Positions 1 through 64,000 of a DNA stretch of 64,000 nucleotides are shown here, piece after piece. The DNA comes from Minisyncoccota bacterium. GTDB taxonomy: Bacteria > Patescibacteriota > Minisyncoccia > Phycocordibacterales > Phycocordibacteraceae. Made by a program: the position numbers and the translations under genes. Under the pieces are notes generated by a model. It saw nothing but the letters and a program-made list of their open reading frames with translations, had not been told where the DNA came from and made no database searches. Each line of letters begins with the position of its first letter. Positions within the stretch are counted from its first letter, which is position 1. The stretch covers positions 47,132 through 111,131 of the forward strand of contig JAQVIY010000003.1 in NCBI GenBank assembly GCA_028695415.1, in the 5' to 3' direction.

Positions 1-538
1 CCTTGCTGAAGAACGACCGACTAATGGCAATGTGTTTTTCGAGTCGGTCGATGTGAACGATCTCCCTTTGTCCGCGCTCCATCACTACCGCCGTAAGATC
101 GGCATGGTGTTCCAGGACTTCCGCCTTATCCCCAACAAGACCGCGTACGAGAATATCGCCTTCGCGATGGAGGCGGCCGGCCGTACCGACGAGGAGATAG
201 CCTCGGATGTTCCCTATATTCTCGAGCTCGTGAATCTTGCCGATAAAGCCTCGCATTTCCCCGATCAGCTCTCGGGCGGTGAGAAACAGCGCATCGCCAT
301 CGGGCGCGCCATCATCAACCAGCCGGAGCTTATCGTCGCCGATGAGCCGACGGGTAATCTCGACCCTATCAACGCCTACGAGATAGTCGAGATTTTGAAG
401 AAAATCAACGAGCTCGGCACGACTATCATCATCACCACGCACAATAAGGGCGTGGTCGACGCTATCGGCAGGCGTGTGGTTACGATGGATCGCGGCCGCC
501 TCGTCCGCGATGACAAGGAGGGGAAATACGTTTTATAG
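1..538 (+). CDS. ftsE: cell division ATP-binding protein FtsE (ABC ATPase); 5' end truncated by window edge
   Basis: Translation has ABC signature [14 protein letters not shown] and Walker [14 protein letters not shown]. An FtsX-like permease gene follows 22 nt downstream. Confidence 0.85.
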
Positions 539-560
539 CGACGCCTGATACAATACCTTT

Positions 561-1487
561 ATGGACTGGATGATTTTCAAGCGAGTGCTCACGAGCGGAT
601 GGAAAGGGTTCATTCGCGGCGGAGCGGTCTCGGCGGCGACGGTGCTTATCATGACCGTCACGCTCGCGATCATCGGCTCGCTCATCTTCCTCTCGGCACT
701 CCTCTCTTATACGCTCGTCTCGGTCACCGAGAAGGTCGATGTATCGGTCTATTTCGTCACGACGGCGAGCGAGGCAGACATATTCGCAGTGAAGGATCAG
801 CTTGAGAAGTTGCCTCAGGTCGCGAGTGTCTCATATACCTCGGCTGATGACGCGCTCGCCGCCTTTCGCGCGCGCCACGCGAGCGATCAGCTCACGCTTC
901 AGGCCTTGAATGAGCTCGGCGGTAATCCGCTCGACGCCTCGCTTGAGGTGCGCGCGAAGGACCCTTCGCAGTATGAAAGTGTGGTGAGCTTCCTCGAAGC
1001 ATCGCCCGCCCTCTCCTCGGGCGGCACCTCTATCGTCGACCGTATCAACTACGCGCAGAATAAAGAGGTCATCGACCGCCTCACGCTCGCGATACGGGCG
1101 ACGCGCGAGATAGGCTTCGCCGTGGTTATTCTCTTCGCTATCGCCTCGATCCTTATCGCGTTTGCGACTATCCGGCTCGCTATCTATACCTCTAAAGATG
1201 AGATAGGGGTGATGCGGCTCGTGGGAGCAAGTAATGCATATATCCAGGGACCCTTTATCGTTACCGGAATCATCACCGGCATTTCCGCCGCGGCGTGCGT
1301 CCTTTTCCTCCTCTGGCCGGCGACCTGGTATGCCGGAACCAAGACCGAGGGCTGGTTCGGCGGGTTCAATCTGGCGAACTATTACGCCGAACACTTCGCT
1401 CTCGTCTTTTTCGTACTGCTTCTCTCCGGTATCGTGCTTGGCGCTATCGCGTCGGTGTTTGCTATCCGTAAGTATCTAAAGGTCTGA
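561..1487 (+). CDS. ftsX: cell division permease FtsX-like
   Basis: 308 aa. N-terminal TM segment, a large periplasmic loop, then three C-terminal TM segments. Directly downstream of ftsE. Confidence 0.8.
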   Translation: MDWMIFKRVLTSGWKGFIRGGAVSAATVLIMTVTLAIIGSLIFLSALLSYTLVSVTEKVDVSVYFVTTASEADIFAVKDQLEKLPQVASVSYTSADDALAAFRARHASDQLTLQALNELGGNPLDASLEVRAKDPSQYESVVSFLEASPALSSGGTSIVDRINYAQNKEVIDRLTLAIRATREIGFAVVILFAIASILIAFATIRLAIYTSKDEIGVMRLVGASNAYIQGPFIVTGIITGISAAACVLFLLWPATWYAGTKTEGWFGGFNLANYYAEHFALVFFVLLLSGIVLGAIASVFAIRKYLKV

Positions 1488-1551
1488 TATGCCCCGTACC
1501 ACAATGTCATCGTTCAGTCCGATTATCAATAAACGCAGCGTGCGTTAAGTT

Positions 1552-3216
1552 GTGGTACGGGGTATGGCACGCGAAGGTCACAAATACATATTCGTCTTAG
1601 GCGGCGTGATGAGCGGCGTAGGGAAGGGCGTCGTCGCCTCGTCGATCGGGCTCCTTCTTGAGCAGAAAGGATTTCCGGTGAATCTGGTGAAAGTCGATCC
1701 GTATCTCAATGTCGATGCGGGGACGATGAATCCGACCGAGCACGGCGAGACATTCGTGCTCAAGTCCGGACTCGAGACCGACCAGGATATGGGTAACTAC
1801 GAGCGATTCCTCGGGCGCGATCTCACCGATGATGACTACATGACAAGCGGTATGGTGTATCAGACGGTCATCGCTCGCGAACGAGGGCTCGGCTACGGCG
1901 GCAAGTGCGTCGAGGCGATTCCGCACGTGCGGGACGAGATCCTCTCCCGTATCGAGAAGGCGGCTGCCTACAACGGCAGCCGCGTCTCCGTTATCGAGAT
2001 AGGCGGCACCATTGGTGATTTCCAAAACGCGCTCTTTATCGACGCGGCGCGCGTGCTCAAGATGCGCTACCCAGACGATGTTCTCTTTGTTATGGTGTCG
2101 TATCTCCCGACACCCGGCACCTTGGGCGAGATGAAGACGAAGCCGACCCAGACCGCCGTGCGCGACCTCAACTCATACGGCGTGCAGCCGGACTTCCTCG
2201 TCGCGCGGTCGAAAGAATCGATTGACGAGAAGCGCAAGGAAAAACTCTCGATAGCCTGCAATGTGAGGAGAGATCACATCATCGCGGCGCCCGATATAAA
2301 TAGCATCTACGAAGCACCGCTCAACTTTGAGAAGGACAAGTTCGGTGAGGCGCTTGCTGATGTGCTCAAGCTCTCGGGGAAGAAGAAAGCTTCGCTCGCC
2401 GCCTGGAGTCGATTCGTCAAGGCGGCAACGAACAAGAAGTCTCCCGAAGTGCACATCGCCGTCATTGGAAAATATTTCGATACGGGCAATTTCGTCCTCT
2501 CAGACGCGTATCTCTCGGTCATCGAGGCACTAAAGTTCTCTGCGGCGAAGCTCGGCAGGCGGCCGGTGCTCACCTGGATCAATTCAAAAGGGTTCGAGAA
2601 GGGCGAGCCGATAGCGAAGCTGAAGAAGTTCGACGGCATCGTCGTGCCGGGCGGATTCGGCGAGAGCGGCATCGAGGGCATCATCAAGGCGATCAAGTTT
2701 GCGCGCGAGAACAAGATACCGTATCTCGGGCTCTGCTACGGGATGCAGCTTATGGTGATCGAGTATGCGCGAAATGTTGTGGGACTGAAGAACGCGCACA
2801 CGACCGAGATACAGAAGAACAGCGAGGACCCGGTGGTGGATGTGATGCTCGAGCAGAAGAAGCACCTCGCCGACAATAAGTATGGTGGTACGATGCGTCT
2901 CGGCTCATACCCTGCGTACTTGAAGAAGGGCACGGTCGCGCGCGCCGCCTACAAGAAAGAGCTCATCGACGAGCGTCATCGCCATCGCTACGAGATAAAC
3001 CCGAGCTATGTGAAGAAACTCGAAGAGGCGGGACTTGTGTTCTCAGGCACCTCTCCCGACGGCGTTCTTATGGAGATAGCGGAGCTTCCGAAGAAGACGC
3101 ATCCCTTTATGCTCGCGACACAATTCCACCCTGAGCTTCAGGCGCGCCCCCTCACTCCGCATCCTCTCTTTACCGAATTTCTCCGCGCCGCTCTCGCGTG
3201 CAAGAAAAAGAAATGA
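1552..3216 (+). CDS. pyrG: CTP synthase (the ATG at 1564, MAREGHKYIF, may be the true start)
   Basis: N-terminal GGVMSGVGKG synthetase motif. C-terminal glutamine amidotransferase domain with the LGLCYGMQ catalytic Cys motif. 554 aa. Confidence 0.95.
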   Translation: MVRGMAREGHKYIFVLGGVMSGVGKGVVASSIGLLLEQKGFPVNLVKVDPYLNVDAGTMNPTEHGETFVLKSGLETDQDMGNYERFLGRDLTDDDYMTSGMVYQTVIARERGLGYGGKCVEAIPHVRDEILSRIEKAAAYNGSRVSVIEIGGTIGDFQNALFIDAARVLKMRYPDDVLFVMVSYLPTPGTLGEMKTKPTQTAVRDLNSYGVQPDFLVARSKESIDEKRKEKLSIACNVRRDHIIAAPDINSIYEAPLNFEKDKFGEALADVLKLSGKKKASLAAWSRFVKAATNKKSPEVHIAVIGKYFDTGNFVLSDAYLSVIEALKFSAAKLGRRPVLTWINSKGFEKGEPIAKLKKFDGIVVPGGFGESGIEGIIKAIKFARENKIPYLGLCYGMQLMVIEYARNVVGLKNAHTTEIQKNSEDPVVDVMLEQKKHLADNKYGGTMRLGSYPAYLKKGTVARAAYKKELIDERHRHRYEINPSYVKKLEEAGLVFSGTSPDGVLMEIAELPKKTHPFMLATQFHPELQARPLTPHPLFTEFLRAALACKKKK

Positions 3217-3250
3217 AAAAAGAGCCCGGCGTGCCGGGCTCTCTCGTTAT
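3213..3250. terminator. bidirectional rho-independent terminator between convergent pyrG and the ABC ATPase gene
   Basis: AGAGCCCGGC-GTG-GCCGGGCTCT hairpin with an A-run upstream and a T-rich tail downstream. Confidence 0.5.
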
Positions 3251-3996
3251 TCGAGTGTGCGACGGATGTCCTCAGTGAGGATGTCCACCTGTTTGAAAAA
3301 GGTCGCGGCACGCGTGTCGCGCGGGCGCGTGAGGTCGACCGAAAGCACCTTCTCTATTCTTCCCGGGTGCGCGCCCATCACGAGTATCTGATCAGAGAGC
3401 TCGATAGCGTCGGGAATAAGGTGATTCACCATAAGTATCGTCATGCCGTACGAGCGCCATATCTTCAGAAGGTCGCTCTTCAACGCTTCGGAGGTGATGG
3501 TATCGAGATTTGAAAACGGCTCGTCCATGATAAGGAGATCGGGAGAAATGGCGAGCGCGCGCGCGAGCCCGACTCTCTGGCGTTGACCGCCCGAGAGCGC
3601 GGCGGGGAAGCGGTTCTCAAGATGCGCGAGCCCGACCTCGCGGAGCTTCTCTCGCGCGACGCGCTCGCGCTCGTGTCGCCCCGCGCCGTCCATCCGCAGG
3701 CCGAACGCGACATTGTCGAGTGCTGAGAGCCACGGGAAGAGGGCATAATTTTGAAACACCATCGCGGGGCGTTTGAAATTTCGTATAATCTCGCCGCTTG
3801 AGGGCTGCATCAGCCCAAGGATGATACGCATCAGGGTAGATTTTCCGGCACCTGAAGGGCCGATGATAGACACGAACGACCCTTTCGGCAGAGAAAATGA
3901 GATATCTTTCAGGGTCGGTATGCTGTTCTTCTTCTCGTCAGCGAATCGCGCGGTGACGCGTGAGAGGACGAGAGTCATATCGTGGTCGTGTGTCAT
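3247..3996 (-). CDS. ABC transporter ATP-binding protein (nitrate/sulfonate/taurine NitT/TauT-like family)
   Basis: Walker A GPSGAGKST, signature LSGGQRQRVGLARAL, Walker B LLIMDEPFSNLD. 249 aa. Confidence 0.85.
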   Translation of the reverse strand: MTHDHDMTLVLSRVTARFADEKKNSIPTLKDISFSLPKGSFVSIIGPSGAGKSTLMRIILGLMQPSSGEIIRNFKRPAMVFQNYALFPWLSALDNVAFGLRMDGAGRHERERVAREKLREVGLAHLENRFPAALSGGQRQRVGLARALAISPDLLIMDEPFSNLDTITSEALKSDLLKIWRSYGMTILMVNHLIPDAIELSDQILVMGAHPGRIEKVLSVDLTRPRDTRAATFFKQVDILTEDIRRTLE

Positions 3997-3999
3997 AGG

Positions 4000-4749
4000 C
4001 TATTCGGCGTACCTTTTCGCGCTCTCGGCGAGGAGCGGCGCCCACACGAGACGATTCACGACGAATACGATGACGAGTATCGCGATCATCCCCGCTATCG
4101 CGCCCTGACTTATGCCCGTCACATCGGCACCCTTGATAAACGCACCGAAGCCGGCGATGTCGGTGATAATCTCGGCGCCGATGACTGACTCCCAGCCGAT
4201 AGCGATACCGACAATAGAGCCGGTGAGGATAGCGGGATAAGAGAGCGGGGTGAGATAGAAGGGGATGCGTTTCCATCCGCGCGCGCCAAATATCGTCGCG
4301 GCGTCATTCAAGTCGTTATGGGCGCTCTTGATAGCGGTGAGGACGGCGAAGAGGATAGGCCAGACGATAGAACTCACTGCGAAGAAGATGATCATCTGGT
4401 TCGTATAGCCGAGGAAATAGATGAAGAGCGGGATGAGCGCGAACGAAGGGAGATTCTGTAAGACGTCGAACACAGGGAAGAAATAATCCCCGAGAGGGCT
4501 CCAGCCGACGAGGAGCGCGATGGTGACGCCGAGCGCAAGCGCGATGAAGTAGGCGAGCACGAGGCGATAAGTGGTGTGGAAGATAGCACTGCCAAGCACG
4601 CCCCAGGTCACCATGCCGAAGAACCCGAGCGCGATGAGTATCGCGGCGATAACAACGACACCCGTCATGATGAGCCAGGCGCGCTTATGACGGACGGCGT
4701 GTATGCGATGCCACGCAGGAGTCGGGGCGTGCGCGAGACTATGAACCAT
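4000..4749 (-). CDS. ABC transporter permease (binding-protein-dependent inner membrane component)
   Basis: 249 aa polytopic membrane protein immediately upstream of the ATPase. EAA-like loop region. No substrate-binding protein gene sits in the operon. Confidence 0.75.
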   Translation of the reverse strand: MVHSLAHAPTPAWHRIHAVRHKRAWLIMTGVVVIAAILIALGFFGMVTWGVLGSAIFHTTYRLVLAYFIALALGVTIALLVGWSPLGDYFFPVFDVLQNLPSFALIPLFIYFLGYTNQMIIFFAVSSIVWPILFAVLTAIKSAHNDLNDAATIFGARGWKRIPFYLTPLSYPAILTGSIVGIAIGWESVIGAEIITDIAGFGAFIKGADVTGISQGAIAGMIAILVIVFVVNRLVWAPLLAESAKRYAE

Positions 4750-4792
4750 GCTTGTATTCTAGCGCGCTTTTAGGGCGTGATACGATGAAGGT

Positions 4793-5332
4793 ATGAACAT
4801 ACACCCATTTTTTGTGCATTTCCCGATAGCACTGCTTGCGGTGTATTCGCTTCTTGAGATTGGCACCTATGTTTCCCCGGCGCTTCGCCGTCAGCCATGG
4901 ATGTTCCCCGTAAAGGCGTTTCTGCTTTTCGTCGGCGCCTTCGCTGCGTTCGCCGCCTTAGTGACTGGCGGTATAGCGGGAGATCTCATAGAGGGGACAA
5001 GCGCCCGTGCGTACATACTAGAGGTGCACGCATCGTTTGCGGGAGTAACGACGCTCCTCTACATTGTCCTCGCGGCGGCGTATCTCACATGCATAGGCGA
5101 CACGCTGGGGTGGGGGAACCGCATCGCCGGATTGAACAATCCCTTCATGCGCATCTGGAGCGTCAAGAAGTTTCTCGCGCATCTCGTGCTCGACACCTGG
5201 GTCTTGCCTGTACTTGCGTTCCTCGCCCTCGTCGGCATGATTATCACTGGTGTCTTGGGTGCGGCGATAGTCTACGGTCCAGGCATCGACCCGTTCGTTT
5301 CATTCACCTACCACCTCTTCTGGGCGCAGTAA
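4793..5332 (+). CDS. hypothetical polytopic membrane protein (DUF2231-like N-terminal HFPIAL motif)
   Basis: 179 aa with 4-5 predicted TM helices. Starts MNIHPFFVHFPIALL. Confidence 0.4.
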   Translation: MNIHPFFVHFPIALLAVYSLLEIGTYVSPALRRQPWMFPVKAFLLFVGAFAAFAALVTGGIAGDLIEGTSARAYILEVHASFAGVTTLLYIVLAAAYLTCIGDTLGWGNRIAGLNNPFMRIWSVKKFLAHLVLDTWVLPVLAFLALVGMIITGVLGAAIVYGPGIDPFVSFTYHLFWAQ

Positions 5333-5388
5333 GTAGTTGAATAAAAGCCGGTTTTCAGCTACTCTCCCTGTATCGCGTGTTCGCAATT

Positions 5389-5459
5389 TGCGGGATCGTC
5401 TAATGGTAGGACGCGACCCTCTGGAGGTCGTTATCTTGGTTCGAATCCAGGTCCCGCAG
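5389..5459 (+). tRNA. tRNA-Gln (anticodon CUG)
   Basis: Cloverleaf read by hand. Acceptor TGCGGGA/TCCCGCA with the U1-A72 pair typical of bacterial tRNA-Gln. Anticodon loop CTCTGGA, T-arm CTTGG-TTCGAAT-CCAGG, no encoded CCA. Confidence 0.8.
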
Positions 5460-5704
5460 CAACATTGAATTCGAGGCATTTTTAGGGGTGTTTGCGAGTA
5501 TGTGATACGGACTTTTGTATTGTATCTTCGCCATTTCTCCGTTCTTGATAGGAGTCTGAGTTCGTCAAGAGAAAAGGTGCCCGACACTGTTTCTCCAGCT
5601 TGATTTGCCTAAATCAACTTATCAACACTTTTGTAAAAATATTGCATTTTCCAATAGTATAGTATACAATACTAACGCATTCGTAATGAGTAATAGTAAA
5701 AGAT

Positions 5705-6970
5705 ATGCATATTTCACTTGTTGAATTTTCCGTTGAAAACTACAAGGTTTTCAAAGAACGGGCTGTTTTTTCTATGCTCGCTCGGAAAAACGATAAACAT
5801 ACGTTTGAGAGTAACGGCGAAAACCTGCTTAAAACATCCCTAATTTATGGGCCAAATGCGTCTGGAAAGACGTCTCTTTTGGATGCATTCAGCCTTATAA
5901 AGGCAGGTATTATTGTATCGGCAAATCTATCCACTAACCCCAAAGATCGTTTAGGAATTCCCTATTTTCCGTTTTTAGGGTTAAAAAACACCCAAACAGA
6001 ACCATCTAGTTTTGAAGTTGTATTTTCGACAAAAGGATCTTATAGCGGAGTTTACCGCTATGGTTTCTCGATTCTGCCTGATCGAATTACTAAGGAACAA
6101 ATGAGTGTTGTGCTTGCAAATGGGAAAGAGGAGATCCTTTTCTCCCGCACAGAACAAAAGATAGCGGTCTCTGGAAATGTGTTTGCTAGTGTTAAAGATC
6201 TTACGGAAACTACACGCAAAGAAGCACTCTTCCTCTCCACGGCAGCGCAAATTAACAACAAGTTTGCCCTAGGAATTGTTGGTGCATTTCGCGATATCAA
6301 TATAATCTCTGGAGTTCGTGGTCAGTATGAAGAGTTCACGATTAGGAAATTTAAAGAAGATCCTGAATACAAGACGCGAATCCTAGAGTATCTAAAAACT
6401 GCCGATTTTTGCATCTTTGATGGTCTAACGGAAGAAATTGATGTGCCGGCACTAGATGAAATAAAAGACGATGCTGATAGTTTCTCTGCAAGAAAACGAA
6501 TGGAGAAAGGAAACGTATTAATCTTCAAGCATCCTGTATACGGCGAAGATAAGAAAAAGATTGATGACTTTAAACTTCTCTTAGAGGACGAGTCGACAGG
6601 TACTCAAAAGTTTCTTTCTGTCCTTGGTCCAATTATTGACACCCTTATTGAAGGGAAAGTTTTGTTCATTGATGAATTCGATAATAGTCTTCATCCATTT
6701 CTGACAAAACTTACTATTGATCTCTTTGAGTCTAGTGAAATTAATAAGAAAGATGCTCAACTCATTGTAACAACGCATGATGTGAGTCTCTTGTCTTACA
6801 AAGATGACTTCATAAAAGATCAATTTTGGTTTACCGAAAAAGATGAACTTGGTGCAGCCAAACTTTTCTCTCTTGCGGAATTCAAACTAAGAAATGACAC
6901 GGAATTTTCGAAAAAGTACCTAGAGGGTCGCTTTGGGGCTCTGCCGTTTGTTATTCCGTTGGAAAAATAG
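5705..6970 (+). CDS. AAA/ABC-type ATPase of the AAA_21/AAA_15 class (AbiLi/RloA-like abortive-infection ATPase)
   Basis: 421 aa. Walker A GPNASGKTS near the N-terminus. C-terminal LFIDEFDNSLHP Walker B plus TTHD motif. AT-rich gene within about 250 nt of a tRNA 3' end. The next gene is RloB-like. Confidence 0.75.
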   Translation: MHISLVEFSVENYKVFKERAVFSMLARKNDKHTFESNGENLLKTSLIYGPNASGKTSLLDAFSLIKAGIIVSANLSTNPKDRLGIPYFPFLGLKNTQTEPSSFEVVFSTKGSYSGVYRYGFSILPDRITKEQMSVVLANGKEEILFSRTEQKIAVSGNVFASVKDLTETTRKEALFLSTAAQINNKFALGIVGAFRDINIISGVRGQYEEFTIRKFKEDPEYKTRILEYLKTADFCIFDGLTEEIDVPALDEIKDDADSFSARKRMEKGNVLIFKHPVYGEDKKKIDDFKLLLEDESTGTQKFLSVLGPIIDTLIEGKVLFIDEFDNSLHPFLTKLTIDLFESSEINKKDAQLIVTTHDVSLLSYKDDFIKDQFWFTEKDELGAAKLFSLAEFKLRNDTEFSKKYLEGRFGALPFVIPLEK

Positions 6971-6975
6971 CACAC

Positions 6976-7599
6976 ATGTCTTCAAGATTCACCAGGAAAC
7001 AAGATAACCGAAAACCACGCAAAGTCATCTTTATCTATTCTGAAGGTACGAAGACAGAACCAAACTACTTCAATGCCATCAAAACAGAACTTCGTCTACA
7101 AGAAGTAGACATAAAAGTTCACGGATGTGCTGATCATACCCTGCCTCTTGTAAGGTGGGTTATAGACAGAAAAACAGAAGCAGGAAATTCAGATGAGGGA
7201 ACCGAGTGGTGGGTGGTATTTGATAAAGATGCCCACGATGGTTTTGACGACGCAATAAAGCTTGCAAGGGAGAATGGCATCGATACGGCCTATTCTAACG
7301 AATGTTTTGAATTATGGTTCATACTGCATTTTGATTTCCTAAATACTGCTATTGGTCGTGAGAACTACTATTCAAAACTTACTAAGTTACTCGGGACAAA
7401 ATACGAAAAGTGCACTTCAAATATCTATGAACTTATAAAAGATAATGAGGCCACAGCTATACGTAATGCCAAAAAATTAGAAGAACAACATGATACCAGT
7501 GGTACGAAGTCCTCTCAAAAGAGAGATCCTTCGACAACCGTGTATATGTTGGTAGAAAAACTGAGGGAACTTAAAATATCGCGAGATATTGATAATTAG
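6976..7599 (+). CDS. RloB-like protein (AbiLii / TOPRIM-related partner of the upstream ATPase)
   Basis: 207 aa. The N-terminal KVIFIYSEGTKTEPNYF motif is characteristic of RloB-family proteins. Separated from the ATPase stop by a 5-nt spacer. Confidence 0.7.
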   Translation: MSSRFTRKQDNRKPRKVIFIYSEGTKTEPNYFNAIKTELRLQEVDIKVHGCADHTLPLVRWVIDRKTEAGNSDEGTEWWVVFDKDAHDGFDDAIKLARENGIDTAYSNECFELWFILHFDFLNTAIGRENYYSKLTKLLGTKYEKCTSNIYELIKDNEATAIRNAKKLEEQHDTSGTKSSQKRDPSTTVYMLVEKLRELKISRDIDN

Positions 7600-7620
7600 T
7601 AAGTAGAGGCTTAAGGGGGT

Positions 7621-7646
7621 TCCACGTCGAACCAGACCCGCAGCCG
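7621..7646. repeat. degenerate copy of the tRNA-Gln 3' end (possible attR remnant of the islet)
   Basis: TCGAACCAGACCCGCAGCC versus tRNA 3' TCGAATCCAGGTCCCGCAGCA, about 17/21 identical with two small gaps. Confidence 0.3.
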
Positions 7647-7739
7647 ACGAACGAAGATGAGGAGGTGCTGAGGCAGTTGAGGAATGGCGATGACGAAATA
7701 CTGAACTCAGCGGAGCGAAGTGCGTTAGAATTGCACAGT

Positions 7740-7982
7740 ATGTATTTTGTATACATTCTCGAATGCAAGGATGGGTCGTTATATACGGGCATAACGACAA
7801 ATGTTGAACGACGCTTTGCAGAGCATAAAAATAGAATTGGCGGACACTATACCCGCTCAAAGCAAGCCGTGCGTGTCGTATACACCGAGCAATACCCCAA
7901 CAGGTCGTTAGCATCAAAAAGGGAAAGCGAGATAAAAAGTTGGCGGCGAGACAAAAAGATGAATCTGATAGAATCTAAATAA
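7740..7982 (+). CDS. GIY-YIG nuclease family protein (small UPF0213/YhbQ-like)
   Basis: MYFVYILECKDGSLYTGITTNVERRFAEH matches the GIY-YIG core. About 80 aa. The listed ORF start at 7665 is probably an upstream extension. Confidence 0.7.
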   Translation: MYFVYILECKDGSLYTGITTNVERRFAEHKNRIGGHYTRSKQAVRVVYTEQYPNRSLASKRESEIKSWRRDKKMNLIESK

Positions 7983-8151
7983 TGAAACTTCTGAAAGAAG
8001 TTAGACTAATCGAGGTCAAGCGGACATTCGTGATATCCGATCAGATTGCCCATGTGCACAATGGCAAAAACTCGGGAATAATCGTAAGTTTATAAAAGAT
8101 CTTTCTGAAAAAGAATTTGATAAAAAGCTGTCAGATACGAAGAAAAGAATC

Positions 8152-8610
8152 TTGAAACTCAAAGAAAAAGAGTTAGACAAATTAGTTTCTCCCGAGTGGC
8201 CGAAAAGGCTCAGAGTGTACACGGGGAGCAAGTGGTTTTTAGCGCACGTTAGTCCTAAAGAAGTCGGTGTGTGGACGAGAGCGGGAGGCTTACCATTGCG
8301 GTGGACAAATAAGAGTCTTGCTGAAACTGCAGGTAAAGTAGCACGAGGGCTTGAAAGGAATTCAACGTCGATTAAACGGAGACCGAAACATGCAATACCG
8401 AATATTTTGAAAATAAAAGATCATTTGGAACAAAAAGAAAGGTACTTGTATCCTATCGTTTTTAAGACTGATACGGGGACAATGGGCAGAAAGAGATTGA
8501 AGAGAAAAATGGCTGGAGATATCGATGACGGCAATATGAGGTCTATTGCACTGGCAATGAACGGAAGAAACCCGATTACTGTGTATTTCGGTATTCCGTT
8601 TGAATCTTAG
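8152..8610 (+). CDS. hypothetical basic protein (TTG start; possibly non-coding)
   Basis: K/R-rich 152-aa ORF in an AT-rich stretch. No recognisable motifs. Confidence 0.2.
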   Translation: MKLKEKELDKLVSPEWPKRLRVYTGSKWFLAHVSPKEVGVWTRAGGLPLRWTNKSLAETAGKVARGLERNSTSIKRRPKHAIPNILKIKDHLEQKERYLYPIVFKTDTGTMGRKRLKRKMAGDIDDGNMRSIALAMNGRNPITVYFGIPFES

Positions 8611-8647
8611 GTTCTGCGAAGGTGAATGTGGGTGGTATAGTTTCTTT

Positions 8648-9211
8648 ATGAAAACATCATTATTGGTTGTCATCGTTCTCGTCGTGCTTGGTGCGGGATA
8701 TTACCTTTCTACATCGGGCGGAGCGAAGCCTGCGGCGACAGAGTATAAGAACGCGACCTATGTCATTGAGGGCGAGCCAGTGACGCTTATAAACGGCAGG
8801 GCGGAGACGCCCGCGGCACCCGGTTCAGCATCGAAAGTGGTGACGCAATATTTCGGTAATGAATTGAAAACCGATCTCAATGGCGATGGACGGGAAGATG
8901 TCGCGTTTATCCTCACGCAGGATCGCGGTGGCTCCGGCACGTTCTACTACGCCGTCGCGGCGTTGAACACGACGAAGGGATGGATTGGTTCCGACGGATA
9001 TTTGCTTGGTGACCGCGTCGCGCCGCAGGCGACGACCATCAGCCCGAACCCTAAGCAGAAACAGGTCGTCGTGTTCAACTACGCAGATCGCGCACCCAAT
9101 GAACCGATGACCGCTCAACCTTCTGTCGGCAAGAGTGCGTACCTCAAACTCAATCCGGAGGCGATGCAGTGGGGAATCGTGATACCTAATTTTGAGGGCG
9201 AATCGCGCTAA
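8648..9211 (+). CDS. hypothetical secreted/membrane-anchored protein
   Basis: Starts MKTSLLVVIVLVVLGAGYY (signal anchor). GC-rich coding. First of three consecutive exported proteins. Confidence 0.5.
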   Translation: MKTSLLVVIVLVVLGAGYYLSTSGGAKPAATEYKNATYVIEGEPVTLINGRAETPAAPGSASKVVTQYFGNELKTDLNGDGREDVAFILTQDRGGSGTFYYAVAALNTTKGWIGSDGYLLGDRVAPQATTISPNPKQKQVVVFNYADRAPNEPMTAQPSVGKSAYLKLNPEAMQWGIVIPNFEGESR

Positions 9212-9214
9212 AAC

Positions 9215-9883
9215 ATGAAAACTTCAGCTGCGATCTGGTCGGCAATCGCCGTCGTTCTCGTTGCTGGTGGAGCGTGGTATGTGTTCAACCATCCTGTATC
9301 GGTGCAGACATCAGGCGGGCTAAACATCGCGTGGAATCAGTCAGGCACCTCTACGTCTGCACCTGCCTCTTCATCGGCGCAAGCGAGCCTCACGCGGCCA
9401 TACTCCAACACCCCGATGAAAGTCTTGCTGCAACTGCCGGATGATTACACGATTGATGAATCATATCGCTATCAAGAGCTCGGTCCCGGGAAGGATATTT
9501 TAGGTGCCAATTTCATCATTCCCGCGGCTGTAGCAGACGGCACTAATCTCGGCACTGATTCGAGCCTGAGTATCGAACAACTTCCGAAGCTCAAGGAGTG
9601 TACGGCGGCGCCCTTTTTGTGGCAGGACGGAGTAGCGGTACGCACGATTGTCGAAGGCAGCACGACCTATTCGGTCGCGGCGGCGACGGGCGCCGCCGCG
9701 GGCAGCCGGTATGAAGAGACCGTGTATGCGCTCCCCGGTACGAACCCGTGTATCGCGGTGCGCTATTTCATCCACTACGGTGTCATCGAGAATTATCCGG
9801 CAGGCGCCGTGCGTGAATTCGATCGGGCAGCGCTCCTCGCTACCTTCGACGCGATACGGCACTCACTGAAGGTGGTGCAATAA
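9215..9883 (+). CDS. hypothetical secreted/membrane-anchored protein
   Basis: N-terminal MKTSAAIWSAIAVVLVAGGAWYV hydrophobic anchor. 222 aa. Confidence 0.5.
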   Translation: MKTSAAIWSAIAVVLVAGGAWYVFNHPVSVQTSGGLNIAWNQSGTSTSAPASSSAQASLTRPYSNTPMKVLLQLPDDYTIDESYRYQELGPGKDILGANFIIPAAVADGTNLGTDSSLSIEQLPKLKECTAAPFLWQDGVAVRTIVEGSTTYSVAAATGAAAGSRYEETVYALPGTNPCIAVRYFIHYGVIENYPAGAVREFDRAALLATFDAIRHSLKVVQ

Positions 9884-9937
9884 AGTCCAGCATACTGCAG
9901 GTGTGTACAGCGTCCGCGCACCGTATGTCGGAGTGAT

Positions 9938-12900
9938 ATGGTGATGATAATGCGCGTACGACTCGCTGCGTTCTTTATTTTTATCGCTCCATTTGTGTTT
10001 GGCGCGCCGGCGTATGCGGCAATGATTGATTCACAGCCAGACGACAGCGCACAAGCCACGAGACCTCCAATCGTATATGTTTCTTATGGAGGACCATTCG
10101 TACCGGAGTATAATTATCACGCAGTGGGGTATATCCCGCACACTAATTTTAATCTCGCGGGGGTGCGCTTTCGCGTGAATGCGAGCGGTGGAGGAGATCA
10201 TCTGTGTCCTGTTGGTGATGTCTATAGGTATTCCGGGACTTCGACCCCAATATCTTGGAATTACGGCCCATCTTGGGGGTTCCTCATTGGCAGTATTGTC
10301 ATCGCCACCACCACTCCCGACATACACGGGAATTGCGACTATACGACTCGTGATAATTATGGGCGATCACTGCCGCTCCCTCTGTCCACCGGGAATTATT
10401 ACGTTTTCCTCATGTCTACGGGCGGGAATTTAGCAAACTGGGTCTCTATGAGCGGGAAGCCCCTCTCTTCTTCTACACCGCAAAATTTCTTTGGATATCG
10501 GCCCGCGACCTCCAATCCCTATGTATGGGGAACGCTCGGTCTCGAGGCTGCCTACTTTGAGTTTTTCGATACCGCTCCGCCCCTGACGTACTCCTCACCG
10601 ACTATCACGCTCTTAGGCTCTGCGACGACGACCGTCGAGTTCGGTTCGACATTCACCGACCCCGGGGCTACGGCACAGGACGCTACGGATGGAGATATCA
10701 CGAGCGCGATACAAACTACCGGTTCGGTAAACACAGGTATTATGGGTACCACCACGCTTACATACGCGGTTACCAATTCAGGGGGGCTCTCCGCGACGAC
10801 GACGCGAGCGGTCATCGTCGCCTGTACGCACGATTGCTACTCTAATGTGCTTTTCCTCCCCGGCATCGAGGGGAGCCGGCTCTATCGGCCAGATTATTCC
10901 GGCGGTACTGACAAGTTGTGGGAGCCAAACATAGACAGCGATGTAAAAGACTTGTATCTGAATCCGGATGGCACGAGTACGCGGCTTGATATCTATACGA
11001 AAGAAAGGGATGTTCTGGACGAGTTGCCGGACGGGGAGAACATCTACAAATCGTTCATCGGAGAAATGGATAGTTTGAAGACGAGTGGTGCGATCGCCGA
11101 CTGGGAACCTATTGCCTATGATTGGCGACTTTCGCTCGACGACATCCTCTCCTATGGTAATGAGGTGCAAGGCAGGATTTATTATTCGGGAGATCTCCGA
11201 GCTACATCGACACCCTACATCACGCAAGAACTCAGACATCTTGCCGCTACATCGAAGACGGGAAAGGTGAGTATCGTCGCGCATTCTAACGGGGGCCTTC
11301 TCGCGAAGCGTCTGACAGAAGTTCTCGGCCCCGCAGAGGCAGCGAGACTTATCGATAAGATTATTTTCGTCGCCGTACCGCAGGCAGGGACTCCTGCCGC
11401 GATCGCGGCAGGCCTCCATGGCTATGACCAGGAGAATGTGTTCGGGCTTATTACCTCGAAGTCAACCGCGCGTACCCTAGCGAATGCCGCGCCGATGGAA
11501 TATCAGCTCTTACCCTCGGCGAGCTACTTCACCTATGTTGATGATCCGGTAGTCACATTCGACGAGTCTCTCACGGATTGGATAGCGCAGTACGGCAGCA
11601 CTGTCCATTCACAGGATCGTTTGCATCAATTCCTTACCGACACCCTTGGAAGAGTAGATCCCGAGACAGGCGATATACAGCAGCCGATACAATTTAGCGA
11701 CACACTCCTCTCTAATGCCGAAGCGCTTCACACCAGTCTCGACGCCTGGGCACCCCCGACCGGCGTGCCGCTTATACAAATTGCCGGATGGGGAGTGCCG
11801 AAAACGGTTGAGGGGATAACGTATAAGAAAAAAGACGCAGGTGTGACGCCGGAAATGAACTTCACCACTGATGGTGACGGCACCGTCGTCACCCCAAGCG
11901 CATTATGGACAAGCACTACTGGCGCGTCGAATTATTGGGTAGACTTGAAACGATACAGTAATGATCATTGGCTAACAACTCTTGGTGGCCTCCATTCGTT
12001 CGATCATGGGAAAATACTAGAAACCGATCCTGTCTTGGATTTTCTTTCCGACCAAATCACTCATACCGCCAAGTCAATTTCTGATTACGGCTATCTCTCT
12101 ACTGAGGCCCCAGCAGACTCGAATAAGCGTCTTCGCTTCGCGCTCCACTCGCCGCTCACTCTGAATCTCTATGATTCAGAGGGTCGCCATACCGGCATCT
12201 CGACCAGCACAGGGCAGGTCGAGACCCAAATTCCCGGCACCTACTACACAGAGTTTGGCGATGTGAAATACTTGTTCTCAGACGCATCTTCAGGCGCGAG
12301 CGTCATCATGAACGGCTATGATACAGGGATGTTCACGCTTGATGTCGATGAATATAGCGGTGACACCCTCACGACGAGTACGACATTTAAAGATGTCCCG
12401 ACTACAGCAAACACGGTTGCATCTCTTAGCGTACAATCTGACAGTTCAACTCTCTCGTCGATGGTGGTAGATGAGAATGGCGACGGGAGGAATGTCTCCA
12501 CGATCGTCCCGAAAATAGGGGAGACCGTTACCTATACTGCGCCGCGTCGCGGCCACACGACGCTTGTTAGAGCGGCTAACACAGATGTCGCTTCAGAAGA
12601 AGCTCCAGTCGCCGCCGTAGCGCAGGTGGCTCCTCTTGTGCCAAGTCCCAGTACAGAATCCGCAGTGGAAAATAGAGAAGTGGCGACTACCACTCTCGTG
12701 TTCGCACCGCCTCCCCGGGAGGTAACGGCTCCTGCAGTAATCGCAGAGACTAAGAAAAAGTCTGTTGCCGCGCCTCGAACGGCGACAGCTCCCAAGCAGG
12801 AGGTACATCTTGGCGTGTCGCAAACCGCGTCGGTGTATGAAGCTTCTCAACAGTCGGTACTGAAAAAGTTGAGCGAAGCGATCTATAATAAGCTTTATGG

Positions 12901-12940
12901 CTTCTGGTTCACTCTTAAATCAATCATTGGTCTTTTATGA
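9938..12940 (+). CDS. large secreted multidomain protein with alpha/beta-hydrolase (lipase/esterase-like) domain and Ig-like domain
   Basis: 1000 aa. Signal peptide ending in the AYA cleavage motif. Nucleophile elbow VAHSNGG (GHSxG type). A TDGDITSAIQTTGS bacterial Ig-like segment. C-terminal Pro/Ala/Thr-rich linker followed by a hydrophobic tail. Confidence 0.6.
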   Translation: MVMIMRVRLAAFFIFIAPFVFGAPAYAAMIDSQPDDSAQATRPPIVYVSYGGPFVPEYNYHAVGYIPHTNFNLAGVRFRVNASGGGDHLCPVGDVYRYSGTSTPISWNYGPSWGFLIGSIVIATTTPDIHGNCDYTTRDNYGRSLPLPLSTGNYYVFLMSTGGNLANWVSMSGKPLSSSTPQNFFGYRPATSNPYVWGTLGLEAAYFEFFDTAPPLTYSSPTITLLGSATTTVEFGSTFTDPGATAQDATDGDITSAIQTTGSVNTGIMGTTTLTYAVTNSGGLSATTTRAVIVACTHDCYSNVLFLPGIEGSRLYRPDYSGGTDKLWEPNIDSDVKDLYLNPDGTSTRLDIYTKERDVLDELPDGENIYKSFIGEMDSLKTSGAIADWEPIAYDWRLSLDDILSYGNEVQGRIYYSGDLRATSTPYITQELRHLAATSKTGKVSIVAHSNGGLLAKRLTEVLGPAEAARLIDKIIFVAVPQAGTPAAIAAGLHGYDQENVFGLITSKSTARTLANAAPMEYQLLPSASYFTYVDDPVVTFDESLTDWIAQYGSTVHSQDRLHQFLTDTLGRVDPETGDIQQPIQFSDTLLSNAEALHTSLDAWAPPTGVPLIQIAGWGVPKTVEGITYKKKDAGVTPEMNFTTDGDGTVVTPSALWTSTTGASNYWVDLKRYSNDHWLTTLGGLHSFDHGKILETDPVLDFLSDQITHTAKSISDYGYLSTEAPADSNKRLRFALHSPLTLNLYDSEGRHTGISTSTGQVETQIPGTYYTEFGDVKYLFSDASSGASVIMNGYDTGMFTLDVDEYSGDTLTTSTTFKDVPTTANTVASLSVQSDSSTLSSMVVDENGDGRNVSTIVPKIGETVTYTAPRRGHTTLVRAANTDVASEEAPVAAVAQVAPLVPSPSTESAVENREVATTTLVFAPPPREVTAPAVIAETKKKSVAAPRTATAPKQEVHLGVSQTASVYEASQQSVLKKLSEAIYNKLYGFWFTLKSIIGLL

Positions 12941-13371
12941 TTACTAGAAAAACATTACTAATCGTTTCGGGTTTATTAAGTATTTTGCTTCTAGTCTGGG
13001 ATTATATTGGTAATTACCACATATGTGATTTTTTCATAAACGGAGGAGCAATTAGTAATTGTCCTTTTGTACTTACTGATATTGGGATAAATCTCTTTCC
13101 CATAATCCCCCTATTTCTTCTCTCTCTTATCACCTACGGCATGCGTGAGGACGTGTATCGAACCTGGGCTCGCTTCGCGATAGGGTGGATACCGGTCTCA
13201 ATGGTTCTTATATTCCTCTCTCCCGAATACGCGACTAGCTTCGGCATCGCTCTGTATCCCATTACTAAAGGCACGGTCGCATTTGCCTCCTCGCTCTTCT
13301 TCGTCATAATTTCCCTCATCCTCATCTTTTGGAGATATTCCATCTCTCGTCGCAAGATTCGCCAAGGGTAG
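12937..13371 (+). CDS. hypothetical small membrane protein (ATGA overlap with upstream gene)
   Basis: 144 aa. Four hydrophobic helices. AT-rich codon usage. Confidence 0.4.
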   Translation: MITRKTLLIVSGLLSILLLVWDYIGNYHICDFFINGGAISNCPFVLTDIGINLFPIIPLFLLSLITYGMREDVYRTWARFAIGWIPVSMVLIFLSPEYATSFGIALYPITKGTVAFASSLFFVIISLILIFWRYSISRRKIRQG

Positions 13372-13397
13372 TCCTTGGCAGAAAGGTGTGAAATGAA

Positions 13398-13428
13398 GGG
13401 CTGCGATTCATGAAGCGAATCGCAGCCC
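13398..13428. terminator. bidirectional rho-independent terminator
   Basis: Perfect 12-bp stem GGGCTGCGATTC/GAATCGCAGCCC with a 7-nt loop. Lies between convergent genes. Confidence 0.6.
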
Positions 13429-13447
13429 GTTTGCATATCGTCAGTAT

Positions 13448-13861
13448 TCACACCTTCGCCCCTCTGCTGAAGCAGGGCAGCCCCTCCTTATAGTCCTCCA
13501 GATTCATCTTGAGAAATACACGGTCTCCCCACATATCTCTCGATATGAAAACCGTGGGAACTTCCACCTTATCGTCTATTGAGACGTCGATAAGCTCGAC
13601 CCGGGTGAAGATGAAAAGGGGTGCGGTAGGCAGGCCAGTCGGCGGCCCCTTCGCGTAACTGAACGCGACAATTTTCTCTCTCGCGGTTTCCATCTTGGCG
13701 AAGTATTCGCCACACATCTCCCATTCCTGCTTCCGAAGCGTCTTCCACAGGTCGGCGGCGATGGCGATGATCGGGTGTTCGAAGTCTTCGGTACTTCCTG
13801 CAATGCCCGATGTGATACAGAAGAGCAACACACCGATACCGGCTATCTTCCAGAACTTCAT
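13448..13861 (-). CDS. hypothetical secreted protein
   Basis: Signal peptide MKFWKIAGIGVLLFCITSGIAGS followed by a soluble domain. 137 aa. Confidence 0.45.
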   Translation of the reverse strand: MKFWKIAGIGVLLFCITSGIAGSTEDFEHPIIAIAADLWKTLRKQEWEMCGEYFAKMETAREKIVAFSYAKGPPTGLPTAPLFIFTRVELIDVSIDDKVEVPTVFISRDMWGDRVFLKMNLEDYKEGLPCFSRGAKV

Positions 13862-13991
13862 AATCCTTCTCCCTAAGATTGGTTTATCAAGGATATCCTC
13901 GCGTACTGTATTCCTCGCTAGTTCTTTGTCAAACGACCTATGTATCGGTGCCTAATCAGTATCGACGAGCCTTCCGTGGTACACTTAAATC

Positions 13992-14879
13992 ATGAATCGG
14001 GTCATTTTTGGGGATAATTTGGAGGTTTTAAAGACGATCCCGACAGGGTCAGTAAGCCTTATCTACATTGATCCGCCTTTCAATACCGGTAAAGTGCAAT
14101 CGAGAAAACAGCTCAAGACCGCAAAGGATATCAATGGCGACAGAATTGGTTTCAAGGGTCAGACCTACCGAACCACCGTGCTTGGAGAGAAATCATATGT
14201 CGATAGCTTTAATGATTATCTTGGCTTCCTTGAACCGCGTTTGCGGGAGGCGCATCGAATACTTACCAATGACGGTAGTATCTATTTTCATATTGATTAT
14301 CGGGAAGTGCATTACTGCAAGGTCTTGCTCGATACTATCTTTGGGCGAGAGAATTTCTTGAATGAAATAATTTGGGCATACGACTATGGGGCACGAAGCA
14401 AAAATAAATGGCCGGCGAAACACGACACCATTCTCTGGTACGCGAAAGATTATAGGAATTACATCTTCAACTACGAAGATATGGATCGCATTCCATACAT
14501 GGCGCCTGGACTCGTTGGACCAGAGAAGGCCGCTCGCGGAAAGACGCCGACAGATACTTGGTGGCACACGATAGTGAGTCCAAATGGTAAAGAAAAGACC
14601 GGTTATCCGACGCAGAAACCGCTTGGCATCATCCGGCGCATCATCCGAGCATCTTCTCGAGAGGGAGATTTAATTATGGATTTTTTCGCCGGAAGCGGAA
14701 CAGCAGGCGAAGCAGCTCTCGAACTGGAGAGGAAATTTATTCTTGTCGATAATAATCCGCAAGCACTGGAGGTCATGAAGAGGCGCTTTGCGGGAAATTC
14801 AAGAGTTAAATTTGTAATATCGACAAATATTGGGAATGAATTAAAGAAAATAGCCGTGAAGACTCCAGTTCTTTTCTGA
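13992..14879 (+). CDS. DNA methyltransferase, beta-class amino-MTase (N6-adenine or N4-cytosine)
   Basis: Motif IV IYIDPPFNTG near the N-terminus. Motif I DFFAGSGTAG near the C-terminus. 295 aa. Confidence 0.85.
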   Translation: MNRVIFGDNLEVLKTIPTGSVSLIYIDPPFNTGKVQSRKQLKTAKDINGDRIGFKGQTYRTTVLGEKSYVDSFNDYLGFLEPRLREAHRILTNDGSIYFHIDYREVHYCKVLLDTIFGRENFLNEIIWAYDYGARSKNKWPAKHDTILWYAKDYRNYIFNYEDMDRIPYMAPGLVGPEKAARGKTPTDTWWHTIVSPNGKEKTGYPTQKPLGIIRRIIRASSREGDLIMDFFAGSGTAGEAALELERKFILVDNNPQALEVMKRRFAGNSRVKFVISTNIGNELKKIAVKTPVLF

Positions 14880-14885
14880 CATTTG

Positions 14886-15413
14886 TTATAAATGCCGCCT
14901 CTTTGGCGCGAGGGTTTTCTTATGAAGTTTCTCCACGCGCACTTTCGTTTCTTGATTTATTTTTTGCAGTTGTGATAAAAGATTACGCATTTCCTGTGCG
15001 ATATCAGCATTTCGATCGCCCTCCTTAATTGCGGCTTGCACCCTAGCATTAAGTTCGGAATCACTGCATTCGAATTCTTTGGGAATAGAATTTCTAGACA
15101 AATTAGCACTTTCGAATGGGATTTCAGTATGCTGACCCCTGCTTTTCTTAGTGACGAGCCGAACTATCTCGTGGGGCGGCAAAACTATCCAAGTTTGGCC
15201 ATTATATATAACGAGGGGTATGAATTTGATCGCACGAATTTGGTTTATGGTATTAGAATGGCATTCCTTAATTTCCACATATCGCAATTCTCCTTTCACG
15301 GGGACTCTCGCGTCGCCAAGTTTCGCGTTATCCGATTTCTTTGATCCTTTGACGAATAAACGAAAACGCTCTTCGGCGTTGTCTCCCTCGTGTCTTATCG
15401 CCTGCCGTGCCAT
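14886..15413 (-). CDS. candidate type II restriction endonuclease (convergent partner of the MTase)
   Basis: 175 aa. Possible PD-(D/E)xK arrangement GDARVPVKGELRYVEIK. Stop is 7 nt from the MTase stop. No other support. Confidence 0.35.
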   Translation of the reverse strand: MARQAIRHEGDNAEERFRLFVKGSKKSDNAKLGDARVPVKGELRYVEIKECHSNTINQIRAIKFIPLVIYNGQTWIVLPPHEIVRLVTKKSRGQHTEIPFESANLSRNSIPKEFECSDSELNARVQAAIKEGDRNADIAQEMRNLLSQLQKINQETKVRVEKLHKKTLAPKRRHL

Positions 15414-15471
15414 ATAGTCTGGAGCTTAGTCTCTTTCGGGTGTATTGCAAGGCCGGGTGTATACTATCCCT

Positions 15472-15774
15472 ATGAAAGGATTTATTGGGTTTATACGGGA
15501 ACAGGGAGTGGTTGGTCTCGCCGTCGGCTTCATCCTCGGTGGGGCGGTATCGAAGCTCGTTTCCGCGCTTGTCACTGACCTCATCAATCCGCTCCTCGGC
15601 GTTGCGCTCGGCGCGGTCGGCGGTCTAAAAGGCGCATCACTTACGGTCGGCACGGTAGTGTTCCTCTACGGCGACCTCATCAGCACTCTGATGGATTTTG
15701 TCGTCATCGCGCTTGTCGTGTACTTCGGCGTGAAGTTGTTTCGTCTCGACAAGCTTGAGAAGACAAAGGGATAA
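15472..15774 (+). CDS. mscL: large-conductance mechanosensitive channel MscL
   Basis: About 100 aa. MKGFIGFIREQGVVGLAVGFILGGAVSKLVSALVTDLINPLLG matches the MscL TM1 consensus. Confidence 0.85.
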   Translation: MKGFIGFIREQGVVGLAVGFILGGAVSKLVSALVTDLINPLLGVALGAVGGLKGASLTVGTVVFLYGDLISTLMDFVVIALVVYFGVKLFRLDKLEKTKG

Positions 15775-15848
15775 AAGACGATTCGCCCACTAGACTACTG
15801 GCTGTGCCGTGGCTCGCGTGCTTCGCGATTCTGCTGTACTGTTCCACT

Positions 15849-16442
15849 GTGGCAGGTATCACTAGCATCAATTCGGCAGTTTTCAAGAAAGGGATTATCG
15901 GGACTGACCCGATACTCACTGATGGTGTGCCTCAAATCGTCTTTGTCGGGCGTTCGAATGTGGGGAAGTCGAGCGTTGTGAACTCACTCACCAATCGTAA
16001 AGACTTGGTCAAAGTCAGTAATAAGCCGGGGAAGACGACCGAGCTGAACTTCTTCTCCATCAATAACGGCAAAGCATACTTCGTCGACTTGCCGGGCTAC
16101 GGCTACGCCGAAGCGTCGCCGAAACAGAAAGAGAAGCTAGAAAAGCTCATCCTCTGGTATTTGATGTATTCGGGTGCACGCCCGCGCATGGTTGTGCTCA
16201 TCCTCGACATGAAGGCGGGACTTACGGCGTTTGATGAAGAGATGATACGCGTTTTGCGTGAACACGAACACCCGTATCTCGTCGTTGCGAACAAGGCGGA
16301 TAAGCTCAATCAGAAAGAATCATCGGCACAACTGCGCGCGATACAGGCGGCGGCACACGAAGCTACGGTCGCCACGTACTCGGCGACTACCGCGACGCCC
16401 AAGGAGCGCGCCACACTCCTGCAGAAGATTCTCGAAGACTGA
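15849..16442 (+). CDS. engB: ribosome biogenesis GTPase EngB/YihA (probable GTG start at 15849)
   Basis: G1 motif GRSNVGKSS, G3 DLPGYG, G4 NKADK. About 198 aa from the in-frame GTG. The ORF extension to 15804 is hydrophobic and likely spurious. Confidence 0.8.
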   Translation: MAGITSINSAVFKKGIIGTDPILTDGVPQIVFVGRSNVGKSSVVNSLTNRKDLVKVSNKPGKTTELNFFSINNGKAYFVDLPGYGYAEASPKQKEKLEKLILWYLMYSGARPRMVVLILDMKAGLTAFDEEMIRVLREHEHPYLVVANKADKLNQKESSAQLRAIQAAAHEATVATYSATTATPKERATLLQKILED

Positions 16443-16443
16443 T

Positions 16444-17184
16444 ATGTACCTCACCGACGACGCGGCGAAGCAGAAAGTGCTTCAGGAGAAATACGGCGGA
16501 ATAGAGAACGAAGCGTATCGCGCCGATTGCGCGCGCATCGACGCGCATGAGCCGTGGGAGTACATCCTCGGCTACGCCGACTTTCTCGGATGCAAAATCG
16601 ATCTCTCCTCCAAGCCGATGGTCCCGCGCGACGAGACCGCGCATTGGGTCGCGCGCGTGATAGAGGAATGGAGAGATAAAGGCTCTGTGACGGCGCTCGA
16701 TCTTTATGCAGGGTCGGGTAATATCGGCATCGCCCTCCTCAAGCACCTGCCGGAGATGTCGGTCACCTTCAACGAGCTCGACGCGAATCTTTTGCCGCAG
16801 ATTGCGAAGTCACTCGAGATAAACGACATTGATCCGTTGCGCGCGACGCTTATCGCGGGCGATAGTCTCGAAAAAGTGAGAGAGAAATTCGACGTTATTT
16901 GCGCGAACCCGCCCTACGTCGACCCGAGAGGCGAGGCGGACATGGACCCGGAGATGCGATATGAGCCGCACATCGCCTTCTTCGGCTCTTCTGACGGCTA
17001 TGGTCACCACAAAGAGCTTATCGCGCGCGGGCGCGAGTTCCTCACGCCGCACGGCGTGCTTTACGGCGAGTTCGACATGACGCAGGCCGACGAGATCAAA
17101 CGTCTCCTCGCCGCGAGCGACTGGGACTACGAGATACGCAACGACCCCTACGGCCACCCCGGCCTCATGGTCTTGCGGGCGTAG
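16444..17184 (+). CDS. prmC: release-factor glutamine N5-methyltransferase PrmC/HemK family
   Basis: NPPY motif in ICANPPYV. SAM-binding DLYAGSGNIG. Start codon abuts the engB stop (TGATATG). Confidence 0.8.
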   Translation: MYLTDDAAKQKVLQEKYGGIENEAYRADCARIDAHEPWEYILGYADFLGCKIDLSSKPMVPRDETAHWVARVIEEWRDKGSVTALDLYAGSGNIGIALLKHLPEMSVTFNELDANLLPQIAKSLEINDIDPLRATLIAGDSLEKVREKFDVICANPPYVDPRGEADMDPEMRYEPHIAFFGSSDGYGHHKELIARGREFLTPHGVLYGEFDMTQADEIKRLLAASDWDYEIRNDPYGHPGLMVLRA

Positions 17185-17323
17185 GGTATCCAAGATTTGT
17201 ACCTATAGAGACAAGTTGTGGATAGTTCCTATACGGCTGATGGATACAGTCCCGAGTGCAGTGAATTGCTTCTACGTTCTAGGTGTGGCAGTATCACTGC
17301 AGAGCAATCCTGCCTGCAACCAA

Positions 17324-17893
17324 ATGGAGGTTTCCATGCAATTGATCCTTCCCAAGACGGTGCCGTCCTTCTCTTTCGTCAACGAGGCCTTGCCGCTCTT
17401 CTTTCTCGCGGGTCCTATCGGCGGGGGAGATGACTGGCACTTCAGGATGACCGAACTCCTTATGTCGCATTCTGCAGATTGCGTGATCGTGAACCCGACA
17501 CGCTACAAGCCGAACCATCCGCATTATCAGTATCGGGTGAGCGGTGATGATGACGTCTATACTCGGCAAACCGATTGGGAGCGCCGGTATATGTGTGACG
17601 CTGCCAAGGCGTCACTTCACGGCTGTCTCATCTTCTGGTTGCCGAAGGAGAGCGTAACGAATCCTCGCAGCGACGGGGAACCGTATGCGAGGGATACGCG
17701 CGGTGAGATCGCCGAATGGCGCACCCACCTCATGTATGACCGAAGCTTGCGTGTCGTGGTCGGGGCCGAAGAGGAGTTCCCTGGCTTGAGCGTTATCAGG
17801 AGGAATTTCGAGTTGACTATGTGCCCGGCGTTCCCTATCTATCGAACGATGGAAGAGGTGGCGGGCGCGGCAGTGAAGTTCGCCATGCGGTAA
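17324..17893 (+). CDS. nucleoside 2-deoxyribosyltransferase-like (NDT/SLOG-superfamily) protein
   Basis: LFFLAGPIGGGDDW Rossmann start and a DTRGEIAEW motif resembling the NDT catalytic Glu region. Assignment is tentative. Confidence 0.35.
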   Translation: MEVSMQLILPKTVPSFSFVNEALPLFFLAGPIGGGDDWHFRMTELLMSHSADCVIVNPTRYKPNHPHYQYRVSGDDDVYTRQTDWERRYMCDAAKASLHGCLIFWLPKESVTNPRSDGEPYARDTRGEIAEWRTHLMYDRSLRVVVGAEEEFPGLSVIRRNFELTMCPAFPIYRTMEEVAGAAVKFAMR

Positions 17894-18012
17894 GTTCGAC
17901 GTGAAGATCATTCGAGGCCCAACACGGGAACGTGTTGGGCCTCTACTTTATCCCCTGACTCTTGAGAAAGGTGGCGAATTTTTCGCCCCTTCGCATGCGG
18001 CAGAATGATTCG

Positions 18013-18534
18013 ATGCAAAAGAAGGGCAATAACTACGCTTTCATCGACAGTCAGAACGTGAACCTGGCCATTCGCGCACAGGGATGGAAGCTCGACTGGG
18101 AGCGCTTTCGCATATATCTCCGGGAGAAATACGGCGTGACAAAAGCATTCCTCTTCATCGGGTATGTCGAGGGTAATAATGAGTTGTATATCGCGCTGCA
18201 ATCGGCCGGCTTCATCTGCATCTTCAAGCCGACGCTCGAATATAAGGACGGAACGACCAAGGGGAACTGCGACGCCGAACTCGTTCTTCACGCGATGATC
18301 GAATATCCGAACTACGAGAAGGCGATCATCGTGACGGGCGACGGCGATTTCTATTGTCTGGTGCAACATCTGCTTGAGAAGGCGAAACTTCTTGCCGTCC
18401 TTATCCCCAACAGACTCACTTTCTCGGCGCTGCTCAAGTTTAAGGAATTTCGTCCGTACCTGCGGCACATGAACGATCTAGAGAATCTACTTGCATATAA
18501 AAAGAGAAGACCCTACGAGGACAGAACCTCGTAG
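18013..18534 (+). CDS. NYN-domain (LabA-like) protein
   Basis: AFIDSQNV...AFLFIGYV...KGNCDAELVLHAM...AIIVTGDGDF fits the NYN nuclease fold acidic motifs. Confidence 0.7.
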   Translation: MQKKGNNYAFIDSQNVNLAIRAQGWKLDWERFRIYLREKYGVTKAFLFIGYVEGNNELYIALQSAGFICIFKPTLEYKDGTTKGNCDAELVLHAMIEYPNYEKAIIVTGDGDFYCLVQHLLEKAKLLAVLIPNRLTFSALLKFKEFRPYLRHMNDLENLLAYKKRRPYEDRTS

Positions 18535-18593
18535 GGTTATTTTCTCCGTTGGTGATATTGATAGTATACGCCGACCAAGAAGCGTGTCAACAG

Positions 18594-19322
18594 CTATCTG
18601 ATTCCGAGCGAGGTGAGGAAGGTCGCGAGCTCGGCACCCTCGATGGGGCGCGTCGCATTCGGCGGCAGATCCTCGAGGCGGATGTTCATAATGCGCACGC
18701 GCTCGAGCTCGACGACCTGGTTATAAAGCGCCGCGACCATACGACGGATCTGGTGCTTCTTGCCCTCAGTGAGCGTGATGATAAAACTCTTTGACCCCGT
18801 CTTGCGCACTTTGCACGGCGCGGTTAGGTAGCCTTCGATATTGACCCCGCTCTCCATTGCCTTCTTGAAGCTGTCGCGCAAGGGTTCGAGCGTACGCACG
18901 CGGTACTCTTTATCATGATCATAATCAGGGTTGAGGAGCCGGTCGGTCACGCGACCGTCGTCGGTGAGGATGATGAGTCCGCTTGAGTCTTTATCGAGGC
19001 GACCGACAGGGAACACGCCCTTCATATGCACACTCTGCTTGATATCTTTCTCACCTCGCTGCGGCGAATGGGTGATGACACCGACCGGCTTATTATAGGC
19101 GAAGTAGCGATACTTTTTCGGGTTCGCTGTACCCGCGAGCTCGACGCGATCGCTCTCGCGCACCCGGTCGCCGAGCTCAGCGACAACGCCGTTTATGCGC
19201 ACCTTGCCGCGCGCGACAAGCTCGTCGGCGCCCCGGCGCGTCGCAAGTCCCTGGTGGGCGAGGTATTTGTTGATGCGCATCGGCCACTCGTTCGCGGGCT
19301 TGGTGACTGGAGTTTTTAGCAT
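18594..19322 (-). CDS. rsuA: 16S rRNA pseudouridine synthase RsuA/RluB family (S4 domain + catalytic domain); the true start may be the internal Met MRINKYLA
   Basis: S4-like MRINKYLAHQGLATRRGADELVARGKVRING. Catalytic FPVGRLDKDSSGLIILTDDG with the conserved Asp. Confidence 0.8.
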   Translation of the reverse strand: MLKTPVTKPANEWPMRINKYLAHQGLATRRGADELVARGKVRINGVVAELGDRVRESDRVELAGTANPKKYRYFAYNKPVGVITHSPQRGEKDIKQSVHMKGVFPVGRLDKDSSGLIILTDDGRVTDRLLNPDYDHDKEYRVRTLEPLRDSFKKAMESGVNIEGYLTAPCKVRKTGSKSFIITLTEGKKHQIRRMVAALYNQVVELERVRIMNIRLEDLPPNATRPIEGAELATFLTSLGIR

Positions 19323-19363
19323 ATGTGTTCACTATACATATTAAATGATATTCTGTCTATGAA

Positions 19364-19381
19364 TAGGAATTGACATTCCTA
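19364..19381. promoter_or_regulatory. palindromic operator-like site overlapping a TTGACA -35 hexamer in the rsuA/DGR-target divergent promoter region
   Basis: TAGGAAT-TGAC-ATTCCTA perfect inverted repeat. TTGACA at 19370-19375 with a TATCCT-like -10 element 17 nt downstream. Confidence 0.3.
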
Positions 19382-19440
19382 TAAAGGTATGCTATCCTAG
19401 AGTGCAGGTGGCAGATCCTTATAACACAGTTTCAGTCCCA

Positions 19441-19521
19441 ATGAGACGAGCTTTTTACGGCTTACACCAGCAAGTAATTGCCGGTCATTTTTACAATTAG
19501 GCCGTAAAACGCTCGTCTCAT
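19441..19521 (+). promoter_or_regulatory. long hairpin (21-bp stem, 39-nt loop) in the 5' leader of the DGR target gene
   Basis: ATGAGACGAGCTTTTTACGGC ... GCCGTAAAACGCTCGTCTCAT with one mismatch. Ends 33 nt before the AAGGAG RBS and the ATG at 19562. Confidence 0.4.
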
Positions 19522-19561
19522 TCGAGACAAGTCGCTAGTCCCGACGGTTCGGGCAAGGAGA

Positions 19562-20359
19562 ATGATGATGACCGCGAGGATCACATCAGAGCAAGAGAAG
19601 CAATTCAATCGTTTCGTCGAGGACGCCATCAGCAAGGCGCGCAAAGAAGTCGATCCCGACAAGGATGGCCTCCAGCGGCTCATCGAGCGTGGGGGCGAGT
19701 TCCAGGCTTACGTCGTGGCTGGCATTGCACGTTTCGCTGCAAAAGCACCGGACTACGACCTGGCTCGAACCATTCTCGGCAAGGATTTCATTTCTCCCGA
19801 GGATATCATGAAGTCGCGCAGGGGGTTCATCTACACGGACGATCAGCTCGCGCAGTACGGCGACACTGTGCCTTCGCAAGAAGTGCTTGAGTGGTGTCGC
19901 GACAACGACTACATGCTCGTCGCTGGCCCCAACCGCCCTATGTCGCTCCTCGATGTCCGCGATCTCAAGCGCGACCACTTCTACTCGAAGGAAGGCGGCT
20001 GGTACGCGGAGCAGAAGTTCGCGGAGAACGACAAGGTTGATACTCGATGGGTCATGCTTCGCAAAGGGCCGGTTCTCAATTCGACCTCGAAGAACTGGAA
20101 TGAGCAGCAGACTCTCCTGTCCGAGACCGAGGTGACGCCCAACGTCGCCGGAGTCGCCTGGTGCGTTACCACGTACAAGGCGGTCAGGAACGTCTACTTG
20201 CTTCCGGGTGTCTACGTCCGCACTTCTTCGCTGGACTCGGACGGCGTTCGTGTGAGCGTCGGCAGCTTCGATGCCAGGGGTCTCCGCGTCAGCGGCGGCT
20301 GGGGCGGCCGCCGCGGCGATGGCCTCGGTCTCGCGTCTTCCCGGAAGACTGAAACTTGA
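19562..20359 (+). CDS. DGR variable (target) protein; C-terminal 38 codons form the variable repeat
   Basis: 265 aa with an AAGGAG RBS. 3' end carries the VR. Coding frame places TR adenines in AAC codons (NVNNNWDDNRS in TR versus RVSGGWGGRRG in VR). C-terminal DGLGLASSR tail could be the end of a C-type-lectin-fold ligand-binding domain. Confidence 0.75.
   Translation: MMMTARITSEQEKQFNRFVEDAISKARKEVDPDKDGLQRLIERGGEFQAYVVAGIARFAAKAPDYDLARTILGKDFISPEDIMKSRRGFIYTDDQLAQYGDTVPSQEVLEWCRDNDYMLVAGPNRPMSLLDVRDLKRDHFYSKEGGWYAEQKFAENDKVDTRWVMLRKGPVLNSTSKNWNEQQTLLSETEVTPNVAGVAWCVTTYKAVRNVYLLPGVYVRTSSLDSDGVRVSVGSFDARGLRVSGGWGGRRGDGLGLASSRKTET
20231..20344 (+). repeat. DGR variable repeat (VR), 114 bp
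   Basis: Differs from the TR at 16 positions. Every one of them is an adenine in the TR. The 3'-terminal 27 bp GATGGCCTCGGTCTCGCGTCTTCCCGG are identical to the TR (IMH-like). Confidence 0.85.
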
Positions 20360-20389
20360 TCTCTTGAGGACTTGTTCCTCTTGAATCCT

Positions 20390-20417
20390 CGACCACTTGC
20401 GCTTGCGCAAGTGGTCG
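20390..20417 (+). terminator. GC-rich hairpin 46 bp downstream of VR (terminator and/or DGR cis element)
   Basis: CGACCACTTGC-GCTTGC-GCAAGTGGTCG followed by a TTTTCTTT run. Confidence 0.55.
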
Positions 20418-20712
20418 TTTTCTTTGATATACTATTACGTATCACGCTAATGAAGGTCGGGTTACGGTTCGACCTCGCGGGATGTCTCACTTGAGATTCG
20501 CCAGAGTATCGTCGATCCACGGGTCACGATAGTGTGCGAAACAGGATAGAGATTCTAACTTCTTGCCCATTTTTTGAGAAGGTGTCCCTCGGGGCTGCTT
20601 CCGCAATACATTCAAGATTGAGAGGATATAGGCATGTGGCATAAGGCTCTGCGGTAACCCTCAAAGTCTGGTGCCGCGCACAAGCGGGTTATAGATGGAA
20701 ATGGGTAAACAA

Positions 20713-20826
20713 CTGGACTCGGACGGCAATCGTGTGAACGTCGGCAGCTTCGATGCCAAGGGTCTCAACGTCAACAACAACTGGGACGACAACCGCAGCG
20801 ATGGCCTCGGTCTCGCGTCTTCCCGG
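20713..20826 (+). repeat. DGR template repeat (TR), 114 bp, non-coding
   Basis: 24 adenines, 16 of them substituted in the VR. No non-adenine differences. The overlapping +strand ORF 20695-21024 is judged an artefact. Confidence 0.85.
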
Positions 20827-20846
20827 CAGTCGTTTCTCTATCTCGA

Positions 20847-20870
20847 AGAGACTCGCTCATGCGAGTCTCT
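20847..20870 (+). other. perfect 10-bp-stem hairpin 20 nt downstream of TR (overlaps the avd stop on the opposite strand)
   Basis: AGAGACTCGC-TCAT-GCGAGTCTCT followed by ATCGTTCTTT. Confidence 0.5.
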
Positions 20871-21222
20871 ATCGTTCTTTAGTAGAGCGAATCCAACCGC
20901 CGAGCATACGGCCAATCTCGTCAATATGAGTCTCAAGAACAAGATACTTCTTGTTGTCAATAGTCCTCATATCTTTCGTGAGGCGTATGAGAACGCGGAG
21001 CACATTCAACTGCACGCTTGCTGATTCAAGTACTGGCAATTTCTCCACTTTCCCCGATTGACTTGCAAGAAGTATCGCTTCAAGCACATCAAGAATACAA
21101 TTCTCACAACGTTGCCAGATTGTATATCGATCTTGCTTCGAAACATCACCGCGGTATCCGTAGAACGTCTTATACAGGTCGTAACACTTCTTAAAAATCG
21201 GTATATCTAGATTGTTAATCAT
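20869..21222 (-). CDS. avd: Avd-like accessory variability determinant (four-helix-bundle / 23S-rRNA-intervening-sequence protein family)
   Basis: 117 aa, helical and basic. The ...KQDRYTIWQRCEN... and C-terminal ...IDEIGRMLGGWIRS motifs match the Avd/four-helix-bundle family pattern. Sits between TR and RT. Start codon is back-to-back with the RT start (CATATG). Confidence 0.6.
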   Translation of the reverse strand: MINNLDIPIFKKCYDLYKTFYGYRGDVSKQDRYTIWQRCENCILDVLEAILLASQSGKVEKLPVLESASVQLNVLRVLIRLTKDMRTIDNKKYLVLETHIDEIGRMLGGWIRSTKER

Positions 21223-22299
21223 ATGAAGGTGTATAGGAACTTATTTGAATCAATAATCTCGACAGAGAATCTGTTCGAGGCGTGGGACGTGTTCAAACGC
21301 GACAAGAGGAATAGACCAGATGTCGAAAGATTCGAGAAGAATATCGAGCAAGAAGTATTCAATCTTTCGCATGAGCTTCGTACAAAAACGTATTGGCATG
21401 GGTCGTACTATGCTTTTCTGATTCGCGATCCAAAATTACGGAATATCAATAAGGCAACGGTGCGCGACCGAGTTCTGCATCATGCGATATTTAAGATTTT
21501 GAATCCTATTTTTGAACCAACCTTTATACTGACCTCCTTTTCTTGTCGTATCGGAAAAGGGACGCATAAGGGAGTGGAGTATTTGGCGAATTCGTTGCGG
21601 GCGGTGAGTCAGAATAATATCCATTCTTGTTTCGCATTGAAGTGCGATGTACGTAAGTTCTTCGACAGTATTGATCACGAAACCCTTCTCGGGGTTCTTA
21701 GGAGAAGGATTCTTGATGAAGACACGCTCTGGTTGCTCGATAATGTTATTAATAGTTACGAGACGGGCTTTACGAGAGAGAGAGAGAGAGAGAGAGAGAG
21801 TAAAAATGCGCCGAAAAAAGGCGTACCCATCGGCAATCTCACGAGCCAGCTTTTTGCCAATATCTATATGAATGAGTTGGATCAATTTGTGAAGCATGAA
21901 TTGCGAGTGAAATATTATGCGCGGTATACGGATGACTTTGTAATCCTATCAGATGACCGGGCATATCTAGAGAGTCTTATTCCGCAAATAGCAGGATTCT
22001 TGAAAACGCGATTGTCACTGTCGCTCCACCCAGACAAAGTCTTCATTCGGAAATACAATCAGGGTATAGACTTCCTCGGCTACGTCATTTTGCCGAAACA
22101 TGTAAGAGTGCGGACTCAGACGCGAAGACGGATTTTCAAAAAGATGCGTAAACAGGTTGTTTTGTTCAAGAACGGAATCATCGGTAAACCGACGTTGCTT
22201 GGTTCCTTAAACTCATATCTCGGCGTGTTATCTCATGCAGATGCCTACGAGCTGTCCGAAGATCTCAAAAATCAATTCTGGTTCTGGATGAACGATTAA
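21223..22299 (+). CDS. DGR reverse transcriptase
   Basis: 358 aa. RT motif C YTDDFVIL. The DGR-diagnostic IGNLTSQLFANIYMNELDQFVK motif (IGxxxSQ replaces the group-II QGxxxSP). N-terminal ENLFEAWDVFKRDKRN region matches the DGR RT pattern. Adjacent to TR and avd. Confidence 0.9.
   Translation: MKVYRNLFESIISTENLFEAWDVFKRDKRNRPDVERFEKNIEQEVFNLSHELRTKTYWHGSYYAFLIRDPKLRNINKATVRDRVLHHAIFKILNPIFEPTFILTSFSCRIGKGTHKGVEYLANSLRAVSQNNIHSCFALKCDVRKFFDSIDHETLLGVLRRRILDEDTLWLLDNVINSYETGFTRERERERESKNAPKKGVPIGNLTSQLFANIYMNELDQFVKHELRVKYYARYTDDFVILSDDRAYLESLIPQIAGFLKTRLSLSLHPDKVFIRKYNQGIDFLGYVILPKHVRVRTQTRRRIFKKMRKQVVLFKNGIIGKPTLLGSLNSYLGVLSHADAYELSEDLKNQFWFWMND
21774..21800 (+). repeat. (GA)13 dinucleotide microsatellite inside the RT ORF (encodes RERERERES)
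   Basis: 27 nt of uninterrupted GA repeats read directly from the sequence. In frame as written. Confidence 0.95.
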
Positions 22300-22335
22300 A
22301 TTCCTATTTATCCAAAAATACGCTAGGGTGGTCTG

Positions 22336-23853
22336 ATGGCACGAGAAGAAAGCGTCATCAGTTTTGAGGAGGTCTCCTTTGAATACGGGCACAATAAACC
22401 CATCTTAGATGAGGTCTCTTTCACGCTGCGCCGCGGGATGAAGATGGCAGTGATGGGGCAGAACGGCGCGGGGAAGTCGACCCTCTTCTCCTTGATGACG
22501 GGCGAGAAGAAGCCCGAGAACGGTGAGATACATATGAGTCACGGAATGAAAGTGGCGCTGGCATCGCAAGTGATTCCGCGCGAGAAGATGGGGCTCTCGG
22601 TGCGCGATTTCTTCGCTTCGTATTTTGATAAAAAAGTGTATAACATCGACCCGAAGATCGATGCGGTGCTTGAGGTAGTAAATCTCGAACATTACCACAA
22701 GGGCACTTCTATTTCTCTAAGCCCGAGTACAGGCGAGAGAAATAAGTCGCACCAAAAATTGCACGATAGGGAGGTGAAGACCTTCTCTGGCGGTCAGCAA
22801 GCGCGTCTCCTCTTAGCCTCGGCGCTCATACAGGAGCCTGATCTCTTGCTTCTTGACGAGCCGACGAACAATTTGGATAAGGCCGGTATCGAACACCTCA
22901 CCAAATTCCTCGTGGGTTATACGGGGACGGTCGTCGTGATCTCGCATGACGCGGAGTTCTTGAACGCCTTCACTACCGGCGTACTCTACCTCGACATCTT
23001 CACGCGGAAGATTGAGCAATACCCGGGCAACTATCACGATGTGCAGCGCGATATTCTCATTCGTATTGAGAAAGAAAACAGAAAGAACGCCCAGCTCGAG
23101 AAGAAAATTCAAGAGAATAAAGACAAGGCGAACTTCTTTGCTCAGAAGGGAGGCAAGATGCGTCTCGTCGCGAAGAAGATGCGTACCGAGGTCGAAGAGA
23201 TGGAAGGAGAAATCGTGGATGTGCGCAAGGAGGACAAGACCATTCGACCGTTTGCGATACCCGCACAAGAAGAGTTGAGCGGGGTCGTCTTCGCGCTCGA
23301 GTCGTATACGCTCCCGCATGGCAAGAAGCCCCTGAAGAAGAAGGCACATGTCTCGCTTCGTAAGAATGAACACCTCCTTCTCAAAGGTCCGAACGGCATC
23401 GGCAAATCGACTCTGCTTGAAGCGGTAGCGAAAGGCGTTGCCGAGGGTGCAACGATATCTGAGGACGTAAAGGTCGGCTACTACCGACAGGATTTCTCTA
23501 CGCTCGATTTCAATAAGACCGTGTATGACACGCTTATGGAAAACATGGGACAGCCGGACGAAAAGCGCATGCGCACCGTCGCCGCCGGATTCCTGATCAC
23601 GGGAGATACTATATATACGAAGATCGGCAGTCTCTCGGAGGGACAGAAAGGGTTAGTCGCCTTCGCCTCGCTTGTCTTGGAACGCCCCGGACTCCTCATT
23701 CTCGATGAACCGACCAACCATATCAACTTCCGCCATCTGCCGCTTATCGCGAAAGCGCTCGATCAGTATGCAGGTGCGATGATACTCGTCTCGCACGTCC
23801 CTGAATTCGTTTCTCAGATACGCATCGACGATGTGCTCGATCTAGAGAAATAG
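22336..23853 (+). CDS. ABC-F family ATPase (two tandem ABC domains, no TM domain; EttA/Uup-like)
   Basis: Two Walker A motifs (GQNGAGKST, GPNGIGKST) and two ABC signature regions (FSGGQQARLLLAS and a degenerate second signature LSEGQKGLVAFAS). Inter-domain linker present. 505 aa. Confidence 0.85.
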   Translation: MAREESVISFEEVSFEYGHNKPILDEVSFTLRRGMKMAVMGQNGAGKSTLFSLMTGEKKPENGEIHMSHGMKVALASQVIPREKMGLSVRDFFASYFDKKVYNIDPKIDAVLEVVNLEHYHKGTSISLSPSTGERNKSHQKLHDREVKTFSGGQQARLLLASALIQEPDLLLLDEPTNNLDKAGIEHLTKFLVGYTGTVVVISHDAEFLNAFTTGVLYLDIFTRKIEQYPGNYHDVQRDILIRIEKENRKNAQLEKKIQENKDKANFFAQKGGKMRLVAKKMRTEVEEMEGEIVDVRKEDKTIRPFAIPAQEELSGVVFALESYTLPHGKKPLKKKAHVSLRKNEHLLLKGPNGIGKSTLLEAVAKGVAEGATISEDVKVGYYRQDFSTLDFNKTVYDTLMENMGQPDEKRMRTVAAGFLITGDTIYTKIGSLSEGQKGLVAFASLVLERPGLLILDEPTNHINFRHLPLIAKALDQYAGAMILVSHVPEFVSQIRIDDVLDLEK

Positions 23854-23868
23854 AACGGGTCGTCTGGC

Positions 23869-25056
23869 TTAGGCGGTGATGCTCGCAGCCGATTCTTTTA
23901 GCACGGCGGCAGGCCGGTAGTAGCGGAACATGAACCATCCGGCGCCAAGTGCGCCGAAGGCGCACATGATGAGCGTGACACGCGGCGATATCCCAAGAGC
24001 GATGATGCCCGCTGCAATCAGAAGTCCGGCAACTGCTCCGATATCCCAACTCGTCTCGTGGTGCCACGCCGCTTTGAGCGGATATCCGCTTTCTCGGATG
24101 CATCCGTATGACATCTGCGAGTGCGCCATGTAGTAGGCGACCGAAGCGATGCTGGCGAGCACATTGAAGCCGATGATAGCCTCGGGTGTAACGCCAAAGA
24201 TCGCTCTGCCGGTAAGATCGACGAACATAAGCAGTGCACCGGTAGCCGCGAGCCAGTGTTTCGGGATGGCGTCAAAATGTTTCCCAAGCAGATAGTCCCC
24301 GAGCGCATACAAAAGAGCAGCGATAGCTAAGAGCACGCCGAAGCCTAGGAAATCCGAATCCGCTGCAGTGAACAGCACGATCGGCCACATAATACCCATG
24401 CCTGCCGAGAAGAAGCCTTCTGCGATCAGGATGCCTCGCAAACGCGCGATGGATTCCGCACGAGGTTCCGGTCGTTCGTCCTTGTGCGCTGGTGGTTGTT
24501 TCGGAAGGGCGAAGAGGGGGATGCAGGAGAATAGTGCGAAGAGAGCACCCGCGCCAAACGAGAGCAGCGCGCCATGCGTGGCAAGCAGATACCCGCTTAC
24601 GACACTGCCGAGCACTTGTACTACCTGAGCGAGCGCTTCTCTCGTGCCGAAGTTTGCTGCCCCGCCTGTTCTGCCCATAACGCTGACCCAATAAGCGTGG
24701 TAGTAGGTGAAATATATCGATTCGGCAAGCGCGAAGGAGAAGATGAAGACGAACAGCCAGGCTCCGAAAGTGTGCACGGGAAATGCGGCGAGATAGCGGA
24801 AAGGGAACAGAAGCGTACCGATGATGAGGCCGTTCCTGAGGTCAGTACGCTCCATGAGCGGGAGTAAGAGCTTGCGCAAGGTGAAGCGCAGCGCAAAAAC
24901 GCCTGCCATGGTAAGCGCAAGATCTAGGAACGTGAAGCCTTGCTTATAGAAATAGGCCAGGAAGAATGATCCGGCACATACTTCACCGAGCGTTTTCAGG
25001 GAATTGTGGAGATAAAAGAATTCGAGCGAGCGGTTGTCTTGCATGGCCCGTATCAT
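23869..25056 (-). CDS. MFS-type transporter (12 predicted TM helices)
   Basis: 395 aa polytopic membrane protein with a two-fold repeat architecture. Confidence 0.6.
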   Translation of the reverse strand: MIRAMQDNRSLEFFYLHNSLKTLGEVCAGSFFLAYFYKQGFTFLDLALTMAGVFALRFTLRKLLLPLMERTDLRNGLIIGTLLFPFRYLAAFPVHTFGAWLFVFIFSFALAESIYFTYYHAYWVSVMGRTGGAANFGTREALAQVVQVLGSVVSGYLLATHGALLSFGAGALFALFSCIPLFALPKQPPAHKDERPEPRAESIARLRGILIAEGFFSAGMGIMWPIVLFTAADSDFLGFGVLLAIAALLYALGDYLLGKHFDAIPKHWLAATGALLMFVDLTGRAIFGVTPEAIIGFNVLASIASVAYYMAHSQMSYGCIRESGYPLKAAWHHETSWDIGAVAGLLIAAGIIALGISPRVTLIMCAFGALGAGWFMFRYYRPAAVLKESAASITA

Positions 25057-25144
25057 ACCTCAGAGCAGAAGTCTCTCATATGCGGCCTGCGACGGACGGC
25101 GGATAACACCTCCTCTGTGTGTGCGGTGCGGTATAGTGGGAGTA

Positions 25145-26527
25145 ATGACAGAGTCGCACGGATTTGAAAAAGGATTCGAGAAAGCATTCGAGGTGCCGGC
25201 TGAGGCGCTCGAAAGGGGTATCGAATTCGCAGAGAAGGAGGAGAAAACGCTCATCAGTAAGAAGCCCTTCAGGCTCGCGGAGGAATACTGGGATACGCTC
25301 GGTCCGGGGCTCACCACCGGCGCAGCTGATGACGACCCCTCGGGTATCGCAACGTACTCGCAGGCGGGCGCGAGATATGGGCTTCAGCTCATCTGGTTCT
25401 CGCTCTTTACGTACCCCTTCATGGCGACCGTGCAGGAGATGTGTGCGCGTATCGGTATCGTGAGCGGACAGGGGCTCGCCGCCAACATTCGCCGCCATTA
25501 CGCCGCACGTACGCTCTATGTTGTTACCCTGCTTCTCTTCTTCGCGAATGCGCTCAACATCGCCGCCGACCTCGGTGCGATGTCGGCGGCAACGCGCCTC
25601 CTGCTCCCGGATATGGGGTTCGAATTGCTCGTTATCGTCTTCGCACTTCTCTCGCTCGGGCTCCAGATATTTACTACCTATGCGCGATATGCGAAGTACC
25701 TGAAGTATCTGACGCTTGCGCTCCTCTCGTATGTCGCAGTGGCATTTTCAGTCGGGCTCGATTGGGGTGATGTGCTCCGGCACACGCTTGTCCCCTCGAT
25801 GACATTCTCGAAAGAGCAGATATTCCTCATCTGCGGCATCCTCGGTACGACTATCTCGCCGTACCTCTTCTTCTGGCAGACCTCCCAAGAGGTCGAAGAG
25901 CGGATACTGAAGGGCGAAAGTACCGTTGAGGAGCGCCGCGCTCAAGTGAGTTCACAAACGATACGTCGGATGCGCACGGATGTATGGAGCGGGATGCTCT
26001 TCTCAAATCTCATCACCTTCTTTATCTTCGCCGCGACGGCCGGCACGCTCTACGCACACGGGATTACTAACATCGCCACCGCCGATCAGGCCGCGCTCGC
26101 GCTGAAGCCCTTCGGTGAATTCGCCTTCCTCCTCTTCGCCGCCGGCATTGTGGGCACCGGTCTTCTCGCGGTACCGGTACTCGCCGGCTCGACAGCGTAC
26201 GCTCTCTCTGAGAGTTTTGGTTGGAAGAATGGCCTCTACCACAAACTCAATCAGGCCTATGCCTTCTACGGCGTCATTATCATCTCGATGCTTATCGGTA
26301 TCGCCGCAAACTTTGCGCACTTTGACCCGATACAGATGCTGGTGTATGCCGCCGTCGCGAATGGCGTGATAGCGCCGGTGATTCTCTTCTTCGTCGTGCG
26401 CCTCTCAAGCAACGCACATATCATGGGCGAATATGTGAACCGCCCGTTCGTTTCGAAGCTCGGCTGGATGACTATCGGCTTCATGGCGCTCTCCGGCATC
26501 GCTGCCGTCGCGACGATGTTCATGTAA
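25145..26527 (+). CDS. mntH: NRAMP-family divalent metal (Mn2+/Fe2+) transporter
   Basis: GPGLTTGAADDDPSGIATYSQAG matches the NRAMP DPGN/consensus transport motif. About 460 aa polytopic. Start taken at the MTESHG ATG 25145. Confidence 0.8.
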   Translation: MTESHGFEKGFEKAFEVPAEALERGIEFAEKEEKTLISKKPFRLAEEYWDTLGPGLTTGAADDDPSGIATYSQAGARYGLQLIWFSLFTYPFMATVQEMCARIGIVSGQGLAANIRRHYAARTLYVVTLLLFFANALNIAADLGAMSAATRLLLPDMGFELLVIVFALLSLGLQIFTTYARYAKYLKYLTLALLSYVAVAFSVGLDWGDVLRHTLVPSMTFSKEQIFLICGILGTTISPYLFFWQTSQEVEERILKGESTVEERRAQVSSQTIRRMRTDVWSGMLFSNLITFFIFAATAGTLYAHGITNIATADQAALALKPFGEFAFLLFAAGIVGTGLLAVPVLAGSTAYALSESFGWKNGLYHKLNQAYAFYGVIIISMLIGIAANFAHFDPIQMLVYAAVANGVIAPVILFFVVRLSSNAHIMGEYVNRPFVSKLGWMTIGFMALSGIAAVATMFM

Positions 26528-26537
26528 CCCTCTACCT

Positions 26538-27299
26538 ATGGAACAAAAATCAATCACGGAAGCGCTTGATCTCTCGGGAAAGGTCGCCATTGTCACGGGC
26601 GGTGCGGCGGGCATCGGCTACGCGATAGCAGAAAGACTCGCCGAGGCTGGAGCGAAAGTACTCATCGCTGATAAGAATGAGGAAGTGGCGCACGCCGCCG
26701 CCGCGAAACTCCCCGGTACCGGTATCGCCTCCGTCTGCGATGTCTCCGACGAGACGCAAGTGGAGGCGATGGTCGCGCATGCCGTTCGCGAGTTCGGTGG
26801 TATCGATATTCTCGTCAATAACGCGGGTATCTATCCTTTCAAATCAGTCATGGAAGCGACCAAAGAAGACTTTGAAAAGGTCATCCACACCAATCTCAAA
26901 GGCGCATTCTTCGCGGCGCGTGCGGCGGCGAAAGAGATGATAGCGCAAGGGAAGGGAGGCACGATCATAAACATCACTTCCGTCGACGCTCTCCATCCGT
27001 CATCGGTCGGGCTCGCGTTCTATGACGCGAGCAAGCACGGGCTCTGGGGCTTCACCAAGAATCTCGCGCTTGAGCTCGCGCCGCACCACATCCGCGTAAA
27101 TGCCATCGCTCCCGGCGTCGTCGCGACGCCGGGAACCGAGATGGGGAAGGCGGCAGATGCGCTTATCGGGAAGATACCGATGCACCGACTCGCCGATGCC
27201 GATGAGATAGGGAAGGCGGCGCTCTTCCTCGCCTCTGATCTTTCCTCCTATATGACCGGTTCGCAGGTCGTCGTCGACGGCGGCATCCTGCTTGCGTAA
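26538..27299 (+). CDS. SDR-family oxidoreductase (FabG-like)
   Basis: TGGAAGIG cofactor motif. Catalytic YDASK (YxxxK). NNAG motif. 253 aa. Confidence 0.85.
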   Translation: MEQKSITEALDLSGKVAIVTGGAAGIGYAIAERLAEAGAKVLIADKNEEVAHAAAAKLPGTGIASVCDVSDETQVEAMVAHAVREFGGIDILVNNAGIYPFKSVMEATKEDFEKVIHTNLKGAFFAARAAAKEMIAQGKGGTIINITSVDALHPSSVGLAFYDASKHGLWGFTKNLALELAPHHIRVNAIAPGVVATPGTEMGKAADALIGKIPMHRLADADEIGKAALFLASDLSSYMTGSQVVVDGGILLA

Positions 27300-27421
27300 T
27301 ACGCCCCGTATTGTATTATTGAGCCATCGCCCACGGGCCCGTACACTAAGTCCCGCACTACGCGGAGCGTGTGGTTGAGGACCGATACGAAACTTAGTGT
27401 CCGGGCGGGCATTTTTTATTT

Positions 27422-29218
27422 ATGGAAATCAGAAATATCGCCATTATCGCCCACGTTGACCACGGCAAGACCGCGCTCACTGACGCTATCCTGAAGCAGA
27501 CGGGTGCAGTCGCTGAGGGCACCTCGATGGACTCCAACGCGCTCGAGCGCGAGCGCGGCATCACTATTTACGCCAAGAACGCAGCGGTAGAGTACAAGGG
27601 CACCAAGATAAATATCGTGGACACGCCCGGGCACGCCGACTTCGGCTCTGAAGTTGAGCGCGTACTGCGCTCCATCGACTCGGTCTTGCTCGTCGTGGAC
27701 GCACAAGAAGGACCGATGCCGCAGACGCGCTTCGTCTTGAAGAAATCGCTCGATTTGGGGCTCAAGCCGATTGTTGTCCTCAATAAGATAGACAAGCCGG
27801 CCGCTGACCCGGCGCGCGCGCACGATCAGGTACTCGAGCTCTTCATGGAGCTCGGGGCATCAGACGAGCAATGCGATTTCCCCGTGGTATATGCGATTGG
27901 CCGCGATGGCCGCGCGTCTCTTAGTCCTGACGACCTCTTGATGGGCGCCGAGAAAGACCTCTCACCAGTTCTCGACCTTATCCTCGAGAAAGTTGCACCG
28001 GCAAATGCGAATGCGTCTGCGGATGCCCCGCTTATGCTCCAACCGTTCAATCTCGCCTATGACAACTTCATGGGCCGACTCGCGGTCGGTCGCATCTACC
28101 AGGGTACGGTGAAGCCTAATCAGACGGTATTCATCAAGAAGCCGGATGGCGAGATACGCACCGGACGCACGACCAAGGTATTCACCTTCAAGGGGTTGGA
28201 TCGTGTTGAAGCAATCGAGGCGTCAGCCGGAGATATCGCGCTTATCGCCGGCCTGCCTGACATCTATATCGGAGAGACGGTAACGACCAATGAAGCTGCA
28301 GGGCCGCTGCCGGCTATCGCGGTCGACGAGCCGACCATCTCGCTCAACTTCCTCGTCAATAATTCGCCCTTCGCCGGTAAGGAGGGGAAATTCGTCACGA
28401 GCCGCCAGATACGCGATCGGCTCGAGAAAGAGCTCGAGGTGAACGTCGGACTCAAGGTAGATTTCAGCAGTTCTGAATCTTTCAAAGTGTCGGGTCGCGG
28501 CGAGCTCCACATCGCGGTTCTGCTTGAGAATATGCGCCGCGAAGGGTACGAGATGCAAGTCTCTCAGCCGCAGGTCATCACGCGCGAGGAGAACGGCGTG
28601 AAGCTCGAACCGTTCGAAGAGGTTATTATCGATACGCCATCTGAGTTCCAGGGCGCTATCATCGAGAAATTGGGGACACGCGCATTTGTGCTTCAGAACC
28701 TCGTACAGCAGGAGAATACGGTACGCCTCACCCTGCTTGGTCCTACGCGCGGGCTTCTCGGCTACAAGAATATTTTTGTCGTGGATACGAAGGGCGAGGG
28801 TATTCTTTCCTCGCGCTTCGTCGGCTTCAAGCCGTATGCGGGCGAGATACGCCGCCGAATCGTAGGCTCGATGATTTCGATGGCGACCGGCAAGGCGCTC
28901 GGCTACTCGCTCTGGTACCTCCAGGACCGCGGTCAGCTCTACATCAAGCCGGCGACGGAAGTGTATGAGGGTATGGTGATCGGCAATACCTCTAAGGGCG
29001 AAGAGATGATGGCAAATCCGACCAAGGGCAAGGCTCAGTCGAACGTCCGCTCTTCTGGTATGGATGAGGCGCTTACGCTCGTGCCGATATTTGACCTCTC
29101 CATCGAGCGCGGCATGGAAATAATGACCGATGACGAGTATTTGGAGATTACGCCGAAGTCAGTTCGATTGAGGAAACAGTATCTGACTGAAAATGACCGG
29201 GCAAAGGCTCGGCGGTAA
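27422..29218 (+). CDS. typA: translational GTPase TypA/BipA
   Basis: [31 protein letters not shown]-motifs. 598 aa with the BipA-specific C-terminal domain length. Confidence 0.95.
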
Positions 29219-29232
29219 AGCCGGAGCGCAAG

Positions 29233-29261
29233 CCCCGTTAGAAATCTGATTTCTAACGGGG
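29233..29261 (+). terminator. 13-bp-stem hairpin immediately after the typA stop
   Basis: CCCCGTTAGAAAT-CTG-ATTTCTAACGGGG. Confidence 0.5.
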
Positions 29262-29265
29262 CAAA

Positions 29266-29307
29266 CAATATCTCACTGAAAACGACCGCGCCAAAGCCCG
29301 AAGATAA
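29266..29307 (+). other. out-of-frame duplicate of the last 13 codons + stop of typA with only synonymous changes
   Basis: CAATATCTCACTGAAAACGACCGCGCCAAAGCCCGAAGATAA encodes [13 protein letters not shown], identical to the typA C-terminus encoded at 29177-29218. 9 codons differ, all synonymous. Frame offset +2 relative to typA. Confidence 0.8.
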
Positions 29308-29324
29308 GAGAACGTCCGCCTCTG

Positions 29325-29350
29325 GCGGATTTTCTTTTTTGGGGTACAGT
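29325..29350 (+). terminator. rho-independent terminator
   Basis: TCCGCC-TCT-GGCGGA followed by TTTTCTTTTTT. Confidence 0.65.
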
Positions 29351-29358
29351 GCGGGCAT

Positions 29359-30474
29359 ATGGCATCTGCACACGAGCTCGTCGTCGACCTCCTCAAGAAA
29401 GCCGACATAACCGTCGGCGGGGATAGGCCGCAGGATATCACGGTCTATGACGAGCGACTCTACAATCGCGTTATCCGCTACGGCACAGTCGGCCTCGGCG
29501 AGGCGTATATGGACGGCTGGTGGGATGCAAATTCTCTCGACACTTTTATCGCTACGGTACTTCAGGCGCATTTGGAGAAGGTGATTGAGATAAATCTCGC
29601 ATCGGTCATCGCCATCGCCAAATCTTTTATATTCAACCAGCAGTCAGGCAAGAATGCGTTTACCGTAGGCGAGGTGCACTACGACCTCGGCAACGACCTG
29701 TACGAAGCGATGCTCGATACGCGCATGGTGTACACCTGCGGGTACTGGGCGAAGGCGAAGACGCTCGATAAGGCACAGGAGGCGAAGCTCGATCTTGTAT
29801 GCCGGAAGATAGGACTCAAAAAAGGCGATAGGATTCTCGATATCGGGTGCGGATGGGGAAGTTTCGCAAAATTTGCAGCAGAGAAATATGGCGCAGAAGT
29901 TGTGGGCATCACCGTGTCGAAAGAGCAGGCGACGCTTGCTCGCGAGCGATGCAAAGGGCTCTCGGTCGAGATACGCGTACAAGACTATCGCGAGATGCAC
30001 GAGGAGTTTGATCACATCGTCTCTTTGGGAATGTTCGAGCATGTCGGCCCGAAGAATTATCGTGATTACTTCGAGGTCGCGCGTCGTTGTCTCAAGGATG
30101 ACGGGCTCTTCCTCCTCCACACCATTGGCGACAATGTCTCACGCACTACGAGCGACCCGTGGATAACCAAATACATTTTCCCCGGCGGGGTTATTCCCTC
30201 AGCGGCGCAGATAGGGAAGACGAGCGAAGGGCTCTTCGTGATAGAAGATTGGCACAACTTCGGCCCCGATTACGATAAAACGCTCATGGCGTGGGCGGCA
30301 AACTTTGATGCCGCCTGGCCGAAGTTGCGTGAGAAGTACGGCGATAGGTTTTATAGAATGTGGAAATATTATCTACTCGCTTGCGCAGGAGCTTTTCGTG
30401 CTCGACAGACCCATCTATGGCAGATAGTGCTTTCCAAAAACGGCGTGCCAGGCGGCTATACCAGTGTACGTTAG
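29359..30474 (+). CDS. cfa: cyclopropane-fatty-acyl-phospholipid synthase family SAM-dependent methyltransferase
   Basis: 371 aa. LDIGCGWGS SAM motif. Overall layout typical of Cfa/mycolic acid methyltransferase-like proteins. Confidence 0.8.
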   Translation: MASAHELVVDLLKKADITVGGDRPQDITVYDERLYNRVIRYGTVGLGEAYMDGWWDANSLDTFIATVLQAHLEKVIEINLASVIAIAKSFIFNQQSGKNAFTVGEVHYDLGNDLYEAMLDTRMVYTCGYWAKAKTLDKAQEAKLDLVCRKIGLKKGDRILDIGCGWGSFAKFAAEKYGAEVVGITVSKEQATLARERCKGLSVEIRVQDYREMHEEFDHIVSLGMFEHVGPKNYRDYFEVARRCLKDDGLFLLHTIGDNVSRTTSDPWITKYIFPGGVIPSAAQIGKTSEGLFVIEDWHNFGPDYDKTLMAWAANFDAAWPKLREKYGDRFYRMWKYYLLACAGAFRARQTHLWQIVLSKNGVPGGYTSVR

Positions 30475-30557
30475 CAACACACACTGATGTTCAGTGTTGT
30501 GCATCGCCTTTGAATCGCGAGCGGGGAAGTGGACGCACGAGGGTAGCGTAGTACACT

Positions 30558-31007
30558 TTGGGTATGATTCTCGTCGAATATAAGAAGGCCCTCCTGAAAT
30601 TCGCGCTCGTCGAGACGTTTTCGGCCGGGCTTGAGCTCTTGGGAAGCGAAGTAAAAGCACTCCGGAATAAACTAGGGAGCCTTGATGGCGCGCGCGTCGT
30701 GGTGCGCGGCGGCGAGGCGTTTGTCGTGGGTATGACGATACCGCCGTATCAAGTGGCGAATACGTCGAAGACCTACGACCCTGAGCGCGCACGCCGTCTC
30801 CTGCTTACGAAAAAAGAACTCACAACACTTCTCACTGAGGAAGCGAAGAAAGGGTTGACAATAATACCGCTTGAGGTGTATTCTACAGGCAGGCTCGTGA
30901 AAGCGCGCATCGCTATCGTCCGCGGCAAAGGCAAAGCCGACCGCCGCGAAGATTTGAAGAAGCGCGATGCCTCGCGCGAAACAGCGCGAGTTCTAAAGAA
31001 TCGGTAG
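30558..31007 (+). CDS. smpB: SsrA-binding protein SmpB
   Basis: 149 aa. Conserved GSEVKALR and C-terminal basic tail. tmRNA gene immediately downstream. Confidence 0.9.
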   Translation: MGMILVEYKKALLKFALVETFSAGLELLGSEVKALRNKLGSLDGARVVVRGGEAFVVGMTIPPYQVANTSKTYDPERARRLLLTKKELTTLLTEEAKKGLTIIPLEVYSTGRLVKARIAIVRGKGKADRREDLKKRDASRETARVLKNR

Positions 31008-31042
31008 TCCCGAAAAGTTCAGAATGCAGTTCTTGATTTCTC

Positions 31043-31450
31043 GGGGGTGACCGGCTTTGACGGTCTGTACTTTGAAAGACGTGCGACGCAGTGCACTCTC
31101 GCCTACCACTCTAATCTAGCGAGAAAACATACTTGCAAAGAACACTCTAGCAAGCGTGAAGTCCCCGTACTTCGGTATGAAGGACTTTGCGTTCGCCTAC
31201 GCGGCAGCCTAACGGCTCCTCGCCTATGCGACGTCTGACCTTTCCGGTTCTCCAGGGGAAGTCTCGGGCGGAATCATCTGGAGCATCGATACCCGGTCTC
31301 CCGCCCGGTGCATCTAAATAAGGGATCGGGCAGGAATGGTTTTGTCGACGTTCCTCGCATCCTGCCGTAGACTCTAACGTCGACTATGCGTCGTAGACTC
31401 GCTTTCATAGCCAGGCTCGGACTCGGGTTCGATTCCCGACATCTCCACCA
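31043..31450 (+). ncRNA. ssrA: tmRNA (ssrA)
   Basis: 5' GGGGGTGACCGGCTTTGACGG resembles the tmRNA 5' end. 3' tRNA-like domain GGGTTCGATTCCC...CATCTCCACCA with encoded CCA. Acceptor pairing GGGGGTG/CATCTCC. Internal tag-like reading frame ends ...DFAFAYAAA-TAA at 31210-31212. Downstream of smpB. Confidence 0.75.
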
Positions 31451-31508
31451 TTTTGCAAAAAGCTTCCTCGCGGGAGCTTTTTGCGTCAGAGTGAGATATA
31501 GTACTTCG

Positions 31509-33440
31509 ATGGCAGCTGCATCTCCTAAGAAGCCGAAAGGGAAGAAGCACGTAGCGCCGAAGGCGCGGGGCTGGCGTGCGCTCCTTGGCGGCCCTTCCTT
31601 CTTCAGTAATCTCATCAGCACGATACTCATATTCCTGATTCTCATGAGCCTATACTCGCTCGTCGAGAGTATGGTGAAGCCGGCAAACGACGTTCCGCTC
31701 TCGGCTGTCGCGTCTGATGTCGCTCTTGGGAAAATAAGCTCGATCTCGGTCAACGGCGATTCGCTCGATCTCACCTATGCCGATGGAACTGCGAAGGTCT
31801 CGCGTAAGGATCCTTCGGCCGGACTCCCCGAGACCTTGGCGACCTATGGCGTTACGCCTGTCGAGCTCAGTAAGGTTGCGATAACGATACAGGGGCAATC
31901 AGGATTCCAGTTCTGGTTTATGACACTCGCGCCGATACTTCTCCCGTTCCTCTTCCTCGTGCTCCTCTTCTGGTTCCTCTCACGACAAGTGAAGGGTGCG
32001 GGGATGCAGGCGTTTAGCTTCGGCCAATCAAAGGCGCGCGTGATTGATCCAGCTGATTCTTCGCAGCGCGTTACCTTCGCCGATATCGCCGGCGCCCGCG
32101 AAGCGAAGGAGGAGCTTATGGAAATAGTCGACTTCCTCAAAAGTCCGAAGAAGTTCCTCGATATCGGTGCGCGTATACCGAAGGGCATCATCCTGATGGG
32201 CGCGCCCGGTACCGGTAAGACCTTGCTCGCTCGCGCGGTCGCGGGCGAGGCGGGCGTACCTTTCTTCTCTATCTCGGGCAGCGAGTTCGTCGAGATGTTC
32301 GTCGGCGTCGGCGCAAGCCGCGTCCGCGACCTCTTCCAACTCGCGAAGAAGGCTGCGCCCGCGATCATCTTCGTCGACGAGATAGATGCGGTAGGGCGGG
32401 TGCGCGGCACTGGCGTGGGCGGCGGGAACGACGAGCGCGAGCAGACGCTCAATCAGATACTCGTCGAGATGGACGGCTTCGAACCGACCGAGAAAGTGAT
32501 TGTGATGGCGGCGACCAATCGTCCCGACGTGCTCGACCCCGCCTTACTACGCCCCGGGCGCTTTGATCGGCGCGTCACCATCGACCTGCCTGATAGGCGC
32601 GACCGCGAAGAGATATTGAAGATTCACGCGCGCCAGAAGCCGCTCGGTCCCGACGTCGTCCTCTCGGTCATCGCCGAGCGTACGCCGGGCTTCTCGGGCG
32701 CCGAACTCTACTCGCTTATGAACGAGGGCGCGATACTCGCCGCGCGCGAGAACAGGAAAGAAGTCACCCAATACGATTTGATACGCTCCATAGAAAAAGT
32801 GATGCTCGGCCCTGAACGGAAGAGCCACCTGCTCGGAAAGCGCGAGAAGGAACTTACGGCATATCACGAAGCCGGACACGCGCTCGTCTCGTCGATATTG
32901 GAGTACGCCGACCCGGTGCACAAGATATCGGTCATCAGCCGCGGACACGCAGCGGGCTACACGCTCAAGCTTCCGTTCGACGATAAGAAGATGCAGTCAA
33001 AGAAACAGTTTCTCGACGATATCGCAGCGACCTTGGGCGGCTATGTCGCCGAGGAACTCATTCTTGACGATGTGACGACGGGGCCCTCGAACGATCTGAT
33101 GGTCATCACCGCGCTCGCGCGCGATATGGTCTCGCGCTACGGCATGAGCGATAAGCTCGGACCGATTGCGTTTGGCGAACGACAGCTCGGGAACGAACCG
33201 TACTCTGAACATGTCGCGATGCAGATAGATGCCGAAGTCTCGCGCATCATCGAGGAGGCGAAGGTGCGTGCGAAGAAGGTCATTACCGAGCATCGCGCCG
33301 CTCTCGATGCTATCGCGAGGGAGCTTATAGAAAAGGAGACCGTGGAGCGCGAAGACTTCGAGAAGATTTTGATACTGAACGGCATCACGCCGAAGAAGAA
33401 AGAGGAGGAAGGGCACACGATCGCGCCCGTGGCACTCTAA
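31509..33440 (+). CDS. ftsH: ATP-dependent zinc metalloprotease FtsH (start taken at MAAASPKK; the upstream ORF extension overlaps the tmRNA)
   Basis: Walker A GAPGTGKT, Walker [32 protein letters not shown], zinc motif HEAGHA. Confidence 0.95.
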
Positions 33441-33449
33441 GCGGAAATC

Positions 33450-33480
33450 AAAACCCCCGGCGCAGAGACCGGGGGTTTCA
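33450..33480. terminator. bidirectional terminator hairpin after ftsH
   Basis: AAACCCCCGG-cgcagaga-CCGGGGGTTT. Confidence 0.6.
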
Positions 33481-33497
33481 TCAGTTGGCGGAGACGT

Positions 33498-33821
33498 TTA
33501 GGCCTTGTCAACCATGGCGAGATGCGGTGGTGCCTTCGGGTCGAAGCACACGTCGTACTGGGGGCCCGGGTTGAAGACATCGAGGTCGTATCTGATCTTC
33601 CGGCACGATTTCAGCCGGACGGGTGTTCTTAATGCAGGAACGGGTTTGCCGTCGTTATCGACGATGATCGCGCCGCGTTGCATGGCATGTCCGACTTCGG
33701 CCAGGGACGTCTTGGTAATCGTCCCGATTTTCTTCCCCTTGACCGGCACCCGCATCAGGACGAGCTGACCTCCTTCAACGGTAAAACTTTTGGCGAATAC
33801 TATCCCAATTCTTGCTGGCAT
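33498..33821 (-). CDS. hypothetical small protein
   Basis: About 107 aa from MPARIGIVFAK. No confident family assignment. Confidence 0.3.
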   Translation of the reverse strand: MPARIGIVFAKSFTVEGGQLVLMRVPVKGKKIGTITKTSLAEVGHAMQRGAIIVDNDGKPVPALRTPVRLKSCRKIRYDLDVFNPGPQYDVCFDPKAPPHLAMVDKA

Positions 33822-33917
33822 CTCGCGTCTCCTTTTCTGTGGTTGGGCAACGAACAAAAGCAGACTGCATTCTACCATTATGCGTCTATGGATTCAATGG
33901 TGTAATATGACCAGTAT

Positions 33918-33993
33918 CCGCCCTTAGCTCAGTTGGTAGAGCACTCCGCTTATACCGGATCGGTCCTTGGTTCGAGTCCAAGAGGGCGGACCA
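33918..33993 (+). tRNA. tRNA-Ile (anticodon UAU)
   Basis: Acceptor CCGCCCT/AGGGCGG, D-arm GCTC-AGTTGGTA-GAGC, anticodon loop CTTATAC, T-arm CTTGG-TTCGAGT-CCAAG, encoded CCA. One C-U mismatch at the base of the anticodon stem. Confidence 0.7.
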
Positions 33994-33994
33994 G

Positions 33995-36181
33995 TCATTC
34001 CAGATGCATCTTCTTGTCGGCAGCGTGGGCGCGCGCGACGAGTGCAGGGTGACTTCGCAAATCAAGATCGCTTGCGACGAGCGAGGCGGCTTCGGTGCGT
34101 GCGGCCTCAACGAGTTTTATATTCTTCAGCGCTTCCATCGCGACGTCGGAGACGCCCCACTGACGACCACCCGCGAGCTCGCCTGCGCCGCGGAGCGTGA
34201 GGTCGTATTCAGCGAGCTCGAAACCGTTTCTCGCGGTGGTAAATGCTTTCATACGCTCTCGTGTCGCTTCACCAAAGGTTTCCGGTAGCGCAAAACAATA
34301 TGATTGGTGGGTAGAGCGTATGACGCGACCGCGCAGCTGGTGAAGCTGGGCGAGACCGAAGCGCTCGGCGCCCTCGATAAGTATGATGGTCGCATTCTGT
34401 ACATTCACCCCCACCTCCACTACTGAGGTAGCGACGAGGATATCTATCTCATCATTTTCAAATCGCTTCATCACCTCCTCTTTTTCTGCCGGGCGCATCT
34501 TGCTGTGGAGGATGCCGATCGTCGCGCGCGGGAACACATCCTTCTGGAGCCGCACTGCTTCGGCTTTGACCGACTTGGCCTGGAGGGCGAGCTCCTTCTG
34601 CGGATCGGGCTCGTCGATGCGCGGACAGATAATGTACGCCTGGCGGCCCTTTGCGAGCTCTTCGTGCACTTGCGCGTACGCCTCGTCGCGTTTCTCGGGG
34701 CCGAGCACTTGCGTGATGACCGGCTTCCGGCCGACAGGCATCTGATCAAGTACGGTGAGGTCGAGGTCGCCGTAGAGGGTGAGGGCGAGCGTACGCGGGA
34801 TAGGAGTCGCTGTCATCGAGAGGAGGTGGGGTTTTGTCGTGCCCTTGGTCGCGAGCTTCTGTCGGTGCATCGTGCCGAAGCGGTGCTGTTCGTCGATGAT
34901 GGCATAGGCGAGATGCTTGAACACGAGCGACTTCTCGATAAGTGCGTGCGTGCCGATGACGATCGGGATGAGACCATCGGCAACACGCTTCCGGAAGGTT
35001 GCCTTCGAGAGCTTCGCAGATTCCTCATAGCGCACGCGGGAGGGGAAGACACGGCACTCGCTTCCCGTGATGAGGCCGATAGGTATAGGGTGGTCGCGGA
35101 AGTAAGACACGAAGGTTGAGAAATGCTGCTTCGCGAGGATTTCGGTCGGGCAGAGATATGCGACTTGGAGCGCGCCAGCAATCCTTCCTTTTGGTATCGA
35201 GGTTGCGACGAGGTATGCGGTCGCCGCGGCGACCGCGGTCTTGCCGCTCCCCACATCGCCTTCAAGAAGTCGGAGCATCGGGTGCGGTTTCTCAAAATCT
35301 GCGGTGATAGCCTCGATAGCCTGCATCTGTGCTTTTGTTGCGGGGAAGGGGAATGATGCTATGAAATCTTTGAGCGCTTTTCTGTCTACTGCGACAGGAA
35401 GCGCTTCTTCTCGCAAGAGCGCTCGACGGCGCTTTTGCATCACGAGCTGAAGCGCGAACACCTCTTCAAAGGCGAAACGCTTCTTTGCGGCGTCTGCGTC
35501 TGACTTTCTCTGTGGCATATGGATACATACGAGTGCCGCAGAGAGCGAGGGGAGCTTGTAGCGCGCCAGGATATCCTTGGGGATAGGATCCTCGAGCATT
35601 TCGTGCACGCGCGCCTCAAACGCTTTCCGCACCGCGTGCATAAGCCACAAGGACGATACGCCCTGACTCTCCGGATATATCGGATAGAGAGCAGCTTCCT
35701 CCGTCGACGTGCCGTGCGCGAAAAGCGAGTCGTGAATTCCCTCCGGGTCAACAGGTGACTTGTCTATGGAGGGGTTGGCGAGATACACCTTCCCCGAAGG
35801 GGCCCCATTGGGGCGCGCGCTTCCGGCGACTTTCCCGCTTACTTTCACCACCATGCCGTCGTGGAGCGACTTGGCGATGTACGGCTGAGAGAACCACATC
35901 AGCTTTATCTTTCCCGAGTTATCTTCGAGCCACGCCTCGGCGATAGGGCGGCGACTCTTCCACGTCTTCCTGATATCGGGTTTACGCACCGTGCCGTAGA
36001 GCGTCACCTCCGCTCCTGCGGTGATGCCGGCAATCGTCCCCACCGATCCGCTCGATTCATAGCGAGCGGGGAAGTGATAGAGCGCATCATGGATAGTACG
36101 TATGCCGAGTTTATGAAGCGCGCGTTTCTGATCGCTCTTCAGGCGAGGGAAATGTTTGTCGACAGGATCTTCGGGGCGCAT
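33995..36181 (-). CDS. recG: ATP-dependent DNA helicase RecG (start taken at MRPEDPVDKHF; the longer ORF extension would overlap the divergent amidase gene)
   Basis: Wedge/OB N-terminal region. Helicase motifs LEGDVGSGKT, DEQHRFG, SMTATPIPRT, ILIEGAERFGLAQLHQLRGRVIRS. Confidence 0.9.
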   Translation of the reverse strand: MRPEDPVDKHFPRLKSDQKRALHKLGIRTIHDALYHFPARYESSGSVGTIAGITAGAEVTLYGTVRKPDIRKTWKSRRPIAEAWLEDNSGKIKLMWFSQPYIAKSLHDGMVVKVSGKVAGSARPNGAPSGKVYLANPSIDKSPVDPEGIHDSLFAHGTSTEEAALYPIYPESQGVSSLWLMHAVRKAFEARVHEMLEDPIPKDILARYKLPSLSAALVCIHMPQRKSDADAAKKRFAFEEVFALQLVMQKRRRALLREEALPVAVDRKALKDFIASFPFPATKAQMQAIEAITADFEKPHPMLRLLEGDVGSGKTAVAAATAYLVATSIPKGRIAGALQVAYLCPTEILAKQHFSTFVSYFRDHPIPIGLITGSECRVFPSRVRYEESAKLSKATFRKRVADGLIPIVIGTHALIEKSLVFKHLAYAIIDEQHRFGTMHRQKLATKGTTKPHLLSMTATPIPRTLALTLYGDLDLTVLDQMPVGRKPVITQVLGPEKRDEAYAQVHEELAKGRQAYIICPRIDEPDPQKELALQAKSVKAEAVRLQKDVFPRATIGILHSKMRPAEKEEVMKRFENDEIDILVATSVVEVGVNVQNATIILIEGAERFGLAQLHQLRGRVIRSTHQSYCFALPETFGEATRERMKAFTTARNGFELAEYDLTLRGAGELAGGRQWGVSDVAMEALKNIKLVEAARTEAASLVASDLDLRSHPALVARAHAADKKMHLE

Positions 36182-36238
36182 ACGCACAGTATATACGGCT
36201 GCTCTCTCTCGGTGGCTCACCTTTGCTATAGTTCCGGT

Positions 36239-37519
36239 ATGAAAGATGAACTCCTCCGACTCGCGGCATATGCGGGGTGCGTAGCGTCGGCATTCGTGCT
36301 TTTCATCGCGGGCGGAGCTACGCCAGTCTTCGATGCGGTAGTGCGTACCCAGGCTGCCGCGGTGTTCTTCGTGACGAGCATCACGTCTGCGCAGATTCAG
36401 GAAACTTATCGCGCGTCCGGGAGCCAGACCTCCGCGTCTGAGGCTCTGCCAGCGAAGAAAGTCAAGATTCTTATCGTACCAGGACACGAGCCGGACACCG
36501 GTGGGACGGAATATCAGGGAGTGGTCGAGCGTGATGTTGTTGTCGATATCGCCGATGCGCTCGCGACCCTGCTCGCACAGAATCCGCACTACGAGGTGAT
36601 GGTCGCGCGGACGAAGATTGCGTGGAATCCTCTCCTACAGAATTATTTTGATACGCACATGCTCGAGATAGAGACATTCGAGCAATCTCAGAAGGCGCAG
36701 ATGACGGGATATCTGGCTGACGGAAGCATTCTCTCCGATTCTGACCAGGTGTATCACAACGCAATATCGACACCTGGAGCGTTGAAGCTCTACGGTATCA
36801 ACAAGTGGGCGAGCGACGCCGCGTATGACATCACCCTCCATCTCCATATCAACGATTATGCTGGCCGACGCTTGAGCGTGCTGAAGGCGTACAATGGCTT
36901 CGCGATGTATGTCCCCGACCACCAATACTCGAACGCCGAAGCGTCGAGAACGATAGGTGAGGCTCTTGCCGGTCGCCTGAGCGCGTATCACGCCACGAGC
37001 ACTTTACCGAAAGAAGATGCGGGTATCGTCGAAGATCAGCAACTCATCGCCATCGGCAGCAACAACAGCGCGAACGATGCGAGCCTGCTTATCGAGTACG
37101 GGTATATCCAGGAGCCGCAATTCCAGATAGCATCGGTACGCCCGCTCGCTATTGCTGATTACGCCTATCAAACCTATCTCGGCCTGCAGGATTTCTTCAA
37201 GGACCCAATCAAAGGAACACGCGGATCGGTCTCGTTTCCCTATGACTGGACGAAGCTCACGGGCGCACAAAATGAAAAAGGCCCCGGCATATATGCGCTC
37301 CAGGCGGCACTTCATCATCTCGGTTTCTATCCGCCACGAGAGAAGAATTTCAATGACTGTCCGATATCGGGCAGGGCAGGTTCCTGTACGCGCTCCGCGA
37401 TTATGCAGTATCAGCGTTCGCAGAGTCTCGAGGCGACCGGCCAGCTCGGCCCCCAGACGCGCTCAGCGCTCACGCGCGACCTCGAGGAGCTGTCCACAGA
37501 ATCGGTACGACTGAAATAG
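36239..37519 (+). CDS. N-acetylmuramoyl-L-alanine amidase (Amidase_3) with C-terminal peptidoglycan-binding domain
   Basis: N-terminal TM/signal anchor. KILIVPGHEPDTGG Amidase_3 start motif. C-terminal LQAALHHLGFYP...SAIMQYQRSQSLEATGQLG PG-binding repeat. Confidence 0.75.
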   Translation: MKDELLRLAAYAGCVASAFVLFIAGGATPVFDAVVRTQAAAVFFVTSITSAQIQETYRASGSQTSASEALPAKKVKILIVPGHEPDTGGTEYQGVVERDVVVDIADALATLLAQNPHYEVMVARTKIAWNPLLQNYFDTHMLEIETFEQSQKAQMTGYLADGSILSDSDQVYHNAISTPGALKLYGINKWASDAAYDITLHLHINDYAGRRLSVLKAYNGFAMYVPDHQYSNAEASRTIGEALAGRLSAYHATSTLPKEDAGIVEDQQLIAIGSNNSANDASLLIEYGYIQEPQFQIASVRPLAIADYAYQTYLGLQDFFKDPIKGTRGSVSFPYDWTKLTGAQNEKGPGIYALQAALHHLGFYPPREKNFNDCPISGRAGSCTRSAIMQYQRSQSLEATGQLGPQTRSALTRDLEELSTESVRLK

Positions 37520-37535
37520 GGTACACTAGCGGTCT

Positions 37536-38666
37536 ATGGATACTAAGAAAATATTGGCGGCATATAAGAAGCAGGGGGCGCGGGTAGAGACGAAAGCGCG
37601 GGTGAAGCTCACCGAGAAGAAGGACTTTTCGCTCTGGTACACGCCAGGCGTTGGTGTCGCTTCGCTCCACTTAGCGAAACATCCGAAGGACGCGCGACTG
37701 ATGTCAGTGAAGAAGAACAGCGTCGCTATCGTTTCTGACGGCTCTGCGGTACTCGGGCTCGGCAACATCGGCCCGTATGGCGCACTGCCGGTTATGGAGG
37801 GCAAGGCGCTCATATTTAAGGAGAAGGGAGGAGTGGACGCGTGGCCTTTGGTGCTCGATACTCATGACCCCGATGAAATAGTGCGCATTGTGAAGGCAAT
37901 CTCGCCGAACTTCGGCGGTATCAACCTTGAGGACATCAAAGCGCCCGAATGTTTTGACATCGAGAAGCGACTCACCGAAGAGCTTGATATCCCTGTGATG
38001 CACGATGATCAGCACGGTACGGCGATAGTGGTGCTCGCAGGGCTTATAAACGCTGCGAAGGTGGTGAAGAAGCCCTTCGGCAAGCTCAGAATAGTGATAA
38101 GCGGCGCGGGTGCCGCCGGCACCGCCGTCGCGAAGCTTCTCCTCGCCGCGGGAGCACGAGACATCATCCTCCTCGATCGTGCCGGCGCGATCTTTAGGGG
38201 TCGCGCGGGGCTCACGTCGCACAAAGCTGAGCTCGCCGAACTCACCAATCCGCGCAGGGAGGCCGGCGGCCTCGCCGAAGCGATGCGCGGGGCCGATGTG
38301 TTCATTGGCGTATCGGGCAAAGGGCTCTTGAAGGCCGAGCAGGTGGCGAGTATGGCGCCGGGCGCTATTGTCTTCGCTCTTGCGAACCCCGACCCGGAGA
38401 TACTGCCCGACGAAGCCTGGCGCGCGGGTGCTGAAGTCGTCGGCACAGGACGAAGCGACTTTCCGAATCAGATCAACAACGCGCTCGTCTTCCCGGGTAT
38501 CTTCCGCGGTGCGCTTGATACGGGGGTGAAGAAGATAACCACTGCGACCAAGCTTCGCGCCGCTAAGGCGCTCGCGGCGCTCATTACGAAGCCCTCTCCC
38601 GAGAAAGTAATCCCCGACCTCCTTGACCCGCGCGTGGTCAAGGCTGTCGCCGGCGCGGTACGTTAG
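37536..38666 (+). CDS. NAD(P)-dependent malic enzyme (short MaeB-type)
   Basis: GVGVASLHLAKHPKDAR, VVSDGSAVLGLGNIGP, ISGAGAAGTAVAKLL NAD-binding motif. 376 aa. Confidence 0.85.
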   Translation: MDTKKILAAYKKQGARVETKARVKLTEKKDFSLWYTPGVGVASLHLAKHPKDARLMSVKKNSVAIVSDGSAVLGLGNIGPYGALPVMEGKALIFKEKGGVDAWPLVLDTHDPDEIVRIVKAISPNFGGINLEDIKAPECFDIEKRLTEELDIPVMHDDQHGTAIVVLAGLINAAKVVKKPFGKLRIVISGAGAAGTAVAKLLLAAGARDIILLDRAGAIFRGRAGLTSHKAELAELTNPRREAGGLAEAMRGADVFIGVSGKGLLKAEQVASMAPGAIVFALANPDPEILPDEAWRAGAEVVGTGRSDFPNQINNALVFPGIFRGALDTGVKKITTATKLRAAKALAALITKPSPEKVIPDLLDPRVVKAVAGAVR

Positions 38667-38733
38667 CGGCTGATGACAGAATCATAAGCACTGTATAGTA
38701 TATGGTATAGGAATACGTACCTTGAGCCGGTGT

Positions 38734-38788
38734 GTTCGCCACAGCAGAAAGGGGTTTAGCCGCTAGGCTCTTTTCTGCTGTGGCGAAC
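38734..38788 (+). promoter_or_regulatory. 17-bp perfect inverted repeat (21-nt loop) in the 5' leader of the downstream gene
   Basis: GTTCGCCACAGCAGAAA ... TTTCTGCTGTGGCGAAC. Ends 52 nt before the ATG at 38840. Preceded by an AT-rich TATAGT/TATGGT region. Confidence 0.4.
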
Positions 38789-38839
38789 CGGATTGCCGGA
38801 GAGCTGAACAGCACGAAACTGTTACGACGGAGGTTTGCT

Positions 38840-39331
38840 ATGAGTGAGTCTGTCACCGATATCGTCCATGTCGACCGTTCGGTTCCTCCGGTGTATCCGG
38901 GCTTGGTCAGGGACGTGCTCCATCCTGAGCTCGAACTGACCGGCCCTGCCGACTATCTGCTCAACAACCTGACACGGTACCGCTATGGTGCCCAAAAGAC
39001 CTACGGACAGGAGTTAGGCACAACGATCTACAAGCACCTCAAGGAAACCAACCGGCTTCCTAGTTGTCTCGGTCTCGCCGACCTTCAAACGATCCAGAAG
39101 TTTGACCTCGACGTGTTTCGGCGGTACTTCGCCGGTGAGGAGGTGCCCGGATGGAAGTCAGCCGTTCGAGACCTCAACGGTAACCGTGTCGTTCCGTACC
39201 TTATCGAGCGTCATGTCGGGGTGGTGCTGGAGTGGGGTTGGTTCGGCGGCAGATGGGGCAGTAACGGCCCCGCGTTCCGCTTCGCTTTGTACGTTAGAGC
39301 TTCATCCTCGAAGACTTTGCTCGCGCTCTGA
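38840..39331 (+). CDS. hypothetical protein
   Basis: GGAGG RBS 8 nt upstream. 163 aa, no recognised motifs. The longer ORF from 38732 overlaps the leader hairpin. Confidence 0.45.
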   Translation: MSESVTDIVHVDRSVPPVYPGLVRDVLHPELELTGPADYLLNNLTRYRYGAQKTYGQELGTTIYKHLKETNRLPSCLGLADLQTIQKFDLDVFRRYFAGEEVPGWKSAVRDLNGNRVVPYLIERHVGVVLEWGWFGGRWGSNGPAFRFALYVRASSSKTLLAL

Positions 39332-39470
39332 ATTTCTTATCTTCCCGCCCTGCATGGCAACATGCGGGGCGTTTTCATGTACCGCTACCGAGATGGTAGC
39401 AGGCGAGTACGAGGGAGATTGCCGCTCTTGCTCTTTTTTGCAAAATCGGGTGCGGTGATATACTCAAGGC

Positions 39471-40031
39471 ATGTCTACTACAACCATTGTTCTTGTCGTC
39501 TTAGCCGTAATCGTGCTCTGGGCTGTTTTTGCCTTCAACCGCCTTGTTTCCTTGGTAAATCAGGCGAAAGAGGCATGGGCGGATATCGCCGTACAATTGA
39601 AACGCCGGTATGACCTTATCCCGAATCTCGTCGAGACGGTGAAGGGGTACGCGACGCATGAATCGAGTGCGTTTGAAAATGTGACTCGTGCGCGTGCTGC
39701 GGCGATGGGTGCGACCGGCACGGCCGATAAAGCGCAGGCTGAGAACCAGCTCTCGGGTGCTCTGAAGTCGCTCTTCGCCGTTTCTGAAGCGTATCCGGAC
39801 TTGAAAGCGAATCAGAACTTCCTCCAGCTCCAGAGAGAGCTCGGCGACACCGAAGATAAGATTCAGGCCGCGCGCCGCTTCTACAATACGACCGTGATGA
39901 CCCTCAATACGGCAGAGCAGTCGTTCCCAGGCAATCTGATCGCCTCCTCCTTCGGATTCAAGCCGATGGATCTCTTCGAGCTCACTGCCGCCGATGCCGC
40001 CGCTGCTGAGCCGGTGCAGGTGCGATTCTAA
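39471..40031 (+). CDS. lemA: LemA family protein
   Basis: N-terminal TM anchor plus a conserved LemA core (NRLV...AWADIAVQLKRRYDLIPNLVETVKGYA...RFYNTTV). Confidence 0.85.
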   Translation: MSTTTIVLVVLAVIVLWAVFAFNRLVSLVNQAKEAWADIAVQLKRRYDLIPNLVETVKGYATHESSAFENVTRARAAAMGATGTADKAQAENQLSGALKSLFAVSEAYPDLKANQNFLQLQRELGDTEDKIQAARRFYNTTVMTLNTAEQSFPGNLIASSFGFKPMDLFELTAADAAAAEPVQVRF

Positions 40032-40041
40032 CTCGTACGTT

Positions 40042-40698
40042 ATGGTATCGTATGAAAGAACCAGAAAGGAGACTCCTGAGTCAGGCGAAGGACACGAGGT
40101 CTTAGAAGAAAAGATACGAGCGCTCGAGACCGAGAACGCGCTTCTGGAGTGGCATATTGAATACCTTGAAGAACAGCGAGGCATCGATACTCTGACGGGC
40201 GCAAAGAATCTCGGATTTTTCAAAAACGAACTCGAACAGGTTCTCAAGTTTGTCAGCGGAGAGGTAAAAGAAAAACGAATCGGAGCCGAATCGCTCGAAA
40301 AGGTCGTTCTTGTATATGTTGACCTCGATCACTTCAAAAATATCAATGACACCCTTGGTCACCCGACAGGAGATATGGTTCTCCAGAAGGTCTCCGCGGC
40401 TCTCATAGATTCTGTCCGCAGGTCTGATGTCGTGGCGCGCATTGGGGGAGAGGAGTTCGCGATACTGATGCGGAACACAGAGATAGAAGAAGCTCGAGAA
40501 CATATGGAGAAGCTCCGAGCGGAGATAGAACAGATGACCTTTGATGAATACCCCGACCTGAAGGTTACCGCGAGCTTCGGGATTACCTCCTCTGACACGA
40601 CAGACAACGCAGAAACTCTGCGGGCTGTTGCCGACAAAGCGCTTTATGCGGCAAAGCACGGCGGGCGGAATCAGGTTGTCGTACAGGAAGGGGAGTGA
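40042..40698 (+). CDS. GGDEF-domain diguanylate cyclase with N-terminal coiled coil
   Basis: RIGGEEF active-site motif. DLDHFKNINDTLGH. About 218 aa. Confidence 0.85.
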   Translation: MVSYERTRKETPESGEGHEVLEEKIRALETENALLEWHIEYLEEQRGIDTLTGAKNLGFFKNELEQVLKFVSGEVKEKRIGAESLEKVVLVYVDLDHFKNINDTLGHPTGDMVLQKVSAALIDSVRRSDVVARIGGEEFAILMRNTEIEEAREHMEKLRAEIEQMTFDEYPDLKVTASFGITSSDTTDNAETLRAVADKALYAAKHGGRNQVVVQEGE

Positions 40699-40712
40699 TA
40701 TCTCATCACGTA

Positions 40713-41615
40713 ATGAATCTCTACGAACAACGTTCAAGCAACATTCGCCGCACTTGGGCGCTCGTGCTCGGATTTCTCATCCTCGTTATTGCGATCGGCT
40801 ATGCTATCGCGTGGTATTACGGAAATCCGTTCATCCTGTATGTCGCGGTGTTCATCGCCTTTGCGACCAACTTCTACGCATACTGGGAGAGTGATAAGCT
40901 CGTACTTTCGCTGAGTCACGCGCGGCCGGCGACTCGTGAGGAGTTCTTCGATCTCTATACCGTTACCGAGAATCTCGCGATAACGGCGGGACTGCCGAAG
41001 CCGAAGCTCTTCGTGATAGACGACCCGGCACCAAACGCCTTCGCCACCGGCCGCGACGAGAATCACGCGGTCGTCTGCGCGACGACGGGACTCCTCGCGA
41101 TGCTCTCTCGCGCGGAGCTCGAGGGCGTAATTGCGCACGAGCTCTCACATATCAAGAATCGCGACATCCTGCTTATGACTATCGCCGTGGTGCTCGCGGG
41201 ATTCGTCGCTATCGTCGCGGACATCTTCCTCCGCATGTCGCTTTTTGGCGGAGGGCGAGACAACGATAAGCAGGGGAACGCGCTTATCATGATTCTCGCG
41301 GTGGTCGGCATCGTGCTTGCGCCTATCGCGGCGAAGCTCCTTCAGATGGCGGTCTCGCGCCGACGCGAATTCCTCGCTGATGCCTCGGGGGTGCTCCTCA
41401 CGCGCTACCCAGAGGGACTCGCCTCCGCGCTCACGAAGATAAGCGGAGCGAATATCCCGATGCGCCACGCCTCGCACGCGACCGCGCATCTCTTTATCGA
41501 TGAGCCGTTTGGCAAAGCCGAGGGGAGCAAGCTCGCGTGGGTTGAGGGCCTGTTCGCGACCCATCCCCCGATACACGAACGAATCCAAGCGCTTCTCTCT
41601 AAACAGCAGGCATAA
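40713..41615 (+). CDS. htpX: zinc metalloprotease HtpX
   Basis: HELSHIKNRD HExxH motif. Four TM segments. LFATHPPIHERI C-terminal motif. Confidence 0.9.
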   Translation: MNLYEQRSSNIRRTWALVLGFLILVIAIGYAIAWYYGNPFILYVAVFIAFATNFYAYWESDKLVLSLSHARPATREEFFDLYTVTENLAITAGLPKPKLFVIDDPAPNAFATGRDENHAVVCATTGLLAMLSRAELEGVIAHELSHIKNRDILLMTIAVVLAGFVAIVADIFLRMSLFGGGRDNDKQGNALIMILAVVGIVLAPIAAKLLQMAVSRRREFLADASGVLLTRYPEGLASALTKISGANIPMRHASHATAHLFIDEPFGKAEGSKLAWVEGLFATHPPIHERIQALLSKQQA

Positions 41616-41651
41616 AATATATTTTTCTGCTATAACACTTCCATACGCTAT

Positions 41652-41738
41652 GGAGGCGTCGGATAGTGGTTTATTCCACCACCTTGGAAAGGTGGCATGG
41701 TCGAAAGGCCATCGAGAGTTCGAATCTCTCCGCCTCCG
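41652..41738 (+). tRNA. tRNA-Ser (anticodon GGA), class II with long variable arm
   Basis: Acceptor GGAGGCG/CGCCTCC, anticodon stem-loop CCACC-TTGGAAA-GGTGG, variable arm ATGGTC-GAAA-GGCCAT, T-arm GAGAG-TTCGAAT-CTCTC, discriminator G. Confidence 0.8.
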
Positions 41739-41771
41739 CAAATGAATCCGTCGCAAGGCGGATTTTCATTT

Positions 41772-41950
41772 GCGGAGGCGAGCAATGTGCCTGCGCGCAT
41801 TGCGGGAGAGATTCGAAGACCTTGAGCCTGTCGTAGCGAGCCGGAGGCGAAGCGAGATGCGAAAGGTGTACTGAAACTGTAAGTTTCGAAAAGCGTAATC
41901 GCGGTCTCTCCGCCTGAAGTTTTTAGTATCGGACTGACCCGAGAGCATTA
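41772..41950 (+). repeat. copy A of an intergenic structured repeat with tRNA-Ser-like termini
   Basis: Shares blocks GCGGAGGCGAGCA, GGGAGATTCGAAGACCTTG, AAGGTGTAC and CTGTAAGTTTCGAAAAGCGTAATCGCGGTCTCTCCGCCT with copy B at 45997-46281. Copy-specific segments form different hairpins. Confidence 0.45.
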
Positions 41951-42059
41951 TTGTAAGCCGTTATTTGGAACGGTTCGAATCTCTTCGCGGTGCGATGGCG
42001 AAGGGATTCGAACTCCCACTCCACGAACCGCTTCGTAGGATACAATATAAAGAAGTACC

Positions 42060-43124
42060 ATGAAGAATCTTTTCATTCGTTCAAGACTCAATCCCATCAT
42101 TCGGCCGCAAGGCAGCGAATGGTGGAAAATCTACAATCCAGCGGCCGCTCTAGATGCTCAAGGTCGAGTACATCTTTTCCCTCGTGTAATGAAGCAGGAA
42201 GAGGATTGGCATTCGCGCATTGCACACGCGGTATCAAACGATGGTGAACGTTTTGAATGGGACAAAGAACCCATCTTGGTGCGACAAGAAAAAGATGAAA
42301 TGAGGGGGCTTGAAGACCCTCGCATAACACTCATTGACGGCACTTACTACATGACCTTTGCTGCTTACGATGGTAAGAAGGTCATGCTACATAGCGCAAC
42401 TGCCGAAGACCTTAATGGCCCTTGGCACCGGCGTGGCCCAATGGTGCCCGACTTCGACTTCTTCAAAAGTGGCGGCCGAATGGTGCGATGGGAGAAGGGC
42501 AAGCCAATCGAAAAGATGATCTCGAAGAGAGGTTCACATTGGTCAAAATCGGGTGCTCTCTTTCCTCAACGTATCGACGGCAAGCTCACGTTGCTCTTTG
42601 GAGAATTTTACATGTGGCTCGCTACGTCAGTGGATGGCGTGAAGTATGATGTCGAGACCGAACCGTTTCTGAAGCCGCGTAAAGGAACCTCCTATTTCGA
42701 CAACACCTTTATCGAGACAGGGCCACCACCCATTCTCACTGGAAAAGGGTGGCTGCTTCTCTATCACGGCATTGATGAAGCATTTCGGTATCAACTCGGG
42801 TTTGCGTTGCTGGATAAAGACAACCCGCGCGACATCCTCTACAGAAGCAGTGAGCCCATTTTCGGTCTGCACGAAGAGTACGAGGTCGGAGATGCCCTCA
42901 TCGACGTCATCAGTGGCGGTGTATCGGCCATGAGTAAGCTGAATGATGAAGAGTTGAAAACCTTCTACAAGAAAGCTCGAGAAGGAAATGTGATGCCGCA
43001 AGTAACTTTCTGTCCTGGCACAGTGCAAAAAGACGGGAATCTATGGCTCTATTATGGCGCGGGCGATACCTCAATTTGTACGGCTTGGGCGCCTCTGGAA
43101 GAAATTCTCAAGATTGCTTCCTAA
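42060..43124 (+). CDS. glycoside hydrolase family 130-like (beta-mannoside phosphorylase / DUF377 beta-propeller) protein
   Basis: 354 aa. N-terminal NPAAALDAQGRVHLFPRV, EDPRITLIDGTYYMTF, LLLYHGID, LWLYYGAGDT repeat blades typical of the GH130 fold. Confidence 0.65.
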   Translation: MKNLFIRSRLNPIIRPQGSEWWKIYNPAAALDAQGRVHLFPRVMKQEEDWHSRIAHAVSNDGERFEWDKEPILVRQEKDEMRGLEDPRITLIDGTYYMTFAAYDGKKVMLHSATAEDLNGPWHRRGPMVPDFDFFKSGGRMVRWEKGKPIEKMISKRGSHWSKSGALFPQRIDGKLTLLFGEFYMWLATSVDGVKYDVETEPFLKPRKGTSYFDNTFIETGPPPILTGKGWLLLYHGIDEAFRYQLGFALLDKDNPRDILYRSSEPIFGLHEEYEVGDALIDVISGGVSAMSKLNDEELKTFYKKAREGNVMPQVTFCPGTVQKDGNLWLYYGAGDTSICTAWAPLEEILKIAS

Positions 43125-43227
43125 AGATAGAACCCCGCCGAGATTCGAACTGAGCTGAGAAATAAAATCGCCATATTTTAAGCCATAGGCGAAGGTACGA
43201 CCCGAGAGCTTTCGTATCCCTTCGCCG

Positions 43228-43264
43228 CCGCCCGAAGTATTTAGTATCGGGGTGACCCGAGAGC
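43228..43264 (+). repeat. second copy of a 36-bp repeat CGCCYGAAGTWTTTAGTATCGGNNTGACCCGAGAGC (first copy 41915-41950)
   Basis: Near-identical to 41915-41950. The core TGACCCGAGAGC also occurs at 43199-43210 and 44642-44653. Confidence 0.5.
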
Positions 43265-43338
43265 CTTGTTTGGGACGCTGTCCGAAATCCGTCAAGCGGT
43301 GCCTTTTACGTTGAGCTATTTCAAGCTAAACTTTACGT

Positions 43339-43797
43339 ATGGATACTCGCATACAGGACTTGATTGATAACGCCACGAAGGAATCGAAGGGCATCTCTAT
43401 TTTAAATACTGCGGACCAGCTGGAGTCGTTCTATCTCTCAAACGTCGATAAGTATAAAGACTGGCGTGCCATCGCGAGTATCGAGGATTGGCTCCCGGTC
43501 AACCCAGAATTCCTTCAAGAATTCCGCAAGAAGTTGAGCGATAACGGAGTCGAGACTCGAGTTATCTTCAAAGAGAGCGGCCTCAAATATGAAGTTGCCG
43601 TTTTGCCACGTCGCCACGTAAAGGTCGTGCCCGATTCCTACAACTTCAAGAGCAGTATCGATATTCTCGACGACAAGATACTTATTATGAATCCCCACCA
43701 GACCGTCCTTGGTCTGGTTCTTGAGAGCAAAGTTCTTGTTGATGTATTCATCGACATGTTCGATATGCTCTGGAGCCAGCTCCCTGAAAATGCATAA
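43339..43797 (+). CDS. hypothetical protein
   Basis: 152 aa, AT-rich. Stop overlaps the start of the next gene (ATGCATAA). Confidence 0.4.
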   Translation: MDTRIQDLIDNATKESKGISILNTADQLESFYLSNVDKYKDWRAIASIEDWLPVNPEFLQEFRKKLSDNGVETRVIFKESGLKYEVAVLPRRHVKVVPDSYNFKSSIDILDDKILIMNPHQTVLGLVLESKVLVDVFIDMFDMLWSQLPENA

Positions 43798-44593
43798 CCC
43801 CATGCACGAATACGGAAAGGCAAATTGGGAGAAGCTGTGGGAACAGCTTGAGCAACAAGGAAATGTTGGGATCGATTACGTCATCAACCCATATCTATAT
43901 CCCCGCCTAGTTTCGCTTCTCGCAGATCGCCCGAAATCTCTTGCTGCTGACTTCGGATGCGGTACGAATCTTATGGGCATACAGCTCCTCTTTGGTTATG
44001 CGCCTTCCATCCCTGCCTTTGAAGGATTACAGAATGTAGATCAAGCTCGTTTCAACACGCTTCTATATGTCGGTATCGAGGGCTCACAGACTCTTGTCGA
44101 CCAAGCGAATCGCTATCTTTCCGACGTCGGGAATCCCCGCAACATCGGCACGGTACAGATGCATATAGGGAAGGACCTCGAAAAGCTTTTCGATGACAAT
44201 ACGCTCGATGTATGCACCTCTAGAAACTTTCTAATGCACCTATCGCTTGAAGATCTCAAGGTGCATATGCAATACGTGGCGGACGCACTTAAGCCTGGTG
44301 GTTCATATGTCTTTGCTACCTTGAATCCGGAATACGAACTCCTAAAAGCCGGAAGGCCTCTCGCCGAAGGCGAGCGCTACGAATTCTCGCATGGCGCTCA
44401 TGGTGAATACGGAACCTTTTACCACTACTACAAATCCCGCGAGTTTTACGAAAGCACAATCCAGAAAAGGTTCACCATCGAAGAGACCGTCTCTTGCGTA
44501 CCCAAAACGGATCGTTTTCAGAATAGCCATGAGCGCTACTACGATTCGAATATTCCCATGGCTTACGTTTACAGCCTTAAAGTCAAGAAGTAA
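43790..44593 (+). CDS. class I SAM-dependent methyltransferase
   Basis: Motif I AADFGCGTN and a post-I acidic residue. About 267 aa. Confidence 0.6.
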   Translation: MHNPMHEYGKANWEKLWEQLEQQGNVGIDYVINPYLYPRLVSLLADRPKSLAADFGCGTNLMGIQLLFGYAPSIPAFEGLQNVDQARFNTLLYVGIEGSQTLVDQANRYLSDVGNPRNIGTVQMHIGKDLEKLFDDNTLDVCTSRNFLMHLSLEDLKVHMQYVADALKPGGSYVFATLNPEYELLKAGRPLAEGERYEFSHGAHGEYGTFYHYYKSREFYESTIQKRFTIEETVSCVPKTDRFQNSHERYYDSNIPMAYVYSLKVKK

Positions 44594-44805
44594 TTCTTCT
44601 AACCAGGTCCGATTATGTATCTATCGCGTCTACCGATCCGTGACCCGAGAGCCTCGGATAGGTCGGTCAAGACGCGCTAGAATACCCTTATGAACCTTCA
44701 CCGCCGGGGTACTTAACCCGAGTAGCCCGCCAGTAGTTTTGTGGCTTAGATAAAGGTGTTTTAAAATACAGAGGCAGAGGGATTCGAACTTCGCCGTATT
44801 GCGCT

Positions 44806-45804
44806 ATGAAAATCCTAGAGAAATTTAATGAAACAAAAGGGCCGGGATATGCCGTTACGGTAGTACAAGAAGGCAAAGAAATTTCTCATCCAATCCATGG
44901 ATATGCTGATCTTGAGAATTCAGTTTTAATTTCTGAAGCTACCAACTTTCGTCTTGCTTCAGTCTCGAAGCAATTTATTGCGGTCGCTGTCCTCGTTTTG
45001 GTTCAGAACAAGAAGCTAGCTCTTGAGGATGGCTTGCGCACCTTCTTTCGAGATTTTCCTGACTATGGTAAAGATATAACCCTTTACCAGCTACTCACCC
45101 ACACTTCTGGATTACGAGATTACGAGTCTTTATCATCTGGAAACACTTCTTCCCAAGTCCATGACGAGGATGTGTTTGTTTTATTGAAAAATGAGAAGGG
45201 TGGATTATTTGAGCCGGGTGCAAAGTACAGCTATAGCAACGGGGGATATTGCCTTCTGCGTCTGATTATAGAAAAAGTCTCAGGCCAAGATATCGGAAGC
45301 TTCATGCGCGAGCGTATATTCCAACCTCTTGGAATGAATTCTACCGCGGTGAACTTTGAGGGTGAAAGTATTATTCCAGATCGAGCGTATGGGTATTCTC
45401 TACAGGAGAATGATCAATGGATTCGAACCGATCAAGACAAAACGAGCGCAACTATTGGGGATGGCGGTATTTATTCTTCCATTGTCGATATGCGGAAATG
45501 GGATCAGGTTTTATACACTGACATCATAATGGTACATAAGCACGTTCTCACTGATGAGGGAGAGGGAGTATATTATGGTTTCGGTCTTTGTCTAAAAGAG
45601 CATAACAACAGAAGGGTCGCATACCACGGCGGAAGCTCGATCGGATTTCAAACAGGAGTTTACTACCTATTGGATGAAAGGATGAGTGTCGTATTTCTTT
45701 CGAACAGGACTGGCGAAGAAGGGTCATCAATAGTTGAACAGCTTGCCGATGATTTTCTAGCGACTAATGTGTATAGAGATATACACGAAAGTAAACGATT
45801 ATAA
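44806..45804 (+). CDS. serine hydrolase of the beta-lactamase/penicillin-binding-protein fold
   Basis: SxxK active-site motif ASVSKQF. HTSGL motif. 332 aa. Confidence 0.75.
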   Translation: MKILEKFNETKGPGYAVTVVQEGKEISHPIHGYADLENSVLISEATNFRLASVSKQFIAVAVLVLVQNKKLALEDGLRTFFRDFPDYGKDITLYQLLTHTSGLRDYESLSSGNTSSQVHDEDVFVLLKNEKGGLFEPGAKYSYSNGGYCLLRLIIEKVSGQDIGSFMRERIFQPLGMNSTAVNFEGESIIPDRAYGYSLQENDQWIRTDQDKTSATIGDGGIYSSIVDMRKWDQVLYTDIIMVHKHVLTDEGEGVYYGFGLCLKEHNNRRVAYHGGSSIGFQTGVYYLLDERMSVVFLSNRTGEEGSSIVEQLADDFLATNVYRDIHESKRL

Positions 45805-45963
45805 ACGCAAATTCTCAGTAGACCCTTTGAGCAAAAGCTGGAATCTCGAATAAATCAGGCTTTTCTTGGTGAATTTGTATTAGTTTTCGTATAATCCTAT
45901 CAACATTGCTGTAGTTAAGCCGTTTCTTAGGTTCAAAGTTGTGCCAATCATCACCGCCGATAC

Positions 45964-45994
45964 AAAAAAGAGCGCCGTTGAGGCGCTTTTTTTG
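45964..45994 (+). terminator. rho-independent terminator
   Basis: AGCGCC-GTTGA-GGCGCT followed by TTTTTTT. Confidence 0.6.
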
Positions 45995-45996
45995 TC

Positions 45997-46281
45997 GGCG
46001 GAGGCGAGCACGCCTGGGAGGCGTGCGTGGGGGATTCGAAGACCTTGCGGATAATTCGCTTCTTTCTAGAAGCGAATTATCCGCAAGGTGTACGCCGAGA
46101 TTTTAAAGGAGCGGAGCGACTATAAAAATCCAAGTGCAGTTTCGAAGAAAGCTGCCTGAAGCTGTATGAGTACATACAGCTTCTTCGTTCGGCGCAAAAG
46201 AATGATCACCCCATCATTCTTTTGACCTCACTCATCGCTGTAAGTTTCGAAAAGCGTAATCGCGGTCTCTTCGCCTCCGCC
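45997..46281 (+). repeat. copy B of the structured repeat (carries an insertion of about 150 nt relative to copy A)
   Basis: Termini GGCGGAGGCGAG ... CTCTTCGCCTCCGCC are mutually complementary and resemble the tRNA-Ser acceptor/3' end. Internal blocks shared with copy A. Confidence 0.45.
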
Positions 46282-46391
46282 GGAGGTATTGACAGAGAGT
46301 TTTTATATATGTTAGTATAAGACGAGATTTATTTTTGGGCTATCGTGGCTCAACAACGGCACATTCCAAACTCAAAAACAGGAGACTAGAC

Positions 46392-46970
46392 ATGGTAGAA
46401 GGAAACTTGAAGGCGGCACTCGAAGCCGTCACTGCTAAGGATGCTCCGTGGGGAGCCTGTGTGCGTTTCCTTGACAGCATCGCCTCGCTCGAAGAGCTTG
46501 AGCAGCTCAAGAGTTTTGGCGGAGGTAAATGCTTCATAGATCTCGTTGGGTACTACGAGGAGAACCTTCGGCGATGGAACAATCCGCAGTTGCCCGAAGA
46601 CTTCGAGGAGCGGTATCCGTTGGTCGCTAAACGTCTGGACACATCCGAGAAGATTCGTATCTTCTTGCGTGGAGCAGCCTTCCGCGCCGTCGATCCTATG
46701 ACGATGGGCGATGTCTTCGAAGACATCCTTCGTCGGCACAAGAATGGCGAGAACAGAATCGTCTACCGAAGGTATCTCGGCGACCAGTGGTGTGACGCGC
46801 TGCGCATCGTTTATCACACCCAACTGCAAGCCTGGACGCTCACCGAGCTCCTCTTGCCCGAGGCGAAAAGCATGGGCATTTCCTCCAACGAAGGACTCTT
46901 CATCGACTGGCGGACGAAGGAGGAGAGAAAAGCGGTTGGCGGGCGCTGGCCGTTCTCAACCTCGACGTGA
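46392..46970 (+). CDS. hypothetical protein
   Basis: AGGAGA RBS then ATG. 192 aa, no recognised motifs. Confidence 0.4.
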   Translation: MVEGNLKAALEAVTAKDAPWGACVRFLDSIASLEELEQLKSFGGGKCFIDLVGYYEENLRRWNNPQLPEDFEERYPLVAKRLDTSEKIRIFLRGAAFRAVDPMTMGDVFEDILRRHKNGENRIVYRRYLGDQWCDALRIVYHTQLQAWTLTELLLPEAKSMGISSNEGLFIDWRTKEERKAVGGRWPFSTST

Positions 46971-46991
46971 ACCGAGGAGAATGTTCACACC

Positions 46992-47035
46992 AAGGCACTC
47001 ATGGATTTTGTCTATCTGAGTGCCTTTTCTTTTTG
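46992..47035 (+). terminator. rho-independent terminator
   Basis: AAGGCACTCA ... TGAGTGCCTT followed by TTCTTTTT. Confidence 0.6.
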
Positions 47036-47049
47036 CATTTCAAGGGAGC

Positions 47050-47093
47050 AACCCCGTCGTTTTATAATATTTCCTCAAAACGGCGGGGTTTTG
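47050..47093 (+). terminator. second tandem terminator hairpin
   Basis: AACCCCGTCGTTTT ... AAAACGGCGGGGTT followed by TTG. Confidence 0.5.
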
Positions 47094-47191
47094 TACCACG
47101 ACCGAAGGGAACGGACGAGGCGCGATTCATTCCTTTCGTTCAAAATGAGTTCGCGCAAAGGTTAATACATCACCGCAAAACACGCTAAAAT

Positions 47192-47668
47192 GTGCGCATG
47201 TCCCGCAACGCACTCCTCGTACCTCTCGCTCTCTTTTTCGTAGCCGGACTCTTCCTTTTTCTCTATAAGACACCGACACCGCCGACAGCGCCAGCGTATA
47301 CTGCGGAGTTTGGCGGCGTGTCCTTGACGCTTGAATATGCGACAACGCCAGCCGAGCGTGAGCGCGGGCTTGGCGGCCGCGCAGATGTCAAAGGTGGCTA
47401 CGGTATGCTCTTCGTCTTCCCTCGGGACGACCGGTATGGCTTCTGGATGAAGGATACGCTTGTGCCGCTCGACATCTTCTGGCTCGATGATAAAGGACAG
47501 GTGGTCTCTATTGCACAAGATGTGGCGATTTCCTCGTATCCTGATGTCTTTTATCCTACTGCGCCCGCGAAGTATGTCTTAGAGACGGCGGCAGGATTCG
47601 CCCTCCGCCACGCCGTCGCGACCGGTACCCCGCTTCTGTTGAAAAGTTTTCCAAGCGTTACAAAATAA
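47192..47668 (+). CDS. DUF192 domain protein
   Basis: N-terminal signal anchor. Core GYGMLFVF...FWMKDTLVPLDIFWLD matches the DUF192 pattern. Confidence 0.6.
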   Translation: MRMSRNALLVPLALFFVAGLFLFLYKTPTPPTAPAYTAEFGGVSLTLEYATTPAERERGLGGRADVKGGYGMLFVFPRDDRYGFWMKDTLVPLDIFWLDDKGQVVSIAQDVAISSYPDVFYPTAPAKYVLETAAGFALRHAVATGTPLLLKSFPSVTK

Positions 47669-47757
47669 CGCTGTCCACACTCGCATTTGCCACAGGGAGG
47701 AGTAAACTTTGAGTATCAAAGGAGAGTTTTATTTACCAACAAATCGCCCTTCACTCT

Positions 47758-50145
47758 ATGTCAAAAGCCGTCAAAGTTTCTGTTCGCGCGAAAGCGATTG
47801 TGCCGGCTGAAGCGCCGAAGTCGGTGATGCAGATTTCAAAAGAAACGAAACGGTATCGCGAAATGATCCCGCAAATAGAGAAGCGTGATGGACGATTAGT
47901 GCAATTTGATTTTGATAAGATATCTTCGGCTATCTGGAAAGCGATGACCGCTTCAGAAGAGGGCGGACAAGACGATGCAGTGCTCGTCGCACACCAAGTC
48001 GCCGGTGAACTGGGGCGATTTGCGAAGAAATATAAGAGTTTCCTTCCGACCGTTGAGGGAATTCAAGACTCGGTAGAGAAATATCTCATCCTCAACGACT
48101 ATGTGAAGACCGCGAAGAACTATATTCTGTATCGTGACAAGCGCGCGCAGCTACGCGCGGTGCATATCGAGGTGCCGGAGCACGTGAAGAAGCTCGTAGA
48201 GGAGAGTAAGAAATATTTTGAGGGCAATGCGCTCGGTGAATTCGTTTACTTACGCACCTACGCGAAGTGGATACCCGAAGAAGGTCGTCGCGAAACCTGG
48301 ATAGAGACCGTCGATCGCTATATGAGCTTCATGCGCGAGAACCTCGGCAACAAACTTACCGAAAAAGAGTATGCCGAAGTGCGCACCGGCATCTTGAAGC
48401 AGGAAGTGATGCCCTCGATGCGTCTTATGCAATTCTCAGGCGAGGCGGCACGCCGCTGTAACACCTGCGCATATAACTGCACTTTCACCGCGCCGACGAA
48501 ACTCGAAGATTTCGCCGAAATCATGTATCTCTCGATGCAGGGATGCGGCGTTGGTTTCGCCGTAGAGAGCCAGAACGTCGAACAGCTCCCGCAGATAATG
48601 AAGCAGGCTGGCAAGAAGGTCGAGACGCATGTCATCGCCGACTCGAAGGAGGGATGGTGCGATGCGCTCACGCTCGGTCTCAAGACCTGGTATGCGGGCA
48701 AGGATATAGCCTTTGACTTCTCGCAGATACGACCGGCAGGCGCACGACTGAAGACCATGGGCGGTAAGGCCTCGGGCCCGGAGCCGCTGCGTTCACTTCT
48801 CGCCTTCGCGCGCGAGAAGATACTCGCACGCGCCGGTCGCCGCCTCCGTACCATCGATGTGCATGACATTATCTGTAAGATCGGCGAGTGCGTCGTCGCC
48901 GGCGGCGTGCGCCGTACCGCGATGATTTCGCTCTCCGACCTCGATGATGTCGAGATGCGCGACGCCAAGAAAGGCCAGTTCTATATGACCGACCCGCACC
49001 GCTCGGTGGCGAACAACTCTGCCGTATACGAGACTCAGCCGACCAACACTGAGCTTATGGACGAATGGGTCGCGCTTATGAAGAGCGGGAGCGGCGAGCG
49101 CGGTATTTTCAATCGCGGCGGTATCGCCGCAACACTCCCGAAGCGCCGTGCTGACTATTTCAAGATGACCGGCTTCATCGGCGAGGATGGCGTGGTGCGC
49201 GGCTCTATTGGTACAAACCCGTGCGCCGAGATCATCCTGCAATCAAAGCAGTTCTGTAATCTCTCCGAGGTCATCGCGCGCGCTCACGACACCGAGACCT
49301 CGCTCCTGCGCAAGGCGCGCCTTGCCGCGATTCTCGGCACTTACCAATCAACCCTCACGAAGTTCGGCTACATCTCGAAAGACTGGACCGACCACTGCGC
49401 CGATGAACGCCTGCTCGGCGTCTCGATAACAGGGCAGTGGGATAGCCCGGTCGCTCGACAGCCGGAAGTGATGCGCAAGGTGCGTGACATGGCGATAAAG
49501 ACGAACACGACCTACGCGAAGCGTTTCGGCGTCGCGCGCTCAATGTCGGTCACGGCGGTGAAGCCCTCGGGCACCGTCTCGCAGACCTTCAACTGCGCCT
49601 CGGGCATCCATCCGCGCCACGCGCCGTACTATATCCGCCGCGTGCGCATCAGCGCGACCGATTCGCTCTTCAAGCTTATGCGCGATCAGGGGGTGCCGTT
49701 CTACCCGGAGGTTGGTCAGTCTATGGAAGAGGCAAACACTTTTGTGCTCGAATTCCCGGTGAAGGCGCCCGATCACTCTAAAGAAGCACGATTCAAAGAC
49801 GATCTCTCAGCGCTCGAACAGCTCGAATACTGGAAGCGCGTGAAGCTCAATTTCACCGAACATAATCCCTCAGCGACCATTTCGGTCTCCGAGAACGAGT
49901 GGATTGCCGTCGTGGATTGGGTGCAGAAGAACTGGAACATCATCGGCGGGCTTTCGTTCCTCCCTCGAAGCAATCACATCTATCGTCTCGCGCCCTACGA
50001 AACGATAACGAAGGACGAATACGAGGCGCGTATGTCTCGCTTCCCGAAGGTGGATTACTCAAAGCTTGTCGCGTATGAACTCCACGACGAGACGGAGATG
50101 AAGAAGGAGCTGGCGTGCGCCGGCGGCACCTGCGAGATTGTCTGA
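47758..50145 (+). CDS. nrdJ: class II (adenosylcobalamin-dependent) ribonucleotide reductase with N-terminal ATP-cone
   Basis: ATP-cone KRDGRLVQFDFDKISSAI. Active-site NPCAEI (thiyl Cys) and FCNLSEV regions. C-terminal CAGGTCEIV Cys pair. 795 aa. Confidence 0.9.
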   Translation: MSKAVKVSVRAKAIVPAEAPKSVMQISKETKRYREMIPQIEKRDGRLVQFDFDKISSAIWKAMTASEEGGQDDAVLVAHQVAGELGRFAKKYKSFLPTVEGIQDSVEKYLILNDYVKTAKNYILYRDKRAQLRAVHIEVPEHVKKLVEESKKYFEGNALGEFVYLRTYAKWIPEEGRRETWIETVDRYMSFMRENLGNKLTEKEYAEVRTGILKQEVMPSMRLMQFSGEAARRCNTCAYNCTFTAPTKLEDFAEIMYLSMQGCGVGFAVESQNVEQLPQIMKQAGKKVETHVIADSKEGWCDALTLGLKTWYAGKDIAFDFSQIRPAGARLKTMGGKASGPEPLRSLLAFAREKILARAGRRLRTIDVHDIICKIGECVVAGGVRRTAMISLSDLDDVEMRDAKKGQFYMTDPHRSVANNSAVYETQPTNTELMDEWVALMKSGSGERGIFNRGGIAATLPKRRADYFKMTGFIGEDGVVRGSIGTNPCAEIILQSKQFCNLSEVIARAHDTETSLLRKARLAAILGTYQSTLTKFGYISKDWTDHCADERLLGVSITGQWDSPVARQPEVMRKVRDMAIKTNTTYAKRFGVARSMSVTAVKPSGTVSQTFNCASGIHPRHAPYYIRRVRISATDSLFKLMRDQGVPFYPEVGQSMEEANTFVLEFPVKAPDHSKEARFKDDLSALEQLEYWKRVKLNFTEHNPSATISVSENEWIAVVDWVQKNWNIIGGLSFLPRSNHIYRLAPYETITKDEYEARMSRFPKVDYSKLVAYELHDETEMKKELACAGGTCEIV

Positions 50146-50369
50146 GACGCCAGAACACCCGGCTACTGCGTTGCTCGCTCCGCTCCTCCCTCGCTGTATG
50201 TCTTGATACGGCTCGGTACGGTGCTCGCTCGCGTCTTGTATCCGGGCGTTCTGACCGTCTCATACGCTAGGTAAGATACGGCGCAGGTTATTTCTTGCTC
50301 GCACCTCGCACCTGGGGCCTTTGAGCGCGCTTTAGCCCACGCGATTCTCATTCTGTTGGGGGAATTCAG

Positions 50370-50927
50370 CTAGCGCCTATCGAGAATGCATAACACTTCG
50401 TCAAAACCGCCCCTGGGCGATCTATCCAAGTGGACAATTTTCCAACCGCCCTGCTCGACCTCTTGCTCAAATGAATCAGAATCGAAATAGCTTCTCCAGT
50501 GTATGTCAGACTTCTGTCTCAATTTAAAATTCACCCAAATATCAAGACGCATCAACCGGAGTTTGCCGAACCAGCCATGGTACAGTTCTTCAACCAAAAT
50601 AATTCGACGAGAAGAGACTCTTTTCATTTCCTTCAATAATTTGTCTCTTTCCTTTACATGATGTAAGACGTACATAGCTATCGATGCTTCAAATGAAGCA
50701 TCTTTAAAAGGTATTTCTTTCCCATCGTACAAGACGAAGTTCCGTAGACTAATTGCTTCTGGATGTTTTATTACGTCCAAGGATGTGACTTGTATTCCGG
50801 CACTCTCCATGAGTTTCGAAAAGTGTCCTAGGCCGCTACCCACTTCTAAGTTTGTTGAGAGAAGATAAGGTCTAATCCTCTCGAACCATTCATTTTGATT
50901 TTCCTCGAGAAAGCCCAGCATGTCCAT
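50370..50927 (-). CDS. class I SAM-dependent methyltransferase
   Basis: Motif I LEVGSGLGHFS. 185 aa, AT-rich. Confidence 0.55.
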   Translation of the reverse strand: MDMLGFLEENQNEWFERIRPYLLSTNLEVGSGLGHFSKLMESAGIQVTSLDVIKHPEAISLRNFVLYDGKEIPFKDASFEASIAMYVLHHVKERDKLLKEMKRVSSRRIILVEELYHGWFGKLRLMRLDIWVNFKLRQKSDIHWRSYFDSDSFEQEVEQGGWKIVHLDRSPRGGFDEVLCILDRR

Positions 50928-51032
50928 CTCAACAGTATAACTCCTTAATATCTCGAGCTACGGGCCTTGTTCGACATGGGAATCTTAATCATGCAGGGGA
51001 AAAGGGGAACAGACACCATTTTTTCTATGAAT

Positions 51033-51064
51033 GAGAAAATCCACGCAGGAGCGTGGATTTTCTC
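51033..51064. terminator. 14-bp perfect hairpin flanking the rnpB 3' end
   Basis: GAGAAAATCCACGC-AGGA-GCGTGGATTTTCTC. Confidence 0.5.
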
Positions 51065-51065
51065 A

Positions 51066-51502
51066 TTTGTGCAGACCGGATCGGTAAGCCGAATTCTGTC
51101 GTGGACGATCATTTATCTGGGACGCTCGTTACCGAGCGCCTCGAGCGGCACTCCCTTCGATTTCTCTCAGGGCACGGCCTTGCATGCGGGTAAGGATTTG
51201 GTCGTTGCACCCTCGTCTTTCGACGAGATTCCCCAGCTCCAGTTTCGAAAAACTGGGGCAGGGGCCGCGGGCTTTCGCCGTTGGCGTCACTGTGGGCACC
51301 TCTATCCTTGCGGACGACGGGCGTTACCCGCTACCTGATTCCCAGCTCCAGTTTCGTGACGCGATTTTGAAATCTACCCATCCGCTTGTGCTGCTGTAGC
51401 ACAGTAAAAGTAGGGCTCTCGTTACGAAACTGGGGCTGGGGCATGTTCGGACTTTCCTCTCCTCACCGAGGTGAAGAGCGATCGCCTAATCCGGTCTAGG
51501 TG
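51066..51502 (-). ncRNA. rnpB: RNase P RNA (bacterial type), with extended helices
   Basis: On the minus strand GAGGAAAGTCCGAAC (P4 5' strand) lies near 51455 and GTCCACGACAGAATTCGGCTTACCGATCCGGTCTGCA (P4 3' strand plus the ACAGAAxxCGGCUUA motif) near 51110-51070. The P4 strands co-vary (CCGAA/TTCGG). P1 pairing TAGACCGG/CCGGTCTG. Also GCAAGGCC and GGGTAACGCCCG blocks. No protein gene in this 680-bp gap. Confidence 0.55.
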
Positions 51503-51605
51503 CATTATACCACACAATATATCTGTGGAGGAAGATGCCTCGACAAGAGAACGAGCACGGTATACTAGACACATTATTACTGGATAAAGACAGCAGAACT
51601 TAATC

Positions 51606-53972
51606 ATGCCTCCACAACAATCAATCAAGCCGCGCCGCTCAATAGAGACTATAAGCGTGTGGGTGCTCATCGCTTCGCTCGTTGTCGCTGTATTCGCGTT
51701 TATTCCGTCGGCATCGGTGTCGTTTATGACGACCAAATCTTTCGTGCTTGCTGCGGGTGCGCTCCTCGCTTTTGCAGCCTACGTGCTCGCACGGCTCTCG
51801 CGTGGCAATGTCATTCTCCCGCCGTTCTTGCTCGTCGGTGCACTCTGGTTTCCCGTAATCGCGTACGTATTGTCAGCAGCCTTCTCAGGCGTACCGTTTA
51901 TGAACGCGCTCTGGGGCTCGTCGCTTGAAACAGATACGCTCGGCTTCATGCTCGCTGTGGCGATCTTTGGTACTCTGACCGCTCTCGTACTGCGTCGCTC
52001 CGAGCACTACCGCACCTTCCTCCGCACGAGTGTTTTCGCATTCGCCGCCCTGGTTGTTGTCCAAGCGCTCATCCTTATTGTCGGACAATTTGCTCCGAGC
52101 ACCGTGTCGCCCTCATTTTCTCCTGTCGGTTCGGTGAATGATCTCGCGTCCATTCTCGGTCTCGGCGTCATCGGTATCCTCATCGCGCTTCGGGAACTCG
52201 ATGTTGATCTGCGTGCGCGCCGTATCCTGCTCGCATGCGTCGTCCTCGCGCTCGCGCTTCTCGCCGTCGCCAACGTCGCGCTCGTGTGGACTCTCCTCGC
52301 ACTCGTTTCGCTCGGTTTCTTCGTCGAATCGGTCATGCGCCGCGGAGATAAGGGAGGAGACACCGATCTCGCCGATGTTTCGTTCATTGAAGAAGAGCCG
52401 CTCAGCACGAACGGAAACAACCGTCCGCTCGTTATGCCGCTTGTCGTACTCGCGGTCTCGCTCTTCTTCCTCATTGGTGGCACGCTCGGCAACGCTCTTG
52501 CGAGCGCACTCAACGCAGGTCAGGTACAGGTGCGTCCCTCATGGCAGTCAACCCTTTCGGTCGGACAGAAAGTATTTTCTTCGACCCCCGTCTTAGGTTC
52601 TGGTCCTGGAACATTCGGCGTAGAATGGCTCAAATACCGCGACGCGTCCCTCAACGCAACGATATTCTGGAACGTTGATTTCTCTTCGGGCATCGGCTTC
52701 ATCCCGACCTCGTTCGTGACGACCGGTCTTGTGGGAGGTATCGCGTGGATAGCGCTCCTCACGCTCTTCATCGTGTTCGGTCTGCGCATGCTTATTCGCC
52801 GCGCACCGGAGGACGCCTTCATCCGCTTCGTCGCGTTCTTCTCGTTCCTCGCGTCGGTGTATCTTTTCACCATTACTCTCTTTGATCTCCCCGGCGCGGT
52901 CGTACTCGCGCTCGCATTCGTCTTTGCGGGGCTCTTCGCTTCGACCATGCGATTCAGCTCTCGCGGGGGGCAGTGGGGCGTCATATTCGCGCGGAGTCCG
53001 CGACTCGGCTTCATCATCGTCTTTGTTCTCACTGTATTCCTTCTTGGATCGGTCGCTCTGGCATACACGCTTGTCGGGCGCGCGGTTGCTTCCTATCAGC
53101 TTGGCGTAGCTTCGAACGCGTTTGCGGCGGGGAACCTCGATGCGGCCGATACGGCGGCACGAAGCTCTGCTTCTTTCGCTTCCACGGCGAGAACGTACCA
53201 GCTTCAAGCAGGTATTGCGCGCGCTCGGCTTGGCCAAATAGCATCATCAACGACGATGCCAGCCGCCGCAGCGCAGAAGGCATTCCAAGATGCGCTCTCA
53301 TCCGGTATCACCGCGGCCTTGGCCTCTACGAACCTTTCTCCATCCGACTATCAAGGTTGGCTCATGCTCGGCGACCTCTATGCGCAGGCGGTGCCGCTTA
53401 GCGTAACGGGAGCGTATGACGGAGCTAAGGCGGCGTATGAGAAAGCGCAGGCGCTCAACCCGACCAATCCACAGATACCGTACATCATTGCAGAGCTCAA
53501 TATCGCAAACAAGGACTACAAGGCGGCTCAAGAGAACCTCAAGGCAGCCATCGCTCTCAAGCAGGACTACACGACCGCGATTCTGCTTCTCTCACAGCTT
53601 GAGGTGCAGGACGGCAACGTGAAGGAAGCGCTCAACTCTGCTCTTGCTGCGGCATACTTCACGCCGAATGATCCGAGCATCCTCTTCCAAATCGGTATTC
53701 TCTATGCCGTGCAGAGCGATCTCACGAACGCCGGAGCGGCGCTCGAAGCGGCGGTATCGGCGAATCCTCAGTTTGCGAACGCGCGCTACTTCCTCGCGGC
53801 GGTGTATGCAAAGCGAGGAGACCTGAAGAGTGCGCAGGCACAGGTGCAGGCGATAGCGGACATGTCGGCCGACAACGCAAAGGCAGTCGCCTCGCAGCTC
53901 GCCGCACTCGCTACCGGCACCAATCCGTTCCCTGCGAACCTCCTCTCGGTATCCTCGACCCCGGTGAAATAA
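51606..53972 (+). CDS. O-antigen-ligase-like (Wzy_C) polytopic membrane protein with C-terminal TPR repeats
   Basis: 788 aa. About 12 TM helices in the N-terminal 500 aa. C-terminal 250 aa is Ala-rich TPR-like (AKAAYEKAQALNPTNPQ... repeats). Confidence 0.6.
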   Translation: MPPQQSIKPRRSIETISVWVLIASLVVAVFAFIPSASVSFMTTKSFVLAAGALLAFAAYVLARLSRGNVILPPFLLVGALWFPVIAYVLSAAFSGVPFMNALWGSSLETDTLGFMLAVAIFGTLTALVLRRSEHYRTFLRTSVFAFAALVVVQALILIVGQFAPSTVSPSFSPVGSVNDLASILGLGVIGILIALRELDVDLRARRILLACVVLALALLAVANVALVWTLLALVSLGFFVESVMRRGDKGGDTDLADVSFIEEEPLSTNGNNRPLVMPLVVLAVSLFFLIGGTLGNALASALNAGQVQVRPSWQSTLSVGQKVFSSTPVLGSGPGTFGVEWLKYRDASLNATIFWNVDFSSGIGFIPTSFVTTGLVGGIAWIALLTLFIVFGLRMLIRRAPEDAFIRFVAFFSFLASVYLFTITLFDLPGAVVLALAFVFAGLFASTMRFSSRGGQWGVIFARSPRLGFIIVFVLTVFLLGSVALAYTLVGRAVASYQLGVASNAFAAGNLDAADTAARSSASFASTARTYQLQAGIARARLGQIASSTTMPAAAAQKAFQDALSSGITAALASTNLSPSDYQGWLMLGDLYAQAVPLSVTGAYDGAKAAYEKAQALNPTNPQIPYIIAELNIANKDYKAAQENLKAAIALKQDYTTAILLLSQLEVQDGNVKEALNSALAAAYFTPNDPSILFQIGILYAVQSDLTNAGAALEAAVSANPQFANARYFLAAVYAKRGDLKSAQAQVQAIADMSADNAKAVASQLAALATGTNPFPANLLSVSSTPVK

Positions 53973-54056
53973 GCCGGAGTACCGGCTGAAAAGTAGAATC
54001 AGAGTCTCACTTTGTCCTCACTCGCTTGGCAGTACATTGTAGAGTAAAATAGGGCA

Positions 54057-55739
54057 ATGGTTCGGAGATTTCTCGAACGTATCGCGGCACCTGTACGCGG
54101 CCTGCATCAGGCCGCGTACTTGCTCGCGGCACTCACGCTCGCGTCGCAGGCTCTCGCGCTTCTGCGCGACCGAACTTTCGCGCACGCCTTTGGTGCAGGG
54201 CAGGTGCTTGATCTCTACTATGCCGCTTTTCGCGTGCCAGACCTCGTCTTCGCACTGGTATCGTCGCTCGTCTCCGCCTATGTGCTCATACCGCGTATCA
54301 CGGGCATGGATAGGGAATCGACACGCCGCCTCCTTTCCGAGTCGGCGACATTCCTCTTCGGTGTCGGCGGGCTTATCTGTGTCGTGTTGGCCGTCTTCAT
54401 GCCGCAGTTCCTTGCCGCACTCTACCCAAGCCTCATGGCGTCTCCGTATCAAGCAGAATTCGTACTGCTCGCACGTATTTTGCTCGTCCAACCAATCTTG
54501 CTCGGCCTCTCCGGCATTCTCGGGAGCGTGACGCAAGTGCACCGACGCTTCGTACTCTTCGCGCTTTCGCCGGTGCTCTACAACGCGGGCATCATCTTCG
54601 GCGCAGCGTTCCTCTATCCGCTCTGGGGTCTTTCCGGCATCGGCATCGGTGTCGTCATCGGCGCGCTCGCATACCTGTTCGTCAATCTACCAGTCGTTAT
54701 CGGGGCCGGCGTCATGCCGAATTTCAAGATGCCAAGATTCGCACTCATGATGCCGGTGATGCGCGACTCGATACCGCGCTCGCTTGCGCTCGGCATGGGT
54801 TCCATCACGGCGCTCGTTCTGACCGCGCTCGCCTCAAGAGTCGGCACAGGCTCGGTTTCGGTCTTCACCTTCGCGAGCAATCTCGAGGCCGTTCCGCTCT
54901 CGCTTATTGGCGCGTCCTATGCGGTAGCGGCGTTCCCGGCGCTTTCTGAGGCGTCAGGGAGTGAACGCCGGGAAGAATTTACGAGCATCCTTTCCTCGAG
55001 CGCGCGGCATATCATCCTCTGGTCGCTCGTGTCACTGGGTCTCATTGTCATTTTACGCGCTCACCTTGTGCGCGTTATCCTCGGCACGGGGGCATTCGAT
55101 TGGAATGCGACGCGCCTCACTGCCGCCCTGCTCGCGGTTCTCACAGTCGGCCTCGTCGCGCAAGGGTTGGTGCTCCTCTTCTCGCGTGCTCTCTATGCCG
55201 TACGGCAGTCCTGGCGGCCGCTTGCGTACCAGATTGCCGGAGGCGTGCTCACGGTTATACTCGCTCTATCATTCCTCGCGATGCCGAATGACGGGCTCCC
55301 GGTTTCACTTGCCGCTTTTCTCAAGGTCGCTGATGTAAGCGGTACCGCCGTCCTTCTGGTGGCGCTTGCCGCGACGCTCGGTCAGATATTCCTCGCGATA
55401 CTCTCGCTCGTCGCGCTTCGCGACGTCTCCCCCGGCCTCGCGCGTTCGTTTATACGACCGCTCATAGACGGCTCGCTCGCTGCGATCGCCGGCGGCGCGG
55501 CGGCGTACGCCACCCTTGCGCTCGAGGGAGGCATCGCTCCGCTCACCACTCTCGCAGCGGTGTTCACCCAGGGCCTCGCGGCGGGCGTCGTGGGCCTCAT
55601 CTTCTCTGCGCTCGCGCTGTATGTTGTTGAGAATGAAGAGTTTCGCATCGTCACGGGCGCACTTGCGCGCCTCATCCGCGTGCCCGCTACGCGCTCAGAA
55701 GCGCTGCTCCCTTCGGCAGAAGAGCCTACCCAGCCATGA
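54057..55739 (+). CDS. murJ: lipid II flippase MurJ/MviN
   Basis: 560 aa with 14 TM helices. N-terminal ALLRDRTFAHAFGAGQVLDLYYAAFRVPDLVF matches the MurJ start consensus. Confidence 0.8.
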   Translation: MVRRFLERIAAPVRGLHQAAYLLAALTLASQALALLRDRTFAHAFGAGQVLDLYYAAFRVPDLVFALVSSLVSAYVLIPRITGMDRESTRRLLSESATFLFGVGGLICVVLAVFMPQFLAALYPSLMASPYQAEFVLLARILLVQPILLGLSGILGSVTQVHRRFVLFALSPVLYNAGIIFGAAFLYPLWGLSGIGIGVVIGALAYLFVNLPVVIGAGVMPNFKMPRFALMMPVMRDSIPRSLALGMGSITALVLTALASRVGTGSVSVFTFASNLEAVPLSLIGASYAVAAFPALSEASGSERREEFTSILSSSARHIILWSLVSLGLIVILRAHLVRVILGTGAFDWNATRLTAALLAVLTVGLVAQGLVLLFSRALYAVRQSWRPLAYQIAGGVLTVILALSFLAMPNDGLPVSLAAFLKVADVSGTAVLLVALAATLGQIFLAILSLVALRDVSPGLARSFIRPLIDGSLAAIAGGAAAYATLALEGGIAPLTTLAAVFTQGLAAGVVGLIFSALALYVVENEEFRIVTGALARLIRVPATRSEALLPSAEEPTQP

Positions 55740-57541
55740 ACCCGGAACATATTCGCAATTTCTCTATCGTCGCCCACGTAGATCACGGGAAGTCTACTCT
55801 GGCTGATCGTTTGCTCGAGCGCACGGGGACCATTCCCGAGCGTATGATGCGCGACCAAGTGCTCGACCGCATGGACCTTGAGCGCGAGCGGGGCATAACA
55901 ATCAAAATGCAGCCCGTACGCATGAACTACACGCTGGGCAGCGTGAACTATGTGTTGAACCTGATAGATACCCCCGGGCATATAGATTTCTCGTACGAAG
56001 TTTCGCGCGCGCTTCATGCGGTCGAGGGCGTATTGCTTCTCGTCGATTCGACACAGGGTATACAGGCACAGACACTGACCACTCTCGCGATGGCCGAGGC
56101 GCAAGGCTGTACTATTATCCCCGTCTTGTCAAAAATAGATTCGCCCGCGGCGCGTGTCGAAGAGGTGAAGGATGAACTTGCAGAGCTCCTGCATGTCTCA
56201 CCTGAAGAAGTGCTCGCGGTGTCGGGGAAGAGCGGGGCAGGAGTTGCAGAGCTTCTCGAGGCGATAGTGAAGAACGTTCCGCCTCCCAAAAGCGCTTCGA
56301 CAACCTCAGAACCGCGAGGTCTTATCTTCGATTTCTCTTACTCAAAACACCGCGGTGTTGTCGTGTATCTGCGCGTCTTTGACGGCACCTTCAAGAAAGG
56401 GCAGTCGCTCGGCTTTGCCGCTGCCGGCAAGGAGTTCATAGCGCTTGAGGTGGGCGTTTTTGCCCCTGAGGAGCGTCCCGCAGACTCTCTGTCTGCCGGA
56501 GAGATAGGCTATATCGTTACGGGTATCAAAGAGGCAGGCGTGGTGGCGGTAGGCGACACTATCGGCATGGCGCACGGCTCGCTGCCCGCGCTCGCGGGCT
56601 ATGAGCGAGTACGGCCGGTCGTGTGGGCATCGGTGTATCCAGAGAGTCAGGATGATCTGCCAATACTGCGCCAATCGCTTGAGCGTCTGCGGCTCTCTGA
56701 CTCCTCGCTTTCGTTTGAAGAGGAGTCCTCCGGCGTGCTCGGTCGAGGGTTCCGCTGCGGCTTCCTTGGGCTTCTCCATCTCGAGATCATCACCGAGCGG
56801 CTGAAGCGCGAGTTCGGGCTCTCGCTTATCGTCACCATTCCCACTATCTCCTATGTGGTGACGAAGACGAACGGTATACGCGAGACTATTTACACACCCG
56901 CGAAGTTTCCCGAGCACGGTGACATTGTGAAGATAGAAGAACCGTGGGCGAAGGTCATCATTATTACACCGCCCGACTCGGTGAGCGTACTGATACAGAT
57001 GCTGTATGATCATGAGGCGAACACGCTTGGTACCGAGACGTATCACGACGGGCGCATCGAGATGACGGTCGAGATGCCGCTTCGCGAGCTCATGCGCGGT
57101 TTCTTCGATAAGCTAAAGAGTGTCTCGTCGGGCTATGCGTCGCTCTCGTATGAGATATTGCCCGAGCGTGAAGCGGACGTGGTACGGCTTGATGTGCTTG
57201 TCGCCGAGGAGTCAGTGCCGGCGTTCGCGCGCGTGGTCGCTAGGCGGAGGGTGCAGGAAGAGGCAGAGAAAATGGTAGAGAAGCTTCACAGTCTCCTTCC
57301 GAAGCAGCTCTTCGTCACCAAGATACAGGCGAAGTCGGGCGGGCGCATTATCGCTTCGAAATCGCTCTCGGCGATGCGCAAGGATGTCACTGGGTATCTG
57401 TACGGCGGCGACGTTTCGCGCAAGATGAAATTGCTTCAGAAACAGAAACGAGGGAAGAAGAAGATGCTCGAACGCGGTACGGGCAAGGTAAATATCCCCG
57501 AAGAGGTCTTCATGAAAATGGTGCAGTCTTCGGCAGAATAG
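55736..57541 (+). CDS. lepA: elongation factor 4 (LepA)
   Basis: IRNFSIVAHVDHGKSTL, DTPGHIDF, SKID G-motifs. 601 aa. The LepA-specific C-terminal domain is present. Start overlaps the murJ stop (ATGA). Confidence 0.95.
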   Translation: MNPEHIRNFSIVAHVDHGKSTLADRLLERTGTIPERMMRDQVLDRMDLERERGITIKMQPVRMNYTLGSVNYVLNLIDTPGHIDFSYEVSRALHAVEGVLLLVDSTQGIQAQTLTTLAMAEAQGCTIIPVLSKIDSPAARVEEVKDELAELLHVSPEEVLAVSGKSGAGVAELLEAIVKNVPPPKSASTTSEPRGLIFDFSYSKHRGVVVYLRVFDGTFKKGQSLGFAAAGKEFIALEVGVFAPEERPADSLSAGEIGYIVTGIKEAGVVAVGDTIGMAHGSLPALAGYERVRPVVWASVYPESQDDLPILRQSLERLRLSDSSLSFEEESSGVLGRGFRCGFLGLLHLEIITERLKREFGLSLIVTIPTISYVVTKTNGIRETIYTPAKFPEHGDIVKIEEPWAKVIIITPPDSVSVLIQMLYDHEANTLGTETYHDGRIEMTVEMPLRELMRGFFDKLKSVSSGYASLSYEILPEREADVVRLDVLVAEESVPAFARVVARRRVQEEAEKMVEKLHSLLPKQLFVTKIQAKSGGRIIASKSLSAMRKDVTGYLYGGDVSRKMKLLQKQKRGKKKMLERGTGKVNIPEEVFMKMVQSSAE

Positions 57542-57551
57542 TAAATCAAGG

Positions 57552-57920
57552 TTGAATCCTGGTGTACGGTATACTTTGGGTATGCGCGCGAAACAGTGGC
57601 GAGAAGGTTTTCTTATCGGCATCTTGGTGCTTGTCGCCGCATGGTTTATTTCTCTCATTTGGGGGCTCGCAGGGAAGGCACAGATAGCGGTGACGCAAGC
57701 GAACGATGCGAAGAGACAGTATCAGGCGCTCGAGGAGCGTAAGGCGACGCTTCAAGCGAATGTCGCCGCACTCGATACCAGTCGTGGGCGAGATGCCGCT
57801 ATTCGCACCGCATTCGGAGTTGCACGTCCTGGAGAAGAGGTTATTGTAGTGGTGCCGCCTATCCCGGCGACCTCGACGCCGCCGCTCTCGTGGTGGCAAG
57901 TGATTCTGAGCTGGTTCTGA
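57552..57920 (+). CDS. septum formation initiator-like (FtsB/DivIC family) small bitopic protein
   Basis: A single TM segment, then a coiled coil, then ...GEEVIVV. Confidence 0.45.
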   Translation: MNPGVRYTLGMRAKQWREGFLIGILVLVAAWFISLIWGLAGKAQIAVTQANDAKRQYQALEERKATLQANVAALDTSRGRDAAIRTAFGVARPGEEVIVVVPPIPATSTPPLSWWQVILSWF

Positions 57921-57926
57921 ACGTAT

Positions 57927-57997
57927 GCGGGTATGGTTTAGTGGCAGAACATTTGCTTCCCAAGCAAAGGACCCGGGTTCGATTCCCGGTACCCGCA
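57927..57997 (+). tRNA. tRNA-Gly (anticodon CCC)
   Basis: Acceptor GCGGGTA/TACCCGC, anticodon stem-loop TTTGC-TTCCCAA-GCAAA, T-arm CCGGG-TTCGATT-CCCGG. Confidence 0.8.
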
Positions 57998-58022
57998 CTG
58001 ATTCGTTCGTATAAAAAGAATC

Positions 58023-58045
58023 GAGCCCGACGTAGTGTCGGGCTC
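58023..58045. terminator. hairpin between tRNA-Gly and a convergent minus-strand ORF
   Basis: GAGCCCGAC-gtagt-GTCGGGCTC. Confidence 0.5.
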
Positions 58046-58051
58046 GGGAAG

Positions 58052-58360
58052 TCATGACCGCAATGCTGGCAGTCCTGATTGCATTCGCACTTCGTTGACA
58101 AGACGCATCAAGAAGCGATGAGCTCCCTGTCGCCGTCTTGTCGGCTCGAGTGCGCGTTTGAGGTCGTGTTTTGAGATCTGGCGAGCCGGTTCGCTAGGGG
58201 GAGTTGCGAGCCACAGCACGCCGTGAGTCTTCCGTTTTGCGTACTCATGGAAGCTCTGCGGGGCAGGGCGTACGCCGCAGATATAGTCGACGGCAGCCCC
58301 GATCATCTCTTCAGCTCGCATCCTTCTTTCGAGCCAGGACAAGGCAGTGGTGTCCAACAT
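58052..58360 (-). CDS. hypothetical protein
   Basis: GGAGATA RBS then ATG (MLDTTALSWLERR). About 102 aa. Confidence 0.3.
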   Translation of the reverse strand: MLDTTALSWLERRMRAEEMIGAAVDYICGVRPAPQSFHEYAKRKTHGVLWLATPPSEPARQISKHDLKRALEPTRRRQGAHRFLMRLVNEVRMQSGLPALRS

Positions 58361-58537
58361 CGGTATCTCCTTATGGTTTCGTGTGGGTGGAGTCGCGCGT
58401 CTGCATCCGTGAAGCAAAGAGCTAAGCGCTAGGAGCATGGTAACACATTATCGTAATATACGCAAGTAGCCCAGGGAGCGCGAGAAGTGGTGTGGATAAC
58501 TGGGGATGATATACTAGTCCTATAACCCTCACAAAAC

Positions 58538-58774
58538 ATGGATAAAACAGTCACCATTTACAGCACGCCGACGTGTCATTTCTGCCAAATGACAAAGGAG
58601 TTCTTGAAAGAAAAGAATATCGCGTATACCGAGCACAATGTCGCTACCGACCTCGAGAAGCGCCAGGAGATGATACAGAGGTCGGGTCAGATGGGCGTAC
58701 CGGTCATTTTTGTCGGCGACGAGATGATTATCGGTTTCGATCAGGAGAGGCTCGCCTCGATTCTTGGCGTCTGA
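58538..58774 (+). CDS. glutaredoxin/NrdH-like thioredoxin-fold protein
   Basis: 78 aa. CHFC redox motif near the N-terminus. GVPVIFVGDEMIIGFD matches the glutaredoxin fold. Confidence 0.7.
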   Translation: MDKTVTIYSTPTCHFCQMTKEFLKEKNIAYTEHNVATDLEKRQEMIQRSGQMGVPVIFVGDEMIIGFDQERLASILGV

Positions 58775-58784
58775 TAGCGTACAA

Positions 58785-58820
58785 AACGCGCGCCGCTCTG
58801 CGGCGCGCGTTTTGTGTTAT
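58785..58820 (+). terminator. rho-independent terminator
   Basis: AAAACGCGCGCCGC-TCT-GCGGCGCGCGTTTT perfect palindrome followed by GTGTT. Confidence 0.65.
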
Positions 58821-58832
58821 CGTTCCCCTAAC

Positions 58833-58904
58833 GCCCTCTTAGTTCAATGGATAGAACGGCTCACTCCTAACGAGCTGATCCAAGTTCGATTCTTGGAGAG
58901 GGCA
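58833..58904 (+). tRNA. tRNA-Arg (anticodon CCU)
   Basis: Acceptor GCCCTCT/AGAGGGC, D-arm GTTC-AATGGATA-GAAC, anticodon loop CTCCTAA, T-arm CCAAG-TTCGATT-CTTGG. A-C mismatch at the anticodon stem base. Confidence 0.7.
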
Positions 58905-58926
58905 CCTGATGCTAGAATAGGGACAT

Positions 58927-59205
58927 ATGGATCCAGAAATAAAACGCCAACTGGAAGAGATACACGCGCTCGTGAAAGATAATCATGATATGCTTCGCGC
59001 GCTTCGGCGTCACCAGTGGTGGAGCTTTATCATGACCGTCATGTTCTGGATCATCGTTACGGTCGCTCCGTTCTACCTCTATCAGCAATACGTCCAGCCG
59101 CTTGTCGAGAAATTGTCCGCTCCCGAAGCCGCCACAAACGGTTTCCAGCTCCCGACTTCCGTTGATGTGCAAAAGCTGATAAACTCGCTCAAGGGAGGGC
59201 AGTAA
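58927..59205 (+). CDS. hypothetical small membrane protein
   Basis: 92 aa. One central TM helix WWSFIMTVMFWIIVTVAPFYLY. Confidence 0.35.
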   Translation: MDPEIKRQLEEIHALVKDNHDMLRALRRHQWWSFIMTVMFWIIVTVAPFYLYQQYVQPLVEKLSAPEAATNGFQLPTSVDVQKLINSLKGGQ

Positions 59206-59217
59206 GCCCCGTAGAAC

Positions 59218-59290
59218 GCTTGGATAGCTCAGTTGGTAGAGCACTTCCCTGAAGAGGAAGGGGTCCCCGGTTCGAGCCCGGGTCCAAGCA
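59218..59290 (+). tRNA. tRNA-Phe (anticodon GAA)
   Basis: Acceptor GCTTGGA/TCCAAGC, D-arm GCTC-AGTTGGTA-GAGC, anticodon stem-loop CTTCC-CTGAAGA-GGAAG, T-arm CCCGG-TTCGAGC-CCGGG. Confidence 0.85.
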
Positions 59291-59418
59291 CTACTTCGCT
59301 CCATTAGGAAATGGAGCTACGAAGTGCACAGCACATGCATAACTATGTTAACCGCTCGATATAAACAGTCGGCGAAGGAGCCCTTCGTAGCTTTAGCGAA
59401 GTAGGGCATAATTTTCGT

Positions 59419-59655
59419 ATGTATTATGTATATCTGTTGCAAGATGCCGTCGGCAAATCGTATGTCGGTTATTCGCACGACTTGAAACGGCGATTAAACG
59501 AACACGAGCGAGGGATGGTTGATACTACAAGTGTATATAAGAAATCTAAATTGATTTGGTACTGTGCATTTGCAAGCAAAAAGAAAGCTTTAGATTTTGA
59601 GAAGTATCTAAAGGCAGGTTCAGGATGCGCCTTCGCGAAGAGACATTTTGTCTGA
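59419..59655 (+). CDS. GIY-YIG nuclease family protein (small UPF0213/YhbQ-like); second copy in window
   Basis: MYYVYLLQDAVGKSYVGYSHDLKRRLNEHE GIY-YIG core. 78 aa. Confidence 0.65.
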   Translation: MYYVYLLQDAVGKSYVGYSHDLKRRLNEHERGMVDTTSVYKKSKLIWYCAFASKKKALDFEKYLKAGSGCAFAKRHFV

Positions 59656-59674
59656 TCAGATATACTGTACATAC

Positions 59675-60760
59675 ATGAAGCGAATGATGTTTGCATGGGC
59701 GCAGAAATATGAACGGCACCTTTCGGCGCTCGCGATGGTTGCCGGATTTGTCGCTGACAATCTTCTTTTCTCGCGCGTTGACCTGGCACAGACACAGCTT
59801 GTGTTTGCCGCCTATGCAATCGCCTGTTTCGTCTCCATTCCGCTTCTAGAGTGGCTTGAGTCCCGTGCAGGGCGCGGTAAATCGCTTCCGCGCTGGCGTT
59901 TCCTGCTTCCTCTCATCACGCAGTTCGCCCTCGGCGGGTTCTGGAGCGGCTTTGTTATCTTCTACGGCCGATCGGCTGATCTCGGCGCGTCGTGGCCCTT
60001 CCTTCTGGTGCTTCTCCTCGTATTTTTCGGGAGCGAATACTTCCATCGATACCATGAGCGACTCGTTTTCACGAGCATCCTGTTCTTCTTCGCGCTCTAT
60101 TCATATGCGATATTCGCCGTGCCTATCTACACGGGCACCATCGGGGCGTTTACCTTTCTCGAGAGCGGGGCAGTCGCGGTCATAGTGTTCGCTTTTTTCA
60201 CCGCCTTGCTTCGCGTGCTCGCGCGCGAACGATTCCTCACTGAGGTGTGGCGCATCCGGGCAGGTGCGTTCGCGGTGCTTGTTCTTATGAACGTATCGTA
60301 TTTCACCAATATCTTGCCGCCCTTGCCGCTCTCGGCAGAGTCGGCAGGCATGTATCACTCGATTTCGCACGTCTCGGGAGAATATCGAGCAACGAGCGAG
60401 TCGAAGTCGTGGCAGGTGCGCTATCTCGGGCTTGCCCCGACCCTGCATATCGTTCTTGGCGATACGCTCTTTGCCTATAGTTCGGTATTCGCTCCAACGA
60501 CGCTTGCAACAACCATCATTCATCGTTGGCAGTGGTATGACGATATGCAAAAACAATGGGTGACGAAATCGTCCATCGCCTATTCGATAACCGGCGGGCG
60601 CGATGGCGGATACCGCGGCTATTCTTCGCTCCCGATATTGAATGCGGGGCAGTGGCGGGTGAGTGTAGAGACGCTCGACGGGCGCCATATCGCAGTATTG
60701 CCGTTCACGGTTGTTGAGGTGCCGACAGAGCCGGCTTTGACGGAAGAAACGCTCAATTAG
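59675..60760 (+). CDS. hypothetical polytopic membrane protein with C-terminal soluble domain
   Basis: About 360 aa. 6-8 TM helices followed by a beta-rich C-terminal domain. Confidence 0.45.
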   Translation: MKRMMFAWAQKYERHLSALAMVAGFVADNLLFSRVDLAQTQLVFAAYAIACFVSIPLLEWLESRAGRGKSLPRWRFLLPLITQFALGGFWSGFVIFYGRSADLGASWPFLLVLLLVFFGSEYFHRYHERLVFTSILFFFALYSYAIFAVPIYTGTIGAFTFLESGAVAVIVFAFFTALLRVLARERFLTEVWRIRAGAFAVLVLMNVSYFTNILPPLPLSAESAGMYHSISHVSGEYRATSESKSWQVRYLGLAPTLHIVLGDTLFAYSSVFAPTTLATTIIHRWQWYDDMQKQWVTKSSIAYSITGGRDGGYRGYSSLPILNAGQWRVSVETLDGRHIAVLPFTVVEVPTEPALTEETLN

Positions 60761-61272
60761 CCCACCTTCACTTTCAGCTTCGTCTGTTTCGCCTTGTCGA
60801 GCTTCGGGAGGATTATGGTCAGAAGACCGTCTTTGGCGCTTGCGGAGGAGGATTCAACATCAACTTCTTCAGGCAACATAATGACGCGTGAGAACGAACC
60901 CCAGAAGAGTTCGCGAGTGAAATAGTCAGTGCCAGAGGATTGCTCACGCTCCATACGGGAACCCTCTATCTCGACGCGGTCACGACTTATGGAAATATTG
61001 AGTTCATCGGGGCGTACGCCGGCGACGAACGTACGAATGATGATGTCGTTTGCCGTCTGGCGCACATCAACGGGGAGTTGGCCTTCGTCTCCGGAGGAGA
61101 AATCATCATCGAGCGGCATCGGGTGGGTGCTGGCTGAGCCTCCGTGCTTTGGGGACTCTTTGTGAAGCGCGGTCGGGGCGACCGCTATCTCGTCATCAAA
61201 CGAATCGAAATCGGCATCAATTGCCGCGGAACTGCCGGAGAGACGATCAAAGAACGAGCGCTTCATAGTCAT
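60757..61272 (-). CDS. Hsp20/alpha-crystallin family small heat-shock protein
   Basis: Alpha-crystallin domain with the GLLTIILPK C-terminal motif. 171 aa. Confidence 0.85.
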   Translation of the reverse strand: MTMKRSFFDRLSGSSAAIDADFDSFDDEIAVAPTALHKESPKHGGSASTHPMPLDDDFSSGDEGQLPVDVRQTANDIIIRTFVAGVRPDELNISISRDRVEIEGSRMEREQSSGTDYFTRELFWGSFSRVIMLPEEVDVESSSASAKDGLLTIILPKLDKAKQTKLKVKVG

Positions 61273-61982
61273 GGATTAGTAATTTTGTTAGGGAGAGTGC
61301 GGTACTGGAAATATTTTAGCACCTCGAATGCTGCGAAGAAGATAACGGCGGCCATCCATATGAGGAAGAACGCAGCGAGAGTCGTCGACGTGCCTGCATT
61401 GATAATAAGTGTGTTGAACGCAGTATGCAATGCTACCGCGAGGATAAGTCCGAGTGCAGCGGCGGACATGCGCCCGATTGGGTGGAGACGGACAGAGAAA
61501 GCGAGTGAGAACCCAATGGCGGCAGAGGCGACAACGTGGAGCAGGGTGGAACCGAGGAAGCGCAGATCGCTCGTAAAGAGCGAGCTCGCTATCTGCCCGT
61601 CGACGAGCGGTGCAAAGAGGAACAGCATATTCTCGGCGGCGGCGAAGCCGAGCGCGACCGTGAACAGGTAAATAACGTAGTCGGGCGCTTCGTCAACGGC
61701 ATTCCTCCAGAGAATGAGCGATGCCGCCGCGGTATATTTCAAGACCTCCTCGATAAGCGCCCACGACAGCAATATAGACATGCTGCTGCCCTCGAAGCGT
61801 GCTCGGGTGAATTGCTCGAACGGAAGCGCGATAGGTACGGCGAGCATGCCAACGATGAAGGCGAAGGTGATGAGACTTTTTGGTTCTGGGTGCTTCGCAT
61901 CTTCTTTGAGAAGGAAATACAGCCAGATAAGGGAGGGGAGGAGCCCGCCGAGGAATGCGAAGCCGAGTGTGGTGAGAGTCAC
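61269..61982 (-). CDS. prsW: PrsW-family intramembrane glutamic protease
   Basis: EExxK motif ALIEEVLKY, FxxxE motif FAAAENMLF, HxxxN motif ALHTAFN. 237 aa with 6-7 TM helices. Confidence 0.75.
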   Translation of the reverse strand: MTLTTLGFAFLGGLLPSLIWLYFLLKEDAKHPEPKSLITFAFIVGMLAVPIALPFEQFTRARFEGSSMSILLSWALIEEVLKYTAAASLILWRNAVDEAPDYVIYLFTVALGFAAAENMLFLFAPLVDGQIASSLFTSDLRFLGSTLLHVVASAAIGFSLAFSVRLHPIGRMSAAALGLILAVALHTAFNTLIINAGTSTTLAAFFLIWMAAVIFFAAFEVLKYFQYRTLPNKITNP

Positions 61983-62077
61983 TTTCGTAAGTATACCAGC
62001 CTTTGCTACAACTTCAGGACGGAAAAACGAAAAAAGAGAGCGCTCGGGCCGCTAAGCGTTACTTGCACGCTTTCATC

Positions 62078-62105
62078 TATGTCGCTCGGAAACACTGAAT
62101 TAATT
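62078..62105. terminator. perfect 14-bp palindrome hairpin downstream of valS
   Basis: GGAAACACTGAATT/AATTCAGTGTTTCC. Confidence 0.55.
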
Positions 62106-62166
62106 CAGTGTTTCCTCGCTTCTTGCTGTAGACAATTCAACTCTCTTTTTTCATTTTTTCCGCCCC

Positions 62167-64000
62167 TCAGCTGGGCCATTTCGCGACCATCAAGAACTTC
62201 GCGTCTTTCGTCGGCATAGACTGATAAATTTCTTCGGTAACGAATGGCATAAAAGGGTGGAGGAGGCGAAGCGTGCGATCGAGAAGCGTGAGAAGAAGCG
62301 TCCTGCGGGAATCTTTTGCGGCTTCGTCGCTTCCGGCGAGAATGGGCTTCGATTCTTCAAGTATCTTGTCTGCGAGCTCGTGCCACGCGTAGTGATATAT
62401 CTTTTCGGCTGCCATATAGACGCGGAACTCTTCGATATCGACCGTCACCTCTTTTGTAAGGAGATCAATTTGTTCGAGAATTTCGCGTTCCCGAGAAGAA
62501 AAATGGTCGCGCTCCGGGCCGCTAGGCCAAGTCTTACTACCATTTTTCTTCTCGGGAACGCTCTTTGCGTTCGTGTTTGCTTCAAGTATGAATCGCGCGA
62601 TGTTCCAGAGCTTGTTCGCAAAGTGCTTGTAGCCTTTTATCTTATCTTCGCTGATGCGCATATCGGTGCCCGGGGTATTGCCGACGATAAGCGCCATCCG
62701 CGCTGCGTCTGCGCCAAACTTCGCCGCGACATCAAGCGGGTCCATATTATTGCCGAGCGACTTGCTCATCTTACGACCCTGAGCATCGCGCACGAGTCCG
62801 TGGAGATAGACCGCTCTGAAGGGGATTGTGCCGAGCGTAAATTCGGTCATCAGTATCATCCGTGCGATCCAGAAGAAGAGGATGTCATAGCCGGTCTCGA
62901 GCAAGTCGGTTGGGTGATAGATTTTGAAATCATTCGTCTCCTCGGGCCAGCCGAGCGTTGAGAATGTCCAGAGACCGGAGGAGAACCACGTATCGAGCGT
63001 GTCCTCGTCTTGTACCCACCCGTCGCGCGCCCAGTCTCCCTCGGGTGCTTCGCCAACGACCGCTTCTTCGCCTCTGTACCAGACCGGAATACGATGTCCG
63101 TACCAGATCTGTCGGCTGATGCACCAATCGCGCAGATTCTCTATCCAGTGGACATAGGTTTTTTCGAAATGTTCGGGGAGTATAGTGATCTCGCCCGAGC
63201 GCACTGCTTCGAGCATAAGCTCCTTGAGCGTTTTACCGCGCCCGGGAACCTCTTTGTCTACCTCGACCCACCACTGAAGCTTCGGCAATGGCTCGACGAT
63301 GCCGCCCGTGCGCTCTGCGGTGGCGATATTCTGGGTGATGTCCTCTTCTTTTTCGAGCAGATTCTCGCTCTTCAGCCATTCGACGACTGTCTCGCGTGCC
63401 TCGGTGGTCTTCATGTCCCTCAGGCGGCCGTCTACCGTCATCTTCGCGTATTCGTTGATGATGATGGTCTCGTGCGAGAGCTCGTGCCGGTCGGCTATCT
63501 CCCAGTCGACCTTGCTATGCGCGGGCGTGAGCCCGACTGCGCCGGTACCAAACTCAGGGTCAACCTCCTTATCGGCAACAATCTTGATATGAATCGGGAC
63601 ATCGCAGAAGACAACGTCGTATTCCTTGCCGACGAATTCTTTATAGCGCACGTCGTCGGGGTGTACCGCGACGCCGACATCACCCACTTTGGTCTCAGGG
63701 CGCGTCGTCGCGATGGGGATAGGGAAGTCCTTTGCATAACGGAAGGTGTAGAGCTTAGCGGGGCGCTCCTCGTATACTATTTCGTCGTCTGAGATAGTGG
63801 TCTGACCCTTCGGGTCCCAATTCACGATGCGCAGTCCGCGGTAGATAAGACCAGCATCGCTCATTCGCTTGAACACTGTGCGCACGGCGCGGCTACGCGT
63901 CTCATCAAGTGTGAATGCCTCGCGCGACCAATCGAGCGATGCGCCCATCGTCTTCAACTGGCTGATGATGGTGTCGTGGCTCGCGACAGCGAACGCCTCG
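62167..64000 (-). CDS. valS: valyl-tRNA synthetase, C-terminal ~610 aa (5' part of gene lies beyond the window edge)
   Basis: KMSKS motif. Editing/anticodon-binding domain layout. The reading frame is open through the window end (…AFAVASHDTIISQLKTMGASLDWSRE). Confidence 0.9.
   Translation of the reverse strand, partial: EAFAVASHDTIISQLKTMGASLDWSREAFTLDETRSRAVRTVFKRMSDAGLIYRGLRIVNWDPKGQTTISDDEIVYEERPAKLYTFRYAKDFPIPIATTRPETKVGDVGVAVHPDDVRYKEFVGKEYDVVFCDVPIHIKIVADKEVDPEFGTGAVGLTPAHSKVDWEIADRHELSHETIIINEYAKMTVDGRLRDMKTTEARETVVEWLKSENLLEKEEDITQNIATAERTGGIVEPLPKLQWWVEVDKEVPGRGKTLKELMLEAVRSGEITILPEHFEKTYVHWIENLRDWCISRQIWYGHRIPVWYRGEEAVVGEAPEGDWARDGWVQDEDTLDTWFSSGLWTFSTLGWPEETNDFKIYHPTDLLETGYDILFFWIARMILMTEFTLGTIPFRAVYLHGLVRDAQGRKMSKSLGNNMDPLDVAAKFGADAARMALIVGNTPGTDMRISEDKIKGYKHFANKLWNIARFILEANTNAKSVPEKKNGSKTWPSGPERDHFSSREREILEQIDLLTKEVTVDIEEFRVYMAAEKIYHYAWHELADKILEESKPILAGSDEAAKDSRRTLLLTLLDRTLRLLHPFMPFVTEEIYQSMPTKDAKFLMVAKWPS

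Follow-up and report, generated by a model that had tools for sequence, protein, structure and literature searches.

CPR bacteria (Patescibacteria) have tiny genomes and are often called defence-poor, and the present locus raises the question of whether a low-GC stretch immediately 3' of a tRNA gene in one of them is an acquired defence islet and, if so, what it encodes, where it ends and how it arrived. The host, an uncultured CPR bacterium, is Paceibacteria/Kaiserbacteria-like. A sequence-only reading had proposed a two-gene abortive-infection or restriction-linked cassette on a decayed integrative element, and we followed this up in the window, by which we mean the whole 64-kb stretch of DNA analysed, and by comparison with related loci. 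We consider it likely that positions 5461–7644 constitute an acquired, self-promoted AbiL/RloAB defence module lying between tRNA-Gln and a GIY-YIG gene. The family, its architecture and both exact proteins are already known, the proteins being annotated in NCBI, and the locus adds no new principle; it is a clean but ordinary case of a known system. What it offers is a complete, apparently functional AbiL-type module in a CPR bacterium, from a clade that is widespread there, and among Patescibacteria defence surveys we found nothing in the literature specific to AbiL. Those who survey CPR immunity, or who choose compact AbiL/RloAB variants for work on the mechanism of AbiL, should find the locus useful.

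Composition, extent and flanks of the islet

The left boundary of the islet is a tRNA-Gln(CTG) gene (5389–5460, + strand), identified with ARAGORN and matched by Rfam RF00005 at 57.5 bits, which is also the putative attL. The sharp fall in GC content claimed for its 3' side was seen, from 0.57 to 0.39: values are 0.565–0.57 upstream of the tRNA and 0.35–0.40 directly 3' of it, and the segment 5461–7644, at 0.387, is the minimum among the 2184-nt stretches of the 64 kb (mean about 0.535, sd 0.045). GC3 is 0.34 in the ATPase and RloB genes versus 0.55–0.74 in neighbouring native genes. GC climbs to 0.52 immediately past 7644, and the islet, previously drawn from 5389 to 8000, is indeed AT-rich and located at tRNA-Gln but ends at about 7644 rather than at 8000. 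The tRNA is separated from the promoter-like block of the cassette by a spacer (5461–5629, unstranded, GC 0.41) with no complete ORF of at least 50 aa, no Rfam match and no alignment to relatives; an Rfam scan of 5200–8800 gave nothing besides tRNA-Gln.

A low-GC zone runs on to about 8610, across two further genes. One of these, which forms the right flank, encodes a GIY-YIG nuclease-family protein (7740–7982, + strand; 80 aa from the ATG at 7740; Pfam GIY-YIG, 3.3e-19); it falls within the 5389–8000 interval of the sequence-only reading, which did not mention it. It is 77–79% identical to the tRNA-Gln-adjacent genes of two relatives (L002 and L012), homologues in three more (L042, L059 and L067) also lie less than 200 nt from tRNA-Gln, and these comparisons mark it as native to the tRNA-Gln neighbourhood rather than as cargo. 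The other is a 152-aa ORF (8152–8610, + strand) of a conserved Paceibacteria family with no assigned function and a usual length of about 209 aa. It has 97 homologues, the nearest at 70–81% identity, and its alignment with one of these, P0385 (77% identity), begins at P0385 residue 29; the ORF is N-terminally short, with an in-frame stop upstream and no start codon there. A homologue lies downstream of pyrG and tRNA-Gln at L100, and by homology this ORF, too, is a lineage gene rather than islet cargo. We considered both genes as cargo and rejected this on account of the 70–81% identical homologues in relatives and the habitual position of GIY-YIG beside tRNA-Gln; the low-GC tail past the islet is, by the same comparisons, composed of lineage genes. 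A 152-aa ORF adjoining RloB at another locus (L082) was also considered as kin of the one in the window, and rejected as unrelated.

Uniform GC and conserved synteny across relatives had been named as outcomes that would speak against an islet, and neither was found: the GC content drops as described, and the ATPase and RloB pair is present in none of 80 pyrG-anchored related loci. At L012 the distance from tRNA-Gln to the GIY-YIG gene is 190 nt, versus 2.28 kb in the window, where the cassette alone lies between them; this empty-site comparison crosses species, the genomes compared sharing only about 80% identity in the pyrG protein, and is not one between sister strains. Taken together, the composition, the absence from relatives and the L012 empty site support the view that 5461–7644 is foreign. 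What follows tRNA-Gln(CTG) on its 3' side varies among relatives; it is often low-GC and carries unrelated cargo, none with a detected integrase, including a GmrSD_N/NsnA-like gene (L017), PDC-S02 with HNH (L067), a Panacea toxin-antitoxin pair (L041), an RmrA-like gene (L043) and a GHKL ATPase (L002); a GIY-YIG nuclease gene is at the junction in many of them. An ATPase gene paired with one for a 200-aa protein at L100 was examined as a candidate AbiL and rejected, as it is not an AbiL pair.

The ATPase and RloB-family proteins

The upstream gene of the pair, abiLi/rloA-like (5705–6970, + strand), encodes a 421-aa ABC-type (Rad50/SMC-like, AAA_21) ATPase, presumed to be the sensor or regulator. 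The AAA_21 assignment made from sequence held up, with a score of 88.8 bits that is far over the cutoff of 27 (9e-25), AAA_15 is matched as well (46 bits, 8e-12), and both of the motifs quoted for the protein, GPNASGKTS and LFIDEFDN, are present. With PADLOC, AbiLi (PDLC02335) is the top of 73 matches (1.1e-84, 282 bits). Residues invariant in 38 sequences include G49, N51, G54 and K55 of Walker A, E296, S297, G299 and T300 of the signature, D323, E324 and D326 of Walker B, and H358/D359 of the H-loop. The AF2 model (pLDDT 87.9) gives Foldseek matches to Rad50 (3.5e-12), PtuA (3.7e-11), retron PtuA (1.6e-10) and OLD (6p74, 1.1e-9). A profile search of PDB sequences matched PtuA and the retron Ec83 ATPase only, and a single-sequence search of PDB sequences gave no match. 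For MADS, the NCBIfam MAD3 equivalog scores 20 bits on the ATPase, against a cutoff of 420.

The downstream gene, abiLii/rloB (6976–7599, + strand), lies on the same strand after a 5-nt gap, and both ORFs are intact. It encodes the 207-aa RloB-family protein that had been claimed at this position, presumably a TOPRIM-like nuclease effector, and the quoted motif KVIFIYSEGTKTEPNYF is found in it. The match to the Pfam RloB family (PF13707, of which RloB is the founding member) scores 150.7 bits versus a cutoff of 31.5 (7.3e-44) and covers profile positions 1–195 of 195, and the contrary outcome that had been named, a 207-aa protein without a match to RloB-like families, did not occur. PF13707 is also matched by all 49 of the aligned RloB homologues, and with PADLOC AbiLii (PDLC02337) is the sole match (1.1e-28). 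The HMM and PADLOC checks proposed in the sequence-only reading have thus both been run and were passed by both proteins, and the AbiLi and AbiLii matches bear out its two-gene AbiL/RloAB-type defence module.

The relation of RloB to TOPRIM nucleases is a separate matter. G24, E28, D83 and D85 are invariant among the homologues, and E23 and E112 are conserved in at least 90%. In the AF2 model (pLDDT 90.7), E23 is positioned right behind strand 1 (16–22), strand 3 (76–83) terminates in D83xD85, and the model fits the TOPRIM/OLD layout of a Glu after strand 1, DxD after strand 3 and a four-strand parallel sheet. Alignment of RloB to eight OLD sequences with hhalign lined the motifs up with E398 and D453xD455 of Old, but with an E value of 0.015 and a probability of 2.9%; against P2 Old alone the probability was 0.2–1.7%. 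A Foldseek search of PDB with the RloB model returned nothing at E<=1e-3, the matches being generic alpha/beta folds with no TOPRIM, OLD or AriB, and against BFVD the sole match was another RloB-like phage protein. RloB profile searches of PDB sequences gave no meaningful match, a weak-match Pfam scan of the 49 RloB homologues found Toprim_2 in one (E=0.083), and the 207-aa protein has no AriB or DUF4435 match in Pfam or PADLOC. Published HHpred comparisons relate RloB to OLD_TOPRIM (PMC10440598), and AbiL has been grouped with the ABC ATPase plus TOPRIM systems (PMC11464382; PMC13064643) and with PARIS (PMC11464382). The kinship to PARIS and OLD put forward earlier is therefore in agreement with the literature and with the motif placement, but neither the profile tests nor the fold tests made here reached significance; we presume a relation between RloB and TOPRIM/OLD, which rests on the literature plus the placement of the motifs.

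Homologues and a cassette-borne promoter-like block

The nearest homologues are 51–71% identical and nearly all from Patescibacteria, plasmid and phage versions are only 28–36% identical, and the genomes bearing homologues are low-GC (0.33–0.47). The cassette belongs to a clade whose circulation is mainly within the Patescibacteria. Four of ten homologue loci are embedded in Type I restriction operons (hsdM-[A-B]-hsdS-hsdR), and at L105, where RloB is 67% identical, the pair lies between hsdM and hsdS. Other defence genes are adjoined in two of the ten contexts, the neighbours of the homologues include CBASS-like and methyltransferase genes, and stand-alone copies are present at L085, L098, L099 and L102. 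A tblastn search with HsdM/S/R of L084 and L087 gave no match in the 64-kb window. The copy at L099 is part of a 3.5-kb int, RloB and ATPase element with a 58%-identical cassette and perfect 47-nt tRNA-Ala repeats, which none of 300 shuffles come near; the orientation of the cargo in the window is opposite to that at L099.

Alignment of the homologous loci reveals a conserved promoter-like block with a 5' leader upstream of the ATPase gene (5630–5704, + strand). It comprises an A-tract (5633–5641), a -35 element TTGCAT (5642–5647), a 17-nt spacer and a -10 element TACAAT (5665–5670), and a conserved GTAAAAgATATG is present at the ATPase start codon. The block is found in eight of nine CPR loci, regardless of context. 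A generic sigma-70 scan upstream of the ATPase gene called no promoter, missing the block because its -35 fits TTGACA at only three of six positions. We infer from its conservation that the block acts as the cassette's own promoter; it is retained in the restriction-embedded copies, and the pair would therefore be its own transcription unit.

Predicted action, alternatives and route of entry

A plausible mode of action can be modelled on PARIS (AriA/AriB) and P2 OLD (PMC11464382, PMC13064643, bioRxiv 10.64898/2026.07.10.737580). By this analogy, the ABC ATPase would oligomerise and keep the RloB nuclease inactive, behaving as an antitoxin-like sensor, until altered by some signal of the phage, which might be an anti-restriction protein. 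RloB would then be released or activated and would cut nucleic acid, most likely host tRNA, by a Glu plus DxD metal site, such that translation would stop and the infection abort. A 2026 review considers that PARIS-like action of AbiL/RloAB remains to be determined (PMC13064643).

One alternative is an addiction module of toxin-antitoxin type, in which RloB would be the toxin and the ATPase the antitoxin, and whose main role would be to stabilise itself or the islet rather than to act against phages. In NetFlax, the network of type II toxin-antitoxin systems includes pairs of an AAA ATPase with TOPRIM_OLD/RloB, and related pairs were validated as toxin and antitoxin (PMC10440598); the cassette also persists without a mobility gene and has a promoter-like block of its own. 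However, the roles are compatible, since PARIS is a toxin-antitoxin pair that also serves in defence (PMC13064643), phage resistance is conferred by the prototype AbiL according to the account of Deng et al. 1999 in PMC13064643, and the settings of the homologues, within Type I restriction operons or next to CBASS-like and methyltransferase genes, are those usual for defence genes; we think it unlikely that addiction is the main role. We give still less credence to an orphaned restriction-linked accessory (strict RloAB) that needs a Type I enzyme and is inactive or decaying here, as might be proposed from the four contexts, the close L105 included, with the pair between hsdM and hsdS, and from the absence of hsdM/S/R in the window. 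Against this, both ORFs are intact and keep all invariant residues, the promoter-like block is kept even in restriction-embedded copies, there are four stand-alone copies, and the lactococcal AbiL functions with no restriction partner (PMC13064643), although a Type I system may lie elsewhere in the genome of the present host. The nearest folds to the ATPase are Rad50/SMC heads and there are weak RecF and SMC_N matches at its P-loop, such that the pair might be viewed as housekeeping DNA-repair factors, a RecF/Rad50-like ATPase and its partner, but the weak matches are far under cutoff (RecF 21.8 bits versus 172), the distribution is patchy, the composition is foreign and the top matches are the defence-specific AbiLi and AbiLii profiles, making this reading highly improbable.

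For an acquired defence module, the manner of its entry can be weighed separately. By analogy with L099, it would have arrived on a small tyrosine-integrase element targeting a tRNA 3' end, and the integrase would subsequently have been lost. A stretch at the right boundary (7627–7644, + strand) resembles a degraded 3' end of tRNA-Gln: the best alignment pairs TCGAACCAGACCCGCAGC with TCGAATCCAGGTCCCGCAGC of the tRNA over 18 nt, contains two gaps and a single mismatch, and has its last 8 nt corresponding exactly to the tRNA 3' terminus. The attR-like copy that had been placed at 7621–7646 corresponds to this gapped match, but in an open search of 6.5 kb its score is reached by 52 of 300 shuffles. 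Within the 141-nt junction from the RloB stop to the GIY-YIG start it is reached by 4 of 5000 shuffles and, among genomic windows, by 9 of 902, a test that is only suggestive because the zone was picked after the match was known; we regard 7627–7644 as suggestive of an attR remnant. The absence of an integrase was as claimed: tblastn with the L099 integrase turned up no remnant in the window, and among the genes called in the 10 kb downstream none matched an integrase family of Pfam. The L099 analogue makes a decayed integrative element plausible, but the shortness and degeneracy of the att-like repeat leave such an origin unproven for this locus, and the absence of an integrase and a cargo orientation opposite to that at L099 also count against it. 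A competing account, which bears on origin only, is entry by recombination at a variable hotspot between tRNA-Gln and GIY-YIG with no tRNA-targeting integrase, the 18-mer being coincidental. This fits the variable flanks of relatives with their unrelated cargo and undetected integrases, the GIY-YIG gene at many of the junctions, the lack of significance in the open search and the lack of an integrase remnant; we see it as a realistic prospect but a somewhat improbable one, in that the att-like match is a roughly 0.1–1% event within the junction with its last 8 nt exact, and L099 is a case of this cassette type travelling together with an integrase in an element flanked by a duplicated tRNA 3' end.

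An extension of the integrase-borne route, which we put forward tentatively and with rather more doubt than conviction, is that Patescibacteria may spread AbiL/RloAB as a self-promoted block on minimal tyrosine-integrase elements of about 3.5 kb that target tRNA 3' ends, L099 being an example, with the block captured into Type I operons or, as in the window, fixed without the integrase, and that in this lineage defence and toxin-antitoxin cargo may land repeatedly at the junction of tRNA-Gln and GIY-YIG, perhaps aided by the resident GIY-YIG nuclease. If true, this would provide a compact model for the acquisition and exchange of immunity in genome-reduced CPR bacteria.

Among known systems, AbiL of Lactococcus lactis pND861 has the same stand-alone operon, in which the gene for an AAA_21/AAA_15 ABC ATPase precedes that for an RloB-family protein, although it is carried by a lactococcal plasmid whereas the pair in the window is a chromosomal islet of a CPR bacterium, in a Patescibacteria-centred clade to which plasmid-borne relatives are only 30–36% identical. 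The RloA/RloB 'restriction-linked ORFs' of Campylobacter jejuni Type I R-M loci (Miller et al. 2005, as cited in PMC13064643) are the same protein pair, but are R-M-embedded, in contrast to the window with no Type I R-M gene in 64 kb. PARIS likewise has a separate ABC ATPase and small nuclease, and the ATPase of the window matches the AriA profile at 1.6e-27, but its effector is the TOPRIM/DUF4435 tRNase AriB, whereas the effector here is RloB, without an AriB match; AbiLii is reported to superpose poorly on AriB (PMC13064643). In the OLD family (P2 Old; Gabija GajA) the ATPase domain has a fold like that of the ATPase described here, but ATPase and nuclease are in one protein rather than two, and in Septu and retron PtuA systems the ATPase fold is shared but the partner is an HNH nuclease, not RloB.

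A low-GC islet beside tRNA-Gln and its boundaries

The tRNA-Gln(CTG) gene lies at 5389–5460 on the forward strand (ARAGORN, with Rfam in agreement), and GC content falls from about 0.57 before it to 0.35–0.40 directly past it. The segment 5461–7644 has a GC content of 0.387, the minimum of all 2184-nt stretches in the 64-kb window (mean 0.535, sd 0.045), and GC3 is 0.34 in the genes it carries, compared with 0.55–0.74 in native neighbors; the drop is genuine rather than a random fluctuation. These genes, both on the forward strand, are an ORF 3' of tRNA-Gln coding for a 421-aa ATPase (5705–6970) and, 5 nt further on, one coding for a 207-aa RloB protein (6976–7599). The sequence-only reading had described the sharp fall and the two closely spaced ORFs with the motifs it quoted, and was essentially right in observation and interpretation, with two corrections (the islet end, and the native status of the GIY-YIG gene and the ORF that follows it) and a caveat on a proposed attR.

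The flanking CTP synthase is 77–84% identical to Kaiserbacteria/Paceibacteria-type MAG versions, which makes the host a CPR/Patescibacteria bacterium. Among 80 related loci anchored on pyrG, about half have tRNA-Gln(CTG) near pyrG and none has the ATPase-RloB pair. In L012, a comparison locus from another genome, tRNA-Gln is followed after 190 nt by a GIY-YIG gene on the same strand; the corresponding distance in the window is 2279 nt, with nothing but the cassette in between. The islet had been placed at 5389–8000, of which the left edge at tRNA-Gln stands, but this cross-species empty-site comparison moves the probable right boundary from 8000 to about 7644.

The remaining low-GC zone is not cargo, because the small GIY-YIG nuclease-family gene (7740–7982) is a lineage gene, a native neighbor of tRNA-Gln, and the 152-aa ORF (8152–8610) belongs to a conserved Paceibacteria/Parcubacteria family with members of ~209 aa. 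The window GIY-YIG gene is 77–79% identical to genes beside tRNA-Gln in the two closest relatives possessing one, and homologues less than 200 nt from tRNA-Gln are also present in L042, L059 and L067. Overall, this distance is below 200 nt in five loci and 1.4–3.4 kb in the window, L025, L036, L041 and L051; GIY-YIG/tRNA-Gln neighborhoods are located at L002 13328–13716, L012 9046–9720, L042 11993–12402, L059 17046–17411 and L067 12888–13208. Across Paceibacteria, tRNA-Gln(CTG) habitually has a small GIY-YIG gene beside it, which may lie on either flank and point in either direction. In L012 (~9548–9690 and ~9290–9390, minus-strand reading), TTGCCAGATCGTCTAATG repeats part of the tRNA-Gln 5' end and precedes a ~95-nt sequence that recurs upstream of GIY-YIG, which places a GIY-YIG 'leader' copy on each side of the tRNA; the window leader (7645–7739) has the short blocks GAGGAGGTnCTGAGGC, TACTGA and GCGAAGT in common with this sequence.

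Homologues of the 152-aa ORF are 70–81% identical, and the window copy is N-terminally short. Within 7983–8610, the frame homologous to the ~209-aa family reaches upstream to ~8065 but lacks a start codon, with a stop near 8002; this is either a truncated gene or one with an unusual start. The backbone of L100, from another Paceibacteria genome, likewise runs from pyrG through tRNA-Gln to a ~209-aa-family gene, and beside it (4811–6608, minus strand) is a different AAA_15/AAA_21 ATPase (393 aa) paired with a 200-aa protein. This is not an AbiL pair: only the P-loop region is common with the window ATPase, and the partner has no RloB match.

In the junction that separates the RloB stop codon from the GIY-YIG start codon, a segment at 7627–7644 aligns to the last 20 nt of tRNA-Gln with two gaps and one mismatch, the final 8 nt being exact. 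In an open 6.5-kb search its score is unremarkable (equaled by 52 of 300 shuffles); restricted to the junction it is rare, being reached in 4 of 5000 shuffles and in 9 of 902 genomic windows, counts that are only indicative as the zone was picked after the match was seen. The tRNA-end-like segment earlier proposed as an attR remnant is present, and its resemblance to the tRNA is suggestive of that role. As had also been claimed, there is no integrase in the 64-kb window, nor among the genes called downstream.

Family identity and a possible mechanism

Assignment of the pair to the AbiL/RloAB type is upheld by profile searches. The ATPase matches Pfam AAA_21 (88.8 bits, cutoff 27) and also AAA_15, and the 207-aa protein matches Pfam RloB across the entire profile (150.7 bits, cutoff 31.5); in PADLOC the top match of the ATPase is AbiLi (1.1e-84) and the sole match of its partner is AbiLii (1.1e-28). 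No NCBIfam model scored above threshold for either protein (MAD3 20 bits, cutoff 420; RecF 21.8, cutoff 172). PHROG families without assigned function take in both proteins, and phage-borne versions therefore exist. This module type is already known, and the exact proteins already have NCBI annotations ('RloB family protein' and 'ATP-binding protein'; Candidatus Pacebacteria MAG, 126-kb contig); a Logan assembly also contains the locus.

The ATPase retains all ABC motifs, and its structural model (pLDDT 87.9) matches Rad50/SMC heads and the defense ATPases PtuA and OLD (E 1e-9 to 1e-12). In RloB, G24, E28, D83 and D85 are invariant and E23 and E112 are conserved at 90% or more. The RloB model (pLDDT 90.7) consists of an alpha/beta domain with four parallel strands and, after it, a helical part, with E23 directly past strand 1 and D83xD85 closing strand 3; TOPRIM metal ligands sit after strand 1 and at the end of strand 3. 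Comparison by hhalign with an OLD-family alignment (P2 Old and seven plasmid homologues) gave one non-significant match (E=0.015, probability 2.9%), in a register equating E23 with Old E398, the G50 strand with 'VDGKG', and D83xD85 with D453xD455. Our own tests gave no significant support for an RloB-TOPRIM relation.

In the relatives of known mechanism, PARIS with its AriB nuclease (PMC11464382, PMC12409363) and P2 OLD (bioRxiv 10.64898/2026.07.10.737580), the ATPase is a sensor and the nuclease a tRNase released or activated upon infection. By analogy, the model favored for the cassette is that its ATPase would be an infection sensor and RloB a nuclease released or activated on infection; its target may be tRNA rather than DNA, the least certain step of the model. 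An anti-restriction trigger could be inferred, and is attractive because homologues are often embedded in Type I R-M operons.

Relatives of the cassette and its mobility

Cassette homologues at 51–71% identity are nearly all from Patescibacteria, and the top plasmid and phage versions reach only 28–36%; the RloB family overall comprises 11,317 clusters (50% identity, E<=1e-3). The CPR genomes hosting homologous cassettes are low in GC (0.33–0.47), which, with a cassette GC of ~0.386 in a 0.54 host, points to a low-GC donor. Ten distinct loci were compared. The classic restriction-linked layout hsdM-[ATPase-RloB]-hsdS-hsdR is present in L084, L087, L097 and L105, the pair is beside other defense genes in L082 and L096 (the latter next to a CBASS-like CD-NTase), and it stands alone amid housekeeping genes in L085, L098 and L102. 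No Type I R-M genes are present in the 64-kb window. In L096 (2981–8207, a Nomurabacteria contig) the pair is flanked by an N6_N4 methyltransferase and the SMODS/CD-NTase gene, close to a T5orf172 gene and a transposase; it forms a small defense cluster in a CPR genome.

The remaining locus, L099, is an intact mini-element of ~3.5 kb (4577–8085) carrying solely a tyrosine integrase and the pair, in the order tRNA-Ala, integrase, RloB, ATPase and a 47-nt perfect copy of the tRNA's 3' part, to which none of 300 shuffles comes close; its GC content is 0.32–0.37 against 0.42–0.51 in the flanks. A promoter-like block (A-tract, TTGCAw, 17-nt spacer, TAtAAT) precedes the ATPase gene in 8 of 9 loci, even within restriction operons, the window copy being at 5633–5670. 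As it is conserved whatever the context, the mobile unit is promoter, ATPase and RloB. The additions to what is known are modest: a Patescibacteria-centered cassette clade with its own promoter-like block, an intact integrase-borne version, and versions embedded in Type I R-M operons.

Variability at tRNA-Gln and other features of the window

The tRNA-Gln 3' flank varies from one relative to another, frequently with low GC. It carries defense or toxin-antitoxin cargo in L017 (GmrSD_N/NsnA-like), L067 (PDC-S02 and HNH), L041 (HTH-Panacea) and L043 (RmrA-like), a GHKL ATPase of unassigned role in L002, and ordinary genes (RecQ, ABC-F, peptidases) in many others, so the site is a variable region with some defense cargo and not a dedicated defense island.

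A second lower-GC stretch (12800–15400, 0.40–0.49) contains an N6_N4 DNA methyltransferase gene (13992–14879, Pfam 2.7e-50) flanked by small ORFs without a family. An orphan methylase is one possible reading, what is left of a Type II R-M system another. ARAGORN also reports a tRNA-Ile with anticodon TAT (33918–33993) and a tRNA-Pro(GGG) (45984–46075) that at 92 nt is unusually long for its kind, perhaps because it contains an intron or is miscalled. A tmRNA gene, whose tag peptide is AKNTLASVKSPYFGMKDFAFAYAAA, is located at 31043–31450.

Follow-up and report, generated by a model that had tools for sequence, protein, structure and literature searches.

The locus lies in a 64-kb stretch of DNA (the window) and comprises a target (variable) protein gene that ends in a variable repeat (VR), a template repeat (TR), an avd gene on the opposite strand and a reverse transcriptase (RT) gene, together with several predicted regulatory and structured elements (Table 1). 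The layout target(+)-TR-avd(-)-RT(+), with VR/TR mismatches at adenines only, recurred in 15 related loci. The locus is very probably an intact chromosomal diversity-generating retroelement (DGR), carried by a Candidatus Pacebacteria genome and belonging to the CPR (Patescibacteria) clade. The original prediction had read it as a complete DGR, and this reading held for each of its components, namely the adenine-only VR/TR pair, the bRT-like RT, Avd and the target with a C-type lectin (CLec) fold.

Table 1. Positions of genes, repeats and predicted elements at the DGR locus (numbering of the window).
Feature	Position	Strand	Details	Basis
Promoter-like site upstream of target gene	19370-19398	+	TTGACA-17-TATCCT with TG	Consensus scan; predicted
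Long hairpin in target 5' leader	19440-19522	+	Lower stem TGAGACGAG/CTCGTCTCA	Inverted repeat I2
Small hairpin after long leader hairpin	19540-19553	+
RBS of target gene	19555-19560	+
Target (variable) protein gene	19562-20359	+	265 aa; N-terminal helical region and C-terminal CLec fold
VR	20231-20344	+	Last 38 codons of CLec domain	Repeat recount
G+C-rich VR 3' end, IMH-like	20316-20344	+	29 nt identical to TR
Post-VR element	20355-20389	+	CTTGA motifs about every 8 nt around small hairpin	Present in related loci
Hairpin in post-VR element	20366-20380	+	GAGGA-CTTGT-TCCTC
Intrinsic-terminator-like hairpin, end of target transcript	20390-20425	+	12 bp and T run	Terminator scan; predicted
-10-like box for TR RNA	20428-20433	+	TATACT	Aligns with TATAAT/TATACT-type hexamers of relatives; inferred
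Structured RNA domain immediately 5' of TR	20441-20712	+	About 270 nt, 10 helices	Covariation, alignment A7
TR	20713-20826	+	24 adenines	Repeat recount
TR 3' element	20827-20880	+	Conserved CAGTCnnnnCTCTATC, then hairpin (20847-20870), then U-rich tail	Comparison of loci; terminator-like scan
avd (accessory variability determinant)	20869-21222	-	117 aa	NCBIfam NF033474, Pfam bAvd
DGR RT	21223-22299	+	358 aa; IGNLTSQ and YTDD	Motifs, relatives
Perfect (GA)13.5 tract in RT gene, loop before motif 4	21774-21800	+	Encodes RERERERE; in frame (ON)

Repeat pair and target protein

The two repeats, each of 114 nt, aligned without gaps and differed at 16 positions, every one of which was an adenine in the TR (13 A>G, 2 A>C and 1 A>T), and both the recount and the tabulation by TR base agreed with the figures originally given, including the total of 24 TR adenines. 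No non-A difference was found across the 114 nt, and the probability that 16 randomly placed mismatches would all fall on the 24 A sites was 5.7 × 10−14. The edge of the repeat is set by the first non-A difference (20345 A/20827 C), and no third copy was detected within the 64-kb window. The identical 3' end, previously put at 27 bp, was 29 nt long on recount. In the frame of the target gene, all 24 TR adenines were at codon position 1 or 2. The proposal that the TR codons can diversify without creating stop codons failed for one of them, an AAG codon in which A>T gives TAG; the design is thus not entirely stop-proof.

The NCBI annotation of the target protein is two codons shorter (263 aa, start at 19568). 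A model of its C-terminal half (pLDDT 90) had a C-type lectin fold, in support of the fold that had been suggested for the tail, and the VR lies at the C-terminus of this fold, as is characteristic of DGR targets, which have a C-type lectin or Ig fold. No match to the target was found in Pfam or NCBIfam, including the Pfam families FGE-sulfatase and DUF1566, and there was no sequence match in the PDB. The N-terminus was hydrophilic and had no apparent export signal, as judged from the translated sequence alone. The target belongs to a family with over 350 members in CPR metagenomes, which have a length of about 262 aa, and the hypervariable columns of the family alignment corresponded to the TR-adenine codons. 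Variation within the 90%-identity clusters of this family was almost confined to the VR; the cluster of the window's own target had one member. The lack of non-A divergence between VR and TR and the VR-only variation in these clusters suggest that the DGR has been active recently, as had been proposed.

Several elements flanking the target gene were also shared with relatives. Of 17 family loci, 15 had the long 5'-leader hairpin ahead of the target gene; its lower stem was conserved and its top varied. Downstream of the VR, the sequence of the small hairpin varied among related loci while its flanks were kept, and we infer that this element is a candidate target-recognition hairpin or cruciform. 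Relatives also had an equivalent of the terminator-like hairpin that follows it.

Avd, reverse transcriptase and structured RNA

The 117-aa ORF, predicted to be Avd-like, scored above the cutoffs of both the NCBIfam equivalog NF033474 DivGenRetAVD (82.4 bits, cutoff 80) and Pfam bAvd (4 × 10−18, 66 bits, cutoff 40). Its start codon abuts that of the RT gene (CAT followed directly by ATG), and avd was divergent from the RT gene in 165 of the 167 related loci with an Avd match.

The RT carried the IGNLTSQ and YTDD motifs as described. Its best solved relative was Bordetella bRT (8ub7_A, E = 5.8 × 10−42), compared with 3 × 10−19 for group II intron RTs, and its close CPR homologues numbered in the thousands, with RT relatives found almost exclusively in CPR MAGs. 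The protein is labelled 'reverse transcriptase/maturase family protein' by NCBI and partially matches the group II RT/maturase model TIGR04416, and both facts would fit a scenario in which the 114-nt repeats were left behind by duplication or gene conversion beside an unrelated group II intron or retron RT. However, the match (140.5 bits) was far below the cutoff of 300, bRT led the solved relatives by 23 orders of magnitude in E-value, Rfam detected neither a group II intron RNA nor a retron RNA at the locus, the neighbouring gene encodes Avd, and the A-only mismatches (p = 6 × 10−14) form a pattern that recurs in the 15 related loci. This scenario is therefore effectively refuted and its probability practically negligible. 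A retron identity of the RT was likewise rejected, given a score of 53 bits against a cutoff of 235 for the retron RT model and the absence of a retron RNA in Rfam; the RT is thus of neither the group II intron nor the retron type, in line with the original assignment.

The TR was located where it had been placed, but the DNA flanking it, previously taken as non-coding, proved to specify a conserved structured RNA. In the domain 5' of the TR, a 12-bp long-range helix closes just before the TR, and compensatory changes were observed in 34 of the 66 predicted pairs. Paired cells amounted to 97.6% in the alignment, compared with 87% after shuffling and 36-50% when the partner was slid, and none of 500 shuffles reached the observed pairing values; the covariation statistics thus support the fold. 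A model of the first 125 nt of this RNA (R1) matched 81 of 200 related loci; in those fetched in RT orientation, the matches were on the RT strand and began some 650-850 nt before the RT start codon. No Rfam family matched the RNA. On the 3' side of the TR, all of the 15 loci had a hairpin of 10-17 bp at an equivalent position, and its stem differed in sequence between them; in the window, this hairpin was also called by the terminator-like scan, and the element containing it adjoins and overlaps the stop codon of avd, which is on the opposite strand. No sigma-70-type promoter for the TR RNA, including the TATACT box, passed the strict scan.

By analogy with the Bordetella phage BPP-1 system, an RNA of about 440 nt would be transcribed from about 20441 to about 20880, consisting of the structured 5' domain (270 nt), the TR (114 nt) and the 3' hairpin. 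The RT-Avd complex would bind this RNA and copy the TR into cDNA, with misincorporation opposite template adenines, and the cDNA would replace the VR at the 3' end of the target gene. The cDNA might be guided there by the shared G+C-rich 3' end, which may play the role of the BPP-1 IMH, and by the conserved hairpin element just 3' of the VR. [quoted passage not shown]

The comparison with BPP-1 (Mtd, Avd, TR and bRT; 8ub7-8ube, 1yu0, 4dwl) revealed a common core, comprising the adenine-specific flow from TR to VR, the I-G-x-L-T-S-Q motif 4 in the RT, the Avd partner, a target with a CLec fold and a C-terminal VR, a 3' end that is rich in G+C and common to both repeats, and a hairpin downstream of the VR. 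In BPP-1, however, it is the spacer on the 3' side of the TR, described with an RT-10 motif, that serves as the functional RNA element (PMC5737381), whereas the large conserved structure in the window is 5' of the TR and the 3' side has only the short hairpin. In the window, the VR and TR 3' ends are identical and have no IMH/IMH* mismatches; the target, a small protein without an apparent export signal, is not a phage tail fibre; and bRT lacks the loop that bears the (GA)n tract. The target had no detectable sequence similarity to Treponema denticola TvpA or Thermus aquaticus TaqVP (FGE-type CLec; 2y3c, 5vf4), from which it also differs in having no apparent lipoprotein or signal sequence and in its unmatched helical N-terminal region.

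The CPR clade of DGRs corresponds to 'DGR clade 2' of Roux et al. 2021 (PMC8144416), in whose targets no TM, signal or other conserved domains can be recognized. Given that the source names are 'Candidatus Pacebacteria' and 'Paceibacterota' and that the contig is a Candidatus Pacebacteria MAG, the DGR belongs to this known clade; the assignment is based on the Patescibacteria chromosome, the CPR relatives of the RT and the domain-less target. The DGR shares with other CPR DGRs the cellular chromosomal setting, the domain-less target and the gene layout, and its core is no different from theirs.

The GA tract in the RT gene

The (GA)13.5 tract was the only long SSR in the 64-kb window. Taken alone, the allele in the window would look like a plain intact RT with an odd RE-rich loop. 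This surface loop is an insertion relative to bRT and was very variable in length and sequence among homologues; (RE)2-6 occurred in it in 25 of the 120 closest homologues, and most homologues had no tract. Perfect GA tracts of 15-51 nt were found in at least 120 contigs from many projects. Among 98 metagenomic RT genes with (GA)≥7.5, 18 were in frame, 46 were shifted by +1 and 34 by +2, and in-frame alleles were below the one third expected by chance (p ~0.001). Both halves of the gene were complete in 60, of which 11 were in frame and 49 were out of frame exactly at the tract; YxDD was kept, and neither half contained a stop, in all 49.

With identical flanks, tract length alone set the frame, a tract of 27 nt being in frame and tracts of 31, 25, 23 and 17 nt being out of frame. 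One GA unit separated two out-of-frame alleles (L088 and L118, 18 nt) from an in-frame allele (L108, 20 nt) with 99.8% identity over 1029 nt. The dN/dS ratio between OFF alleles was about 0.10 (5 usable pairs only). TR and VR differed at A only in four OFF loci (L089, L090, L147 and L006), and a fifth (L107) had one non-A mismatch. Locus L006 had a G10 run in the same RT loop with the frameshift there, and its gene was split into two ORFs. RTs without an SSR were in frame in 83 of 84 cases, in a set picked by tblastn score and hence biased towards intact genes. Contig ends showed no enrichment around the tract, with 19 observed against 16.2 expected, meaning that the assemblies showed no sign of within-sample heterogeneity.

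The tract thus shares with SSR contingency loci, such as the phase-variable genes of Neisseria, Haemophilus and Campylobacter (PMC3315296, PMC6321876), a long perfect intragenic repeat with a unit length that is not a multiple of three, the existence of ON and OFF alleles that are otherwise intact, and tract lengths that differ between near-identical sequences. Since slippage during replication that adds or removes one GA unit would shift the RT frame, the tract is most likely a stochastic, reversible ON/OFF switch of mutagenesis, and SSR phase variation of the RT, used as a switch rather than tolerated as noise, is probably the correct reading. That in-frame alleles are depleted calls for a further assumption, for instance that the ON state is costly, or could mean that expression is not decided by the DNA frame.

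Two other explanations were considered. If the tract were functionless microsatellite noise in a permissive loop, out-of-frame RTs would be dead and decaying, and the window copy would simply be still intact. The variable, inserted nature of the loop and the majority of homologues without a tract are consistent with this, as is the possible absence of mismatch repair, which CPR genomes may lack. However, noise of this kind is unlikely in view of the 49 complete OFF alleles with YxDD and both halves free of stops, the low dN/dS between OFF alleles and the A-only TR/VR pairs retained in OFF loci; moreover, a neutral tract in a dead gene should gain interruptions, whereas the tracts in the at least 120 contigs were perfect.

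Alternatively, (GA)n could be a recoding site at which slippage of RNA polymerase or the ribosome always brings some transcripts into frame, leaving the DGR always weakly on. The tract encodes Arg-Glu (RE/ER) without stops in all three frames, the genomic frame is near random with in-frame alleles depleted (18/46/34), as expected without selection on the DNA frame, and both halves are intact in all 49 complete OFF alleles. We nevertheless consider recoding quite improbable. Known cases of bacterial transcriptional slippage involve A/T homopolymers, and to our knowledge efficient transcriptional slippage has not been described for a dinucleotide tract. In addition, a TAA directly after many of the tracts ends one shifted frame at once, and the different tract lengths in near-identical genes indicate that DNA slippage at least occurs.

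Phase variation of the RT remained our preferred reading. By extension, it appears on balance somewhat likelier than otherwise that, across much of the CPR DGR clade and at this locus, the RT is a contingency gene in which a hypermutable (GA)n tract in the surface loop, or poly-G in some lineages, toggles the enzyme ON and OFF by slippage, such that hypermutation is itself phase-variable.

Implications of a proposed phase-variable RT

The DGR itself is one more, routine member of the well-catalogued CPR clade. No paper describing SSR phase variation of a DGR RT was found in the searchable literature, and the same literature, which did not cover Paul et al. 2017 (Nat Microbiol 2:17045, reportedly on CPR/Patescibacteria DGRs), contained no description of the frame-setting (GA)n in the RT, the RNA 5' of the TR or the target leader hairpin; this suggests that a tract acting as an on/off switch for protein hypermutation is previously undescribed. 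Known SSR contingency loci mostly switch surface structures or restriction-modification enzymes, whereas the putatively switched gene here encodes an enzyme of targeted hypermutation in non-pathogenic CPR bacteria.

The 270-nt RNA, the TR 3' hairpin and the post-VR element provide defined RNA and DNA parts for reconstitution, and RT-Avd recognition in DGRs with a non-Bordetella gene order becomes a testable question. Since OFF alleles are broken into two ORFs by gene callers, L006 being an example, surveys that demand an intact RT probably undercount such DGRs. The slippage switch in the RT offers a concrete hypothesis, checkable from sequence, for the regulation and cost containment of mutagenic homing, and it lends itself to scoring in any metagenome, where tract lengths can be counted and the ON/OFF state correlated with VR turnover. 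If phase variation of the RT is true, these bacteria would diversify the target while ON and lock a useful variant once the tract slips OFF, which would constitute a second-order evolvability switch and would account for the many environmental DGRs that appear 'broken' and are nevertheless conserved.

Repeat pair, proteins and genomic setting of the cassette

The variable repeat (VR) and template repeat (TR) of the diversity-generating retroelement (DGR) formed a gapless 114-nt alignment with 16 mismatches. A recount upheld the original prediction that these mismatches are confined to TR adenines: all 16 fell on the 24 adenines of the TR (p = 5.7e-14 for 16 randomly placed mismatches), comprising 13 A>G, two A>C and one A>T change from TR to VR, and every TR adenine occupied codon position 1 or 2 in the target frame. 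The onset of the repeat was sharp at 20231/20713, and its end was marked by the first non-A difference at 20345/20827. Two details of the prediction required correction: the identical 3′ stretch measures 29 nt, not 27 bp, and the TR codons are not entirely stop-proof, as one is AAG and can mutate to the stop codon TAG. No third repeat copy, second VR or remote target was found within the 64-kb window. The A>G bias of the VR substitutions (13/16 in the window) had a counterpart in most related loci, where A>G was also the commonest class; it could reflect the misincorporation spectrum of the reverse transcriptase (RT) or selection that favours codons of Gly, Asp and Ser.

The 358-aa RT contained an RVT_1 domain and the motifs IGNLTSQ and YTDD. 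Its best solved relative was the RT of Bordetella phage BPP-1 (bRT) in the bRT–Avd complex (8ub7_A, E 5.8e-42), with group II intron RTs far behind (E 3e-19). The group II RT/maturase model gave 140 bits, under its cutoff of 300, and the RT did not pass the retron and DRT models, in agreement with the predicted DGR type. A group II intron or retron identity was rejected on the basis of these sub-cutoff models, bRT as the nearest solved relative and the lack of an Rfam RNA match. The opposite-strand 117-aa ORF, proposed to be Avd-like, scored 82.4 bits on the NCBI Avd equivalog (cutoff 80) and also passed Pfam bAvd, confirming it as the accessory variability determinant (avd). The start codons of avd and RT lie back to back on opposite strands (CAT/ATG, 21220–21225), with a gap of 0–4 nt in relatives. 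Because the starts abut, the promoter and ribosome-binding region of each gene must fall within its neighbour unless neither mRNA has a leader.

Pfam and NCBIfam searches of the target gave no match, and only noise was obtained when its family members were scanned one by one (E ≤ 1) or its profile was compared with PDB sequences. The target is apparently a CLec protein, a predicted assignment, with no apparent export signal. Its G+C content was 60%, compared with 43% for avd/RT and 54–55% for the flanks (19562–22299); across loci, target G+C was consistently 50–64% regardless of host composition, approximately 10–20 points higher than in avd and RT and, for most loci, than in the genomic flanks. 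A close target homologue (72% identical) at 6001–6786 of L002, a related locus on a 553-kb contig, had neither TR nor avd nor RT within 6 kb; either it is orphaned or a remote element serves it.

The cassette neighbours were housekeeping genes, as had been predicted, encoding a pseudouridine synthase, an ABC-F ATPase, and NYN and MFS proteins. The target(+)–TR–avd(−)–RT(+) cassette was also found in other CPR (Patescibacteria) genomes in unrelated neighbourhoods, avd was divergent to RT in 165 of 167 related loci, and target and RT proteins identical to those of the window are recorded on a 126,481-bp contig of a Candidatus Pacebacteria MAG that includes protein MDD3531408.1. TR/VR mismatches were adenine-only in 15 related loci of the same target family. 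Within 90%-identity clusters of this family, nearly all differences fell in the VR, indicating that the family is under diversification in nature. A Patescibacteria-restricted clade of cellular DGRs whose targets lack recognizable domains has been described (Roux et al. 2021, PMC8144416), and the window element matches it exactly. Given this description and the layout and A-only pattern common to the relatives, the core DGR is a further member of the known CPR clade. The DGR interpretation is supported, and the element is an ordinary clade member.

Features of the DGR cassette and of other loci in the window
Feature	Position	Remarks
ORF weakly matching nucleoside 2-deoxyribosyltransferase-like and zeta-toxin families	17216–17893	Just upstream of cassette
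NYN-domain (putative RNase) gene	17962–18534	Just upstream of cassette
5′ leader of target gene	19440–19560	Conserved, structured; long hairpin with near-invariant lower stem (TGAGACGAG...CTCGTCTCA) and variable top
Elements 3′ of the long leader hairpin	within 19440–19560	In order: GAGAC, small hairpin (CCCGACGGTTCGGG), RBS
Target gene (+)	19562–20359	265 aa
VR	20231–20344	
−10-like box TATACT	20428–20433	3′ of target terminator; aligns to TATAAT-type hexamers of relatives
Structured RNA 5′ of TR	~20441 to TR	270 nt; strongly conserved, 10 helices
TR	20713–20826	
TR 3′ element	directly 3′ of TR	Conserved CAGTCnnnnCTCTATC, then 10–17 bp hairpin
avd (−)	20869–21222	
RT gene (+)	21223–22299	
Perfect (GA)13.5 tract	21774–21800	Inside RT gene
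tmRNA gene	31043–31450	Ordinary, unrelated to DGR
Five tRNA genes	5389, 33918, 57927, 58833, 59218	Ordinary, unrelated to DGR

Structured elements around the target gene and repeats

RNAalifold predicted 66 pairs in the RNA 5′ of the TR, with compensatory changes in 34. Paired cells amounted to 97.6%, compared with 87% in shuffles and 36–50% when partners were slid, and none of the 500 shuffles matched the observed values. A predicted 12-bp long-range helix of this RNA ends immediately before the TR. R1, a covariance model of its first 125 nt, matched 81 of 200 related loci (E < 0.01), approximately 650–850 nt upstream of the RT start and on the RT strand (loci taken in RT orientation); many of these loci carry other target families. 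The hairpin 3′ of the TR was present in 15/15 loci with differing stem sequences when each sequence was folded singly, whereas the MAFFT/RNAalifold alignment, blurred by indels, retained only five pairs. No Rfam family matched any RNA element of the locus, and the sole published DGR RNA motif found was RT-10, the TR–RT spacer of BPP-1 (PMC5737381). For the TR RNA, we infer both the promoter and the transcript ends.

In all relatives, the VR is followed by CTTGA motifs at approximately 8-nt spacing that flank a small hairpin, itself variable in sequence between conserved flanks, and then by a terminator hairpin. The leader hairpin arrangement was kept in 15 of 17 target-family loci and could represent a regulator site, an RNase III site or a DNA cruciform; a mir-208 Rfam match on this hairpin was attributed to chance (E 0.08, far below gathering).

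A (GA)n tract within the RT gene

The (GA)13.5 tract is the sole long simple repeat of the 64-kb window. It encodes RERERERE in a loop just before motif 4, and this loop is an insertion relative to bRT. Among the best 120 RT homologues, 25 had (RE)2–6 in the same loop, GA-coded in those loci whose DNA was examined. A metagenome scan for (GA)7G followed by PIGNLT codons yielded at least 120 stretches from many projects. Among the matches listed, the two RT halves could be placed in 98, lying in the same frame in 18 and shifted by +1 in 46 and by +2 in 34; where both halves were complete (n = 60), 11 genes were in frame (ON) and 49 out of frame (OFF). Three-frame translations directly showed that the RT frame is set by tract length. 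In genes with the window's flanks, tracts of 27 nt (the window and L153) were in frame, and those of 31, 25, 23 and 17 nt were out; L088 and L118 (18 nt, out) shared 99.8% identity over 1029 nt with L108 (20 nt, in). Whichever of the three frames is used, the tract reads as RE or ER, and a TAA directly 3′ of many tracts ends one shifted frame immediately.

The OFF loci are not decayed. All 49 complete OFF genes among the matches listed kept YxDD and had no stop in either half, and A-only TR/VR pairs persisted in the OFF loci L089, L090, L147 and L006, with one non-A mismatch in L107. The intact halves speak against neutral microsatellite noise in dead RTs, which we consider unlikely. RTs lacking the simple repeat were in frame in 83 of 84 cases, a control set (L001–L086) biased toward intact genes because loci were ranked by tblastn score; the argument therefore rests on the internal control, the unbroken halves of the OFF genes. 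The dN/dS of OFF alleles (approximately 0.10) lends weak support, as most pairs were saturated and few (5–8) were usable. Contig ends, taken as a proxy for tract heterogeneity, showed no enrichment near the tract (19 observed vs. 16.2 expected).

In-frame alleles made up less than the expected one third among the matches listed (p ~0.001), which is compatible with either a costly ON state or recoding. The latter, transcriptional or ribosomal slippage on a frame-neutral tract, would also account for the seemingly unselected DNA frame; we regard it as unlikely. Judged from sequence, the frame pattern is characteristic of a contingency locus, and the most likely effect of the tract is stochastic, reversible RT expression, with the window allele ON.

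The same RT loop gathers different kinds of simple repeat. L006, a DGR from Kaiserbacteria that belongs to the same family, carries G10 there (8215–8250), where its RT is frameshifted and called as two separate genes (206 and 160 aa), and L103 has (GA)8.5 immediately followed by G10. The RT genes of L159 and L193 are 99.5% identical. One tract is a GA unit longer than the other, and a CT dinucleotide indel lies approximately 25 nt upstream (tttttCTaatt vs. tttttCTCTaatt), so that their net frame is equal; the indel may be a compensating slip. In L140 (586–772), the tract region occurs twice on one metagenome scaffold, with approximately 120 nt between the copies and NN where they join, which looks like an assembly artefact from tract variants in the sample.

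Proposed mechanism and implications

By analogy with the Bordetella system, an RNA of approximately 440 nt, comprising the 5′ domain, the TR and the 3′ hairpin, would most likely be bound by RT–Avd. Copying of the TR would introduce wrong bases opposite adenines, and the resulting cDNA would substitute for the VR, guided by the common G+C-rich 3′ end and the post-VR element. The outcome would be a rewritten binding face of the putative CLec target protein, which has no apparent export signal. The parts of this scheme were observed here, and we infer its reactions from the Bordetella precedent.

In the literature consulted, neither simple-sequence repeats nor phase variation was connected with DGRs; Paul et al. 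2017, which lay outside it, may mention interrupted RTs. The frame-setting (GA)n tract in the RT and the structured RNA around the TR appear to be undescribed and common to much of the CPR clade, and they lift the window element beyond a routine DGR.

Follow-up and report, generated by a model that had tools for sequence, protein, structure and literature searches.

The 64-kb stretch of DNA analysed here (hereafter the window) contains a DGR reverse transcriptase (RT) gene, a 358-aa ORF on the + strand (21223-22299) with a match to Pfam RVT_1 (E=3.9e-24). The encoded protein has motifs 1-3 N-terminal of a GA dinucleotide tract, and the IGNLTSQ motif, the YTDD motif and the thumb C-terminal of it. 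The codons for IGNLTSQ, the DGR-type RT motif 4, are found at 21830-21850 (+ strand; residues 203-209) and those for the catalytic YTDD at 21925-21936 (+ strand; residues 235-238), with P202-Q209 invariant in 60 homologues and Y235-D238 also invariant. The top PDB match and best solved relative was bRT of Bordetella phage BPP-1 (PDB 8ub7; E=5.8e-42, residues 2-344 aligned), and both DGRs have an Avd partner and TR-to-VR changes specific to adenines, their RTs sharing the IGxxxSQ and YxDD motifs. The template repeat (TR) is located at 20713-20829 (+ strand) and the variable repeat (VR) at 20231-20347 (+ strand), at the 3' end of a 265-aa target gene taken from the ORF list (19562-20359, + strand), for which no Pfam match was obtained. 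Comparison of the two 117-nt repeats revealed 85% identity and 17 mismatches, of which 16 fell at TR adenines. A bAvd accessory gene (20869-21222, - strand; Pfam PF22296, E=4.2e-18) diverges from the RT gene, their start codons adjoining in the sequence CATATG at 21220-21225. An avd gene on the opposite strand corresponds to the B3 architecture, which was reported in 90% of CPR DGRs (Wu et al., PMC5758913). An Rfam scan of positions 19400-22500 returned nothing relevant. With the RT, the TR/VR pair and Avd all present, the locus appears from its sequence to be a real DGR. The RT had the same sequence as P0001, a protein from a Candidatus Pacebacteria MAG, and this exact protein was found on one contig; the nearest database fragment corresponding to its N half had only 77% identity.

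The original prediction had pointed to a perfect 27-nt GA run within the RT coding sequence, ahead of the IGNLTSQ codons, and both the run and its placing were confirmed. The tract, (GA)13 with a terminal G (100% matches), occupies positions 21774-21800 exactly on the + strand, within ...GGGCTTTAC GAGAGAGAGAGAGAGAGAGAGAGAGAG TAAAAATGCGCC..., and 29 nt separate it from the IGNLTSQ codons downstream. In the window it keeps the gene in frame (ON) and is translated as the RERERERE of T-RERERERE-S. No other long simple repeat was observed in the 64 kb: the second-longest dinucleotide run had 5 units and homopolymers of at least 8 nt were not found. Simulating the window 200 times with a first-order Markov model gave runs of at most 7 dinucleotide units, and the length of the tract is far above chance expectation. 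Like contingency loci, the tract is uninterrupted, atypically long for its genome, made of a unit not divisible by 3, and intragenic. An AlphaFold2 model of the RT had a mean pLDDT of 88.7, with residues 186-195, within a coil spanning residues 178-205, as the sole segment below 50. The tract is thus predicted to encode a disordered loop preceding the IGNLTSQ motif, and bRT lacks about 18 residues exactly where it sits. A linker insertion tolerated by the enzyme, offered at the outset as the alternative to a switch, therefore also appears to be true according to the model, where the tract forms the single loop that is unstructured and of low confidence.

A frameshift at the tract throws IGNLTSQ out of frame, and the products expected from one-unit changes were simulated for the window gene. 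Loss of one GA unit brought a TAA at 21801-21803 (+ strand) into frame, yielding a 192-aa product ending in ...RERERE, and many database fragments also end in '...RERERE*'. Gain of one unit yielded a 216-aa product with the out-of-frame tail VKMRRKKAYPSAISRASFLPISI, closed by a TGA at 21869-21871 (+ strand); this tail is carried by an alternative-frame ORF (21647-21871), and homologous tails were present in database fragments. Neither simulated OFF product contained the catalytic YTDD. The frameshift anticipated from a one-unit (2 bp) change therefore gives window products that match truncated proteins in the databases. Nearly all of the best 120 database matches to the N half were fragments of 186-250 aa, many from long contigs, and in 92 of these 120 the C-terminus was either (RE)n directly ahead of a stop or an alternative-frame reading of the IGNLTSQ region.

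The GTDB species genomes were scanned for runs of 7 or more GA units with IGNLTSQ codons 15-45 nt further downstream. At least 119 species-representative genomes had a pure GA tract at this homologous position. Among the matches listed (at least 119 loci), approximately 95 were labelled as CPR lineages, and tract lengths ranged from 15 to 71 nt, with a median of 23. The requirement for at least 7 pure units makes the scan blind to the frequency of decay and may miss short, stabilised in-frame tracts; interrupted tracts do occur (L160, P0034, P0059). Flanks diverged by 15-30% while the tracts remained pure, and the sole other dinucleotide run of at least 6 units in 827 kb flanking the listed loci directly adjoined a tract. 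The synonymous codon variation of an Arg/Glu linker kept at the protein level was not seen, as all of the at least 119 listed tracts were pure GA, the informative part being purity beyond the 7 units required by the scan, and most were out of frame. The same GA-tract and IGNLTSQ pattern had no match in 2.9 million viral contigs. Other repeats occupied the same site at a few loci, namely G11 (L121, with the RT as two ORFs), G10 (L190), GA16+G11 (L181) and approximately 12 copies of CCAG (L197). On a neighbour-joining tree of 240 N domains, 106 of which had no tract, the trait required approximately 37 gains or losses. A GA or G repeat was also found at 9 of 77 metagenome loci from the best 80 tblastn matches, a selection that favours in-frame genes and so supplies examples rather than an unbiased prevalence or OFF fraction.

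The reading frame was called by tblastn of both RT halves at 114 loci among the matches listed. Only 23 were in frame, while 49 required one more unit and 42 one unit fewer (24, 49 and 42 when the window was added to the in-frame loci). In-frame loci were thus below one third (binomial p=0.0027), an apparent depletion of ON alleles to which short in-frame tracts missed by the scan could contribute. A stop within the N half was absent in 91 of 92 OFF alleles, and the median C-half ORF of OFF loci (459 nt) was equal to that of ON loci. The dN/dS ratios ranged from 0.02 to 0.19 for both halves, OFF-OFF pairs included, with dS of 0.2-3.6. Both RT halves appear to be intact and under strong purifying selection, with OFF alleles showing no sign of decay. 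In-frame and out-of-frame alleles thus occur with the remainder of the gene intact and selected, as in contingency loci. An Arg/Glu linker fixed in frame among orthologues, with no variation in length, had been named as the observation that would speak against a switch. Since the orthologous tracts vary in length (15-71 nt, all pure) and put 91 of 114 genes out of frame, our comparison decisively points the other way.

Length differences were also observed within populations. Contigs of one groundwater population, recovered from different samples, had 600 of 600 identical positions in the flanks on both sides, with tracts of 31 or 33 nt. The 31-nt allele is in frame and its protein was found on 6 contigs, while the 33-nt allele is frameshifted and was found on 14. 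Similarly, loci L068 and L086 were 100% identical across 400+400 nt of flank, with tracts measuring 29 and 27 nt. Single 90%-identity clusters contained full-length proteins with identical flanking peptides and differing (RE)n, together with C fragments and with N fragments running into either of the two alternative frames. All these tract lengths are assembly consensus values, in which within-sample mixtures are invisible. The slipped-strand on/off switch of the original prediction gains support from these relatives, in which near-identical contigs of one population appear to carry both in-frame and frameshifted tracts. The TR of the groundwater population was constant, and 30 positions differed among three VR alleles, with TR adenines accounting for 27. 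Tracts of 30, 31 and 33 nt were all linked to one and the same VR allele, and OFF contigs carried different VRs. Indirectly, these patterns suggest that the DGR is active in a population that holds both ON and OFF alleles. The tract and the VR are 1.5-2 kb apart, so single long reads could link the state of the switch to the VR haplotype.

Given a hypermutable tract at the same site in relatives, with the frame set by the gain or loss of repeats, a stochastic on/off switch for targeted hypermutation is the most likely interpretation. We put the probability that the GA tract is a hypermutable contingency locus toggling DGR mutagenesis at roughly 0.7. Replication slippage would add or delete 2-nt units. 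With 13 units, as in the window, or after changes of 3 units, a full enzyme of the 358-aa class would be produced, and in this ON state the tract would be translated as a disordered Arg/Glu surface loop of variable length between motif 3 and motif 4. One unit fewer would lead to a stop at the TAA immediately 3' of the tract, and one unit more to 23 out-of-frame codons followed by the TGA. The resulting OFF products, devoid of IGNLTSQ and YTDD, would make no cDNA, leaving the target gene with a frozen variable region until renewed slippage restored the frame. The outcome would be a population with a constant minority of DGR-active cells, the majority being off. Because the window protein was found on a single contig, we infer from its relatives that the same instability affects the tract of the window organism. 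RT activity is presumably absent from OFF alleles, and selection may maintain the switch. Frequent slippage combined with purifying selection acting through occasional in-frame revertants is, however, hard to separate from an adaptive switch.

Three common frame states with both halves under selection are also what frame-independent decoding predicts. A 2-nt slip of the RNA polymerase or a shift of the ribosome on the GA tract would allow every allele to make some full-length RT, with tract length tuning the amount. AGA and GAG codons can pair again without mismatch after a two-base shift, and a subfamily of 15 loci has a clearly covarying 9-bp hairpin directly adjoining the 5' end of the tract, with 89.7% of cells paired, 4 compensatory pairs, a score reached by 0 of 500 shuffles and slid controls of at most 41%. 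This subfamily hairpin is similar to the stem-loop-stimulated transcriptional slippage that Penno et al. reportedly described in 2015. Stimulation of polymerase slippage by RNA structure has also been described elsewhere (PMC5737552). In the window, however, the upstream hairpin is absent (-0.2 kcal/mol) and the local fold is ordinary (z=-0.59). Moreover, classical programmed frameshifts hold one fixed, conserved frame relation, whereas offsets of 0, +1 and -1 were all seen here and change at the DNA level between contigs with identical flanks. To our knowledge, elongation slippage on dinucleotide repeats is poorly documented. Recoding seems an unlikely explanation; polymerase or ribosome slippage on the tract may still let OFF alleles leak, and recoding could coexist with DNA switching. 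A small hairpin was also predicted just 3' of the tract in the window (21807-21825, + strand; UGCGCC-GAAAAAA-GGCGUA, -8.7 kcal/mol folded alone), with comparable hairpins at approximately 30 related loci. As a general feature, hairpins were unconvincing overall (mean z of -0.39 upstream and -0.68 downstream, versus +0.08 and -0.47 for controls). The sequence TGTGGATAA, found upstream of the tract in some loci, was considered as a DnaA box; since it lies in a constant reading frame encoding V-D-N/K, it was treated as a protein motif.

The GA run could also be a non-adaptive hot spot that arose in an insertion-tolerant loop and expands by slippage, with no regulatory role for the tract; each frameshift would then be one more neutral or mildly deleterious loss of a DGR that the cell does not need. 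The loop is predicted to be disordered and any length would be tolerated, and the cell may be able to do without its DGR for long periods. Tracts that have decayed or been interrupted are common, as are relatives that lack one (106 of the 240 N domains in the tree above, with its approximately 37 changes). We nevertheless regard this account as improbable. The halves of OFF alleles keep their low dN/dS even at dS of about 1 or more and are free of extra lesions, which argues that OFF states are short-lived on an evolutionary scale; in addition, the tracts stay pure beside diverged flanks, three unrelated repeat types occur at one site, and the 827 kb from the same genomes hold no comparable repeat elsewhere. 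Sequencing or assembly errors would make tract lengths unreliable and the frameshifts only apparent. Dinucleotide repeats do stutter in PCR-based libraries and some MAG contigs are of very low coverage (e.g., cov 1.28 and 1.75), but the same two groundwater alleles, with identical flanks, came up repeatedly (6 and 14 contigs) in assemblies made independently from different samples. Approximately 80% of the 114 independent species, among the matches listed, were out of frame, in both directions, and poly-G and CCAG tracts behave in the same way as the GA tracts, so that an artefact is very hard to credit. A split enzyme, in which out-of-frame alleles would give N and C polypeptides that reassemble at the disordered loop into an active RT, is likewise highly implausible. 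The break point does lie within a surface loop, and overlapping N and C ORFs are predicted in L120 (3001-3681 and 3650-4081) and L121 (346-912 and 893-1387). However, most predicted C fragments (143 aa, MNEFDQF...) lack IGNLTSQ, and we reject the split enzyme for the window because its C frame has no ATG, GTG or TTG from the tract to IGNLTSQ, the first in-frame Met (M216) coming after motif 4.

Dinucleotide contingency loci made of CT/AG repeats are known from the outer-membrane protein genes sabA, hopZ and oipA of Helicobacter pylori. As in these genes, an intragenic dinucleotide tract sets the frame of the DGR RT, and ON and OFF alleles coexist with the remainder of the gene intact. The sabA repeats have been discussed previously (PMC4081817). 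Unlike the H. pylori tracts, which are near the 5' end of a surface-protein gene in one pathogen species, the RT tract is in the middle of the catalytic domain of a cytoplasmic enzyme, its site is conserved across a phylum-level radiation of environmental bacteria, and it must be tolerated as a peptide loop of variable length when ON. Phasevarions of Haemophilus, Neisseria and Helicobacter involve mod methyltransferase genes with intragenic tetra- or pentanucleotide repeats. There too, a repeat within an enzyme gene switches activity with consequences at the population level, and the distant RT of L197 even has a tetranucleotide (CCAG, equivalent to AGCC). Phasevarions switch epigenetic regulation, whereas the DGR would switch targeted hypermutation by reverse transcription. 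The mutator gene mutL of Salmonella is switched by 6-bp tandem repeats. Both cases place a slippage-prone repeat in a gene for mutation supply, making mutability itself switchable; the mutL change is in frame and genome-wide in effect, whereas the DGR change is a frameshift, with mutagenesis confined to the target. Neither phase variation nor a repeat tract was described for any DGR RT in the full-text literature searched, although the main CPR-DGR paper may contain a mention (Paul et al., 2017; PMC5436926). Roux et al. (2021) do not mention frameshift or slippage, and 'frameshift' in Wu et al. (2018) refers to TR/VR indels.

Approximately four-fifths of the tract-bearing RT genes in reference genomes, among the matches listed, are broken into two ORFs whose products are listed as hypothetical or partial proteins. 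Surveys that need intact RT ORFs would therefore undercount CPR DGRs or label them as pseudogenes. It is on balance probable that the arrangement is CPR-wide, with DGR RTs carrying at one permissive loop a hypermutable repeat (GA, poly-G or tetranucleotide) that evolved more than once and acts as a stochastic master switch of targeted hypermutation. OFF would be the commonest state, and diversification would be bet-hedged, heritable, reversible and limited to a minority of cells. The scope, if this is true, would be the CPR/Patescibacteria, a very large group whose members have small genomes, few regulators and an unusual abundance of DGRs. A mutational switch would then govern a mutational engine, as a previously unrecognised restraint on DGR activity, and the heritable, reversible switching of the RT frame would both regulate DGR mutagenesis and protect useful variants from being overwritten.

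The reverse transcriptase (RT) gene of the diversity-generating retroelement (DGR) in the window (21223-22299, + strand, 358 aa; Pfam RVT_1, E = 3.9e-24) contains a perfect microsatellite, GGGCTTTAC-(GA)13G-TAAAAATGCGCC, exactly where it was originally noted (21774-21800, 27 nt, zero mismatches). The tract is translated as RERERERE and ends 29 nt before the codons of the IGNLTSQ motif, and the gene product is identical to P0001, a protein of a Candidatus Pacebacteria MAG. Dinucleotide runs elsewhere in the 64 kb had at most 5 units, no homopolymer of 8 nt or more was found in the window, and the longest run in 200 Markov simulations of it was 7 units. The GA tract is not a product of chance. 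When the window gene was simulated with different tract lengths, 10, 13 (native) and 16 GA units left it in frame (356, 358, and 360 aa, respectively), 12 units gave 192 aa ending in ...RERERE*, and 14 units gave 216 aa with the tail VKMRRKKAYPSAISRASFLPISI*. In the on/off switch considered here, replication slippage would alter the number of units, and gain or loss of units in any number other than a multiple of three would yield a product lacking motif 4, the catalytic YTDD and the thumb. Such a change (OFF) should abolish cDNA synthesis and thereby freeze the variable repeat (VR), until further slippage restored the frame (ON).

The gene is part of a complete DGR and encodes a bona fide DGR RT. 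The target ORF (19562-20359) includes the VR (20231-20347), the template repeat (TR) lies at 20713-20829, and 16 of the 17 differences between them are at template adenines. With the bAvd gene (20869-21222, - strand) opposite to the RT, the DGR appears to have the "B3" architecture, reported for 90% of the DGRs of the Candidate Phyla Radiation (CPR) (Wu et al., PMC5758913). A 109-aa ORF over the TR (20695-21024, + strand) has no Pfam match and is most likely the TR in the frame of the target's C terminus, not a gene. The start codons of avd and RT adjoin (CATATG, 21220-21225) with zero intergenic space, and therefore each promoter must be inside the other gene or farther off; the related locus L120 has the same divergent layout with a gap of 2 nt (2998/3001). 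The G+C content of avd and RT (20800-22200) is 42-44% vs 52-58% in the surrounding genome, target gene included, which suggests a compositional constraint on both genes or a separate ancestry. The nearest solved structure is Bordetella bRT (8ub7, E = 5.8e-42), which lacks approximately 18 residues exactly at the tract site of the window RT. In an AlphaFold2 model based on 60 homologues (mean pLDDT 88.7), values below 50 were restricted to residues 186-195, within a coil (178-205) between a helix and the motif-4 helix. As this is the only such segment, the in-frame tract is predicted to form a disordered surface loop.

At the tract site, approximately 25 of the 120 best full-length homologues (57-71% identity) had (RE)n of differing length, and most of the rest had none. 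We also scanned GTDB (one genome per species) for runs of 7 or more GA units with a back-translated IGNLTSQ motif 15-45 nt downstream, which revealed at least 119 loci with a GA tract at the RT site. About 95 of the 119 loci listed carry CPR labels (Saccharibacteria, Paceibacterota, Berkel-, Wolfe-, Uhr-, Doudna-, Yanofsky-bacteria, and others), and 10 come from bacteria without a lineage label. All 119 tracts are pure (15-71 nt, median 23), and the flanks of the most similar locus pairs share 72-85% identity, except for one identical pair (L068/L086). The pattern of GA tract plus IGNLTSQ had zero matches in 2.9 million viral contigs. Judging from these sequences, the tract is a conserved DNA-level feature and not a private insertion. 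The remaining 14 listed loci (L012, L025, L065, L068, L081, L086, L092, L094, L114, L118, L013, L061, L101, and L028) are in bins labelled Gammaproteobacteria, Pseudomonadales, Bdellovibrionales, or Actinomycetota; either these bins are mislabelled or the tract has spread outside the CPR. Several of their RTs form a divergent clade (33-36% identity in the N half). Three MAGs have two different tract-bearing DGR RT genes each (L004/L041 in JBEKTP01, L031/L044 in JAZDOH01, and L084/L099 in JBEKII01), both copies being out of frame, in the same or different states, in two MAGs and in frame in the other.

The frame across the tract was determined in 114 informative genomes using tblastn with the N part (residues 1-182) and the C part (198-357) of the window RT. 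The gene was in frame in 23, one unit short in 49, and one unit over in 42, an in-frame share below one third (binomial p = 0.0027) that may partly reflect the 7-unit cutoff of the scan. Both halves of OFF alleles are intact and under selection: the N part was stop-free in 91 of 92 OFF loci, the median length of the C-frame ORF was 459 nt in OFF and ON loci alike, and dN/dS was 0.02-0.19 for both halves, including OFF-OFF pairs with dS of 0.2-3.6. Since the out-of-frame C half is under purifying selection, its expression must be sufficiently frequent over evolutionary time, either because the frame is often restored or because it is bypassed. When the N half alone was searched against 5.8 billion protein clusters, the matches were nearly all fragments of 186-250 aa, and many of these come from contigs tens to hundreds of kb long. 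Most of these (92/120) end in (RE)n and a stop, (RE)n-"VKMRREKEYPSAISRASF...", or (RE)n-"SKKCAEKRSADRQSHEPAFRQ...", the two tails being the IGNLTSQ region in the two wrong frames. These are exactly the fragment types obtained by simulation of the window gene.

Length variation was also present within lineages. Ten clusters at 90% identity were expanded, nine of them of the GA-tract type, and in all nine the members had identical flanking peptides and differing tract lengths. In five of these clusters, full-length proteins (356-364 aa), sometimes differing in RE number, occur together with 143-aa C fragments and with N fragments of both alternative frames. At the DNA level, contigs of one cluster, drawn from different JGI and ENA samples, were identical over 600/600 nt on each side of the tract. 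The tract was 31 nt long and in frame in one allele (protein present on 6 contigs) and 33 nt long and frameshifted in the other (14 contigs), and one further contig had a 2-nt variant at the tract boundary. Likewise, L068 and L086 from GTDB have 400 + 400 nt of 100% identical flanks and tracts of 29 and 27 nt, one OFF and one ON. In the groundwater population with the 31- and 33-nt tracts, the TR was constant and three VR alleles differed at 30 positions, 27 of them at template adenines, so that tract alleles co-occur with recent adenine mutagenesis. A single VR allele was linked to tracts of 30, 31, and 33 nt, and therefore tract turnover is at least as fast as VR turnover; two OFF (33-nt) contigs had different VRs, and thus lineages now OFF diversified not long ago. 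The DGR appears active in a population holding both ON and OFF alleles. The prediction of a slipped-strand switch could have failed on orthologues with an in-frame linker of fixed length; the comparative and population evidence from relatives instead upheld it. The tract of the window organism is probably as unstable as those of its relatives.

Repeats of other kinds were found at this RT site in relatives. One cluster reads "GGG" there and has a G11 run at the DNA level (L121, 897-907), where the RT is split into two ORFs; the cluster also contains an in-frame 344-aa member. G10 is out of frame in L190, GA16 is followed by G11 in L181 and a GA tract by G9 in L046 (~1561), and L042 (~991) has the palindromic pair (CT)8(GA)14. 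A distant RT (L197, ~538-590; 39% identity) has (CCAG)~12, in frame as PASQ repeats. On a neighbor-joining tree of 240 N domains (117 GA, 17 G, 106 none), the trait was clustered, with approximately 37 changes vs 79 when shuffled. When in frame, all these repeats encode flexible hydrophilic peptides, and the GA repeat is free of stops whichever frame is read. Selection for mutability at this site accounts more easily than a requirement for an Arg/Glu peptide for the variety of repeat chemistries at a single permissive loop.

Slippage of RNA polymerase or the ribosome on the tract could leave all alleles partly productive, making the tract a rheostat. The frame data are compatible with such recoding. 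In a 15-locus subfamily (alignment A2: L002, L008, L015, L019, L027, L048, L056, L072, L078, L090, L093, L096, L111, L115, and L117), a 9-bp hairpin, CGATTTTCG-NNN-CGAAAATCG or a compensatory variant of it, extends up to and includes the first base of the GA tract (89.7% of cells paired, 4 pairs changed on both sides, observed score reached in 0/500 shuffles), an arrangement reminiscent of stem-loop-stimulated transcriptional slippage. A second hairpin, often UUCG-looped, is commonly found 3' of the tract in this subfamily. However, the window lacks such an upstream hairpin and has only a small one just 3' of the tract (UGCGCC-GAAAAAA-GGCGUA, 21807-21825, in the NAPKKGV codons; -8.7 kcal/mol alone). 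Hairpins of unrelated sequence are at the matching position in approximately 30 related loci, and their z-scores were not clearly different from those of control segments in a global test. Moreover, classical programmed frameshifts have a single fixed frame relation, whereas the relation varies here.

A non-adaptive mutational hot spot would also produce length variation, but it is disfavored by the strong selection on OFF halves, the purity of tracts between diverged flanks, the different repeat types at a single site, and the absence of comparable repeats elsewhere: in 827 kb around the loci, the sole other dinucleotide run of at least 6 units directly adjoins a tract. Artefact can in practice be dismissed as the source of the length differences, since independent assemblies repeatedly yielded the same alleles. 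An enzyme working as two separate pieces is unlikely in the window, as the C frame has no start codon before motif 4. We favor the on/off switch, in which OFF alleles would be devoid of RT activity and switching itself may be adaptive.

At the sequence level, the RT tract qualifies as a simple-repeat contingency locus and would work like the CT/AG tracts of H. pylori; as in phase-variable mod genes, the repeats are inside an enzyme ORF. Unlike in known contingency loci, the gene being switched drives a targeted hypermutation system, the tract is in a loop inside the catalytic domain, and it recurs at one homologous site across a bacterial radiation (at least 119 species), where several repeat types are found. 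A full-text literature search, incomplete for CPR-DGR surveys, found no account of a repeat switch in a DGR RT, and frameshifts or slippage are unmentioned by Roux et al. (2021). Publicly, out-of-frame RT halves (proteins P0130, P0148, P0166, P0186, P0197, and similar) are labelled "hypothetical protein" or appear as two RVT_1 ORFs. The finding generalises well beyond the window, and DGR censuses that need an intact RT ORF would miss OFF alleles or call them pseudogenes.
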